DNA of 32,000 bases from Coprobacillaceae bacterium (GTDB lineage: Bacteria > Bacillota_I > Bacilli_A > Erysipelotrichales > Coprobacillaceae), in contig OY776328.1 in assembly GCA_963675515.1 (NCBI GenBank), positions 630,001 through 662,000 of the forward strand, in the 5' to 3' direction. Of this stretch, positions 1 through 32,000 are shown piece by piece. The stretch's first letter is position 1. Every line of letters begins with the position of its first letter. The notes below the pieces were generated by a model. That model made no database searches. It saw nothing but the letters and a program-made list of their open reading frames with translations, and was not told where the DNA came from. Made by a program: the position numbers and the translations under genes.

Positions 1-527
1 CAAGCGATCCGATTGTCGGGGAAAAGATCCGCAAAGAGCTTTTCGAGTCTCCTTATTGGGTGATGTTCGATGCCGGCGTAATTGACGAAGATCAACTATA
101 CCAGGAGGTGGCGACCAATGTCTACGCTTCAATGCGGCCGTTGTTGAAGGATGTCATCTCGGGTTGGTACAATTATCTTCCGGAACTGCCGATTGGAGAA
201 CTTGTCGGGCAGCTCAAGGAAAAGGGCTATGATCTTTATCTCCTTTCCAATGCTTCGGTGCAGTTCGACAACTACCGCGACAACATAACCCTGCTCAAGG
301 ACTTCAAGGGAATCTATGTTTCCGGTTTCCACAAGCTGATAAAGCCGGGATATTTCATCTATCACGATTTCCTTGAGGAATTCAAACTGGATCCAAGTGA
401 ATGCCTGTTTATCGACGATGTCCTGGAAAACGTCGAGGGGGCAAGCAAAGCCGGGATAAAGGGGATCGTCCATGATGGCGACATCGCTCATTTGATTGCG
501 AAGCTAAAAGAGGCTGGAGTACTGTAA
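1..527 (+). CDS. HAD-superfamily hydrolase (IA-like), 5' end outside window
   Basis: Frame 3 is open from base 3. C-terminal HAD motifs are present (LLSNAS, KLIKPG, FIDDVLENVEGA) but the DxD motif I is missing, so the ATG at 60 is internal. Stop TAA at 525-527. Confidence 0.75.
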   Translation, partial: SDPIVGEKIRKELFESPYWVMFDAGVIDEDQLYQEVATNVYASMRPLLKDVISGWYNYLPELPIGELVGQLKEKGYDLYLLSNASVQFDNYRDNITLLKDFKGIYVSGFHKLIKPGYFIYHDFLEEFKLDPSECLFIDDVLENVEGASKAGIKGIVHDGDIAHLIAKLKEAGVL

Positions 528-1285
528 TGGCTTATTTTTTCTTCGATCTGGATGGGACCCTGCTCGATTCGAACCTCAATGTTCTTGATTCGACGCAGGT
601 TGCAATCGCCAAGTTGAAGGCGGCAGGTCATATTGTTGCCGTAAATACCGGACGGAGTTACCTGGGGACGCGTACCATACTGGAACAGACTAAAATCGAA
701 TACGCTATTCTCGATGGCGGAATGACCATCTACCATCGCCATGAAAAGATCAGCGAGAACGTCCTTGATCGCGATTTTGTCAGACGACTATATGTCGAAT
801 GCCGGTCGTTGGAGATCGACATCGTCCTGGCCAATGATGATGTGGCAAGAATTGTAGACGACCGCTACCGGGAAAATATCAGCGCCGACCATCCCTGGCT
901 TGCATTCGAATCGATCAAATATGAGACGACATTCGATGATGTCAAAAAGATTTTCATCTTCACAAACGAGATCCGGGCCAAGGAAATCAAGGTGCTCGCC
1001 GAAATAAACTACCTGTATTTGGAAAAGACAAAAGGGATCGTGACCGATCAGAACTGGAAGTTCAGGGGGATTTCCAGTCTGCTCGAGCATTTCTGTTTTG
1101 AAGATGCCTCAACAATAAGTTTTGGCGATTCCAACAACGATATCGAAATGCTTGAAAAATGCGACATCGGGGTGGCCATGGCCAATGCGACCCAACCGGC
1201 AAAAAAAGCCAGTGACATGGTCACTGACTCGAACGATGATGATGGAATATATCGGGCTTTGGTCAAATTGGGCTATATCGACTAA
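527..1285 (+). CDS. Cof-type HAD-IIB sugar phosphatase
   Basis: 252 aa. N-terminal FFFDLDGTLLDS (motif I), VNTGRS, and GDSNNDIEM near the C-terminus. The ATG overlaps the upstream stop (TAATG). Confidence 0.85.
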   Translation: MAYFFFDLDGTLLDSNLNVLDSTQVAIAKLKAAGHIVAVNTGRSYLGTRTILEQTKIEYAILDGGMTIYHRHEKISENVLDRDFVRRLYVECRSLEIDIVLANDDVARIVDDRYRENISADHPWLAFESIKYETTFDDVKKIFIFTNEIRAKEIKVLAEINYLYLEKTKGIVTDQNWKFRGISSLLEHFCFEDASTISFGDSNNDIEMLEKCDIGVAMANATQPAKKASDMVTDSNDDDGIYRALVKLGYID

Positions 1286-1467
1286 CGGGATTTCCCGTTG
1301 GTTTTTTTATACCAAGAATGCAGATCCTGATAATTTCCCGATTTGGCACAGCTTTGAGATGAACAACTTGAACAACCGGTTTTGCCACAGCGGTAGTTGT
1401 GGATCAGACGGTATATGATAGCCCCCAGTATAACTGCAATTACTATCAATACTATTATATCTCCCAT
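1282..1467 (-). CDS. FeoB-associated Cys-rich small membrane protein family
   Basis: 61 aa with one N-terminal TM helix (IIVLIVIAVILGAIIY) followed by a CGKTGCSSCSSQSC cluster. GGAGG lies 7 nt upstream of the ATG. No feoB gene is nearby. Confidence 0.6.
   Translation of the reverse strand: MGDIIVLIVIAVILGAIIYRLIHNYRCGKTGCSSCSSQSCAKSGNYQDLHSWYKKTNGKSR
1284..1308 (+). terminator. Rho-independent terminator after the Cof phosphatase
   Basis: AACGGG-ATTT-CCCGTT hairpin (1284-1289 pairs with 1294-1299) followed by GGTTTTTTT. Confidence 0.55.
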
Positions 1468-1536
1468 AACAAAACCTCCTTGTTAGCCTTATCTAACAAT
1501 TTGATTGTATCAAAAACTGCCAAAAAAGCAAGTTAA

Positions 1537-1570
1537 ATGCAAAAGAAAAGGAATCGTAGGATTCCTTTTC
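1537..1570 (-). terminator. Terminator of the cold-shock gene
   Basis: Perfect 11-bp stem, GAAAAGGAATC (1545-1555) with GATTCCTTTTC (1560-1570), and a 4-nt loop. On the minus strand it is followed by TTTTGCATTT. Confidence 0.7.
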
Positions 1571-1580
1571 GGTGGTTTTA

Positions 1581-1790
1581 TTATCCAGCTGCAACAGTAA
1601 CGTTTTTAGCTTGTGGTCCACGATCTGAGTCAACAACATCGAATTGAACGTTTTGTCCTTCTTCCAATGTTTTGAATCCTTCTGCCATGATTGCAGAGAA
1701 GTGAACAAAGATGTCTTTGTTTGTGTCCGCATCAGTGATGAAACCGTAACCTTTTTCTTGATCAAACCATTTAACTTTTCCCGTACTCAT
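1581..1790 (-). CDS. csp: Cold-shock protein (CspA family)
   Basis: 69 aa, [18 protein letters not shown]...DIFVHFSAI, carrying the RNP1/RNP2 motifs. GGAGGT RBS upstream of the ATG at 1790. The track ORF start at 1817 is upstream of the RBS. Confidence 0.92.
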
Positions 1791-2132
1791 TTTGGTACCT
1801 CCATAAAAATTCTGCAAAATGAGTTTCTTTATGTAAAAACTTGATTCTCAAATATTTTACAAAAAGATTACTTCAATATTTGGAATCAAAGTAAATAACT
1901 AATTTGCAATAATATTTTATCATATCTCAAAAAAATAAACAAACAAAAAAATGTAAAAATAACTTAATCTTCACATTTTTAAAATTGAACGTTTACAATG
2001 TGTAAGGGGTTGTAACATAAATGTAAGCGATATTATTTAGATATATTCATATTTTTCCGAAATCTATTTGCTTCTTGTTTTCGCTTGTTGTGTGGGGCTC
2101 CGGTGCAAGAAAAAAATTGGAATATTCGACAA

Positions 2133-2167
2133 ATTGTATTGAATAGAATACAATATGGCGTTATAAT
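2133..2167 (+). promoter_or_regulatory. Sigma-A-like promoter overlapped by a palindrome
   Basis: TTGAAT (2139-2144), 17-bp spacer, TATAAT (2162-2167). The palindrome ATTGTATT-N6-AATACAAT (2133-2154) covers the -35 region. Confidence 0.4.
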
Positions 2168-2192
2168 CTGAGTATGAAGGAGGGTTTGAACA

Positions 2193-2348
2193 ATGTGGTT
2201 GAAAAGGAAAATTTCCAGAAAAGTAGTAGAAGTGAATAATGCTTATGACTATTATCGGATCGAATCATGCAAAACAGTAGACTCGAAAAGTGCGCATCCA
2301 ATCAAATATTGTGTTGAACCGACAGTTTTGCCGACCGTATATTTCTAA
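2193..2348 (+). CDS. Hypothetical small protein (51 aa), not in the ORF track
   Basis: GAAGGAGGG RBS 8 nt upstream of the ATG at 2193. MWLKRKISRKVVEVNNAYDYYRIESCKTVDSKSAHPIKYCVEPTVLPTVYF. A terminator follows immediately. No family recognised. Confidence 0.4.
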   Translation: MWLKRKISRKVVEVNNAYDYYRIESCKTVDSKSAHPIKYCVEPTVLPTVYF

Positions 2349-2353
2349 CTGAT

Positions 2354-2380
2354 AAAAGACAGCGATACTGTCTTTTATTT
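2354..2380 (+). terminator. Rho-independent terminator
   Basis: AAAAGACAG (2354-2362) pairs with CTGTCTTTT (2368-2376), followed by ATTTT. Confidence 0.65.
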
Positions 2381-2422
2381 TGGGCCAAAAAATGCTAAAC
2401 TATAACAAATGGAGGTGAAAAT

Positions 2423-2776
2423 ATGCCATATATTTCAATTAAGACATCAGTGACACTGACAATGTCACAGGAAAACCAGATTGTCGAAGAGTTGGGGAAG
2501 CTCATTACAATCATACCAGGAAAGGCCCAGGAGCGACTGATGGTCCGACTAGAAGACAACCAGCTGATGTATTTCCAGGGAAATCAAGGTGATATCCTGA
2601 TGTTCGACATCAAGACGTTTGGAAAAGCGCCAACGGAAGCGAAGGAACAATTTGCCCAGGAGTCATTCAAGATGCTTGAAAGGATAACCCGGGTGCCACT
2701 TAAAAACATGTTCTTGAACATCAGTGAAACCGACAATTGGGGAACAAACGGGAATTACAAACAAATTGAGGATTAA
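2423..2776 (+). CDS. Tautomerase/MIF-superfamily protein
   Basis: 117 aa beginning MPYISIKT (Pro-1 after Met removal is the catalytic hallmark of this family). GGAGGTG RBS. Confidence 0.65.
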   Translation: MPYISIKTSVTLTMSQENQIVEELGKLITIIPGKAQERLMVRLEDNQLMYFQGNQGDILMFDIKTFGKAPTEAKEQFAQESFKMLERITRVPLKNMFLNISETDNWGTNGNYKQIED

Positions 2777-2791
2777 TATCCGAGGAATATA

Positions 2792-2846
2792 GCCTTAAGA
2801 CCACGGTTGTGAAATCAAATCACATTTGTAGCCTTAAGGTTTTTTG
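2792..2846 (+). terminator. Probable terminator (long hairpin plus T-run)
   Basis: CCTTAAG (2793-2799) pairs with CTTAAGG (2833-2839). The loop contains an inner TGTGA/TCACA stem. Followed by TTTTTTG. Confidence 0.45.
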
Positions 2847-3961
2847 TTGTTGAACCGCGATATCATGTTTTATAATCGTTAAGCTGGTTGGTAAATAACC
2901 TCTAATTAAAGAAAAGATGTACGCAGATGTCCAAATTGGATAGTAAAGTTCAAAATATAAGGCAGTTTATTTGGTAGTCTATCCATAAATTTCTCTTCTT
3001 CGGGTTTTGTTGATTGTTACAGATACTGATGTTAATATGTGGTCGTAAAGCAGGTAAGTAATTACAGGGCACTGCCATTCTGGAAGTTTTGACTTTGCTG
3101 GAAAACAGCGAGATCTTCAGGGCCGGGGAGGTCCTGTTCGAAAACAATTCTCTGTCGATTGTCTATTCATTAATCTGCGATCATTAAAAACAGCGCGAAG
3201 GCAACTGTATCCTGGTGGCCAAAAGGGATCCGATAAATTTCAGCCTGATGGAAACTACATATCGGACTTTATCTCGACAAGATGGAATTTCCACCAATCA
3301 TGTCAAACAACAAGAAGTCCGCGATCATCGGGGCGGGTCCTGCCGCTATAACCATTTTTCGTCATCTATGGCAAGAAGGATAGGTTTGTCAAAGAAAAGA
3401 AAGACAAACAGGAAAAATATCTCAAGCCTTTCTACATGCCTGACAATCTTGATTTCGGAGTTTACCTGCCAAGCGAATATGGAACCGAAACATAAGGGAT
3501 TACAATGCAAGCATCAATATCAAAAATGAAGGTATACGCTTGGTCAAAGCGTGAACAAACAGAACCGTGGGACACACGGGGATAGCTCGCTTAAGCTGTA
3601 GCTGTTAGGCTAGTTGAACGAGAAGCCCCACTTCTTCAAGTGGTGGGAGCATGTCACTTTACAATACAGAAAATATTATCAGCAGTTTGAAATATTGCCT
3701 AAGCACAATCCCCGGGGAGTCCTGGTGGTTGTGCTTTTTTATTTTTATGATTTGAAACCATTCAAAAATACTTGATAAATACGAGGTGTTTTAAGGTTTT
3801 TGCGGTATAATGAATGCAAAGGGAATGTGATATTCATTTGATAACAGTTCAAATATGGCTTGCTTCGCCGATATACGACCAGCCGAAAAATATAATATGA
3901 TAATTGGTGAGGAAGTTTCGGAATGGAAAATGAAAAGATTCAGAAAAATGCTCAAACCATA

Positions 3962-3992
3962 TTGACCGGTAGTTGCTCCCGGGTGCTAAAGT
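3962..3992 (+). promoter_or_regulatory. MerR-type promoter/operator, copy 1
   Basis: TTGACC (3962-3967), 19-bp spacer, TAAAGT (3987-3992). Dyad CCGGTAG-TTG-CTCCCGG (3966-3982). Near-identical to 13385-13415. Confidence 0.55.
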
Positions 3993-4375
3993 TTATCCGT
4001 CGTAGGAAATTTGGCTGAAGCGATGACAGATAAAATGAGGAACTTGACATCAAAAAAAAATCAAAAAATGCCGATTTTAGCTATGTTATGGCATCTGACA
4101 AATGATGGTCGCGACGACTGCGAAGGTGGTGCTTCTGGATACGTTCGAAAGTTGCTGTCACTGGATTGTGATGGCTAACGGATGTGGAAATGGAAATGAT
4201 GCAGGGACGGATTGGGAAAAATCCGGTTTATTGAATCAGGATATGATGCGGACTAAGAGTCGGTTGGAAATCCGCCAGAAATACTGCAACATAATTATCT
4301 GGATTTGTTTAATGTTTTTAATCAATTATTTCGATGAGCGGTAAGTTATTTTGATTTAGTTATGGAGGTCTAAAA

Positions 4376-5143
4376 ATGATATTTTATTTTACTGCGACAG
4401 GCAATAGTCTGCATGTTGCCCGACAATTTGGAGACAATCTGATAAGTATTCCCCAGGTTATCAAAAACGATGATCTGGTATTTGAAGATGAAACAATCGG
4501 AGTTGTTTGGCCGGTTTATGCCGGTGAACCACCTAAAATGGTTCTCGATTTCTTAACGAAAGCAACGTTTAAAACCGATTATTTCTATATGATACTGACA
4601 TACGGCAAGGATGAAACTGATGCCCCTGAATTTGTCGCATCCTTGTGCGAGAATATGGGTAAGCCAGTCGATTATGTCAATGCGATCCTGATGGTTGACA
4701 ATTACCTTCCATCGTTCGACATGCTTGAACAGATGGCAATTGATAAAAAAGTCGATGAACAAATCGCGGTCGCGGTGGCGGATGTTGCCGCAAAGAAAAA
4801 AGGAATTCCGGTAGCCAGTCAGGAAGGTCGAGATTTTCATGCAAGAGCCAAAAAGATTTTCACAGAAAACCCAGGCTTGATCAATGGGGAGCAGATTACC
4901 GTCACTGATAAATGTATTGGCTGTGGACTTTGTGTCCGAGTGTGTCCGGTGGGAAGATTCTATCTAGAAGATGGGAAAGCCAAGAGATATCAAAACACCT
5001 GTGAATTCTGTCTGGCATGCGCTCATATCTGCCCTCAAAAAGCGATCACCACTAGTGTTTCGGACAAGAATCCAGATGCCAGGTATCGCAATGAGCATGT
5101 GAGCGTGCAAGATATCATCGCATCGAATGAACAAAAAGGCTAG
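4376..5143 (+). CDS. Flavodoxin-like domain fused to a 2x[4Fe-4S] ferredoxin domain (EFR1-type)
   Basis: 255 aa. N-terminal MIFYFTATGNSLHVA flavodoxin-like fold. C-terminal CIGCGLCVRVCP and CEFCLACAHICP cluster motifs. GGAGG RBS. Confidence 0.8.
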   Translation: MIFYFTATGNSLHVARQFGDNLISIPQVIKNDDLVFEDETIGVVWPVYAGEPPKMVLDFLTKATFKTDYFYMILTYGKDETDAPEFVASLCENMGKPVDYVNAILMVDNYLPSFDMLEQMAIDKKVDEQIAVAVADVAAKKKGIPVASQEGRDFHARAKKIFTENPGLINGEQITVTDKCIGCGLCVRVCPVGRFYLEDGKAKRYQNTCEFCLACAHICPQKAITTSVSDKNPDARYRNEHVSVQDIIASNEQKG

Positions 5144-5191
5144 AAAGTCATCTAGCAACATTATTAAATGAAGAAAACAGGAGAAAACAAA

Positions 5192-6039
5192 ATGGAAAAA
5201 TTTTTATTAAACGACAACAATATGATCCCGGCAATCGGATTCGGGGTGTTTCAGGTACCAAACGACGGACCAACTTACGAAGCGACATTGAAGGCTTTGA
5301 AAGCCGGTTACCGTCATATCGACACGGCTGCAGTGTATTTCAATGAAAGCGATGTGGGTAAGGCGGTAAAAGATAGCGGCATCGACAGAAGCGAGATTTT
5401 CATCACTTCGAAATTGTGGCCTCAGGATTACGGTTATGAAAATGCCAAAATCGGAATCAAGAATTCCTTGAATAATTTAGGTATGGATTATATCGACTTG
5501 TACCTGCTCCACCAACCATACGGTGATCTTAAAGGTGCCTGGAAGGCTTTGGAAGAGGCAAAGGATGCGGGAACCATCAAATCAATCGGGATCTCGAATC
5601 AGACTTTGAAATTCTTCAACGAGTTTGTGAAGGACATCCGCATCATGCCGGCGGTCAACCAGGTCGAATGCATCCTCTGTTCCAACAAAAGGAATTGCGC
5701 AAAGTCATGGATAAATACGGCATCCGGTTGGAAGCGTGGTATCCGTTTGGCCATGGCAACAAGGACTTGTTGGAAAATGCCTACCTGGTAAGCCTGTCTG
5801 AAAAATATAATAAAAACACCGGTCAGATAATCTTGAGATGGCATTTCCAGGAAGGTATCATCTCGCTACCTAAATCGACCAACGATGAAAGAATCAAGGG
5901 TAACATCGATATATTTGATTTTGAACTGAGTGATGAGGAAATGGAAAATATCCGGTCAATCGATACAGGAAAAGGGACCCATAACCCTGAAGATCCAAGC
6001 ATTGCTGAAAGGCTGAGTGGATTGAAGGTCCATGATTAA
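5192..6039 (+). pseudogene. Aldo/keto reductase with a -1 frameshift
   Basis: The N-terminal part is in frame 2 (MEKFLLNDNNMIPAIGFGVF...AVNQVE). The C-terminal part is in frame 1 (HPLFQQKELRKVMDKYGIRLEAWYPFG...). Only 2 nt (5669-5670) lie between codon GAA and CAT, so one base is missing. Confidence 0.85.
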
Positions 6040-6093
6040 CCTGGTTTTATCGGGATATCATATTAAAATTAAAAATTGGATGAGGTAGATATA

Positions 6094-6453
6094 ATGGAAA
6101 AAGTATTGGAATTGTCGAGAAAAATCTGGGATGCGATGCAAAAAGAAGACATCCCTGCATTGAAAGAATATGTTCATCAGGATGCATTGTTTGTTCACAT
6201 GGGAGTTACCTTATCTCGTGATGACGAATTGGATGTGATCAAAGAAAGAAAAATAGTCTATAAAGAAATCGAATTTGAGGAAACCACGGTAAAAGAATTC
6301 GATTCTACTATAATTGTGCTGACAAAATTGAAGATGACGGCAGTGGTAGGTGGCAATGAAGTATCAAATCCTTTCGTGGTCACGGAAGTATACACGAATG
6401 CTGATAATGAAATGAAAATGGCGTCAATGTCTTATACTCGAATCATTTACTAA
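6094..6453 (+). CDS. NTF2-like/SnoaL-like (DUF4440-type) small protein
   Basis: 119 aa from the ATG at 6094, with a GAGGTAG RBS. Size and pattern (WDAM...ALFVHMG...) fit the NTF2-like fold. Last gene of the 4376-6453 operon. Confidence 0.55.
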   Translation: MEKVLELSRKIWDAMQKEDIPALKEYVHQDALFVHMGVTLSRDDELDVIKERKIVYKEIEFEETTVKEFDSTIIVLTKLKMTAVVGGNEVSNPFVVTEVYTNADNEMKMASMSYTRIIY

Positions 6454-6489
6454 GATTCATATTTAATGATTAAAAAAGATCGAACTTGA

Positions 6490-6523
6490 GTCGAGAACCC
6501 GGATGATCAAGGTTCTCGACTTT
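6490..6523 (+). terminator. Rho-independent terminator
   Basis: Perfect 10-bp stem, GTCGAGAACC (6490-6499) with GGTTCTCGAC (6511-6520), followed by TTT. Confidence 0.7.
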
Positions 6524-6625
6524 GCTCAATCTGTGACTTTTTTAATCTATCCAATATTACATGACTATCTTTTCAAAGGTGCTTGTCGTTAGTTGCGTTG
6601 CGGTTTTCGGTTGGGCGGTGAATTA

Positions 6626-7024
6626 ATGAAATCAAAAAAACATAAAATTAACTTGATTCATCTAGTGATATCGCTGATTGTATGTGCGTCTGTATTGGTC
6701 GGGTGTGATGTAGGTGAGTTTGAAGGTAACAACAACGATTTACAGGAGGACAATAGTATGAATGGTGATATTTCTGGAGTAGGCGATGAAGAAACTGGAT
6801 TGAATCGGCTTCCTCAGGTATTGGCTGAGATTCCAAATGAATACCGGCGACAATCGGACAGCCAAGGCGTTTTGCATGATCTTTATTATCAAACGTATGA
6901 ATCGATGAGCTATAAGCAAAAGCGAAGAATTTTGACAAAACATGCGGTTGTATATATCCCCTATGGATATTCACAAGAAGTCAAATATGATGTTTTCTAT
7001 TTGATGCATGGCGGCTGGAGCAAC
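6626..7024 (+). pseudogene. Lipoprotein esterase (PF00756-like alpha/beta hydrolase), N-terminal part, cut by the RIT element
   Basis: MKSKKHKINLIHLVISLIVCASVLVGC lipoprotein signal, then ...VVYIPYGYSQEVKYDVFYLMHGGWSN. The reading frame runs into the left TIR at 7024. Confidence 0.75.
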
Positions 7025-7112
7025 GATTATTCCGATAAAATAGTTATTCCGATATTTCTATCTATTGCCTGATTTTACTGCGTTAATTTTACAAAACATC
7101 GGAATAACTTAT
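7024..7112. repeat. RIT left terminal inverted repeat (89 bp)
   Basis: Exact reverse complement of 10412-10500, checked base by base. Contains TTATTCCGAT at 7027-7036 and 7044-7053, and the inverted copy at 7098-7107. Confidence 0.95.
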
Positions 7113-7179
7113 AGTCATAAATAGTTTTTTGTCTTATTCTAAAACTGTAGAATTAACAGTTTTAGAAAGGAGACTACTA

Positions 7180-8418
7180 ATGAAAAAACGTTGTTTAAAC
7201 GACGGTATCGATGCTGTAATGAGGTACCACATTGATAACCGCAATAATGAGACTATGTTTAAATACCAGAAAGCCTGTGACACTATAAGGGATATTTATT
7301 GTGAGCACAAGACGGAGTTCTATGATGAAGAATTGACTGAAAAAACGCTAATCGCAATTAAAGACCGATTGAAAGGATTCGCTAATCCAAATTTTACTTC
7401 AGAAAGATATCTTTTCCGCACTCTTTGCATGTTGCGTGATTATTTTAATGATAGACCATTTAAAGATAGCTACCCTTTAGTGAGCCGATATAAACATTCT
7501 TTGGACCCTTTCTTTGAGAAATGGGCTATTGATTTCAAGAATTCATTGAATAAAAAACCACTGACAATTCCAAATATATATTCCATAGCAAGAGATTTTT
7601 TCCATTATCTCCAGTTACAGGATATGAAGGATTTCTATTGTATCTCTCAAGACACCATTTATGCTTTTCTACAGTATGAATACTCCGATCATCAGGGTTC
7701 TATGGGAAACATAATGTATGTCATGCGGCTCTTGTGTGATTTTCTTCGACACAAAGGATTCATAAATATTCCTTCGGAACTGATTCCTTTTGCACTTCCA
7801 CCATCACGAAAGAAGGTGTTGCCATCATTTGATAACTCTGACATGGAAAGAATACTAAATACACCGGATAGGTCTGATGCTGGCGGGAAACGGGACTATG
7901 CAATTCTTATGTTAGCCTCTTTTACAGGGCTTCGGGCTGTTGACATTGCAAATATCAAGCTTAGTGATATAGACTGGGTTAAACTTACGATTCATTTACT
8001 ACAACATAAAACGGGCTATGGCTTGGCTCTGCCATTGGATGCTGAAGCAGCTGCCGCTATTGCAGAATATATATTATGTGGACGCCCAGATACCGAGCTC
8101 CCATATGTATTTCTAACAGAAGTTAGGCCATACAGAAAGCTAAGCAATAAATCTAGTGTCGCAAATATAATTAATAAGTACATAAAATTAGCTGGTATTG
8201 ACAAGTCGGCCCATGATGGAAAATCTTTTCACGCTTTTCGTCGAAGTATGGGAGTATGGCTGTTAAATACAAATGCTGACCCGGAGATGATATCACAGGT
8301 ACTGGGACATTATAGTAGCGACGCTCTAAAGCGTTACCTTCCATTGGATGTTTCATCTCTACGCATTTGTGCTATTGGATTTGAAAAAATTCCGGTTATA
8401 TCCGAGGTGTACCTATGA
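7180..8418 (+). CDS. ritA: Tyrosine recombinase, first of trio (RitA position)
   Basis: AAAGGAG RBS before the ATG at 7180. C-terminal FHAFRRSMGVWLL...VLGHYSSDALKRYLPL (HxxR...H...Y). About 412 aa. Confidence 0.85.
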   Translation: MKKRCLNDGIDAVMRYHIDNRNNETMFKYQKACDTIRDIYCEHKTEFYDEELTEKTLIAIKDRLKGFANPNFTSERYLFRTLCMLRDYFNDRPFKDSYPLVSRYKHSLDPFFEKWAIDFKNSLNKKPLTIPNIYSIARDFFHYLQLQDMKDFYCISQDTIYAFLQYEYSDHQGSMGNIMYVMRLLCDFLRHKGFINIPSELIPFALPPSRKKVLPSFDNSDMERILNTPDRSDAGGKRDYAILMLASFTGLRAVDIANIKLSDIDWVKLTIHLLQHKTGYGLALPLDAEAAAAIAEYILCGRPDTELPYVFLTEVRPYRKLSNKSSVANIINKYIKLAGIDKSAHDGKSFHAFRRSMGVWLLNTNADPEMISQVLGHYSSDALKRYLPLDVSSLRICAIGFEKIPVISEVYL

Positions 8419-9374
8419 AATATACGTTTAATAGTGTGTTTGCTTCGGATATTGTGGCATATGTAAAGCTACGCAGTTCACTCGGTAATGAAGAAGATAC
8501 TTATGCCAGAAGATTACAAGATTTTGACCACTTTTGCTTCGAAAAATATCCAGATGAAGAAAACCTGACCCAAGAATTGGCAGAGGACTGGTGTACATTA
8601 AGATCTAATGAAAAAACAAGTACCTTGCAGTTGCGGTCAGGAATTCTCAAGGACTTTGCAAGATATCTTGTAACACTTGGGAAAACGGCATATGTTATTC
8701 CAGAAGGATTTGCTGGAAAGAGAAGTCCTTTTATTCCATATCTTTATACTGAGGATGAATTGAAAATATTTTTTGAGAGTGCAGATACGCTTCCGCCACA
8801 CAAACTTTCTCCATTTCGAGAGTATGTGATACCTGTTATCTTTAGAATGCTTTACTGCTGTGGTCTTAGACCACAAGAAGTTCGTCATCTCACTGTTGAA
8901 CAGGTTGATCTTAATGAAGGAATTCTATATATTTGTGATTCGAAGAGAAATAAAGACCGTCAAGTTGCTATGTCTGATGATTTGACATACTTATGTACCC
9001 GTTATGAAAAGGTTATAAGCGAAAATATTCATTTGAGGAGGTATTTCTTTGAAAATCCTAATGGCGGTGAATACTCGGCCGCATGGATACAGCATCAGTT
9101 CTTTAAATGCTGGAAGCATGCTGGCATAACTTTTGACAAATCTCATCGTCCCCGAGTATGCGATTTTCGCCATAATTTCGCCACTCACAAGATAATTCAG
9201 TGGATGAATGACGGGCTTGATATAATGAACCTACTTCCATATTTAAGTACATATATGGGGCACGAATCCATAGAATACACTGCCTATTATATTCACCTAG
9301 TACCGGCTCATTTGAAATCTTCAGAATTGATTAACTGGAACTGTAATGTAGAGGTGCCTACCTATGAAGATTAA
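8415..9374 (+). CDS. ritB: Tyrosine recombinase, second of trio (RitB position)
   Basis: ATGA overlap with the ritA stop. 319 aa. LRPQEVRHL, DFRHNFATH and YMGHESIEYTAYYIHL motifs. Confidence 0.85.
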   Translation: MKYTFNSVFASDIVAYVKLRSSLGNEEDTYARRLQDFDHFCFEKYPDEENLTQELAEDWCTLRSNEKTSTLQLRSGILKDFARYLVTLGKTAYVIPEGFAGKRSPFIPYLYTEDELKIFFESADTLPPHKLSPFREYVIPVIFRMLYCCGLRPQEVRHLTVEQVDLNEGILYICDSKRNKDRQVAMSDDLTYLCTRYEKVISENIHLRRYFFENPNGGEYSAAWIQHQFFKCWKHAGITFDKSHRPRVCDFRHNFATHKIIQWMNDGLDIMNLLPYLSTYMGHESIEYTAYYIHLVPAHLKSSELINWNCNVEVPTYED

Positions 9375-10404
9375 GGATAAACGGCTCTTCGAGTTAATTA
9401 AAGAATATTTAACCATTTATCTGCCACTGCAAAAGAATGTCAGTAGTAATACCAGTAAATCGTATCGACAAGTATTAAACCAATTTATGGATTTTCTTTG
9501 CCAATACCAAAGCAAGTCATTGAAAGACATAGGCTTTGACGATTTTTCAGGTGACAATGTCAATTCATTTTTGCAGTGGCTTGAAGATACTCATAATTGT
9601 GGATTTTCTACAATTAATCATCATCTTTCAGTTATTCGTGTATTTTTAAAATATGCAGGTATGAAGGACCATGTATATAATGATTATTATCTTTCGGCCT
9701 GCAAAGTTGCAAGACGCAAAACAGAGAAACGACTTACTGTTGATCATTTCAGCGAAGCTTCGCTTGCTGCGATATTACAAGAGCCGGATGCAAAAACCAG
9801 AATCGGTCATCGCGATCTGTTTTTCATGATCCTACTTTACGATACTGCAGCCAGAGATAGAGAAATTTTGGATTTGCATACTCAGGATGTCATAACAAAT
9901 GTATCTGTTCATTATATAATAATCCATGGTAAAGGTGACAAAATAAGAACCGTTCCCATTATGGATGAAACGGTTTTACATTTCAAAAGCTACATGAGAA
10001 GATTTCATCCAGAACCAAAAGATAAAAGTTTTCTTTTTTATACAGTAATCCATGGTGAAAAGCATCCCATGTCAGATGATAATGTTGAAAGATTCGTCAA
10101 AAAGTATGCTACGTTAGCTCAAAAAAAGTGTCAGGAGGTTCCTAACCGAGTAACCCCGCATATGTTCAGGCATAGTCGGGCACTTCACTTGTATCGGAAA
10201 GGCGTACCGCTCCCACTTATATCAGAATGGCTTGGACATTCCAATGTTGAAACAACATTAATTTATGCTTACGCCGATACTGAGATGAAAAGAATAGCTA
10301 TAGAGAAAGCAACTGACAAGAATCATCCTATTCGTAACACAAAACGCTTTAATATATCAGAACTTGATGATGATACAATCAAGAAGCTCTATGGACTGAA
10401 ATAA
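9364..10404 (+). CDS. ritC: Tyrosine recombinase, third of trio (RitC position)
   Basis: Overlaps the ritB end by 11 nt. 346 aa. ARDREILDL, HMFRHSRALHL and WLGHSNVETTLIYAYA motifs. Confidence 0.85.
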   Translation: MKIKDKRLFELIKEYLTIYLPLQKNVSSNTSKSYRQVLNQFMDFLCQYQSKSLKDIGFDDFSGDNVNSFLQWLEDTHNCGFSTINHHLSVIRVFLKYAGMKDHVYNDYYLSACKVARRKTEKRLTVDHFSEASLAAILQEPDAKTRIGHRDLFFMILLYDTAARDREILDLHTQDVITNVSVHYIIIHGKGDKIRTVPIMDETVLHFKSYMRRFHPEPKDKSFLFYTVIHGEKHPMSDDNVERFVKKYATLAQKKCQEVPNRVTPHMFRHSRALHLYRKGVPLPLISEWLGHSNVETTLIYAYADTEMKRIAIEKATDKNHPIRNTKRFNISELDDDTIKKLYGLK

Positions 10405-10411
10405 TTTACCC

Positions 10412-10500
10412 ATAAGTTATTCCGATGTTTTGTAAAATTAACGCAGTAAAATCAGGCAATAGATAGAAATATCGGAATAACTATTTTATCGGAATAATCG
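10412..10500. repeat. RIT right terminal inverted repeat (89 bp)
   Basis: Exact reverse complement of 7024-7112. Confidence 0.95.
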
Positions 10501-10528
10501 GTATTATCCCGATGTCGGGATAATACCG
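10499..10528. other. Perfect 12-6-12 palindrome abutting the right TIR (candidate recombinase core or target site)
   Basis: CGGTATTATCCC GATGTC GGGATAATACCG. The arms contain a 9/10 match to the TIR 10-mer TTATTCCGAT. Confidence 0.5.
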
Positions 10529-11184
10529 AGACAACTTACCTGGGAACTCCGGATAATCCAAGTGAATTCAAGAATATCCTGGACAATGCGATATCCCAAG
10601 GAAAAATCAAACCGATGATCATCGTTTGCCCGACCTACAACAACACAAGTCCATCGGACAGTGGCGACTATAATCTGGCAATCGAGCTAACAAGAAATTA
10701 CCATAATGAATTGGTCAATGATTTGATTCCGGCAGTTGAAGGTGAATACAGTCCCTATGCAGGTGCAACCACAACCGAAGATTTGAAGGCATCCAGGGAC
10801 CACCGGGCTTTTTGTGGCTTTTCAATGGGTTCGGTGGCGACTTGGCGAACGTTTGAGAACTGTCTCGATTACTTCAGATATTTCTTCCCGTCATCCGGCA
10901 GTTCGACTGCAAACGGCGGATATCTGGCTTCAGTCGTAACGGAATCCGGGCATGACTGGGATGATTTTTTCATTTTTGCCGCATCAGGTACCGCAGATTT
11001 TGCCTACGCTTCATTCAAGCGGCAAATTGAATCGATGGCGGCGCAAAGTGATGGAGTTTTCCGCTATGGCGACAACGAAGCAAAGGCCAATCTCTGGTTT
11101 CTGGAAAAAGAAGGCGGAACTCATGGCCGATCGGATGCGCTGCTGTATTTTTACAACGCCTTATGCTGGATATGGACTGAATGA
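10501..11184 (+). pseudogene. Lipoprotein esterase, C-terminal part
   Basis: Frame 1 is open from 10498. ...TTYLGTPDNPSEFKNILDNAISQGKIKPMIIVCPTYNN...FCGFSMGSVATW (GxSxG nucleophile elbow). In frame with 6626-7024 once the RIT element is removed. Confidence 0.75.
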
Positions 11185-11204
11185 TTAAAGAAAGCAGGAA
11201 AAAC

Positions 11205-11669
11205 ATGGAAAATACAAAGAAAATATTATTTATAAATGGCAGTCCCAATAAACATGGAAATACAGCAAGATTGGCGAATACAATGTTGGGTGGGGTCGAA
11301 TACGAGACTATTAATCTGGTGGACTACAGAATTTACAGTTATGGTCAAAGTTTTGTTGACGACCAGTTCGAAGAGGTTGTAGCTAAAATCAAGGAGGCGC
11401 ATACAGTTGTATTCGGTTCTCCTTTGTACTGGCACAACATCTGTGGATCAGTCCGGAACTTTCTTGACCGTTGCTATGGACCGATACCGCAAGGCTCTCT
11501 TTCGGGAAGAAAACTTGTCTTCATTTTCCAGGGGGCCGCTCCAGAAAAATGGATGATGGAAGCAGGCGAATATACGATGAACCGATTTGCGAAGCTTTAT
11601 GGCTTCGAATATCTGGGTATGGCAACGGACACCAAAAGTGCGAAAATGATTTCAAGCAAAATTGGATAA
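11205..11669 (+). CDS. Flavodoxin-like NAD(P)H-dependent FMN reductase family protein
   Basis: MENTKKILFINGSPNKHGNTARL...VVFGSPLYWHNICG, typical of the NADPH-dependent FMN reductase/flavodoxin_2 fold. The start is uncertain (ATG at 11181 or 11205). Confidence 0.75.
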   Translation: MENTKKILFINGSPNKHGNTARLANTMLGGVEYETINLVDYRIYSYGQSFVDDQFEEVVAKIKEAHTVVFGSPLYWHNICGSVRNFLDRCYGPIPQGSLSGRKLVFIFQGAAPEKWMMEAGEYTMNRFAKLYGFEYLGMATDTKSAKMISSKIG

Positions 11670-11676
11670 ACTGGAA

Positions 11677-12753
11677 ATGAACAATAAGACCTTGAAAACA
11701 AACTTATTCAGGTCGATATTGGTGTTGCAAATAATTGCGGCATTATGTGGATGTGCGAATCAAGACCAAAGGGCAAATGGCGATAATTTGATTCCGGACC
11801 CGAATGGAGAATCGCAAATAGACGCAAATTATGTGACTGGAGAATCAGGAGGCGATGATATGAAGTTTGAACTTTTTACTGAAAATTCAACTGTTGCACA
11901 AGTTATCAATGAACCGGAATTTGAAGATTTTGGAAGGTTGATTTTTCCGGTCGATCTGAATATATCAGGCTCGATGACGCTCAAGCAGGTTTCCGGTAGC
12001 AGTGTTTATATGTGGTATTCGAACATCAAGTCTGAAAAGACTGTCGAGATTATAAATTATCTCAAAAATGAACGGATGAAGGGTAATAAGATATTCTACA
12101 ATATCTACTCGGATCAGCAGATTGCAAAGGATCCATCCAAAAGGGATACCGGGCTGTTTTTCTTTCGAGGTGAGCCTGGCAAGGAATTCGCGATAAATAA
12201 TGCGGGTGGGGGATTTTATTATGTGGGTGCCATGCATGACAGTTTTCCCCATGCGCTTGAAATATGCAAGAACAGTTATAATGCTTTTGCTTTGATTTAC
12301 CGGCCCGGCCAGGCTTATGAAGACCTTGGCCAAGCAATCAGTTTTATCTATGACCATGCCGAAGAACTCCAGGTAAGTCGGGATAACTATTCGCTTTGGG
12401 GCGGGTCAGCCGGAGCCCGGATGGCGGCTGTCTTAGGGAATTCAAGTTACCTAAAACAGTATACGCGCCGAAACGACATTCCTCAAAGCGGCGCTGTGGT
12501 AATGCAGTACACCGGTTACAGCCGGGTTTCAAGCGGTGATGCGCCGACCTATTCATGTGTCGGGACAAGGGATGGAATTGCCAGTTGGAAAACTATGCAA
12601 AATCGCCTGGAGCGGCTCGAATCGCTGGGAATCCCCACTGAGTTTCAAGTCTACAATGGATTGAGTCATGGATTCGGTCTGGGGACCGGAACGGTGGCCG
12701 ATGGCTGGATAAATGATGCCATCGCGTTCTGGAAGAAGCAAATTGAGAATTAG
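11677..12753 (+). CDS. Secreted/lipoprotein alpha/beta hydrolase (esterase/lipase)
   Basis: Signal peptide ...LQIIAALCGCANQ. LWGGSAGARMAA (GxSxG). C-terminal ...SHGFGLG. The start could instead be the TTG at 11662. Confidence 0.75.
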   Translation: MNNKTLKTNLFRSILVLQIIAALCGCANQDQRANGDNLIPDPNGESQIDANYVTGESGGDDMKFELFTENSTVAQVINEPEFEDFGRLIFPVDLNISGSMTLKQVSGSSVYMWYSNIKSEKTVEIINYLKNERMKGNKIFYNIYSDQQIAKDPSKRDTGLFFFRGEPGKEFAINNAGGGFYYVGAMHDSFPHALEICKNSYNAFALIYRPGQAYEDLGQAISFIYDHAEELQVSRDNYSLWGGSAGARMAAVLGNSSYLKQYTRRNDIPQSGAVVMQYTGYSRVSSGDAPTYSCVGTRDGIASWKTMQNRLERLESLGIPTEFQVYNGLSHGFGLGTGTVADGWINDAIAFWKKQIEN

Positions 12754-12783
12754 AGTTGTTGTTCAAAATAAGATTTCATCCGA

Positions 12784-12820
12784 CCGTAGCTGACCCCCAT
12801 CAGTTGCGGTTTTGTTTTTC
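12784..12820 (+). terminator. Rho-independent terminator
   Basis: CCGTAGCTGA (12784-12793) pairs with TCAGTTGCGG (12800-12809) with two G-U pairs, followed by TTTTGTTTTT. Confidence 0.55.
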
Positions 12821-12875
12821 CTGAATATTTCAATGATCTGATTGGCGAGTTGTAATAGGTGGTCTTGGAAATATG

Positions 12876-12919
12876 AAAAGACATCAATTTCGGGGTTTGA
12901 CCAAATTCGATGTCTTTTC
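12876..12919. terminator. Long hairpin between convergent genes (probable terminator for merR)
   Basis: AAAAGACATC (12876-12885) pairs perfectly with GATGTCTTTT (12910-12919). The helix is extended by AATTT/AAATT. Confidence 0.5.
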
Positions 12920-12944
12920 ATTAATTGTGGAAAATAGGTGGGAT

Positions 12945-13343
12945 TTAGTTGTTGGTGTTGATCAGGTTGCTCTCGTATTCTATTTCGCCGCTTAGGACTC
13001 TGTCGTAAAAATCCTGCTTGTTGTCGATATAATCGATTGATTCGGTGATGTCCTGAAGTTGGACGAGCAACAATTTTTTGGTGGCTTCAAGCATTACTTT
13101 TCTTTCTGGGATTGAATCCTGGCCTTCAAGACAGTATTCCATGTAAAGTTTCATATCCTTGAGGCTCATGCCGCATTTACGCAAACACTGCAACCCTTTC
13201 AGCCAGGCTACATTGTTATCATCAAAATTGCGGTAGTTGTTCTTGTCCCTTTTGACAAAGGGAACCAGCCCTTCCTTGCAGTAAAATTTTAAAGTTTCAT
13301 AACTTATTCCGGTCTGATCACAGACTTGTTTCATTGTGTACAT
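12945..13343 (-). CDS. MerR-family transcriptional regulator
   Basis: MYTMKQVCDQTGISYETLKFYCKEGLVPFVKRDKNNYRNFDDNNVAWLKGLQCLRKCGMSLKDMK is the MerR wHTH plus coiled coil. GGAGGA RBS 6 nt before the ATG at 13343. Confidence 0.88.
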   Translation of the reverse strand: MYTMKQVCDQTGISYETLKFYCKEGLVPFVKRDKNNYRNFDDNNVAWLKGLQCLRKCGMSLKDMKLYMEYCLEGQDSIPERKVMLEATKKLLLVQLQDITESIDYIDNKQDFYDRVLSGEIEYESNLINTNN

Positions 13344-13384
13344 TTTTTTCCTCCATATTACTTCATTTTTTTGACAAAAAGATA

Positions 13385-13415
13385 TTGACCGGTAGTTGCT
13401 ACCGGGATCTATAAT
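13385..13415 (+). promoter_or_regulatory. MerR-type promoter/operator, copy 2, divergent from merR
   Basis: TTGACC (13385-13390), 19-bp spacer, TATAAT (13410-13415). Perfect dyad CCGGTAG-TTG-CTACCGG (13389-13405). Confidence 0.65.
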
Positions 13416-13578
13416 TATATTGTAAATCAATATGTTAAAAAATACAAGGAGCTAACTATATTTAAATCAAGTGTTTTTTGATAATTAGCTGAATTTATTG
13501 TTAGATTTTTGAAAAGTGAATTTGTGTACACTGAAAACAACCACACAGTGGCCTTGGAATTTATTTTACAGTTGTAAA

Positions 13579-14748
13579 TTATTTGAGTTCCGATTCGTCA
13601 AACGTGATGTTTTCAGATAACAGTTTATAAATTACTCTTATTAGTTTTCTAATCGAATGTCCTTGAGCGCAGCGATGTGATTTACCTTGAGAACGTTTTA
13701 GGTTATAATAACTATTGAAAGTGGAGTTGTGGGTGCATACTGGAAGAATGCATTGGTAAAGTGTCTTTCTCAAATAACGTGAACCACGTTTTGACAAAGC
13801 AGTTTGTGGGGCGTTGTATTCTCCGGATTGATATGTTCCAGGATCAACACCTGCAAAACCGATAACTTTAGCTGGGGAGCTAAAATTGTCGAGATCCCCA
13901 ATTTCACTTAATATTGACATTCCTGAGTATATACCAATGCCAGGGATAGTAAAGATAGGAGAATTTAGTGCGATGGCTAGTTCTTCTATTTTTTTATCCA
14001 CTATTTCCAAGTGCTGCTCAGATAAATCAAGGGATTCAATAAGCATTTTGATTTCCATGGTAATTATTTCGTTGTTCTCGCCGATTGATTGTTTAGCTGC
14101 TTCGCGAATTGCCAAGGCATCAACCTTCACAGTTCTACCTTTTCCTTGTTGCCGCAAGACATTTTTAAGATGAGCAAGATTGGCATTGGCTAGATTGTAT
14201 GAGTTCCCAAACTCTCTTAAAATAGCCATGTAAGCCCGAGAATACTTGGTTTTGAACCAACTGTTTATTTCAGGAATTACGGTATCAATGCACTTTTGAA
14301 GTCTGTTTTTAAGCTGGTTGATATCTTCAGTAAGTGTTGCGTGATACCGGGTAAGTTCTTTGGCTTGTTTCAATGCCAACTTGCGTTTTGTAACCTTGGT
14401 GTAGTTCTTGTCGAACAGCACAGAGCAGATCAGGAAAGTATCTTTCTTATCGTTTTTGGTCTTCCTGATTTTTCCACGACGCTTGGCATCAGTTGTCAAA
14501 GGATTTATCATCCCGACTTCGTAGCTGTTTGATACTAGAAAATTCACGATATTGTCACCGTAGTGACCTGTCGCCTCTAGTCCGACAATATGCCTTGAAG
14601 AATTGAATTTTCTTGTGTTTTTAAGAAATAAGTCAAATCCATTACGGCTATTGGTGAAGAAAAAAGGTTCGACCAACACTTCGCCATTTGAGTCAACAAC
14701 GCAGGCACAGTGTTTGAATTTACCTACGTCAATACCGATGTAATACAT
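13579..14748 (-). CDS. IS110-family transposase/recombinase
   Basis: 389 aa from MYYIGIDVGKFKHCACVVD (RuvC-like DEDD N-domain) to the C-terminal ...SKRGSRYLRKTLYQC...RCAQGHSIRKLIRVIY domain. AAAGGA RBS. The upstream extension in the track (to 14832) precedes the RBS. Confidence 0.9.
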   Translation of the reverse strand: MYYIGIDVGKFKHCACVVDSNGEVLVEPFFFTNSRNGFDLFLKNTRKFNSSRHIVGLEATGHYGDNIVNFLVSNSYEVGMINPLTTDAKRRGKIRKTKNDKKDTFLICSVLFDKNYTKVTKRKLALKQAKELTRYHATLTEDINQLKNRLQKCIDTVIPEINSWFKTKYSRAYMAILREFGNSYNLANANLAHLKNVLRQQGKGRTVKVDALAIREAAKQSIGENNEIITMEIKMLIESLDLSEQHLEIVDKKIEELAIALNSPIFTIPGIGIYSGMSILSEIGDLDNFSSPAKVIGFAGVDPGTYQSGEYNAPQTALSKRGSRYLRKTLYQCILPVCTHNSTFNSYYNLKRSQGKSHRCAQGHSIRKLIRVIYKLLSENITFDESELK

Positions 14749-14964
14749 GATAACACGTCCTTTCGTAATAGGTGAGATGTGATATATCCACATACAAGGT
14801 ATCAAAGATCCTGGTGCAAAATACAAGTTCAAAGACTTATCTAACTAATTTCAATTCAGATACGAAGATGTGGCAATTTCCTCCTCGAGGTAGTCAAGCT
14901 ACAGGAATAAAACATCAAAGTACACATTCACAATTCAATTCTATAACAAAAATAAAAGAAAGGA

Positions 14965-14972
14965 AAATGTAT
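14965..14972. repeat. IS256 target-site duplication, left copy (AAATGTAT)
   Basis: Identical 8-mer at 16340-16347, directly flanking the inverted repeats. Confidence 0.85.
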
Positions 14973-16339
14973 GATAGTGTAAAATATTTTGTGTAAATAG
15001 GATTTCAACTTTTAAGTAGAAAAAAGGGTGCAACCCTTGTAAAATTAGTTCGACGAAAACAATTTACGAGAGGATTACACCCATGAACTATTTTACAACA
15101 ACTTTACTTAGAAGTCTAATATCAAATGATAATAATCTGCCAGCTTTTGAGCAAGTAGTCTCAGAACTTTTCCGGAGCGAATTGGAGAATGCCATCAACG
15201 ATATTTTGAAGTCCGAACTTACCGTTTTTCTTGATTATGAGAAATATGACCGATCTGAGAATTCGAATTCAAGAAATGGCTATTACAACCGCGATTACAA
15301 CACTAAATATGGTGTGTTGAACCTGCGCATACCACGTGACCGTCAAGGGGACTTTGATTCACCGCTGGTCCCTAAATATCAGCGAAACGATCTAGCTACC
15401 ACCAACACTGTCATCGATCTATTTAATTCAGGGATGACCAACAGCGACATTGTAAAAACTGTTGAATCAATCTACGGCAAGAAATACTCCAGATAGACAG
15501 TTTCCAATATTACTAAGGAAATAGTTGCCCATGTTGAAGCCTTTAAAAATCGCCCGTTAAACAAGCAATACGCAGTTGTTTATACCGACGCTACAGTTAT
15601 TCCTTTGCGGCGCGATACCGTGTCTAAAGAGGCGGTTCATATCGCTATAGGAGTGACTCTAGAGGGAACAAAGGAAATACTAGGATATTCAATTGCGCCA
15701 ACCGAATCCGCAACAACATGGCGGGAACTGTTTGAAGAGTTCAAAACACGCGGTTTGGAAGCGGTTGCGTTATTCTGTACTGACGGGCTAACCGGTGTTG
15801 AGAACGCCATTGAAGACACTTTTCCGATGGCCAAAATCCAACGTTGCCTGGTGCATGTTTCAAGAAACATTACAGCCAAAGCAAGAGTGAAAGACCGTAG
15901 TGAGATTGCACAGGATTTTAAGCGAGTTTACAATTGCGAAACTGAAAAAGCGGCGAGTGAAGAGCTTAAGGAGTTCATCACCAAATGGGGGCAAAAATAC
16001 CCAAAAGTGGCAAAATCACTTGAAGAGAATTCAAATCTATTCACTTTCTATTTGTTCCCTGAATCGGTACGCAAGAGCATATATACAACAAACCTGATCG
16101 AAGGTTTCAATAAACAGCTCAAGCGGAAAATCAAGGCTAAAGAACAATTCCCAAATGAGGAAGCTGTGGAGAAATACATCGTTTCGCAATTTGAACAATA
16201 TAACCAAAAATTCATGAACCATACCCATAAGGGATTCAAAGGAATATCTTACGAACGTTGGTTCCTGCTAGAAGAAGAATAACCAAGATGATCAGTAAGA
16301 ACTAATTTTACAAATTTACACAAAAATATTGACACTACC
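14973..16339 (+). mobile_element. IS256-family insertion sequence, 1367 bp
   Basis: IRL GATAGTGTAAAATATTTTGTGTAAAT (14973-14998) against the reverse complement of IRR (16314-16339), GGTAGTGTCAATATTTTTGTGTAAAT, gives 21/26 matches. 8-bp direct repeats flank the element, and it carries an IS256-type transposase. Confidence 0.9.
15083..16282 (+). pseudogene. IS256-family transposase interrupted by an in-frame TAG
   Basis: ORFs 15083-15496 and 15605-16282 are in the same frame. ...SIYGKKYSR*TVSNITKEIVAHVEAFKNRPL... reads through a single TAG at 15494-15496. Confidence 0.85.
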
Positions 16340-16347
16340 AAATGTAT
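16340..16347. repeat. IS256 target-site duplication, right copy (AAATGTAT)
   Basis: Identical to 14965-14972. Confidence 0.85.
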
Positions 16348-16370
16348 ATCATAAATTGACTACTAGATAA

Positions 16371-17243
<873 letters not shown>

Positions 17244-17255
17244 AAAGGAGTCATC

Positions 17256-17873
17256 ATGAAAGTATTGCTTATAAATGGTAGCCCCAACCGTAACGGCTGC
17301 ACCTATACGGCATTGAATGAAGTGGCTCAGACCTTGAACAACGAGGGTGTGGAAACGGAAATAATTCACGTGGGACACAAGGATATCCGTGGCTGCATCG
17401 GATGTCGCAAATGCAAAACCACTGGAAAATGCGTATTTGACGATATCGTCAATGAAATGGCGCCGAAATTCGAAGAGGCAGATGGTGTTGTCATCGGCTC
17501 TCCGGTCTATTTCGCTTCAGCCAACGGGACGCTGGTATCATTCATCGATCGGCTGTTTTACAGCGTGCCGTTTGACAAGACGATGAAGGTCGGGGCTGCG
17601 GTTGTCAGCTGCCGCCGGGGTGGCAACAGCGCAACATTTGATGTGTTGAACAAGTATTTCACCTTATCAGGGATGCCGATTGCATCGAGCCAGTACTGGA
17701 ACATGGTTCATGGTTACAATGCAGAAGATGTCAAAAACGATCTCGAAGGGATGCAGACAATGCGCGTACTTGGAAAGAATATGGCCTTCCTGATGAAAAG
17801 CATCGAGCTTGGCAAACAGGCGATAGGCTTGCCGGAAAAGGAAGAACGGATATTTACTGATTTCAACAGGTAG
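17256..17873 (+). CDS. Flavodoxin-family protein (iron-sulfur flavoprotein-like NAD(P)H-dependent FMN reductase)
   Basis: MKVLLINGSPNRNGCTYTAL..., the Cys cluster CIGCRKCKTTGKC, and VVIGSPVYFASANG. AAAGGAG RBS, 12 nt after the AKR stop. Confidence 0.8.
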   Translation: MKVLLINGSPNRNGCTYTALNEVAQTLNNEGVETEIIHVGHKDIRGCIGCRKCKTTGKCVFDDIVNEMAPKFEEADGVVIGSPVYFASANGTLVSFIDRLFYSVPFDKTMKVGAAVVSCRRGGNSATFDVLNKYFTLSGMPIASSQYWNMVHGYNAEDVKNDLEGMQTMRVLGKNMAFLMKSIELGKQAIGLPEKEERIFTDFNR

Positions 17874-17906
17874 CTCCCATCACTCAAAATCAAATAATTT
17901 CAATTT

Positions 17907-17944
17907 AGACTGATTCCAATCAAATTCCGGAATCAGTCTTTTTA
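17907..17944 (+). terminator. Rho-independent terminator
   Basis: Perfect 11-bp stem, AGACTGATTCC (17907-17917) with GGAATCAGTCT (17929-17939), followed by TTTTT. Confidence 0.8.
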
Positions 17945-18181
17945 CGTATAAAAACTATCTCTAGCGCGGTATGAAACTTGGGTGCCAGGAATAGAAACGT
18001 CATTTCCGTGTTGACTTTGTTGAAGTTACTAAATGTGAAGTTTTGGGGCAATTTCAAGTCGATTAATCATAGGGATTTAGATCATCACAATTGCGTTGTA
18101 AGACTTTACATTTATTGTGATAAAATAGAATGTGAAAGAAGTAAAAAATATTTTATGATGTCAGTGTAGGAGGAGACAGAA

Positions 18182-20224
18182 ATGAAAGATTGCAATCAAC
18201 AGTTACTCCACCATCTTGTAATTGAACGGATAGTCGATGAGAATATGTTAATGGATAAGTTGAACATGACCAAGCGTCAACTGTCATACTCGATTCAACA
18301 GATTAACGATCAGTTAGAAGAACTAGGAATTCCGAAAATTCAAAAGAAAGAAGGGATATATGTATACTCCAACAAATTAATGGATTATATCTTGACTGAA
18401 TCAAGTTTGAGAAGCTTTGTCTTCTCGACAGAAAACAGAACACAAATTATTCTATTGATGATTTTAATAAAAGAAGACTATTTGGCACTTGATTATTTCA
18501 CATATGTGTTGAATGTAAGCAAAAACACCATATTGGCTGACATGAAAAAGTGCAAGGATTATGCGGCCACCAATAACCTAAGCATCGAATACTCGAGAAA
18601 AGACGGTTATTATCTGGTTGGAAGCGAATGGGATAAGAGAATTGTCCTGGGAAATGTCATCTATGATTTGTACCAACAATTTGGCAAAGAACTGATCTTT
18701 CAACTGATTGATGATTTTAAGGAAAATGTCAAAGCTGTTGAAAACAGCATAGCGCAAATAGAGAAGTTTATGGGAGTCAAGTATACCGACGAGGATTTCT
18801 ACTTGCTGATCTTTTTCATCGCAATGGTTTTAAGAAGAATCTACCAAGACAAGTTGATCGACAATTTTGAGCTGGCTGACATGCGGGAAATCGAAAATAC
18901 CAAAGAATATCAGTCGCTGATCTTTTCGACAAGTTTCCCCAAGATTCCTGAGAGTGAGTACCTATACATTTCCTTGCATTTGTTGGGGTCCAAGACACGA
19001 AACGAGCGACCCTTGACTCAAAAAGATCTCCCTGAGCTGGCAAACTCGCTTTGGGAATTTCTCAATGAGTTCGAAGCAAACACCTTGTTTGTCCTTTCTG
19101 ATAAAAAAAGGTTGTTGGAAAAACTGCTAAATCACTTCAAACCGGCTTATTACCGGATCAAATACAATTTGTCATTTGAAAATGTGCTGTACGACAAGAT
19201 AGTCACCAAATACTGCATACTGCACAACTTTATCAAACAGTCATTCAAACCGGTCGAAAAATTCTTCGGGACCCAGATTTCCGATAAGGAAATAGCGTAT
19301 ATCACGTTGTTCATCGGAGGCCATCTATTGGAAAAAGGAAGCAGCGACTTTGAAGAAAAAATCGTCAAGGCCGTGATCCTTTGTCCCAATGGGATTTCGA
19401 TGTCAAAGATTATCGAAAGCGAGATCAAGACGCTCTTCCCTGAGTTCCTGTTCTATCCACCGATATCAATCCGTGATTATCAGGGATTTGTATTGCCTCA
19501 TGATTTGGTTTTTTCGACAGTACCAATAGAAGCTGATCAGGAAGTGTACGTTGTTACAGGACTGTCAAGTGAAAAGGAAAAACTGGATTTACGAAGAAGA
19601 GTGATCAGTAATTTTTTCAGGCTTGATTTTGATACATTGAATGCAAACGACATCTTGTCGGTAGTGAAGAAATATGCTGATGTAAATCAAGAAAAGAAGT
19701 TGATTGAAGAGCTGAATGGTCTGTTGTTAAAAGGAAAAAATATTACAAAACATGATAAAGTCAAAAAAGAAATTGTAAGCTTGTTAGATGTCCTTGACCC
19801 TGAGTGCATCCAAGTCATCGACGGGACAAAATCATGGAAAGATATTTTGGAAAGAGCCTGTGATCCGCTGGTGGCCAAAGAAGTCATCAAGGAAAATTAT
19901 TTCAATTATCTGTGGGCAGAATATAAGGGAAAACCAAGCTATATTATGCTTGACCAGCGGATTGTATTACCGCATCTTGATCCAAAGGTTGTAAGCCAAG
20001 AACTAGGAATAAGCATAATTGTATTGAAAGAAGGTATTTTCTACAATGGTAAAACCATGTATGTGGTTGTCTTGCTCACGACACCGGATAAGATAAGTCA
20101 TTTGAATGTTCTGCTTGATATCAGAAAAATGTCGAGAGACGAGGGATTCATTAACCGTTTAAAAGGCGTGATGAATCGCGAACAAGCATTAGAAACGGTA
20201 GTGAATTTTTTAAAACAGGAATGA
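18182..20224 (+). CDS. PRD-domain PTS-controlled transcriptional activator (MtlR/LicR-like)
   Basis: 680 aa. N-terminal HTH region, central PRD-like regions, an EIIB(Gat)-like segment (AVILCPNGISMSKIIE) and a C-terminal EIIA(Mtl/Fru)-like domain. GGAGGAG RBS. Confidence 0.8.
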   Translation: MKDCNQQLLHHLVIERIVDENMLMDKLNMTKRQLSYSIQQINDQLEELGIPKIQKKEGIYVYSNKLMDYILTESSLRSFVFSTENRTQIILLMILIKEDYLALDYFTYVLNVSKNTILADMKKCKDYAATNNLSIEYSRKDGYYLVGSEWDKRIVLGNVIYDLYQQFGKELIFQLIDDFKENVKAVENSIAQIEKFMGVKYTDEDFYLLIFFIAMVLRRIYQDKLIDNFELADMREIENTKEYQSLIFSTSFPKIPESEYLYISLHLLGSKTRNERPLTQKDLPELANSLWEFLNEFEANTLFVLSDKKRLLEKLLNHFKPAYYRIKYNLSFENVLYDKIVTKYCILHNFIKQSFKPVEKFFGTQISDKEIAYITLFIGGHLLEKGSSDFEEKIVKAVILCPNGISMSKIIESEIKTLFPEFLFYPPISIRDYQGFVLPHDLVFSTVPIEADQEVYVVTGLSSEKEKLDLRRRVISNFFRLDFDTLNANDILSVVKKYADVNQEKKLIEELNGLLLKGKNITKHDKVKKEIVSLLDVLDPECIQVIDGTKSWKDILERACDPLVAKEVIKENYFNYLWAEYKGKPSYIMLDQRIVLPHLDPKVVSQELGISIIVLKEGIFYNGKTMYVVVLLTTPDKISHLNVLLDIRKMSRDEGFINRLKGVMNREQALETVVNFLKQE

Positions 20225-20234
20225 GGAAAAGAGA

Positions 20235-20693
20235 ATGTTAGAAGAATATTTAAAAGAGGAACTGGTCTTTTTGGGATGGGACGTTGCTACGCGCAATGAA
20301 CTATTTGAGAAGGTGTCGGAAATCATTCACGATAAAGGGTATGTCAATGACGGCTTTTATGAGTTTTTGACTGCTCGCGAGGACAATTACCCAACGGGAT
20401 TGCAACTCGAGCATAATGCGGTGGCCATCCCCCATGGCGACCCCCAATATATAAACGAGCCATTTATTGCAGTGGCTCGCCTGAAGAACCCGGTAAAGAT
20501 TAATAAGATGGAAGCACCTGATGAGCAGATCGATGTCAGCTTATTCTTCATTCTGGGATTAAAAGAAGGATCTTCCCATATAAGTGTTTTAAGACATCTT
20601 ATTGGGCATATCCAACAAAAAGAATTTGTGGACGGAGTGATGGACGCTTCATCTGCGGAACAATTGATTAATATCATAGTTAACAGTGACTGA
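20235..20693 (+). CDS. PTS EIIA component (mannitol/fructose/galactitol type)
   Basis: 152 aa with the phosphorylatable His context NAVAIPHGDP. Confidence 0.85.
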   Translation: MLEEYLKEELVFLGWDVATRNELFEKVSEIIHDKGYVNDGFYEFLTAREDNYPTGLQLEHNAVAIPHGDPQYINEPFIAVARLKNPVKINKMEAPDEQIDVSLFFILGLKEGSSHISVLRHLIGHIQQKEFVDGVMDASSAEQLINIIVNSD

Positions 20694-20712
20694 TAAGTCA
20701 GAGGAAAATAAA

Positions 20713-21015
20713 ATGGCAAAGAAATTAAACATAGTAGTGGCCTGTGGAAGCGGCGTGGCAACTTCAACTTTGGCTGCTGAGGAAGTAAAGAGTGTCTGTG
20801 CTGAATACGGAATCACCAATTACAGCATTTCAAAAAGTTCGATGCAGGAGTTGGATACAGCCAGCCAAAACGCGGATGTGGTTCTGACTACGAACAATTA
20901 CAAAGGGGAAATAAGCAAACCCCATATGAGCATAGCGGCGTTCATTACCGGAATTAACGAAGCGAAACTTCGCAAAAATCTCGGTGAATTGCTGGTTGAG
21001 CTTCAAAATAAGTAA
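20713..21015 (+). CDS. PTS EIIB component, galactitol (GatB) type
   Basis: MAKKLNIVVACGSGVATSTLAAEEVK matches the GatB N-terminus with its active-site Cys. GAGGAAA RBS before the ATG at 20713. Confidence 0.85.
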   Translation: MAKKLNIVVACGSGVATSTLAAEEVKSVCAEYGITNYSISKSSMQELDTASQNADVVLTTNNYKGEISKPHMSIAAFITGINEAKLRKNLGELLVELQNK

Positions 21016-21065
21016 TCGGTTTAGTGTGTATTTATATGAATATGAGAGAAACGGGAGAGAGATAA

Positions 21066-22319
21066 ATGGATACATTAATTAACATCATGCAGGTAATCAC
21101 CGGCATGGGTGCTGCGGCGGTTCTGCCACTGGTAATCTTTGTTTTAGGGTTAGTGTTCAAAATGAAAGTCGGAAATGCCATCAAGGCTGGTATTACTGTA
21201 GGGATCGGTTTTATCGGATTATCATTGGTAGTCGGACTGTTGAGTTCATCATTACAACCATCTATTGACTATTATTCTAATGTCGGTTCAGGTTTCACAA
21301 TTCTTGATTTGGGATGGCCTGCGGTAGGTGCAGCGGCATGGGTTGCTCCATTTGCCGGCTTGGTAGTTCCAATCGGGATCGCGATCAACCTGTTGCTTGT
21401 CAGAATGAAACTTACAAAAACGTTGAACGTGGATATCTGGAACTACATGCATTTCCTTGTTCCTGGGGCTTTGGCATATTTCATCTTCGACAGTTTCATC
21501 ATCGGTTTGGTAGTTGCTGTGGGGTTATCAGTTGCAGCATTATTCGTAGGTGACATCATCGCTCCGTTATGGCAAAAGTATTATGGACTGGAAGACACAA
21601 CATGTACAACATTGATCCACACTGGATGGACACTGCCATTTGCATGGCTTGTTAACAAGATTATCGATTTCATTCCTGGATTGAACAAGCTGGATGTGAG
21701 TTTGGAAAAACTGAACAAGAAATTAGGTGTTTTCGGTGAGCCTGCTATCATCGGGGTATTGATCGGAGTTGTCTTAGGACTTTTGACAAAACAAGAATTT
21801 ACGACTATCGTACCAATGGCAATGGGAGTTGCCGGTGTCATGGTGTTGCTTCCAAAAGTGGTAGGCGTCCTGATGGAAGGTCTGTCACCAATCGGTAAGG
21901 CTGCAAAACAAATCATGACCAAACAAATGGGTGAAGATGCTGAATTGAATATAGGAATGGACTGTGCTTTAGGTTTGGGTGATCCGGCGACCGTAACCGT
22001 AACGGTAATCACAATCCCATTGACGATGCTGGCGGCACTGGTAATGCCAGGGGTCAAGACATTCCCGATCGGGATCTTGATGTCGACAATTTATATGACA
22101 ACCATGACAGTAATGGCTTGCAAAGGAAACGTGTTGCGCTCAATCATAACAACGCTGCTGTTCAGCATTGTTGTTATGTATCTTGGTGCATATGTCGCGC
22201 CAGGTGCTACAGAATTCTTGCAAGGTGCCGGAGTGGCGCTTAGCGGTCAAGGGACTGACTTCGTGTTGACCGGACCTTGGGAAGTAATTATCTACTGGGC
22301 TAGCGTACTGTTAGGCTAA
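21066..22319 (+). CDS. PTS EIIC component, galactitol (GatC/SgcC) type
   Basis: 417-aa polytopic membrane protein with a GatC-like N-terminus (...LPLVIFVLGLVFKMKVGNAIKAGITVGIGFIG). Confidence 0.85.
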   Translation: MDTLINIMQVITGMGAAAVLPLVIFVLGLVFKMKVGNAIKAGITVGIGFIGLSLVVGLLSSSLQPSIDYYSNVGSGFTILDLGWPAVGAAAWVAPFAGLVVPIGIAINLLLVRMKLTKTLNVDIWNYMHFLVPGALAYFIFDSFIIGLVVAVGLSVAALFVGDIIAPLWQKYYGLEDTTCTTLIHTGWTLPFAWLVNKIIDFIPGLNKLDVSLEKLNKKLGVFGEPAIIGVLIGVVLGLLTKQEFTTIVPMAMGVAGVMVLLPKVVGVLMEGLSPIGKAAKQIMTKQMGEDAELNIGMDCALGLGDPATVTVTVITIPLTMLAALVMPGVKTFPIGILMSTIYMTTMTVMACKGNVLRSIITTLLFSIVVMYLGAYVAPGATEFLQGAGVALSGQGTDFVLTGPWEVIIYWASVLLG

Positions 22320-22347
22320 TCTTGAGAATAGAAGGAGTTAATTTATA

Positions 22348-22992
22348 ATGGCAAAAATATTACCATCAATTTTCGGGGCTGACCTGTTGCGTTTGCAAGA
22401 TGAGATCAATTTCCTGGAAATGGAAAAAACAGAAATCCTGCATGTTGACATGATGGATGGAAACTACGTAAGCAATATCGCATTTGGACCAAACCAGATC
22501 AAGGCGATGAAAGATGCATCAACCATGATTTTCGATGTCCATATGATGCTAAGTGATCCAATCCGACATGTCGACGATGTTATTGATACCGGAGCACAGA
22601 TGATCTCGGTCCACTATGAGTCGACCCCTCATGTCCATTTCGTGATCCAAAAGATCAAGAAAGCGGGACGAAAGGCCGGTGTGGTGCTTAATCCAGGAAC
22701 GCCACCTAGTGTGATCGAGTATCTACTTGATGATATCGATTATGTCCTCCTTATGACCATCAATCCAGGACAGCCGGGTCAAAGTTTTATCGAGAAGAGC
22801 ATCGAGAAAATTGAAAATACAAAAAGAATTATTGGAAACCGAAACATCCAAATTCAGGTAGACGGTGGTGTGAATATGGCAATTGCGAAAAGATGCAAGG
22901 AAGCCGGAGCTGATCTGATCGTGGTTGGAGGTGCGCTGTTTACGGACAACCCAACATTGAGCTATAAAGAACTAAAAGAAGCAATACAATAG
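22348..22992 (+). CDS. Ribulose-phosphate 3-epimerase family protein (Rpe/AlsE/SgcE-like)
   Basis: 214 aa. ILPSIFGADLLRL...LHVDMMDGNYV...DVHMM...LLMTINPGQPGQSF...QVDGGV aligns with Rpe along its whole length. Confidence 0.88.
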   Translation: MAKILPSIFGADLLRLQDEINFLEMEKTEILHVDMMDGNYVSNIAFGPNQIKAMKDASTMIFDVHMMLSDPIRHVDDVIDTGAQMISVHYESTPHVHFVIQKIKKAGRKAGVVLNPGTPPSVIEYLLDDIDYVLLMTINPGQPGQSFIEKSIEKIENTKRIIGNRNIQIQVDGGVNMAIAKRCKEAGADLIVVGGALFTDNPTLSYKELKEAIQ

Positions 22993-23010
22993 AAAGCGGG
23001 TATAAGAATA

Positions 23011-23763
23011 ATGAGTAATTTTGAAGGAAAAGTAGCATTGATCACAGGTGCGGCTAACGGAATTGGAAAAGGTATTGCTGAAAAATTTGCGAAAGCAGGG
23101 GCGAATACAGTTATAGTCGATTACGACCCAGTGCAAGGAGCTGCAACGGCAGCTGAATTGAGCGAAAAATATGCCAAATCGTTGTTTGTTCAGGCGGACG
23201 TTTCAAATGCCGAAGCTATGGCAAAGGTTCGTGAAGAAACATTCAAGGAATTTGGGAAAATTGATATTCTAGTGCTTAATGCCGGAGTCGCGTTCGCAAA
23301 TAAAGTCAATGATATCTCTTTTGAAGAATGGAATAAGACACTGGACATAAATCTTAGCGGTCTGTTCAATACGGTCAAGGCATTCTACAATGACTTCCTG
23401 ACAAACCACGGATCGATTGTCTACATCAGTTCTGGTTCGGCCTTGAGTGGAACCGGAGGAGGAGTTTCATATCCGGCAAGCAAGGCTGGTGGTGAAGGTC
23501 TGATGCGCGGGTTGGCTAAAGAATTGGGACCTAAGGGTGTCAATGTGAATATCATAGCACCTCGATTGATTGACACTGGGAAGATGATGCGGGTCAACTA
23601 TCCAACTCAAGCGAGTTTGGATGCCGTTTTGGAAAAAATTCCAGTAAGGCGTTTAGGTACAGTTGAAGATGTCGCCAACTTGGCATTCTTCCTGGCTGAT
23701 TCGGATAATTCTTACATTCAAGGGCAGACTATCCTGCTTGATGGTGGTAGAACCATCGCATAA
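23011..23763 (+). CDS. Short-chain dehydrogenase/reductase (SDR)
   Basis: TGAANGIGKG cofactor motif, NAG, and a YPASK catalytic motif. 250 aa. Confidence 0.88.
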   Translation: MSNFEGKVALITGAANGIGKGIAEKFAKAGANTVIVDYDPVQGAATAAELSEKYAKSLFVQADVSNAEAMAKVREETFKEFGKIDILVLNAGVAFANKVNDISFEEWNKTLDINLSGLFNTVKAFYNDFLTNHGSIVYISSGSALSGTGGGVSYPASKAGGEGLMRGLAKELGPKGVNVNIIAPRLIDTGKMMRVNYPTQASLDAVLEKIPVRRLGTVEDVANLAFFLADSDNSYIQGQTILLDGGRTIA

Positions 23764-23771
23764 TTCAATGC

Positions 23772-23801
23772 ATAAAGGTGCAAGATAATCTGCACCTTTA
23801 T
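23772..23801 (+). other. Intra-operon hairpin between the SDR and isomerase genes
   Basis: Perfect 11-bp stem, ATAAAGGTGCA (23772-23782) with TGCACCTTTAT (23791-23801). Only a weak T-tract follows. Confidence 0.4.
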
Positions 23802-23829
23802 CTTTAATAAAATTGAGAGGAATTTAATA

Positions 23830-24390
23830 ATGAGCATTAAAGAAAATACAGCCAATATCATTTTGGAACTGCAAAACAATGCGCTGAAAATCGATGACGG
23901 CCAAGCAACGGCTTTCATCGAAAACATCAAGAAAGCCAATCATATTTTCCTGGCGGGCGCAGGAAGAAGCGGAATAGCCATAAAGGCATTTGCGAATCGT
24001 CTGCTCCACCTGGGATTTTCGGTCAGCATTGTTGGAGAAATCAGCTCCCCCCATTCAAAAGCAGGAGATCTTCTTATCATCTGTTCGGGTTCCGGTGAAA
24101 CGGGAAGCTTGAAAAGTCTGGCGCAAAAAGCAGTCGATAGCAATGTGGATGTGGGTCTAATCACTATGAAACAGGAATCGACAATCGGCAAACTTGCCAG
24201 CGCGATCCTTGTGCTGCCAGGAACTGTAAAAGAGGACAATGTCCGTGATGAGGATTCATTTTCGCAACCGATGGGCTCTGCATTTGAACAATTGGCATTT
24301 TTGACATTTGACGCAATCATCCTGGGGTTGATGGAAAACCTTGGTGAGAATTCGGACACAATGTTCAGACGCCATGCGGATTTTGAGTAA
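23830..24390 (+). CDS. hxlB: 6-phospho-3-hexuloisomerase (SIS domain, HxlB-like)
   Basis: 186 aa, collinear with B. subtilis HxlB as recalled (IFLAGAGRSG...HLGFSV..VGE...GSGSGET.SL...QPMGS.FEQ...TMF..HA..E). Confidence 0.85.
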   Translation: MSIKENTANIILELQNNALKIDDGQATAFIENIKKANHIFLAGAGRSGIAIKAFANRLLHLGFSVSIVGEISSPHSKAGDLLIICSGSGETGSLKSLAQKAVDSNVDVGLITMKQESTIGKLASAILVLPGTVKEDNVRDEDSFSQPMGSAFEQLAFLTFDAIILGLMENLGENSDTMFRRHADFE

Positions 24391-24458
24391 ATAGATATTA
24401 TGAGGCACCATCTGGAATTATTTCCGGTGGTGTCATTTTCGATTGGAGGATAACATTA

Positions 24459-25241
24459 ATGAATAACATCAAGGGCATCTGTTTTTTCGATCTCGATGGG
24501 ACTTTGTTGAATTCAAGGTCGTAGGTTGACAAGGATGTCGGTAAAGCTATAGCTCTTTTGAAATCAAACGATTACCTCCCGGTTATCGCAACCGGGCGGA
24601 CAATCAGCAGTGTCGAAAAGATCATGATTGATTCAGGGATTTTCTCTATCATCGCCTTGAACGGTCAGTATATCGAGATAGAAGGACGCAGAGTTTATGA
24701 GGATGTCTTGCCGGTTGGATTGCTTGAGAAGTTTCTTGATTTTTCAAAATCATTGGGAAATGAAGTCTGTTTCAACAATGCACATGATATCTGGGCATCC
24801 GGTCACAATGAAACCATGGAAAAAGCTTATCAGGAAATCCATGTAGCATTGCCGGAAAAGCATCCACAAAGACACACTGAAGACAAGGTGAGTATGTTGC
24901 TGGCCATTACGGACAACAAATGTCAGGATGAATTGTACGCTGAGGCATTTCCAGAACTTAACTTCTTCAGGAACTCCCAATACTCGATTGATATTGTCGC
25001 CAAACAAAGCTCCAAGGGAGCGGCTATAAAGATTCTGATTGAAGTGTTGAAATTATATGGTGTGCCTACCTACGGATTTGGTGATGGACTGAACGACATT
25101 TCAATGATGGAACATGTGGATTTCAAAGTGGCAATGGGAAATGCGGTGGAAGAAATAAAAGATATGGCCGATTACATAACTGCAACCAATATTGATGGTG
25201 GCTTGATCAAGGCATTCAAACATTATGGTCTGATTGACTGA
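24459..25241 (+). pseudogene. Cof-type HAD phosphatase with an in-frame TAG at codon 22
   Basis: GGAGGA RBS. MNNIKGICFFDLDGTLLNSRS*VDKDVGKAIALLKSNDYLPVIATGRT...GDGLNDISMM. The TAG is at 24522-24524, in the same frame as the 24558-25241 ORF. Confidence 0.8.
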
Positions 25242-25267
25242 TCCAAAAAGTCTCTTGGTTTTTGGAT
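25241..25267 (+). terminator. Possible terminator (AU-rich stem)
   Basis: ATCCAAAAA (25241-25249) pairs with TTTTTGGAT (25259-25267). The trailing T-tract is weak. Confidence 0.35.
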
Positions 25268-25306
25268 TGTTTCAAAAACTTCGGGTATAGTGCGTTTTTT
25301 CATTTG

Positions 25307-25335
25307 TTGAAGCAATTCAATATTTGTTGTAAGAT
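25307..25335 (+). promoter_or_regulatory. Candidate sigma-A promoter for the rpiR-like gene
   Basis: TTGAAG (25307-25312), 17-bp spacer, TAAGAT (25330-25335). Confidence 0.35.
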
Positions 25336-25373
25336 ATGTTTATCATGGAATAATTGAAATGAATGGAGGAGTG

Positions 25374-26276
25374 ATGATGCTAATATTTGACAAACTGAAC
25401 TCGAAAGAAAATATGAGTGAAAACGAGGAGTCCATAACTGAATTTATCCTAACGTTAGGCAAAGACCTGAAGAAATATTCAACTCGGAATATCGCTGAAT
25501 CTACTTTCACTTCTCCGGCGACGGTGGTGCGTCTGGCAAAGAAATTGGGCTTCAAAGGATATGATGATTTCAAGGAACAGTTTCTTAAGGAGATTGATTA
25601 TCTTGACCAACAATATGGTAAAATATCCGCTAATTTTCCATTCCGCCAAGACGACTCAATGATGAGGGTCGCAAATAAAATATCTCACCTTTATGAAGAT
25701 ACAGTCAAAGATACGCTGGATCTGCTCCACCATGATAACCTGCAAAAAGCTCTGCGACTGGTTCAATATTCAAAATCGATATATATCTTTTCTTTTGGTA
25801 CGTCATTGAATCAGGCGGAGTCTTTCCGTGAGAAGATGCTGAAGATCAATAAGCATGTGATAATTTCAAACAACATGAATTACCAATTATATGAGGCCAA
25901 TTGCATCGCCAAGGGTGACATAGCCATTCTGATCAGTTATTCAGGTGAAACGGAAAAGATTCTCGAGATTGCAAGGACATGCAAAAAGAATCGGATTCCA
26001 ATTATTGCCGTCACGTCATTCGGAGAAAATACGCTTTCCAAATTTGCGAGCTGCAATTTGACAATTTCCACAAAAGAAAGCATGTTTCAAAACCTTGGCG
26101 ATTTCTCCACCCATCTGTCAATCAATATGATATTGGATATTCTATATGCCACCTATTTCCAGTTGAACTATGAGACAAACTACCAAAATAAACTTGAAAA
26201 CACCCAGAATCTCGAGGGTGGGCGCTATTCGAGCAACCCGATAATAATGGATGAAACAGTGTTTCATAAAAAGTAG
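25374..26276 (+). CDS. MurR/RpiR-family transcriptional regulator (HTH_6 plus SIS)
   Basis: ITEFILTLGKDLKKYSTRNIAESTFTSPATVVRLAKKLGFKGYDDFK HTH region, then a SIS domain (IYIFSFGTS...LISYSGET). The start is ATG 25374 or 25377, after GGAGGAG. Confidence 0.85.
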   Translation: MMLIFDKLNSKENMSENEESITEFILTLGKDLKKYSTRNIAESTFTSPATVVRLAKKLGFKGYDDFKEQFLKEIDYLDQQYGKISANFPFRQDDSMMRVANKISHLYEDTVKDTLDLLHHDNLQKALRLVQYSKSIYIFSFGTSLNQAESFREKMLKINKHVIISNNMNYQLYEANCIAKGDIAILISYSGETEKILEIARTCKKNRIPIIAVTSFGENTLSKFASCNLTISTKESMFQNLGDFSTHLSINMILDILYATYFQLNYETNYQNKLENTQNLEGGRYSSNPIIMDETVFHKK

Positions 26277-26333
26277 TCCAATATCGCATAGATAAGGAAA
26301 CACCGTTGAAACACCAGGTCCCACTATATGATT

Positions 26334-27784
<1,451 letters not shown>

Positions 27785-27810
27785 ATAATAGTTAGGAAGT
27801 GAAAGTTGTT

Positions 27811-28290
27811 ATGTTAAAAAGGATTTTGGCTTTTTCTATCGATATCTACCTGGGCAGCCTGTTGGCGACGCTTCCGATTTCACTTGCAAGTATGTACTTT
27901 CTTGGCGAAATGACCCAGAACGTCTTTTTGCTCGATAAGACAGTAGCAATTGGCATGATTGTTCTCAGCTTCGCTATTCTTTTTCTTTATTATTTGGTTG
28001 TCCCCTGGAAATTGTTCAAAGGGCAGACAATTGGGAAAAGACTAGTCGGGATCCGTATATGCTTCAACGATGATCAAGCATTGTTTAAAAGGCAATTTTT
28101 GATGATGTTGACAATGACGTCACTGACGAAGCTGGTGATTCAATTGGTTGGCATCATCTCGGGGTACAATTTCGTGGATGTTTTCATAGACTTAGCAAGG
28201 TCGGCCGCTTTTGTATCGCTGATGCTTATTGTATTCACGAAAAACCGTCGTTCAATCCACGATATGATTTCGGGAACTTTTGTAAAATAA
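27811..28290 (+). CDS. RDD-family membrane protein
   Basis: About 159 aa with 3-4 TM segments. KRILAFSIDIYLG, GQTIGKRLVGIRI and RRSIHDMISGTFV match the RDD-family pattern. Confidence 0.65.
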   Translation: MLKRILAFSIDIYLGSLLATLPISLASMYFLGEMTQNVFLLDKTVAIGMIVLSFAILFLYYLVVPWKLFKGQTIGKRLVGIRICFNDDQALFKRQFLMMLTMTSLTKLVIQLVGIISGYNFVDVFIDLARSAAFVSLMLIVFTKNRRSIHDMISGTFVK

Positions 28291-28320
28291 AATATGATCT
28301 AAATTCAGGGAGGAAAAATA

Positions 28321-29625
28321 ATGGATCGGTTAATGGATAAAATTGGAGAAGCCATTGCTCCAATTGCTCAAAAAATGATGGCAAACAGGTATCTGAGTTC
28401 CATAAAGGAAGGATTCTTTGGGGCTACCCCTGTCTTGATTGCAGGATCGATATTCCTGCTTTTCACCAGCTTGCCTTTTACGGGGTATTCTGATTTCATG
28501 AGCGGTATATTCGGGGAAAAATGGATGGATTTCTTCTATTTTCCATATCAGGTTAGTTTCAAACTGATGTCGGTATTCGTTATCGTTGGGATGGCAAAAT
28601 CACTGGCCAAATACTATAAAGTCGACAGCAAGTTGGCGATAGTTTTATCTTTTGTCGGGATATTCATGCTTACACCCGTTATTCTCACTGCTGACAATGT
28701 CAAAGGTCTGCCTTTGAACAATTTTGCTGCCCAGGGACTTTTTGTCTGCATGATTTCGACAGCTATTGCAGTTGAAATATACCGGTTTTGTGTCCAAAAA
28801 AACATCACTATCAAAATGCCTGACTCGGTTCCCCAAAACGTATCGAGCGCGTTTGCGGCGGTTATTCCGGCCTTTGCAATCATATTGTTGTTCAATGTCA
28901 TCCGTATCTTCTTTGGCTCTACCGGGTTTGGCGATGCACAGACATTTATCTTTACCATTTTACAACAACCGCTTCAATCATTGGGTGGCACTCTGCCGGC
29001 TACGGTTTTCGTTTTATTTGTTGAGGCAATCATCTGGTGCTTTGGCTTGCACGGTTCAAGTATTGTATCTTCGGTGATGAACCCGATCTGGTTCTCATTG
29101 TCGGCGGAAAATCTTGCTGCTTTCGAAGCTGGGATTGCGATGCCGCACATTGTCAACTACCAGTTTATCTCTTTTTTCGTCAAACTAGGTGGGGTCGGAG
29201 CAACCTTAAGCTTGACTCTGTTATGCCTTTTCAAATCGAAATCAGATCAATACAAGGCCCTGGGAAAACTCGGTATCGGGGCATCACTGTTCAATATTAA
29301 TGAACCGATTATCTTTGGCTTTCCGATTGTGTTGAATCCGATGATGATGATTCCATTTATTCTTGCGAACATCACTGTCGGGATAATCACCTATTCGGCA
29401 ATATTCTTCGGTCTGGTTCCTTACATAAACGGAGTCAACCTGCCATATACATTGCCGGCAATCATCTCAGGATTCATGCTCTGCGGATGGAGAGGGGCCC
29501 TTTTGCAGGCGGCTTTGCTTGTAATAACCGGATCGATCTACTATCCGTTCTTCAAAGTTCAGGACAAGAAAACTTACGAAGAAGAACAATTGAAAAAGCA
29601 ATCTTTAATCACGGAAGTTGAGTAG
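28321..29625 (+). CDS. PTS EIIC component, lactose/cellobiose family
   Basis: 434-aa polytopic protein. N-terminal ...IAPIAQKMMANRYLSSIKEGF and ...INEPIIFGFPIVLNP are typical of CelB/LicC-type EIIC. GGGAGG RBS. Confidence 0.88.
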   Translation: MDRLMDKIGEAIAPIAQKMMANRYLSSIKEGFFGATPVLIAGSIFLLFTSLPFTGYSDFMSGIFGEKWMDFFYFPYQVSFKLMSVFVIVGMAKSLAKYYKVDSKLAIVLSFVGIFMLTPVILTADNVKGLPLNNFAAQGLFVCMISTAIAVEIYRFCVQKNITIKMPDSVPQNVSSAFAAVIPAFAIILLFNVIRIFFGSTGFGDAQTFIFTILQQPLQSLGGTLPATVFVLFVEAIIWCFGLHGSSIVSSVMNPIWFSLSAENLAAFEAGIAMPHIVNYQFISFFVKLGGVGATLSLTLLCLFKSKSDQYKALGKLGIGASLFNINEPIIFGFPIVLNPMMMIPFILANITVGIITYSAIFFGLVPYINGVNLPYTLPAIISGFMLCGWRGALLQAALLVITGSIYYPFFKVQDKKTYEEEQLKKQSLITEVE

Positions 29626-29634
29626 CGGTGCATT

Positions 29635-30558
29635 ATGGATTTGATGGTCATAGTAAACCAATTGGTCCAGTTGTTCGTGATAATCGGGTTGGGATTTGGC
29701 ATTGGAAAAACGAGCCTGTTTTCGGATGGGTTTGGCAAAAACCTGACCGGGTTTGTTCTCAATATAACAATGCCAGCCATGATCATTGCTTCTGTCATAG
29801 ATTCAAAAGGTGATTTACAATTGGAGATTTTCGATATCCTATTTGCCACCTTAATTCTTGTGGTTGTTTTGCCAATATTTGCATATTTTTGTTCCAAAGC
29901 AATCCCGGAAAGAGAGAATAGAAGTCTCTATATGTTTATGATCATGTATCCGAATGTCGGGTTCATGGGATTTCCTTTGATGATGGCGATATTCGGGAAC
30001 GAATCGGTATTGAGCACTGCCATCATCAACATGGGGTTCAATATGTCGTTGTTTTCGATCGGTAAGATGGTTATGCAGGGGAGAAACAATTGCAAAAACG
30101 GATTGACATTTGATCTTAGAAGTTTGCTGTCTCCTGGAATAATCGCTTCGGTGTTGGCAATAACAATTTATGCTTTGAACATTCAAATAGGCGAGACTAT
30201 TGCCAAACCCATTGCGTCAGTTGGTTCCATGACCACACCGTTGGCTATGATCATTATCGGGTTAACTCTGTCACAATACAGCTGGAAAAGCATATTCTCT
30301 GATTTTAGAGTATACCGGTTTACCATATTAGGCAATGTCATCGTACCGGTCATATTTTACCCTGTGCTAAACTATTTTATTAAGGATCCGATGATTTTGG
30401 GGATATCTTTGATAATCTTGGCAATGCCAGTTGCGAATAATGCGGCCCTGTTTGCGAAGAATTACGGAGCAGATGAGTTTCTTGCAGCCAAAACAGTTTT
30501 CATAACTACCATTTTATCGATTATCACGATTCCTATCGTGATATACTTGTTTTTATAA
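29635..30558 (+). CDS. AEC (auxin efflux carrier/malate permease-like) family transporter
   Basis: 307 aa, about 10 TM segments, with an AEC-like N-terminus (QLFVIIGLGFGIGK) and C-terminal half (...AMPVANNAALFAKNYG). Confidence 0.78.
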   Translation: MDLMVIVNQLVQLFVIIGLGFGIGKTSLFSDGFGKNLTGFVLNITMPAMIIASVIDSKGDLQLEIFDILFATLILVVVLPIFAYFCSKAIPERENRSLYMFMIMYPNVGFMGFPLMMAIFGNESVLSTAIINMGFNMSLFSIGKMVMQGRNNCKNGLTFDLRSLLSPGIIASVLAITIYALNIQIGETIAKPIASVGSMTTPLAMIIIGLTLSQYSWKSIFSDFRVYRFTILGNVIVPVIFYPVLNYFIKDPMILGISLIILAMPVANNAALFAKNYGADEFLAAKTVFITTILSIITIPIVIYLFL

Positions 30559-30718
30559 CTCCAGATAATGGTGATGGATGATTATTCAATAATAATATTT
30601 TAAAAATAACCTGTAGTGTTGCTGGATTGGCAAAATGTCATAGTCTATATTGGTGTGAGGTTTGAATTGCCTTAGCTGAGTTCGGGTTACCAATTAAATT
30701 TAATTTAAAGTATGGTAG

Positions 30719-30752
30719 AAGAGTTTGTGGAGAAAATCTATGAACTCTTTTT
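30719..30752 (+). terminator. Possible terminator downstream of the AEC gene
   Basis: AAGAGTT (30719-30725) pairs with AACTCTT (30743-30749), followed by TTT. The stem is short and the loop is 17 nt. Confidence 0.3.
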
Positions 30753-31080
30753 ACATTGTGAATGTGCTGCCTGCAATATTAAATGCTTCTGGTTGGTTTA
30801 TATGTCTCCCCCCAAAAACAAAATATGTTAATGTCTCATGCGGTTTTTCTAATAATAACTTCTAGGTTTGAGATATACATCCCTGAATCTTATGGCAAAT
30901 TGAGACAAATATTCCGTGGGGATTCAAGAATTTTGAGACGACACCGATACATCTATTCCGGTTGCTTAAAATGGCTTCAAATTCCATGAAAGTACTGTTA
31001 TTATAAGCATGTCGGAGAGCTTTAAATGACAAAACCAAAATCATCCGGCAATCAAAATCGAATCGGAAAGGGCAATGATT

Positions 31081-31389
31081 ATGAGAATTTTATTAGCGTG
31101 TGCGGCAGGAATGTCGACCAGTTTGTTGGTTACAAGAATGGACAAAACAGCAGTTGCCAGAGGGATGGATGTTGAAATAGAAGCAATGCCAGTGGCCAAA
31201 GCATCAGACATCCTGACAGAATGGGACATAGTATTGTTAGGTCCGCAAGTAAGGTTTCAGCTAAAGTCATTTGAAGAAAAAGTGGCAGGGAAAATTCCGG
31301 TTACAGTCATCAATATGAGAGACTACGGGACGATGAATGCGGATGCGATTTTGGATGCCGCAATCAAAACGCTTGAGGAATTCAGATAA
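31081..31389 (+). CDS. PTS EIIB component, lactose/cellobiose family
   Basis: MRILLACAAGMSTSLLVTRM with the active-site Cys. About 102 aa. An alternative ATG lies at 31075. Confidence 0.88.
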   Translation: MRILLACAAGMSTSLLVTRMDKTAVARGMDVEIEAMPVAKASDILTEWDIVLLGPQVRFQLKSFEEKVAGKIPVTVINMRDYGTMNADAILDAAIKTLEEFR

Positions 31390-31780
31390 ACTATTAGCTA
31401 TCCAATAATTTACTCAGTAAAATCATAATTGATCTATCTATCCTATAAAAGTGCAAAATACGGATAAAGATTTATCCGGATATTGTTGGAAATAATCGGT
31501 TGCATTGTGGAATTTGTTTATTGTATACATGAAAACTCTTGTTTAACAATCGCCAATGAAGCCTAGTTAAACGAACTCCCAATTTGTTTATTCCCTCCAT
31601 ATGTGCACAACTTTTATTTTCCGTATCTTCCTTTGCGTTCCGGGACTATGATGGCTGGGTTATGATTTTAGTGGCTAAATTATTTCTTTGATTTACCACG
31701 AAACTTAAAAAATTTAAACTATGATATGGCTATTTTATAAATGCCTATATTTATGTGACAACTAATATACAGGAGATTAT

Positions 31781-32000
31781 ATGAGCAAAGTACTATTTTT
31801 CGATATTGATGGAACGCTGATAAGCAACCATGAAGGTTACAGCGAGATTGACAGTAAGGTTTTGGAGAAGTTCGAAGAAATGAAGAATGACGGACATCAT
31901 CTTTTCATAGCTACCGGCCGACCTTTCGCTTTTGTCAATGAGTATATCGCTTCAGTTGGATTCGATGGTTACGTCATGGCGAACGGTTCGCATGTCATGA
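31781..32000 (+). CDS. Cof-type HAD phosphatase, 3' end outside window
   Basis: CAGGAG RBS. MSKVLFFDIDGTLISNHEG...FIATGRPFAF. The ORF is open to the window edge. Confidence 0.8.
   Translation, partial: MSKVLFFDIDGTLISNHEGYSEIDSKVLEKFEEMKNDGHHLFIATGRPFAFVNEYIASVGFDGYVMANGSHVM

Follow-up and report, generated by a model that had tools for sequence, protein, structure and literature searches.

An intact recombinase-in-trio element with a 26-bp palindrome at one end, inserted in a lipoprotein esterase gene and probably moving by Xer-like recombination

In the 32-kb window (the whole stretch of 32,000 nucleotides that was analysed), three recombinase genes interrupt an esterase gene, which raises the questions of what kind of element they form, where it ends and how it moves. 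The genes are as follows.

7180..8418, + strand: ritA, 412 aa, PF00589, with R252, K277, H351, R354, H377 and Y386
8415..9374, + strand: ritB, 319 aa, PF00589, with R152, K177, C249 (at the His position), R252, H283 and Y292
9364..10404, + strand: ritC, 346 aa, PF00589, with R164, K190, H266, R269, H292 and Y301

As originally predicted, these are three consecutive tyrosine recombinase genes, which are co-directional, overlap by 4 nt (ritA/ritB) and 11 nt (ritB/ritC), and encode proteins that all match PF00589. The Arg, Lys, second Arg, second His and Tyr are present in RitA, RitB and RitC alike. The HxxR...Y signature formerly assigned to each is found in RitA (H351/R354) and RitC (H266/R269), whereas RitB has Cys249 in the sequence C-D-F-R252; the stretch 'HRPR' at residues 244-247 of RitB was considered as the catalytic box and rejected. 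The first His position also varies in other RitB proteins, being Tyr in Rhodococcus, and His in Sinorhizobium and Sphingobium. Apart from Cys249, the claim of three intact reading frames stands, as all are full length with a plausible and intact catalytic set.

The AlphaFold2 model of RitA (mean pLDDT 78) has two four-helix bundles (residues 6-89 and 110-191) followed by the catalytic domain, and the structures it matches best are XerA, XerD and XerH, with about 295 of the 412 residues aligned to Xer structures. Sequence alignment showed that the tail of RitC extends about 30 residues past the end of XerD and is common to three other RitC proteins. The three Rit proteins share only 20-24% identity with each other and differ in their N-terminal domains; a domain-by-domain comparison of them gave no pointer to which one reads the motif or the target.

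The locus is an intact RIT element, composed of a left repeat, ritA-ritB-ritC, a right repeat and a palindrome (pal). The gene order, gene sizes, short overlaps and terminal repeats all fit this class, in agreement with the original prediction. The comparison with the RitA, RitB and RitC clades, run as BLASTP against the trios of Sphingobium herbicidovorans MH pMSHV, Rhodococcus pRWAY03 and S. meliloti pC, gave 84-247 bits for proteins at the same position versus at most 70 bits across positions, an assignment by reciprocal similarity rather than phylogeny, in which each protein matches its own-position counterpart. The name ritABC was reportedly coined for elements of S. herbicidovorans MH. 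Rit proteins have been classed as Xer-like 'simple' tyrosine recombinases, with two sequential core-binding domains in RitA and an extra conserved C-terminal helix in RitC (PMC8138268); the two modelled N-terminal bundles of RitA are consistent with the former. The size of ~3.5 kb, the terminal inverted repeats and the palindrome at one end agree with PMC3414803. Movement as one unit is indicated by the esterase genes that lack the insert (the syntenic relative L001 and every orthologue have an empty site) and by related elements at many independent sites. Three other classes were rejected: the Tn554 type, as the 412-, 319- and 346-residue proteins are all recombinases and an 89-bp inverted repeat is present; the SE/GInt elements, as only three genes and no cargo lie between the ends; and the Gamma-mobile-trio (GmtX/Y/Z), as NCBIfam GmtY/GmtZ models score 15-30 bits against cut-offs of 340-600. 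The movement, target specificity and empty-site formation of RITs have had no experimental test (PMC10214605), in agreement with the earlier statement that their transposition mechanism is not established biochemically; for this known class without mechanistic study, the present copy is usable as an experimental substrate.

The boundaries could be read from the interrupted gene, with the following features in order.

6626..7023, + strand: 5' part of the esterase gene (T-left), ending ...LMHGGWS(N)
7021..7026, + strand: left junction spacer CAACGA, the target's last 3 nt plus the repeat tip CGA
7024..7112, + strand: left terminal inverted repeat, 89 bp
10412..10500, - strand: right terminal inverted repeat, 89 bp, carrying M3', M2' and M1'
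10501..10526, no strand assigned: pal, GTATTATCCCGATGTCGGGATAATAC, with halves GTATTATCCCGA TG TCGGGATAATAC, holding M4 and M5
10524..10529, + strand: right junction spacer TACCGA, pal's outer 3 nt plus the target CGA
10528..11184, + strand: 3' part of the esterase gene (T-right), beginning at the conserved Glu of ETTYLGTPD and containing GFSMGS

The rejoined flanks form a single lipoprotein esterase gene, as had been claimed, and the rejoined protein matches PF00756 across the junction; T-left encodes what we take to be a signal peptide with the lipobox LVGC. Ten esterase orthologues (at most 82% identity) and the empty site of L001, a syntenic relative with 84% nucleotide identity, read ...AGCAAC/GAGACA..., namely GGWSN/ETTYLG, and the native join is therefore 7024/10528. 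The L001 empty site has the sequence AGCAACGAGACA, and its two blastn segments overlap by 3 nt, CGA, the placement of which at the join is ambiguous (7024-7026 versus 10527-10529). The insert is thus 3,503 bp (7027-10529) with CGA at each junction. The 26 bp outside the right repeat (10501-10526), missing from the empty site and the orthologues, belong to the insert and add to the repeat-to-repeat length of 3,477 bp, so that the right boundary formerly placed at 10500 has to be moved outwards. An uninterrupted allele does exist, but at neither of the two junctions first proposed: 7024/10501 keeps the frame, yet the orthologues and L001 show that the native junction lies elsewhere, and 7024/10531 would lose the conserved Glu.

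The 89/89 match of the repeats was reproduced, 7024-7112 being the exact reverse complement of 10412-10500. In intact relatives, only about 30-50 nt are common to the two ends, so that the present element seems to have acquired its second end as a copy of the first. This perfection, once read as a mark of a recent insertion, is not simply a sign of youth; a better argument for recency comes from the esterase halves, which show no decay, and from the empty site of L001.

The motif copies and the sites that they form are listed below.

7027..7036, + strand: M1 (TTATTCCGAT), terminal, conserved in the alignment of 24 ends
7044..7053, + strand: M2, direct, 17 nt start-to-start from M1
7098..7107, - strand: M3, inverted, between the hexamers of a promoter-like site
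10417-10426, + strand: M3', within the right repeat
10471-10480, - strand: M2', within the right repeat
10488-10497, - strand: M1', within the right repeat
10504-10513: M4, motif-like copy TTATCCCGAT inside pal
10515-10523, inverted: M5, motif-like copy TCGGGATAA inside pal
10488..10513, + strand: core-like site X, consisting of M1' (ATCGGAATAA), the 6-nt spacer TCGGTA and M4
7088..7115, + strand: promoter-like site, TTTACA, 16 nt, TATAGT (10/12 consensus), bracketing M3
7137..7167, + strand: leader hairpin, a perfect 12-bp inverted repeat stopping just short of the AAGGAG ribosome-binding site

Exactly six copies of TTATTCCGAT occur in the 32-kb window, all inside the repeats and at the positions first given, against a chance expectation of about 0.06 (2 x 32000 / 4^10). 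M1, M2 and M3 are the sole conserved blocks across the 24 aligned ends, and they also occur in elements recovered by protein similarity alone. The 17-nt spacing of M1 and M2 does not vary across the family, not even in the RITs of Sinorhizobium and Sphingobium, whose motifs are different, and two motifs that face each other (inverted pairs) are in every case separated by 6 bp, whereas the distance from M2 to M3 differs among lineages. The geometry of site X recurs at 13 genome ends and 38 metagenome ends, and its spacer differs among near-identical copies; the Sinorhizobium RIT has a matching layout with the motif TTATGCCGA. Judging from its hexamers, 7088..7115 may be the ritA promoter, possibly subject to autoregulation; such sites are consensus matches only, two being found versus 2.0 expected in shuffles. 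The leader hairpin has a predicted dG of -11.9 kcal/mol (z -5.2).

The perfect palindrome extends over 10498-10529, and pal has a predicted hairpin fold of dG -15 kcal/mol (z -5.7). It is conserved, always 26 nt long, at one end of 53 related elements from several phyla, and measures exactly 26 nt with 6-nt spacers at 13/13 genome ends, in L033 and L034, and at 38/38 metagenome ends. It adjoins ritA in 19 ends and ritC in 15, and invariably adjoins the 3' part of the target gene, whatever the gene orientation. The lineage of L007 and L016 has an imperfect pal (TTATTCTGA against TTATTCCGA) that is passed on unchanged. A palindrome flanking ritC, together with variable ends, was noted without interpretation in 2012 (PMC3414803).

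Comparison with relatives revealed the usual targets. The lineage normally inserts in rve (DDE) transposase genes, in which relatives of the present element sit at W-x-T/D-I-T-Y; genes for YhcG nuclease, IS91 or DDE_Tnp_1 are occupied by other lineages. The esterase site (W-S-N/E-T-T-Y) is a weak match to the flank consensus of the lineage (rank 1,175th of 56,932 positions, z = 2.1) and looks like an off-target event. Deleting the repeat-to-pal segment plus one tip triplet restores full YhcG/rve frames in four relatives (L016, L024, L010 and L005). Among the elements compared, the 6-bp spacers are usually identical at both junctions: the left and right 6-mers are the same in L008, L016, L023, L031 and L010, and differ by 1-2 nt in L024, L005, L015 and the window, where CAACGA and TACCGA mismatch at two of six positions. 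The 6-nt spacing at the left junction is conserved in relatives, and CAACGA is presumed to be the 6-bp crossover (overlap) region; TACCGA is probably an overlap brought from the previous site.

We propose that the element moves by conservative, Xer-like site-specific recombination catalysed by tyrosine recombinases, a reading that we hold to be probable, though far from certain, for the movement step. The unit read by the recombinases would be the 9-10-mer TTATyCCGA, and two facing copies 6 bp apart would act like the arms and 6-bp central region of dif. Once the element is integrated, its right tip motif would pair with the inner motif of pal to give site X, while the outer pal motif plus 6 bp (TACCGA) would abut the target on the right, and the target plus 6 bp (CAACGA) would abut the left tip motif. 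Recombination of junction with junction would restore the esterase gene and bring pal up against the left tip, so that the excised molecule would gain another core site, Y, beside X. This repeat-pal-repeat junction would be a near-perfect palindrome, so that X and Y would be mirror images, a symmetry that would explain why the genes occur in either orientation with pal always on one side of the target. Integration would run this reaction backwards at a target 6-mer whose last three letters are NGA. Either partner could pass on the 6-bp overlap; on this view the TACCGA of the right junction would preserve a trace of the donor site, in keeping with the codons xxT-ACC-GAy at the lineage's usual target. 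Accessory roles are probable for M2 and M3, the latter of which overlaps the likely ritA promoter. Three points sit less easily with this proposal: strict Xer or Cre-type systems poorly tolerate an overlap mismatch such as two of six positions, the esterase site fits the flank consensus only weakly, and the model assigns no necessary role to three different recombinases. None of the contigs searched contained an excised circle, a tandem or a repeat-pal-repeat junction; we regard this as neutral, because the ~204-bp palindrome would probably not assemble.

It is unlikely, in our estimate, that the element instead passes through a hairpin or cruciform, in which pal, with or without the flanking repeats, would be extruded and the recombinases would act as on a Holliday junction or as a telomere resolvase, yielding a linear element with covalently closed hairpin ends and no circle. 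The strong fold of pal speaks for this pathway, and in a cruciform three of the four arms would bear the motif exactly 3 nt from the branch point, which is half of the 6-bp overlap and matches the arrangement in a Holliday junction with bound recombinases. In a mobilome study, exonuclease-resistant DNA was enriched for RITs but yielded no circle-junction reads, which also counts against the Xer-like proposal, and its authors proposed hairpin intermediates (PMC5737581); the missing reads are weak evidence, because short reads cannot separate a circle junction from the chromosomal repeat-pal. However, an integrated copy has a single pal at one end, which a two-hairpin molecule would not obviously yield, and the unchanged imperfect pal of L007/L016 argues against symmetric fold-back regeneration at each move.

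We likewise attach a low probability to a copy-out or strand-biased pathway of the kind suggested for Tn554 and the SE elements. The TAC of the right junction is foreign to the esterase target and fits the usual target codons of the lineage; SE elements and Tn554 reportedly take along 6 bp of the left donor flank, which end up on the right of the new site (PMC10214605), and many homologues lie on contigs of ~3.4-3.55 kb, as expected of multi-copy repeats. Yet RITs have no fourth protein (Tfp/GinC, Srap/GinD or TnpC), which those systems need (PMC10214605), and conservative recombination with heteroduplex overlaps, as in Tn916, gives an equal 6-bp carry-over.

A reading in which each motif copy at an end docks one of the three recombinases, suggested by the originally noted equality of motif copies per end and recombinases, appears quite improbable. 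It draws on three copies per 89-bp repeat and three genes, but the equality fails at the right end, which with pal included carries five copies, only the M1-M2 spacing and the 6-bp pairs are fixed while M3 shifts, and the 10-mers are identical, although the proteins diverge in sequence and N-terminal domains; the single consensus shared by all copies argues for one DNA-reading specificity, not three. That the copy is an immobile relic, or that the trio now has another role such as inverting the inter-repeat segment, is very improbable: the window holds a single copy, an exact-protein look-up on other contigs found no identical one and inversion could give both gene orientations relative to pal, but the three full-length frames, both ends and pal are all intact, and the esterase halves are undecayed with an empty site in a relative of 84% nucleotide identity.

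Comparison with known systems places the element among the RITs, whose archetype is Rmet_1271-1273 of Cupriavidus metallidurans CH34 (Van Houdt 2009 and 2012; Ricker 2013). It shares with them the three adjacent overlapping genes ritA-ritB-ritC, the length of ~3.5 kb, the terminal inverted repeats, the palindrome beside one end gene with 'variable' ends (PMC3414803), and position-specific similarity to the trios of Alphaproteobacteria and Actinomycetota. Compared to the archetype repeat of 28-34 bp (PMC10214605, PMC3414803), its repeat is unusually long and perfect at 89 bp. It also differs from the described RITs in its low-GC, Bacillota-like host, the Cys at the first catalytic His of RitB, and ends, empty site and 6-bp junction spacers that are exactly readable.

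Tn554 is likewise a multi-recombinase transposon with a site preference and no target duplication, but it encodes TnpA, a long TnpB (about 630 aa) and the non-recombinase TnpC and lacks terminal inverted repeats; none of the window proteins reached a Tn554-type model, only generic Xer and integrase models being matched. Tn554, like the SE elements, reportedly brings 6 bp of donor flank with it to the new site (PMC10214605). The SE/GInt elements also need several tyrosine recombinases together and are site-specific with a 6-bp overlap, but they have four conserved genes including Tfp/GinC and Srap/GinD, carry cargo, are confined to Gamma- and Betaproteobacteria (PMC10214605), and have no long terminal inverted repeats. 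The telomere resolvases ResT, TelK and TelN, which bear on the hairpin pathway only, resemble the element by description, being tyrosine-recombinase-like enzymes whose substrate is a palindrome, cut around its dyad at points separated by 6 bp; their products are hairpin telomeres rather than insertions. Tn916/Tn1549 similarly tolerate a non-identical 6-bp overlap and move it from the old to the new site, but they are large conjugative elements with a single integrase plus Xis and AT-rich targets. With regard to XerC/XerD-dif, the facing ...ATAA-N6-TTAT... motifs presumably resemble the inner arms and 6-bp centre of E. coli dif. The Rit proteins themselves are Xer-like (PMC8138268), and the closest structures to RitA are XerA, XerD and XerH. 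In contrast to XerC/XerD-dif recombination and the elements that integrate at dif (IMEX), the present element supplies both the sites and the three enzymes itself, its targets are genes of other mobile elements instead of the chromosome terminus, and a palindrome separates its two core-like sites, which are placed back to back.

The element carries three co-directional genes, whose open reading frames overlap by 4 and 11 nt:

7180-8418, plus strand, ritA, 412 aa
8415-9374, plus strand, ritB, 319 aa
9364-10404, plus strand, ritC, 346 aa

These frames, together with the Pfam Phage_integrase catalytic domain matched by all three proteins, confirm the three overlapping tyrosine recombinase genes of the original prediction; RitC additionally has N-terminal SAM-like domains. 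As NCBIfam and Pfam returned only generic Xer/integrase matches for the Rit proteins, membership of the recombinase-in-trio (RIT) class was tested directly. Among plasmids, tblastn with RitA gave matches in 348 records, most of them belonging to the classical RIT hosts Rhizobium, Sinorhizobium, Sphingobium and Cupriavidus. At three of these loci a trio with 4-bp overlaps is annotated; one lies on pMSHV, a plasmid from Sphingobium herbicidovorans MH, in which ritABC elements got their name. All-against-all BLASTP of the window proteins against the trios gave 84-247 bits for proteins at the same position, compared to at most 70 bits at other positions, as expected for RitA, RitB and RitC. Within the window, their mutual identity is just 20-24%.

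The AlphaFold2 model of RitA (34-sequence alignment, pLDDT 78) has four-helix bundles at residues 6-89 and 110-191, followed by the catalytic domain, and its closest structural matches are XerA, XerD and XerH. The two-bundle layout of this model is the "two CB domains" hallmark of RitA (PMC8138268). RitC has the C-terminal extension seen in the alignment of other RitC proteins. Alignment against a XerD reference sequence revealed that Arg, Lys, Arg, His and Tyr are kept in all three proteins. The HxxR...Y signature attributed to every recombinase therefore stands for these residues but not for the first His of RitB, which is replaced by Cys249; the "HRPR" just upstream was rejected as a catalytic box from the alignment. 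Altogether, the RIT assignment is secure, and the window holds a genuine intact element of an already known class.

Residues 1-100 of RitA (7180-7479), the first N-terminal domain, are by far the fastest-evolving part of the trio, with 32% identity where the other domains of the same element pair have 57-70%. A domain-by-domain comparison of same-target and different-target elements brought out this rate difference and singled out no domain as the reader of the target. In the ritA leader, an inverted repeat with perfect 12-bp arms and a loop of 7 nt (7137-7167; dG -11.9 kcal/mol, z -5.2) ends just 5' of the ribosome-binding site. The 3,503-bp contig of a relative, L002, has a hairpin-capable repeat of different sequence at the equivalent position. 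Rfam revealed no known RNA family in the window.

The 89-bp inverted repeat was borne out in full: 7024-7112 and 10412-10500 are perfect reverse complements, and neither arm extends further. The motif TTATTCCGAT has six exact copies in the 32-kb window at the predicted positions, all within the two repeats, where ~0.06 would be expected by chance. As predicted, the element splits a lipoprotein esterase gene; its flanks belong to one gene, and the rejoined protein has a lipoprotein signal (…LVGC) and matches PF00756 across the junction. More than 2,500 homologues were retrieved with the rejoined esterase as query, the top two at 82% and 74% identity, and all ten aligned homologues read …YLMHGGWS(N/D)-ETTYLGTPD…. 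Neither of the two native junctions proposed originally agrees with this reading. The 7024|10501 join yields nine codons, VLSRCRDNT, an insertion unique to the window and absent from all ten orthologues, and the 7024|10531 alternative would lose the invariant Glu.

The empty site sought in a close relative was found on contig L001, which is syntenic with the window (~84% DNA identity) and encodes the 82% orthologue; it reads GGTTGGAGCAACGAGACAACTTACC. Because the L001 alignment blocks reach the window at 7026 and 10527 with a 3-nt overlap, CGA, the insert is, by this alignment, 3,503 bp long (7027-10529, equivalent to 7024-10526). The element does not end at 10500, since 26 bp beyond the right repeat belong to the insert, and its boundary is corrected by this length. 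The added segment, termed pal (10501-10526), is the palindrome GTATTATCCCGATGTCGGGATAATAC, which together with the flanking TCG and CGA was detected by a repeat finder as a perfect palindrome at 10498-10529. It folds as a hairpin at -15 kcal/mol and holds two inverted motif-like copies, TTATCCCGAT and TCGGGATAA. As pal adds these two copies at the right end, the proposed correspondence of three motifs to three recombinases is not supported.

The comparison with L001 also revealed differences in neighbouring genes. About 2.9 kb of the window (13451-16388) is missing from L001. Two transposases are encoded there, one of the IS110 family (13579-14832, minus strand) and one of the Mutator/IS256 family, the latter broken into two ORFs (15083-15496 and 15605-16282). 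The aldo/keto reductase gene at 5168-6039 consists of two overlapping ORFs of 207 and 123 aa; as the L001 orthologue is a single frame of 282 aa, the window gene is either a pseudogene with a frameshift or the product of a sequencing error. At window 12753-12774 there is no counterpart to the iron-containing alcohol dehydrogenase gene of L001 (5625-6785).

Relatives were located by the DNA pattern of the repeat tips, CGATTATTCCGAT-N7-TTATTCCGA, in one genome per species; a scan of the genome collection with the RitA protein found nothing, and megablast of the element against plasmids gave zero matches. The pattern revealed 26 loci from Bacillota, Actinomycetota, a deltaproteobacterial MAG and Caldisericota. 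Another four matches (L012, L020-L022), on Verrucomicrobia and Prevotellaceae MAG contigs, were rejected as RIT ends; they are a 17-nt tandem satellite, CGATTATTCCGATTATT, which contains the tip motif and may do so by chance or as a derived repeat. In an alignment of 24 ends, conservation is confined to three blocks, and the spacers are free. These blocks are M1 (cGATTATTCCGAT), M2, which follows 17 nt inward, and the inverted M3, which lies outside the search pattern. The same three blocks are present in L002, L031 and L033-L041, found via protein similarity alone. One Sinorhizobium and one Sphingobium RIT share this plan and keep the 17-nt spacing, with TTATGCCGA and GACnGTAAT, respectively.

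The distance from repeat tip to flank is exactly 26 nt at 13 of 13 pal-type genome or plasmid ends, as well as in L033 and L034, with pal in the form xxx-TTATyCCGA-(1-2 nt)-TCGGrATAA-xxx. A metagenome scan, whose pattern fixed one 6-nt spacing and left the palindrome free, added 38 pal-side ends, every one with a 26-nt palindrome. The pal core is lineage-specific and inherited, and the imperfect TTATTCTGAAATCGGAATAA recurs in >10 loci. Removal of the segment from repeat to pal gives back intact reading frames at four other loci (L016, L024, L010 and L005). By these comparisons, pal travels with the element. An inverted repeat and a palindrome had been seen previously and judged not to fit known site layouts (Van Houdt et al. 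2012; PMC3414803).

RitA homologues are numerous (40-74% identity), and many of their contigs are as long as the element itself (3.4-3.55 kb; dozens measure 3.42-3.55 kb). Among these, L002 (56% RitA identity) equals the window element in gene sizes, repeat-to-repeat length (3,477 bp) and motif layout. Its 3,503 bp and reverse complementary 13-nt ends would suggest a circle closed by a palindromic joint of 26 nt. This was ruled out, as the flank of the 5' target-gene part stands at both ends and pal is absent; the length match is coincidental, and L002 most likely arose as an artefact when its inverted repeats were resolved in a de Bruijn graph. The element-length contigs and the inverted ends of L002 appear to reflect assemblies that broke, or were wrongly joined, at the inverted repeats of elements present in several copies. 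In addition, Bacillus sp. FJAT-29814 (L010, 4905-5298) has a 368-bp gene-less miniature element with both repeats and the palindrome, ends like those of the Schinkia azotoformans RIT (L015) and identical spacers, AACGGA. It interrupts an IS3-type transposase gene at the canonical W-V-T|D-I-T-Y site and may be a non-autonomous derivative of a RIT.

The motif copies at the right end of the window element, M4 and M5 being those within pal, are arranged as follows:

10488-10497, minus strand, M1', right-repeat copy, which with TCGGTA and M4 forms site X
10504-10513, M4, site X partner of M1'
10515-10523, M5, followed by TACCGA and then the target

Facing motif copies are always 6 bp apart, and at the left junction CAACGA lies directly before M1. 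Recombination between the two junctions would join pal to the left tip, making a predicted site Y (M5-6 bp-M1). The facing ATAA-N6-TTAT around a 6-bp centre matches the design of the Xer site dif. Such arms are in keeping with the placement of Rit proteins among the Xer-like "simple" recombinases (PMC8138268). The junction 6-mers are identical in five complete elements (CATCGA in three, CGTCGA and AACGGA in one each) and differ by 1-2 nt in four others, including that of the window, which is the behaviour expected of an overlap region common to both partners. The tip triplet varies (CGA, TGA, AGA and GGA; CAA, CTG, CCA and others in other lineages) and lies inside the 6-bp spacer, which accounts for the end variation noted in 2012. 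Copies that are otherwise near-identical also have different site X spacers (TCGATG, TCAACA, TCAATA, TCTATT), which may be the trace of a previous crossover.

The gene orientation relative to pal is not fixed. The palindrome adjoins ritC in the window and in L005, L007, L015, L024, L031 and L034, and ritA in L008, L016, L023, L032 and L033; among the metagenome ends, 14 have it next to ritA and 8 next to ritC. In either orientation, the 3' part of the target gene always adjoins pal. Because the repeat-pal-repeat junction is a near-perfect palindrome, X and Y would be mirror images, and the use of either site, or a later inversion, would give both orientations with pal at the target 3' part. 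Locus L011 (1894-5430), 98% identical to L016, is without pal and has 5'-type target flanks at both ends, as expected from an inversion between two inverted copies.

Further analysis of the flanks (L004-L079) revealed that entire RIT lineages are inserted at a single, fixed codon position in genes typical of mobile DNA. In the closer relatives of the window element the interrupted gene encodes an rve (DDE) transposase, and the insertion lies at its first catalytic Asp, between W-x-T and D-I-T-Y; when rejoined, L010 and L005 have full rve domains spanning the junction. The order in Desulfitibacter alkalitolerans is HTH_21 gene, trio and rve gene, and an HTH_21 gene is directly upstream in L036-L041. 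YhcG/DUF1016 genes for PD-(D/E)xK nucleases are interrupted at D-F-F/Y-I|D-L by one lineage, which occurs in Bacillota, Actinomycetota and a deltaproteobacterium, and other lineages adjoin IS91-type Y2_Tnp genes, before W-G-Q-N-L-x-F-H-P-H-V-H, or a DDE_Tnp_1 gene. Occasionally the insertion is off-target, as in an AraC-type regulator (L076) and a PLD-like gene (L057), and the esterase site (G-W-S-N|E-T-T-Y-L; TGG…CGA…AC.TA) likewise looks like an off-target event. When a weight matrix was derived from the flanks of the rve-targeting lineage, the esterase site ranked 1,175th of 56,932 positions (top 2%) in the emptied window, and the idea of a target mimic therefore has weak statistical support.

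The element had been proposed as recent and possibly still mobile, partly for its perfect repeats. The two ends of intact relatives share only ~30-50 nt, followed by unrelated spacers and then M3. Given 89/89 identity in the window, one end seems to have been recently copied onto the other, and the perfect repeat is not simply a mark of youth. Recency is better argued from the undecayed esterase halves, which rejoin into 351 aa with every invariant residue present, and from the empty site of the relative.

We propose that the element moves by conservative excision and integration via a junction with two back-to-back core sites. Excision would be expected to restore the esterase allele AGCAACGAGACA and to give the excised form a pal-to-left-repeat junction, ...GGGATAATAC-CGA-TTATTCCGATAAAATAG.... 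M2 and M3 may serve as accessory sites, and M3 may also be autoregulatory, since it lies between -35 and -10 of the sole good promoter-like match (to the consensus only) upstream of ritA. No repeat-pal-repeat junction was found in assemblies or among the 38 metagenome pattern matches. This absence is neutral, because a palindrome of ~204 bp probably would not assemble and short reads cannot separate repeat-pal-repeat from chromosomal repeat-pal. The pattern M5-N6-M1-N7-M2, with 0 matches in viral contigs, was rejected as circle-specific because it equals site X on the other strand, and its 38 metagenome matches are ordinary pal-side ends.

Alternatively, pal, which folds at -15 kcal/mol, might extrude as a cruciform or hairpin; on three arms of the extruded cruciform a motif would then lie 3 nt from the branch point, and a mobilome study reported RIT DNA as exonuclease-resistant, with circle reads absent (PMC5737581). 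An SE/Tn554-like copy-out route is the other rival to conservative excision and integration.

Under the conservative route, the excised form may, through the 26-bp pal, carry a back-to-back pair of dif-like core sites that mirror each other, and target entry would then be possible in either orientation. Each lineage may be tuned to the codons of a catalytic motif (rve W-x-T|D-I-T-Y, YhcG D-F-F-I|D-L, IS91 W-G-Q...H-P-H-V-H, or DDE_Tnp_1), and one recombinase may read the element motif while the other two read the two unlike target halves. Taken as a whole, the picture of RITs as self-contained Xer-like "hunters" of mobile elements, with pal-borne mirror sites, codon-tuned lineages and divided recombinase work, is a tentative one that we think somewhat unlikely. 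In a stronger version, the extruded palindrome may be a ready-made Holliday-junction mimic for assembly of the trio.

The original prediction held that the mechanism of RIT transposition is not established, and a 2023 review agrees, its table recording that RITs have never moved in the laboratory and listing target specificity, empty-site formation and movement mode as untested (PMC10214605). The window copy offers an experimental substrate with three intact genes, base-exact ends, a matched empty site and exact 6-bp spacers. Comparison with ~50 related ends turns the 2012 remark that such ends "do not fit" known layouts into a concrete model, in which a single 9-10-bp motif in facing pairs 6 bp apart is combined with a 26-bp palindrome travelling with the element. 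The palindromic junction of ~204 bp would blind outward-facing PCR and short-read circle searches. Fixed-codon insertion in transposase and nuclease genes would make RITs parasites of other mobile elements. We found no description of this target pattern in the literature surveyed, and Ricker et al. 2013 (Plasmid 70:226) may already describe some of it; a "Tyrovirus" paper on three tyrosine recombinases is unrelated and deals with dispersed phage genes.

The right-junction spacer TACCGA fits the codons xxT-ACC-GAy of the canonical W-x-T-D site, which suggests that this overlap was carried from a donor site. Carry-over of the overlap from the donor has been reported for Tn554 and SE elements (PMC10214605).

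What the first reader, a model, noticed from the sequence alone, without database searches (positions are those of the whole stretch)
13439..14972. IS110-family element whose non-coding flanks carry guide-like copies of its own boundary sequence (bridge/seek-RNA candidate)
IS110/IS1111 DEDD recombinases were shown in 2024 to be directed by an element-encoded structured RNA (bridge or seek RNA). That RNA is transcribed from a non-coding end, and its loops carry short guides matching the element ends and the target flanks. Here the recombinase gene (13579-14748, minus strand) has at least 224 nt of non-coding 5' flank (14749-14972, truncated or bounded by IS256) and about 130 nt of 3' flank. The repeats below are read in the sense of the recombinase. 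CTTGTATTTT at 14827->14818, 70-79 nt upstream of the ATG, is repeated exactly at 13448->13439, just beyond the 3' flank. CCTTGTAT at 14799->14792 matches 13449->13442. The similarity extends imperfectly for about 35-45 nt (TAGTTAG ... CTTGTATTTT in both). A same-sense internal copy of the last bases of the right end is what a left-donor guide looks like in the published bridge-RNA architecture. Alternatively, the two 10-mers are a direct repeat delimiting a 1379-bp element. A weaker imperfect inverted repeat, GTGAATTTGTGTAC (13516-13529) with GTACACATTCAC (14920-14931), could be subterminal IRs of the IS1111 kind. I could not fold the RNA or fix the ends by eye.
Basis: partly seen in the sequence, partly recalled or inferred. 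Interest (0 to 1): 0.7.

Follow-up and report, generated by a model that had tools for sequence, protein, structure and literature searches.

The report
IS110 element with its bridge RNA
This is an ordinary member of the IS110 family of jumping genes that carries the family's known guide ("bridge") RNA upstream of its recombinase. The 10-base repeat that drew attention is host DNA next to the element, not one of its guides.

Summary
The repeats are real, and the bridge-RNA idea is right in general but wrong in detail.

**The element.** The ORF 13579-14748 (-) is a DEDD/Ser IS110 recombinase. Two empty sites in related genomes and about 80 relatives' junctions fix the ends. The left end starts at 16387 and the right end stops at 13452, each next to a CT core. 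An IS256-like element (14973-16339, 8-bp duplication) sits inside the left end.

**The RNA.** The 5' non-coding region is conserved in 114 relatives. It forms two stem-loops with internal loops, and all four helices show compensatory changes.

**The guides.**
- Left target guide AUUCCU matches the left flank plus core.
- Right target guide CGAGGAG pairs with CTCCTTG (core plus right flank).
- Left donor guide UAGUUAG matches the right-end terminus.
- Right donor guide ACCAG pairs with CTGGT.
- Across 82-83 distinct insertions the target guides covary with the flanks (z = 13.5 and 8.8).

**The 10-mer.** CTTGTATTTT at 13448-13439 is host 5'-UTR DNA, present in the empty sites. Its internal twin is a conserved part of the donor-binding loop. 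The match looks coincidental.

**Other points.** The clade inserts into Shine-Dalgarno sequences, as IS900 does.

**Verdict.** New member of a known kind, of modest interest.

The parts
16388..16389 (-). Left copy of the CT core dinucleotide. The left target flank (LT, ...ATAAAAATTC) lies at 16390-16399 and runs into the start codon of the AKR gene on the + strand.
   Evidence: Empty sites L133 and L134 read AAGG-AG-GAATTTTTATG across the junction. About 80 relatives show ...C|CT|GGTATAT at this junction.
16340..16387 (-). Left end (LE), part 1: the right-donor sequence GGTATAT... and a long terminal hairpin (16387->16344). It includes the -10 half (TATATT, 16385->16380) of the predicted circle-junction promoter. 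The last 8 nt (16347->16340) are one copy of the IS256 target duplication.
   Evidence: Homology to the LE starts of relatives. Coordinates.
14973..16339 (+). IS256-family element inserted into the IS110 left end. It is not part of the IS110 element proper. It has imperfect terminal inverted repeats and an 8-bp duplication AAATGTAT (14965-14972 and 16340-16347). Its transposase (15083-16282) carries an in-frame TAG at 15497-15499.
   Evidence: Pfam Transposase_mut on both ORF pieces. Inverted repeat I1. Duplication. Single-frame tblastn and the stop codon.
14749..14964 (-). Left end (LE), part 2: the conserved non-coding region that carries the bridge RNA body, followed by the RBS GAAAGGA (14764->14758).
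   Evidence: nhmmer E = 4.4e-50 in the window, and hits in 114 related loci directly upstream of the recombinase gene. Alignment A2.
14938..14943 (-). Conserved -10-like box TAGAAT (TAnAAT in relatives), just upstream of the bridge-RNA body. Candidate internal promoter.
   Evidence: Positionally conserved in alignment A2. Its function is inferred only.
14920..14938 (-). LE arm of the conserved inverted repeat (TTGAATTGTGAATGTGTAC). It overlaps the 5' strand (AUGUG, 14927->14923) of the basal stem of the target-binding loop.
   Evidence: helix 1; pair 30-85 is UA in 45 sequences and CG in 11.
14903..14912 (-). Left target guide (LTG) UUUUAUUCCU. Its 3' six bases AUUCCU equal the left flank plus core (ATTC+CT, 16393->16388).
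   Evidence: table. Family-wide LTG-LT covariation: 4.45 matches observed against 3.52 permuted, z = 8.8, 82 pairs.
14890..14902 (-). Distal hairpin of the target-binding loop, GUAG-CUUGA-CUAC.
   Evidence: RNAalifold. Helix 2 is 99.6% paired with compensatory changes: UA in 55 sequences, AU in 3, CG in 1.
14881..14887 (-). Right target guide (RTG) CGAGGAG. It pairs with core plus right flank CTCCTTG (13451->13445) through 6 Watson-Crick pairs and 1 G-T pair.
   Evidence: table. RTG-RT covariation: 4.40 against 2.62 permuted, z = 13.5, 83 pairs. Per-position match is 0.84-0.87 at the first three RT positions against about 0.43 permuted.
14839..14848 (-). Left donor guide (LDG) UUAGUUAGAU. UAGUUAG equals the right-end terminus TAGTTAG (13458->13452). 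The first core base is not matched (A in the guide, C in the DNA).
   Evidence: The position after AGTT covaries in some relatives (G with G, C with C).
14825..14838 (-). Distal hairpin of the donor-binding loop, AAGU-CUUUGA-ACUU.
   Evidence: Helix 4 is 96.9% paired. Pair 121-153 is GC in 49 sequences and AU in 10. Pair 124-150 is UA in 45 and CG in 14.
14809..14824 (-). 3' side of the donor-binding loop, GUAUUUUGCACCAGGA. The right donor guide (RDG) ACCAG (14815->14811) pairs with core plus RD, CTGGT. The following GA (14810->14809) is complementary to the last two left-flank bases TC, which is handshake-like.
   Evidence: Handshake rule from PMC11208158.
14799..14864 (-). Span enclosed by the basal stem of the donor-binding loop: GUAUC(U)GAA (14863->14855) pairs with UUUGAUAC (14806->14799).
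   Evidence: Helix 3 has compensatory pairs. Pair 94-192 is AU in 33 sequences and GC in 21. Pair 98-189 is CG in 30 and UA in 23.
13579..14748 (-). IS110-family DEDD/Ser recombinase gene, 389 aa, full length.
   Evidence: Pfam. Related to IS621 (8wt6), E = 5e-17. E58, D100, D103 and S308 are invariant and D7 is at least 90% conserved across 34 homologues.
13534..13553 (-). Terminator-like hairpin plus T-run after the recombinase stop codon.
   Evidence: Relatives have a hairpin of different sequence plus TTGTTTT at the same place.
13509..13529 (+). RE arm of the conserved inverted repeat (TTGAAAAGTGAATTTGTGTAC on the + strand).
   Evidence: own arms score 25.1, against 14.7 shuffled and 21.6 +/- 0.4 permuted among loci.
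13452..13578 (-). Right end (RE, 127 nt). It ends in ...TTGATT (the -35 half of the junction promoter, 13470->13465) followed by TAAATATAGTTAG. The left-donor sequence ends at 13452.
13450..13451 (-). Right copy of the CT core.
   Evidence: Empty sites. Family junctions.
13437..13449 (-). Right target flank (RT) CCTTGTATTTTTT. This is host DNA, the antisense of the AKR 5' UTR and Shine-Dalgarno region.
   Evidence: AAAATACAAGGAGG is present in the uninterrupted loci L133 and L134.

Best explanation
The region is one integrated copy of an IS110-group insertion sequence. It is 1,561 bp plus a CT core on each side.

**Layout (shown).** In the recombinase's sense it runs from 16387 to 13452. Its left end has later been split by a 1,367-bp IS256-like element.

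**Bridge RNA (structure and guide matches shown; RNA itself inferred).** The left end encodes a bridge RNA of the published type, made of two stem-loops that each carry an internal loop.
- The first loop reads the target. Its 5' side (AUUCCU) has the same sense as the left flank plus core. Its 3' side (CGAGGAG) is complementary to core plus right flank.
- The second loop reads the joined element ends. UAGUUAG has the same sense as the right-end terminus, and ACCAG is complementary to CT plus the first bases of the left end.

**How it works (inferred by homology with IS621).**
- The DEDD/Ser recombinase is expected to bind this RNA.
- It would bring the circle junction TAGTTAG-CT-GGTAT together with a target ATTC-CT-CCTTG.
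- It would then exchange strands at CT.

**Target (shown).** Here the target was the reverse complement of the Shine-Dalgarno sequence of an aldo/keto reductase gene. The whole clade prefers such sites.

**The 10-mer (coincidence inferred).** It is a chance resemblance between that host 5' UTR and a conserved, non-programmable part of the donor-binding loop.

**Current activity (inferred).** The IS256 insertion separates the junction-promoter half and the 5' hairpin from the RNA body. This copy is probably impaired, although its ends, guides and recombinase gene are intact.
For: **Recombinase.**
- Pfam PF01548 and PF02371.
- Homology to the IS621 and ISCro4 structures.
- E58, D100, D103 and S308 are invariant and D7 is at least 90% conserved in 34 homologues.

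**Ends.**
- Multi-copy relative P0006.
- About 80 junctions reading C|CT|GGTATAT... and ...TATAGTTAG|CT.
- Two empty sites that equal the reconstructed pre-insertion sequence exactly across the junction.

**RNA.**
- The 5' region is found by nhmmer in 114 loci, always directly upstream of the gene.
- The proposed four-helix structure is 81.5% paired against 32-50% for slid controls. Its covariation score is 0.243 against 0.094 or less, and 93 cells are changed on both sides against 29 or fewer.
- The variable stretches of the alignment coincide with the two sides of the target loop.

**Guides.**
- RTG and RT: z = 13.5, 83 distinct pairs.
- LTG and LT: z = 8.8, 82 pairs.
- The window's own guides are listed.
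- The base after the RDG is G wherever the last left-flank base is C, and A where it is T. This agrees with the handshake rule.

**Junction promoter.** TTGATT-N17-TATATT forms on joining the right and left ends (sequence). This is conserved in relatives and is a known family trait.

**Target preference.** 70% of 66 left flanks start an open frame 4-17 nt from the core, against 18% at control positions.
Against: - No RNA or activity data exist.
- The single-sequence fold is no better than shuffles (z = +1.81). RNAalifold alone found only the two distal hairpins. The basal stems are my own proposal, and helices 1 and 3 are only 75% and 67% paired.
- No Rfam family matches.
- The LDG never matches the first core base in clades with a CT core.
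- The base after the RTG is complementary to the cognate target rather than to the donor. This is the reverse of the IS621 handshake rule.
- The LTG match in the window is only 6 of 10 bases.
- Some metagenome contigs are chimeric across the repeat. That adds noise to the guide-flank pairs.
Confidence: 0.9

Rival explanations
1. One reading: CTTGTATTTT is the terminal sequence of the right end, and its internal copy is the left-donor guide.
For: An exact 10-mer occurs twice in 32 kb. The internal copy does lie in the donor-binding loop.
Against: - The external copy is host DNA, present in two empty sites.
- All relatives end at TAGTTAG|CT whatever follows.
- The internal sequence is conserved while the flanks differ.
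- Matches of 10 nt or more occur in 3 of 78 own pairs against 1.7% of cross pairs, and at unrelated positions.
Confidence: 0.02
2. The two 10-mers are direct repeats (a target duplication) that bound a 1,379-bp element.
For: Same orientation and exact identity.
Against: - One copy lies inside the conserved bridge-RNA region, 70-79 nt upstream of the start codon. Such an element would lack its promoter and its target loop.
- The empty sites put the junctions at 13450-13452 and 16387-16389.
- IS110 elements duplicate only the 2-bp core.
Confidence: 0.01
3. The match between the right flank and the donor-binding loop is functional. Extra same-sense similarity lets the loop pair with the displaced bottom strand of the right flank, and this helped select this particular site.
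For: - The match is rarer than typical: 1.7% of cross pairs, and 1 of 77 other natural flanks against the window's own RNA.
- A second internal 8-mer, CCTTGTAT, also matches.
Against: - There is no enrichment of such matches across 78 insertions.
- There is no common register in relatives.
- The published mechanism has no such contact.
- The region is T-rich and of low complexity.
Confidence: 0.05
4. The conserved 5' region is only a promoter and leader (5' UTR) that regulates recombinase expression. It is not a guide RNA.
For: It contains a -10-like box and the RBS. The single-sequence fold is weak. There is no Rfam hit.
Against: - The loop sequences covary with the flanking host DNA across 82-83 independent insertions. 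A leader would not do this.
- Compensatory changes occur in four helices.
- The recombinase is homologous to recombinases proven to be RNA-guided.
Confidence: 0.03

Closest known systems
IS621 and the IS110-group bridge-RNA recombinases (Durrant et al. 2024, PMC11208160; Hiraizumi et al. 2024, PMC11208158)
   Same: - DEDD RuvC-like domain plus a Ser-containing Tnp domain.
- Left end longer than the right end, with the RNA encoded in the left end.
- Two internal-loop stem-loops. The same-sense guide is on the 5' side and the antisense guide on the 3' side, and both overlap a CT core.
- An effective target of about 11 bp.
- ATA...TAT flanking the donor.
- A promoter reconstituted across the RE-LE junction.
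- A handshake-type base after the RDG.
   Different: - The protein is only distantly related (E = 5e-17).
- The left end is longer (264 nt), with an extra conserved stretch and a -10-like box between the terminal hairpin and the target loop.
- The LDG does not match the first core base.
- The base after the RTG pairs with the cognate target.
- It targets Shine-Dalgarno sequences rather than REP elements.
- It has a co-evolving inverted repeat of about 20 nt between the start of the RNA and the right end.
IS900 and IS901 (IS110 family, Mycobacterium)
   Same: Oriented insertion at translation-initiation signals upstream of genes. This is known from Doran et al. 1997 and Inglis et al. 2003, as cited in PMC2942039.
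   Different: - A different phylum, and no close sequence relation was tested.
- Here the crossover is inside the Shine-Dalgarno sequence itself.
- There is no long antisense (hed-like) ORF: the longest + strand ORF inside the element is 95 aa.
CazIS110-1 of Caloranaerobacter azorensis (bioRxiv 10.1101/2025.10.25.684509)
   Same: An IS110 element from Firmicutes with a bridge RNA of the same two-loop architecture. The reported top-strand-only transfer fits the asymmetric junction cores seen in distant relatives here.
   Different: No sequence comparison was possible. No RNA species have been measured for the present clade.
IS1111-group elements and their seekRNA (Siddiquee et al. 2024, PMC11187229)
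   Same: Same recombinase superfamily and the same principle of an element-encoded guide RNA. Cargo inserted about 50 bp from an end is tolerated there, which is comparable to the IS256 position here.
   Different: In IS1111 the RNA lies downstream of the gene and long subterminal inverted repeats sit next to the termini. Here the RNA is upstream and the inverted repeat lies 57-100 nt inside the ends.

Membership tests
IS110 family, IS110 group (bridge-RNA recombinase elements) | Recombinase with an N-terminal DEDD (RuvC-like) domain and a C-terminal Tnp domain carrying the catalytic Ser | tested here: met
   PF01548 at 1.3e-37 and PF02371 at 2.8e-22. Aligns to IS621 (8wt6) over both domains. 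E58, D100, D103 and S308 are invariant and D7 is at least 90% conserved in 34 homologues.
IS110 family, IS110 group (bridge-RNA recombinase elements) | Site-specific insertion without terminal inverted repeats. Only a 2-bp core is repeated at both junctions. | tested here: met
   Empty sites L133 and L134 against the window: AAGG-AG-GAAT, with AG (CT) on both sides of the element. Same in about 80 relatives.
IS110 family, IS110 group (bridge-RNA recombinase elements) | Long non-coding left end upstream of the gene, longer than the right end | tested here: met
   Left end 264 nt once the IS256 element and one duplication copy are removed. Right end 127 nt.
IS110 family, IS110 group (bridge-RNA recombinase elements) | Left-end RNA with two stem-loops, each with an internal loop, supported by covariation | tested here: met
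   Four helices, each with compensatory pairs. 81.5% paired against 32-50% for slid controls. The basal stems were proposed by hand, and RNAalifold found only the distal hairpins.
IS110 family, IS110 group (bridge-RNA recombinase elements) | Target-loop guides: 5' side same sense as LT plus core, 3' side complementary to core plus RT, covarying with targets | tested here: met
   Window: AUUCCU against ATTCCT, and CGAGGAG against CTCCTTG. Family: z = 8.8 and z = 13.5.
IS110 family, IS110 group (bridge-RNA recombinase elements) | Donor-loop guides matching LD plus core and core plus RD | tested here: inconclusive
   UAGUUAG equals TAGTTAG, and ACCAG is complementary to CTGGT. However, the first core base is mismatched in the LDG. 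The donor ends are almost invariant, so covariation is limited to a few loci.
IS110 family, IS110 group (bridge-RNA recombinase elements) | Promoter reconstituted across the RE-LE circle junction | tested here: met
   At sequence level only: TTGATT (13470->13465), 17 nt, then TATATT (16385->16380) on joining the ends. The same spacing holds in relatives. Activity is not testable here.
IS110 family, IS110 group (bridge-RNA recombinase elements) | The RNA is expressed, bound by the recombinase and required for recombination | not testable with these tools
   No expression or biochemical data.
IS1111 group (seekRNA downstream, long subterminal inverted repeats) | Guide RNA encoded in a long right end, with 7-17-bp inverted repeats next to the termini | tested here: not met
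   The conserved structured region is upstream of the gene. The right end is short. The inverted repeat lies 57-100 nt inside the ends.
Rfam RNA families | Match to a curated covariance model | tested here: not met
   There was no hit within 14749-14972; the only nearby ones were chance-level and lie mostly in the IS256 end (E >= 2.1, far below gathering scores).
IS256 family (the inserted element, 14973-16339) | Mutator-type DDE transposase, terminal inverted repeats, 8-bp target duplication | tested here: met
   PF00872 on both ORF pieces. 27-nt inverted repeats, 81% complementary. AAATGTAT duplicated. The transposase has an in-frame stop.

The most novel reading that the evidence does not exclude
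Besides a canonical bridge RNA, this gut-Erysipelotrichales IS110 clade carries a co-evolving inverted repeat of about 20 nt. One arm is the first bases of the bridge-RNA unit, which overlaps the basal stem of its target loop. The other arm lies just past the recombinase terminator in the right end. This could be an undescribed control layer. Possibilities are paired binding sites that bring the two ends together, or RNA-RNA pairing that masks the target loop on read-through transcripts. It would sit in a lineage whose guides are naturally set to Shine-Dalgarno sequences and whose donor and handshake pairing departs from the IS621 rules.
Probability: 0.2. Interest if true: 0.55.

Novelty: new member of a known kind. 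Interest (0 to 1): 0.35.

Why it matters
**What it adds.**
- It is a clean, fully dissected natural example of a bridge-RNA element. The ends are proven by empty sites, all four guides are assigned, and guide-target covariation holds over about 80 insertions.
- It comes from a gut Firmicutes lineage that has not been studied experimentally.
- It gives an RNA-guide explanation for the long-known habit of some IS110-family elements of landing on ribosome-binding sites. The target loop spells the Shine-Dalgarno sequence.
- It supplies a set of natural guide variants, and some deviations from IS621 rules, that could inform engineering.

**What it does not do.** It does not change what is known about how these elements work.

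Tried and rejected
- **Rfam scan of 12800-15400 at E up to 10.** Only chance-level hits, none inside the left-end RNA region 14749-14972.
- **Single-sequence folding.** Uninformative, z = +1.81.
- **RNAalifold on 59 sequences.** Gave only the two distal hairpins. An all-against-all helix search was noisy in this AU-rich RNA. I therefore proposed the basal stems by hand and tested them. An alternative pairing, GUAC (cols 31-34) with GUAU (94-98), was rejected because it crosses helix 1 and competes with the better-supported basal stem of the donor loop.
- **Database look-ups that found nothing.** The plasmid megablast found nothing. Exact-protein look-ups for the recombinase, the AKR protein and P0121 also found nothing.
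- **The 10-mer as a guide or as a direct repeat.** Rejected.
- **An IS900-style antisense hed ORF.** None found; the longest + strand ORF inside the element is 95 aa.
- **An outward promoter in the left end (TTGACT-17-TAATAT, 16356-16384) re-expressing the AKR gene.** Not adopted. The match is only 9 of 12. The transcript would start at or beyond the remaining AGGA. The -10 is weaker in other clades.
- **An antisense promoter at the RE arm of the inverted repeat (TTGATA-18-TAGATT).** Not conserved in the largest clade.
Full report
**Observation**

- CTTGTATTTT occurs exactly twice in the window, at 13439-13448 and 14818-14827, both on the minus strand. The expected count is 0.18, and no shuffle of 100 gave two.
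- CCTTGTAT (14799->14792 and 13449->13442), the shared TAGTTAG and the inverted repeat (13516-13529 with 14920-14931) are all visible in the sequence.
- The ORF 13579-14748 (-) is an IS110-family recombinase, with PF01548 at 1.3e-37 and PF02371 at 2.8e-22.
- It is distantly related to the structurally solved IS621 and ISCro4 enzymes (E = 5e-17).
- The catalytic residues E58, D100, D103 and S308 are invariant, and D7 is at least 90% conserved, among 34 homologues.

**Where the element really ends**

Relatives at 44-85% protein identity come from Erysipelotrichales and Coprobacillaceae genomes and gut metagenomes.
- One relative, P0006, occurs in several contexts. Its copies diverge upstream of ...C|CT|GGTATATT and downstream of ...TATAGTTAG|CT.
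- The same junctions recur in about 80 distinct loci.
- In the window the right end therefore stops at g13452, followed by the core C13451 T13450.
- The stretch upstream of 14972 is not flank but an IS256-family element at 14973-16339. It has 27-nt imperfect inverted repeats, an 8-bp duplication AAATGTAT at 14965-14972 and 16340-16347, and Mutator-type transposase pieces.
- Beyond it lies the missing start of the IS110 left end, at 16387->16340: GGTATATTATAAATGACTTATCTAGTAGTCAATTTATGATATACATTT. It is preceded by the core C16389 T16388.

Two related genomes settle the matter directly.
- Their aldo/keto reductase (AKR) is 95-96% identical to the window's.
- They carry the MerR-AKR intergenic region uninterrupted.
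- That region equals the window's two flanks joined through a single AG...AAAAATACAAGG-AG-GAATTTTTATGGAATATG.

So the IS110 element is 1,561 bp: left end 264, gene 1,170, right end 127. A CT core sits on each side.

The external 10-mer (AAAATACAAG on the + strand) is pre-existing host 5'-UTR DNA.

**The bridge RNA**

- The region between the left-end hairpin and the start codon is recognisable by a DNA profile in 114 loci, always directly upstream of the gene. In the window the E-value is 4.4e-50.
- In an alignment of 59 non-redundant sequences, conservation is high except in two short stretches flanking an invariant hairpin.
- RNAalifold recovers that hairpin and a second one, both with compensatory changes.
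- I added two basal stems and tested the four-helix model:

| Measure | Model | Partners slid by 1-3 columns |
|---|---|---|
| Cells paired | 81.5% | 32-50% |
| Covariation score | 0.243 | 0.094 or less |
| Cells changed on both sides | 93 | 29 or fewer |

- Each helix has compensatory pairs. Examples are UA in 45 sequences against CG in 11, AU in 33 against GC in 21, CG in 30 against UA in 23, GC in 49 against AU in 10, and UA in 45 against CG in 14.
- This gives two stem-loops each carrying a large internal loop, which is the published bridge-RNA architecture.
- Folding the window sequence alone is uninformative, and no Rfam family matches.

**The guides**

The published rules say that the left guides have the sense of the top strand and the right guides are complementary to it. 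All guides include the core.

| Guide | RNA sequence (window coordinates) | DNA partner | Match |
|---|---|---|---|
| Left target guide (LTG) | UUUUAUUCCU (14912->14903) | Left flank plus core, AAAAATTCCT | Last six bases |
| Right target guide (RTG) | CGAGGAG (14887->14881) | Core plus right flank, CTCCTTG (13451->13445) | Six Watson-Crick pairs and one G-T pair |
| Left donor guide (LDG) | UUAGUUAGAU (14848->14839) | Right-end terminus TAGTTAG plus core | UAGUUAG and the final U (core T) match; the first core base is mismatched |
| Right donor guide (RDG) | ACCAG (14815->14811) | CT plus GGT | Fully complementary |

- The next two bases, GA, are complementary to the last two left-flank bases (TC) and not to the donor (AG). 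This is what the handshake model requires for the donor loop.
- Across distinct insertions, the seven non-core RTG positions match their own right flank 4.40 times, against 2.62 after permutation (z = 13.5, 83 pairs).
- The per-position match is 0.84-0.87 at the first three flank positions, against about 0.43 permuted.
- The LTG gives 4.45 against 3.52 (z = 8.8, 82 pairs).
- This covariation with host DNA is the strongest evidence that the RNA guides target choice.
- The donor ends are nearly invariant. A few loci show matched changes after AGTT.

**What the 10-mer is**

- The internal copy (14827->14818) is the last three bases of the distal hairpin of the donor loop, plus the first seven bases of its 3' side.
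- That sequence is conserved throughout the family whatever the flank.
- The external copy is host DNA.
- Same-sense matches of 10 nt or more between a bridge-RNA region and a natural right flank occur in 1.7% of mismatched pairs. They occur in 3 of 78 own pairs, at unrelated positions.
- I conclude it is a coincidence, helped by T-rich sequence. It is neither a guide nor a delimiting direct repeat.

**Target preference**

- The target ATTC-CT-CCTTG is the reverse complement of the AKR gene's Shine-Dalgarno sequence (AAGGAGGAAT, 8 nt before the ATG).
- In the family, 70% of 66 left flanks begin an open frame 4-17 nt from the core, against 18% at control positions.
- Insertion at translation-initiation signals is already known for IS900 and IS901 (Doran 1997 and Inglis 2003, cited in PMC2942039).
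- In the window, the insertion separates the AKR gene from a MerR-type promoter: TTGACC, a 19-nt spacer with a dyad, then TATAAT, at 13385-13415 on the + strand.

**Other anatomy**

- Joining the right and left ends gives TTGATT-N17-TATATT, the family's junction promoter.
- A conserved TAnAAT box lies just upstream of the RNA body.
- A terminator-like hairpin follows the gene.
It extends to about 20 nt and co-evolves. Own-arm alignment scores 25.1, against 14.7 for shuffled sequence and 21.6 +/- 0.4 when arms are permuted among loci.
- Its sequence switches by clade: GTAC with GTAC, or GGATTTGT with ACAAATCC.
- Its arms lie about 100 nt and about 57 nt inside the ends, so it is not an IS1111-type subterminal repeat. 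Its function is unknown.

**State of this copy**

- The gene is full length, and the guides and both ends are intact.
- The IS256-like insertion lies 48 nt into the left end. It cuts the junction-promoter half and the terminal hairpin off from the RNA body. The insertion carries its own terminator-like site.
- Cargo at a comparable position is tolerated in ISEc11.
- Mobility is therefore uncertain. Expression would depend on the unproven internal promoter.

**Verdict**

This is a well-supported new member of a known kind.

The deviations from IS621 are worth a note but do not make this a new kind of system. They are the mismatched core base in the LDG, the cognate-pairing base after the RTG, and the internal inverted repeat.

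Noticed in passing
window 14973-16339: An IS256-family element is inserted 48 nt into the IS110 left end, with an 8-bp duplication AAATGTAT. Its transposase reading frame (15083-16282) is interrupted by a single in-frame TAG at 15497-15499, so this copy is probably a pseudogene.
   Followed up: partly
window 13385-13415 (+): A MerR-type promoter for the AKR gene: TTGACC, then a 19-nt spacer containing the dyad CCGGTAGTTGCTACCGG, then TATAAT. It is divergent from the merR-like gene at 12945-13343 (-). The IS110 plus IS256 insertion (2.9 kb) now separates it from the AKR start codon at 16398.
   Followed up: partly
window 14920-14938 and 13509-13529: An inverted repeat of about 20 nt links the first bases of the bridge-RNA unit with a site just past the recombinase terminator. 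It is conserved and co-evolving in all clades examined. Its function is unknown.
   Followed up: partly
L007-L020, L056-L059, L062 (distant relatives): In the clade whose donor guides read AT, the left junction core is TT in most loci while the right junction core is always AT. This is as expected if junctions are inherited from the exchanged top strands only, which fits the top-strand transfer reported for CazIS110-1.
   Followed up: no
window 14839-14848; 71 related loci: The left donor guide ends in GAU while the donor reads GCT in every clade with a CT core. The first core base is never matched by this guide. The base after the RTG (G) is complementary to the cognate target rather than to the donor, unlike IS621.
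   Followed up: partly
related loci, left end between the terminal hairpin and the -10-like box (alignment): Most clades have a second GC-rich hairpin there, often followed by a T-run (terminator-like) and containing a TTGAtA -35-like hexamer. The window's clade lacks it. A CTCCTTTC / TTCCTTTC motif upstream of it is conserved in all clades.
   Followed up: no
L100:2305-2414: A second, weak match to the bridge-RNA profile (E = 2.6e-5) lies downstream of the recombinase gene in this metagenome locus. It may be a partial or solo copy.
   Followed up: no
L041-L050: Metagenome contigs carrying the same element combine the same left flank with different right flanks, and the reverse. These are assembly chimeras across a repeated IS, so left-right flank pairs from such contigs should not be trusted.
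   Followed up: partly

Follow-up and report, generated by a model that had tools for sequence, protein, structure and literature searches.

Gene Content and Organization of the Operon

The window analysed in this study is a 32,000-nucleotide stretch of DNA from a Coprobacillaceae bacterium. Between positions 18182 and 24390 it contains seven intact open reading frames, all on the + strand, separated by gaps of 10-66 nt and preceded by ribosome-binding sites. In order, they encode a PRD-type transcription activator (18182..20224; 680 aa), a PTS EIIA (20235..20693; 152 aa), a Gat-type EIIB (20713..21015; 100 aa), an EIIC forming a distinct subfamily of the Gat family (21066..22319; 417 aa), an Rpe paralogue with an altered active-site loop (22348..22992), a classical SDR (23011..23763), and a 6-phospho-3-hexuloisomerase (PHI), which is an SIS protein of the HxlB family (23830..24390; 186 aa). 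Domain searches matched all seven families named in the first-pass annotation, which had also reported no hexulose-phosphate synthase, kinase or aldolase; the operon indeed lacks a kinase, an aldolase and HxlA. ATG 20713 was taken as the start of EIIB, and GTG 20686 was rejected. Compared with the close relative L172, synonymous/non-synonymous codon differences numbered 115/3 in EIIC, 69/9 in the SDR, 51/4 in PHI and 57/16 in Rpe; the seven operon genes are under purifying selection.

Upstream, a hairpin with a T-run on the + strand (17907..17945) terminates a flavodoxin-like gene. It consists of a perfect 11-bp inverted repeat (17907-17917/17929-17939) followed by Ts, is also found in L172, and would insulate the operon from upstream transcription. 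Downstream lies an accessory gene outside the core operon, a broken Cof-type HAD phosphatase (24459..25241, + strand; ATG 24459) with a premature TAG at codon 22 (24522-24524). The nonsense mutation noted in the first-pass annotation is thus borne out: contigs covering the site in two samples, both taken in a single study, show the same TAG, and in close relatives the codon is CAA and the gene is intact at 261 aa. The stop codon is real and strain-specific. Only the window and its closest relatives have a Cof gene at this position.

The activator is composed of Mga HTH, PRD1, PRD2, EIIB and EIIA domains, with Pfam matches to Mga, PRD (twice) and PTS_EIIA_2. It retains EIIB Cys401, EIIA His598 and PRD His266, His318 and His381, and is predicted to be a PTS-regulated activator of the MtlR/LicR type. 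Enterobacterial orthologous loci have DeoR or SorC regulators instead. The transporter belongs to the PTS Gat family (TC 4.A.5): EIIC matches PF03611 (E 5e-66) and the solved galactitol IIC 9u82 (E 2e-66), EIIA is a separate protein with His67, and EIIB carries Cys11. EIIC is 79% identical to both the E. coli and the P. ananatis orthologues, about 33% to E. coli GatC and 29% to SgcC. It was not assigned to the galactitol (gat) system proper, since its TIGR00827 score (295) falls below the cut-off of 542 and GatD and GatY are absent. Like E. coli gatYZABCD-gatR (TC 4.A.5), the operon follows Gat-family EIIA, EIIB and EIIC with a putative polyol-phosphate dehydrogenase, but this is an SDR in place of the MDR GatD, Rpe and PHI are added, and the tagatose kinase/aldolase is missing. 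The operon had also been likened to E. coli sgcXBCQAER, which combines a Gat-type EIIC with an Rpe paralogue (SgcE) that likewise lacks the loop Phe. This likeness proved superficial: identities to SgcC and SgcE are 29% and 31%, SgcE stands alone on a long branch, and sgc has SgcX and SgcQ, absent from the window operon, but neither an SDR nor PHI.

Enzymes Encoded by the Operon

The SDR carries the motifs of classical NAD-dependent members, namely TGxxxGxG (T12-G19), D37, N90 (NAG), S141, Y154 and K158, and is probably NAD-dependent. Its structure model is a Rossmann fold (pLDDT 88.9), for which comparison with the PDB returned generic SDR folds only. Orthologues are 72-86% identical across phyla; the nearest other SDR clusters are at 51%, then 44% or less. 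R185 is conserved and a sister subfamily is linked to Gat EIIC or FGGY kinase, a combination that would fit a phosphorylated polyol as the substrate. Orthology with SrlD (sorbitol-6-P 2-dehydrogenase) was rejected at 26% identity, with SrlD outside the top 25 NCBIfam hits.

The Rpe paralogue scores above the TIGR01163 cut-off (220.6 versus 212.6), retains the metal and acid-base residues H32, D34, H65 and D172 of the Rpe family, and has a short beta-8 phosphate motif of the same length as that of E. coli Rpe. Reportedly, as Chan et al. described in 2008, beta-8 length determines sugar length in Rpe/AlsE. Changed residues are F9 (Leu in Rpe), A45, Q142-P143 (Phe-Gly in Rpe) and G195 (Ser in Rpe). 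It is not a housekeeping Rpe, given that the capping-loop aromatic (PG-F-GG) is replaced by Q142-P143 and the GS phosphate motif by G195; the housekeeping copy sits elsewhere in the genome (C1:2411038-2411700) in an rsgA-rpe-thiN block. It is not of the SgcE type either (PRK08005, 113 against 376). Forty Rpe-family genes from 10 genomes were compared, the kin among them not being independent: all 12 from PHI modules have a short Rpe-type beta-8 motif and no aromatic residue where the loop Phe would be, a position at which 27 of the 28 outside such modules keep Phe/Tyr. Since each of the 10 carrier genomes checked also has a housekeeping Rpe, the simplest reading of the altered module enzyme is a changed substrate with the same keto-phosphate spacing. 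The short, pentulose-type motif and the lost loop Phe would fit C4 epimerization of 3-hexulose-6-phosphate.

The last protein scores 200.7 against a TIGR03127 cut-off of 160 and matches B. subtilis YckF (E 1e-41). It shares 33 invariant residues with HxlA-linked PHIs, including G43-A-G-R46-S47-G48, R57, H60, E70, S86-G-S88-G, E153, H182 and E186, so that the catalytic residues on which the earlier identification depended, common to HxlA-linked PHIs and YckF, are all in place. By score and SIS active-site residues it is an HxlB-family PHI, with its activity predicted. A TIGR03128 profile search of the 97.7%-complete genome found no HxlA match over the cut-off, and no HxlA occurs within 6 kb of the SDR in any of 32 orthologous loci. 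Membership in RuMP formaldehyde fixation (HxlAB) was rejected on this basis. The RuMP pair (B. subtilis YckG/YckF; PDB 1M3S/1VIV) resembles the window PHI in score, invariant residues and the proposed step from 3-hexulose-6-P to fructose-6-P (F6P); in contrast, the window PHI lies within a PTS operon without HxlA, and its substrate would be polyol-derived rather than formaldehyde-derived. Sister PHIs (55% identity, same clade at 98/88, shared N56/D184) adjoin an HxlA scoring 269 against 200, which indicates that the lineage of the window PHI can serve a hexulose pathway.

Distribution of the Module

In 30 of 32 species-level loci, EIIC, Rpe and PHI all lie no more than 6 kb from the SDR, and the remaining two loci are fragmentary; thus, the gene set is not due to chance. 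The same SDR (72-86%) occurs with either of two EIIC types and with PHIs of two separate lineages (58-78% and 35-37%). The genes are mosaic and yet the four-gene set is retained, indicating that a set of functions, not ancestry, is maintained. Orthologues were found in 230 of 5426 E. coli genomes, including LF82 and ATCC 8739, and in the K. oxytoca genome examined; carriers often come from plant or insect hosts. A true orthologue in the same order is the Pantoea ananatis OVR-A sugar block sorC-fruA-gatB-gatC-rpe-fabG-hxlB (B9Q16_23060-23090; PMC5817063), with identities of 72% (EIIB), 79% (EIIC), 75% (Rpe), 76% (SDR) and 63% (PHI), but with SorC as its regulator. The OVRA virulence phenotype was mapped to a separate 11-gene alt sub-cluster, not to the sugar block (10.1101/2020.02.12.945675). 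As the first-pass annotation had proposed, no substrate is assigned to orthologous operons in the literature searched. The seven-gene module is widely shared yet uncharacterized.

PTS operons that contain HxlB but not HxlA, previously described as unusual, are not rare: at least four module types recur. Sister modules pair PHI with YjbQ and a modified Rpe (in Pasteurellaceae-sized genomes, Lactobacillales and E. faecium plasmids) or with an RpiB-like isomerase. In other loci, such as that of S. uberis (PMC2657157), a PHI-like gene accompanies an epimerase of AlsE length and a polyol-phosphate dehydrogenase that is either an MDR or MtlD-like; this links the PHI of PTS operons with six-carbon substrates.

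Proposed Pathway and Alternative Routes

From the gene content, protein families, conserved catalytic residues, co-inheritance and missing HxlA, we infer the reactions and the substrate, and give about an even chance to PTS-dependent catabolism of a six-carbon polyol via 3-hexulose-6-phosphate to F6P. The PTS would import a hexitol and phosphorylate its D-configured end. The SDR, as a hexitol-6-phosphate 3-dehydrogenase, would oxidize the hexitol-6-P at C3 with NAD to D-lyxo- (or D-xylo-) 3-hexulose-6-P; acting as a 3-hexulose-6-phosphate 4-epimerase, the Rpe paralogue would convert this to D-arabino- (or D-ribo-) 3-hexulose-6-P by inversion at C4; and PHI would shift the keto group to C2, forming F6P. 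With this end product, neither a kinase nor an aldolase is necessary. For the Rpe step, the keto-to-phosphate spacing of 3-hexulose-6-P equals that of ribulose-5-P. The proposed sequence of PTS, SDR, epimerase and PHI ending in F6P agrees with that of the first-pass annotation, which had left the keto-hexose-6-P unspecified. Because PHI requires a 3-ketose and the epimerase motif is short and Rpe-type, this keto-hexose should be 3-hexulose-6-P epimerized at C4 rather than a psicose-type 2-ketose epimerized at C3. As a point against the pathway, the Leu-to-Phe9 change in the Rpe paralogue could equally shrink the pocket.

A psicose-type intermediate belongs to an AlsE-like route, in which the SDR would make psicose-6-P from allitol or altritol, the epimerase would invert C3 to F6P, and PHI would be a passenger or serve formaldehyde detoxification. 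AlsE is the known hexose-phosphate member of the Rpe family and its PRK09722 profile matches the epimerase (E 2e-49), but the score of 168 is under the cut-off of 271, the two proteins are 31% identical, the window epimerase lacks the additional beta-8 residue, and the tree groups it with Rpe, not with AlsE (98/97). Moreover, every intact locus retains PHI, which is under purifying selection, and the genome search gave no HxlA. AlsE identity was rejected, and this route is highly improbable. The E. coli als operon (RpiB/AlsI and AlsE) also turns pentose-phosphate-type enzymes to hexose phosphates leading to F6P; its entry, however, is an ABC transporter with a kinase, and AlsE has a longer beta-8 motif and the loop Phe, neither of which the window epimerase has.

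The TIGR01163 score and pentulose spacing would also suit a pentitol or pentose route: the PTS would take up xylitol, arabitol or ribitol (perhaps D-arabinose), the SDR would form xylulose-5-P or ribulose-5-P, Rpe would interconvert these, and the PHI-like SIS protein would isomerize arabinose-5-P or ribose-5-P. GutQ, the A5P isomerase encoded in the sorbitol operon, is itself an SIS protein; blastp of the window PHI against GutQ gave no hit at E 1e-3. By gene content, the D-arabitol/xylitol routes of B. methanolicus (atlABCD), L. monocytogenes and E. avium likewise have a PRD regulator, a Gat-family PTS and an NAD-dependent polyol-phosphate dehydrogenase (PMC6685057), but the B. methanolicus cluster lacks PHI and the pentitol products are pentulose phosphates. 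With ribulose-5-P as substrate, the loop-Phe loss would go unexplained where a housekeeping Rpe is present (10 of 10 carrier genomes checked), and canonical SIS stereochemistry would lead to arabinose-5-P, a catabolic dead end. Known pentitol-phosphate dehydrogenases are MDRs, which also counts against this route, and we regard it as unlikely.

Four loci in two genera link the module to tagatose genes. In two Anaerostipes loci it is set among hexitol/tagatose genes (GatD-like, PfkB-type kinase, GatY at 416 over 383), and in two Enterococcus loci LacB/C/D-like genes lie immediately upstream. These neighbours lend support to the 3-keto pathway and also to a 2-keto route, which relies on the Rpe and PHI observations that back the former as well: in this route the SDR would be an SrlD-like C2 dehydrogenase forming tagatose-6-P or sorbose-6-P, PHI would move the keto group to C3, Rpe would invert C4, and PHI would return the product to F6P, in effect a tagatose-6-P 4-epimerase made of two enzymes. 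Known polyol-phosphate dehydrogenases yield 2-ketoses, as this route needs. Nevertheless, the SDR is just 26% identical to SrlD, and a GatD-like C2 dehydrogenase is kept beside it in the same Anaerostipes operon, so that the SDR probably has a different role. The PHI active site also appears canonical, and the need for an extra enzyme, YjbQ, beside Rpe and PHI in a sister module argues that PHI alone does not form the C4-inverted 3-hexulose. The 2-keto route is rather unlikely.

Another chain length or a branched sugar was also considered. The starting compound would then be either a tetritol (threitol or erythritol) that is converted via tetrulose-4-phosphates into erythrose-4-P, or else a branched polyol or heptitol, and both Rpe and PHI would be re-sized. 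The Rpe loop changes F9, P143 and G195 could alter the shape of the pocket, many hosts are plants or insects, and the RpiB-like gene of a neighbouring module scores about 100 bits to both D-erythrulose-4-P isomerase and RpiB, below both equivalog cut-offs. On the other side, PHI is canonical with HxlA-linked sisters, the beta-8 motif length is unaltered, and K. oxytoca and E. coli, both of which include carriers, are rarely erythritol-positive. Such a substrate is quite unlikely. The Brucella erythritol pathway, reportedly EryA-B-C-H-I according to Barbier et al. in 2014, is said to share the logic of phosphorylation, oxidation to a 3-ketose phosphate, epimerization and a 3-keto to 2-keto shift, but its substrate has four carbons and its families (kinase, flavoprotein, TIM-type isomerase) are unrelated.

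For the pathway via 3-hexulose-6-phosphate, stereochemical bookkeeping speaks against allitol and psicose as substrates, ranks talitol (= altritol) or iditol first, and places galactitol or gulitol after them. Canonical PHI stereochemistry would call for D-talitol-6-P (from D-altritol) or D-iditol-6-P, and a relaxed PHI for galactitol or D-gulitol (L-glucitol). In the same bookkeeping, talitol-6-P is the only candidate that would both yield tagatose-6-P when oxidized at C2 and lead, through the epimerase, to the canonical substrate of PHI. D-altritol is the best single guess, and taken alone an improbable one; it is mainly an algal polyol, an origin that sits poorly with onion, insect and gut hosts.

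Implications

A 3-keto sugar phosphate intermediate has so far been known mainly from formaldehyde fixation, and to our knowledge no hexitol-phosphate 3-dehydrogenase or 3-hexulose-6-P 4-epimerase has been described. We tentatively suggest, as a possibility short of an even chance, that in bacteria of the gut, of insects and of plants 3-hexulose-6-phosphate is an unrecognized catabolic hub, into which several PTS modules feed different sugars that exit via PHI to F6P. If so, the hexitol-phosphate 3-dehydrogenase and 3-hexulose-6-P 4-epimerase would be new activities, and the orphan YjbQ family would gain a role in sugar-phosphate metabolism.

The operon and its surroundings

The host genome is a single contig of 2.88 Mb, which also holds the window. 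Seven + strand open reading frames occupy 18182-24390. They lie 10-66 nt apart, have clear ribosome-binding sites, contain no internal stop and match their families by profile, which bears out the tight operon read by the first-pass annotation. An Mga-PRD-PRD-EIIB-EIIA activator comes first (from 18182), followed by EIIA, EIIB (start 20713) and EIIC-GAT, and the last three genes, ending at 24390, encode an Rpe-family epimerase, a classical SDR and a 6-phospho-3-hexuloisomerase (PHI, or HxlB) that scores above the HxlB cut-off. The core genes are under strong purifying selection when compared with those of a close relative (L172). A hairpin with a T-run (17907-17945) closes the gene upstream of the operon. 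A palindrome at 18097-18110, located 70 nt 5' of the activator gene, deviates from the CcpA cre consensus at two positions, and may be a catabolite-control site or a chance match. Promoter scanning remained at chance level (29 found versus 21.5 +/- 5.6). Further upstream lie an IS110-like transposase gene on the minus strand (13579-14832) and an IS256-like transposase split between two ORFs (15083-15496 and 15605-16282), both assigned by resemblance; this pair lies 2 kb 5' of the operon.

No gene reaching the cut-off for HxlA, the hexulose-phosphate synthase, was found genome-wide, and formaldehyde fixation by the HxlA/HxlB (RuMP) pair was ruled out on this ground. A housekeeping rpe and one AlsE-like rpe are located elsewhere in the genome. 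The Cof phosphatase gene downstream of the operon (24459-25241) carries TAG at codon 22, where close relatives have CAA. Contigs from two samples of one study contain the same TAG, which rules out an assembly error and confirms the reported nonsense mutation.

The operon resembles those for PTS-dependent polyol catabolism; its PTS belongs to the Gat family, and its architecture of PTS, dehydrogenase, epimerase and isomerase is ordinary. Orthology to the gat, sgc, als or srl systems of E. coli was ruled out by profile scores, identities and trees. A full-text literature search for the substrate of orthologous operons returned gene lists only, with no substrate named, so that the claim of novelty stood. 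The module is real, conserved and uncharacterised.

Distribution of the module

Orthologues of the SDR with 72-86% identity occur in Enterococcus, Breznakia, Neobacillus, Paenibacillus, Anaerostipes, Enterocloster, Gilliamella, Klebsiella, Citrobacter, Enterobacter, Erwinia and others; the next clusters lie at 51% and at or below 44% identity. In 30 of 32 species-level loci, EIIC, Rpe and PHI were all no more than 6 kb from the SDR, the two exceptions being a fragmented EIIC and an SDR at a contig edge, and metagenome contigs showed the same gene grouping. This co-occurrence excludes chance clustering of the operon genes. HxlA was near the SDR in none of the 32 loci. Broken EIIC, Rpe or SDR frames at L031 (Enterobacter sp. 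EA-1), L022, L028 and L024 represent either decay or sequencing errors.

Of 60 relatives of the host, only one contains a copy related to the module (EIIC 47%), and the two same-genus genomes both lack it; its distribution is thus patchy. The PHI of the window clusters with enterobacterial copies in the PHI tree (97/90). Of 5426 complete E. coli genomes, 230 carry the block next to tRNA-Asn, among them LF82, NRG 857C and ATCC 8739. It also occurs on 36 plasmids, many of which come from Pantoea, Erwinia and Enterobacter associated with onion. The regulator may be of the PRD, DeoR or SorC type, gene order is shuffled, and one SDR type is found alongside PHIs of two lineages and EIICs of two types. 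This indicates that the set of functions has been retained despite gene exchange.

The module corresponds to the sorC-fruA-gatB-gatC-rpe-fabG-hxlB block of P. ananatis OVR-A (PMC5817063). The OVRA phenotype maps to the alt genes, which are distinct from the sugar block, and the latter was not assigned a function (10.1101/2020.02.12.945675). On a Klebsiella plasmid, a module of the RpiB type described below abuts alt-like genes for a PatB C-S lyase, a DMT transporter, DsbA and an alkene reductase, which parallels the position of the SDR-type module close to the alt genes of Pantoea OVR-A (the pair of loci being L148:9754-16460 and L144:21489-25239). The position of these modules beside alt-type genes possibly reflects an Allium-linked substrate or a shared transfer history.

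Enzymes and proposed pathway

Loss of the HxlB catalytic residues had been named as grounds for rejecting the claim of novelty; they are kept. Thirty-three positions, including GAGRSG, SGSG, E153 and the C-terminal His/Glu, are invariant between the window clade and HxlA-linked PHIs. The clade features N56 and D184 are also found in sister PHIs adjoining an HxlA above the cut-off, and thus do not exclude hexulose chemistry.

The Rpe paralogue conserves H32, D34, H65 and D172 and groups with Rpe in the tree (98/97). In length, its beta-8 phosphate motif matches Rpe and not the longer AlsE form; Chan et al. in 2008 reportedly found that beta-8 length sets sugar length. Substitutions include the capping-loop Phe to Gln142, Leu to Phe9 and Ser to Gly195. 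The aromatic loop residue is absent from all 12 Rpe genes in these PHI modules and kept in 27 of 28 others; the 40 Rpe-family genes compared came from 10 genomes, and their sequences are related and not independent. Rpe genes linked to the SDR fall into a single clade, which splits into two sub-lineages (98/93). Ribulose-5-P carries its keto group three carbons away from the phosphate-bearing carbon, and 3-hexulose-6-P has the same spacing with a hydroxymethyl added at the far end. Given this geometry, the remodelled cap and the constant pairing with PHI, the Rpe paralogue of unchanged length is most simply read from its sequence as a 3-hexulose-6-P 4-epimerase.

The SDR has a complete triad, a conserved Arg185 and 26% identity to SrlD, and Asp37 predicts, by the usual rule, a preference for NAD. 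Sequence and fold searches returned generic SDR/FabG matches only (31-39%), with no substrate clue and no informative structural neighbour. A sister subfamily is likewise encoded beside an FGGY kinase or a Gat EIIC, a setting suggestive of polyol phosphates. Three of its operons (L175:3514-11041, L176:7098-11088 and L179:2100-11040) combine a Gat PTS with an unannotated protein of 148-152 aa, an MDR and another unannotated protein of 91-97 aa; two adjoin a divergent 2-oxoacid-dehydrogenase-like complex. Neither Pfam nor the ESM Atlas assigned a function to the 148-aa protein.

In the proposed pathway, the SDR would oxidise C3 of the PTS product to a C4-inverted 3-hexulose phosphate, the Rpe paralogue would invert C4 of 3-hexulose-6-P, and PHI would yield fructose-6-phosphate as the end product, so that no kinase or aldolase would be needed. 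By stereochemical bookkeeping, talitol-6-P and iditol-6-P lead through the epimerase to the canonical D-arabino PHI substrate, galactitol-6-P and gulitol-6-P require a C2-tolerant PHI, and the epimerase is superfluous for mannitol-6-P, altritol-6-P, allitol and glucitol. In Anaerostipes, GatD-like, PfkB-type and GatY genes share the operon with the module, pointing to a tagatose-configured hexitol. The overlap of these two lines falls on D-talitol (D-altritol phosphorylated at its C1 end), a guess of low probability, since altritol is rare outside algae.

Related modules without HxlA

PHI genes were surveyed in two orders, each sampled at about 400 genomes. HxlA-free PHI modules recurred in several types, which weakens the earlier view that HxlB without HxlA is unusual. 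Type B comprises a PRD regulator, a Gat PTS, YjbQ (UPF0047), a modified Rpe and PHI, with no dehydrogenase; it was found on the one Enterococcus plasmid examined (L146:4696-10534, E. faecium NZ_LR135333.1) and at L245, L247, L259 and L265-L275. PHI homologues occur in 150 Enterococcus plasmid records; most of the matches listed are from E. faecium and have 68% identity, as does the PHI on NZ_LR135333.1. The ESM Atlas returned no function for YjbQ; the type B operons suggest a sugar-phosphate role for this orphan family.

Type C consists of DeoR, a divergent RpiB-like isomerase, a Gat PTS and PHI, without Rpe or dehydrogenase (L063:6049-9753, L148:5146-9531, L256, L276, L278 and L279). Its RpiB-like protein matches the models for RpiB and for erythrulose-4-P isomerase with equal scores and is a candidate psicose-6-P/3-hexulose isomerase. 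The E. coli type C module has no PHI of its own and adjoins the SDR-type operon; one genome (G487, L245:3454-19673) carries YjbQ-, RpiB- and SDR-type modules in tandem. At further loci, a PHI-like gene is accompanied by a dehydrogenase (MDR or MtlD-like) and an epimerase of AlsE length or another kind; at L325:5975-11855 (AlsE-type epimerase) and L326:5299-9650, a divergent PHI-like gene lies between the epimerase and the dehydrogenase, with a Man- or Mtl-family PTS. 3-Hexulose-6-P could possibly be a catabolic hub fed by several modules.

HxlA above the cut-off also accompanies PHI within PTS operons, either together with DhaK/DhaL-like genes and an MtlD-like dehydrogenase or with a PTS of the fructose family (L251:9126-17118, L253, L254 and L249:7161-11260). 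HxlAB at these loci may serve sugar catabolism instead of formaldehyde fixation. In E. coli BEN2908, GR 29, a different ExPEC region, carries a PHI (39% to HxlB) together with RpiR and a PtsG-like PTS (PMC12928451), and hxlB is among the genes listed for NEC-associated E. coli clades (PMC4819403).

If the proposed pathway is correct, it would give HxlB a formaldehyde-independent role, add two or three new enzyme activities and explain the many hxlA-less hxlB genes that automatic annotation places in formaldehyde fixation. The block, found in about 4% of E. coli (among them the adherent-invasive strains LF82 and NRG 857C), on Klebsiella plasmids, in enterococci and bee-gut Gilliamella and on plasmids of onion pathogens, would likewise be linked to a carbon source.
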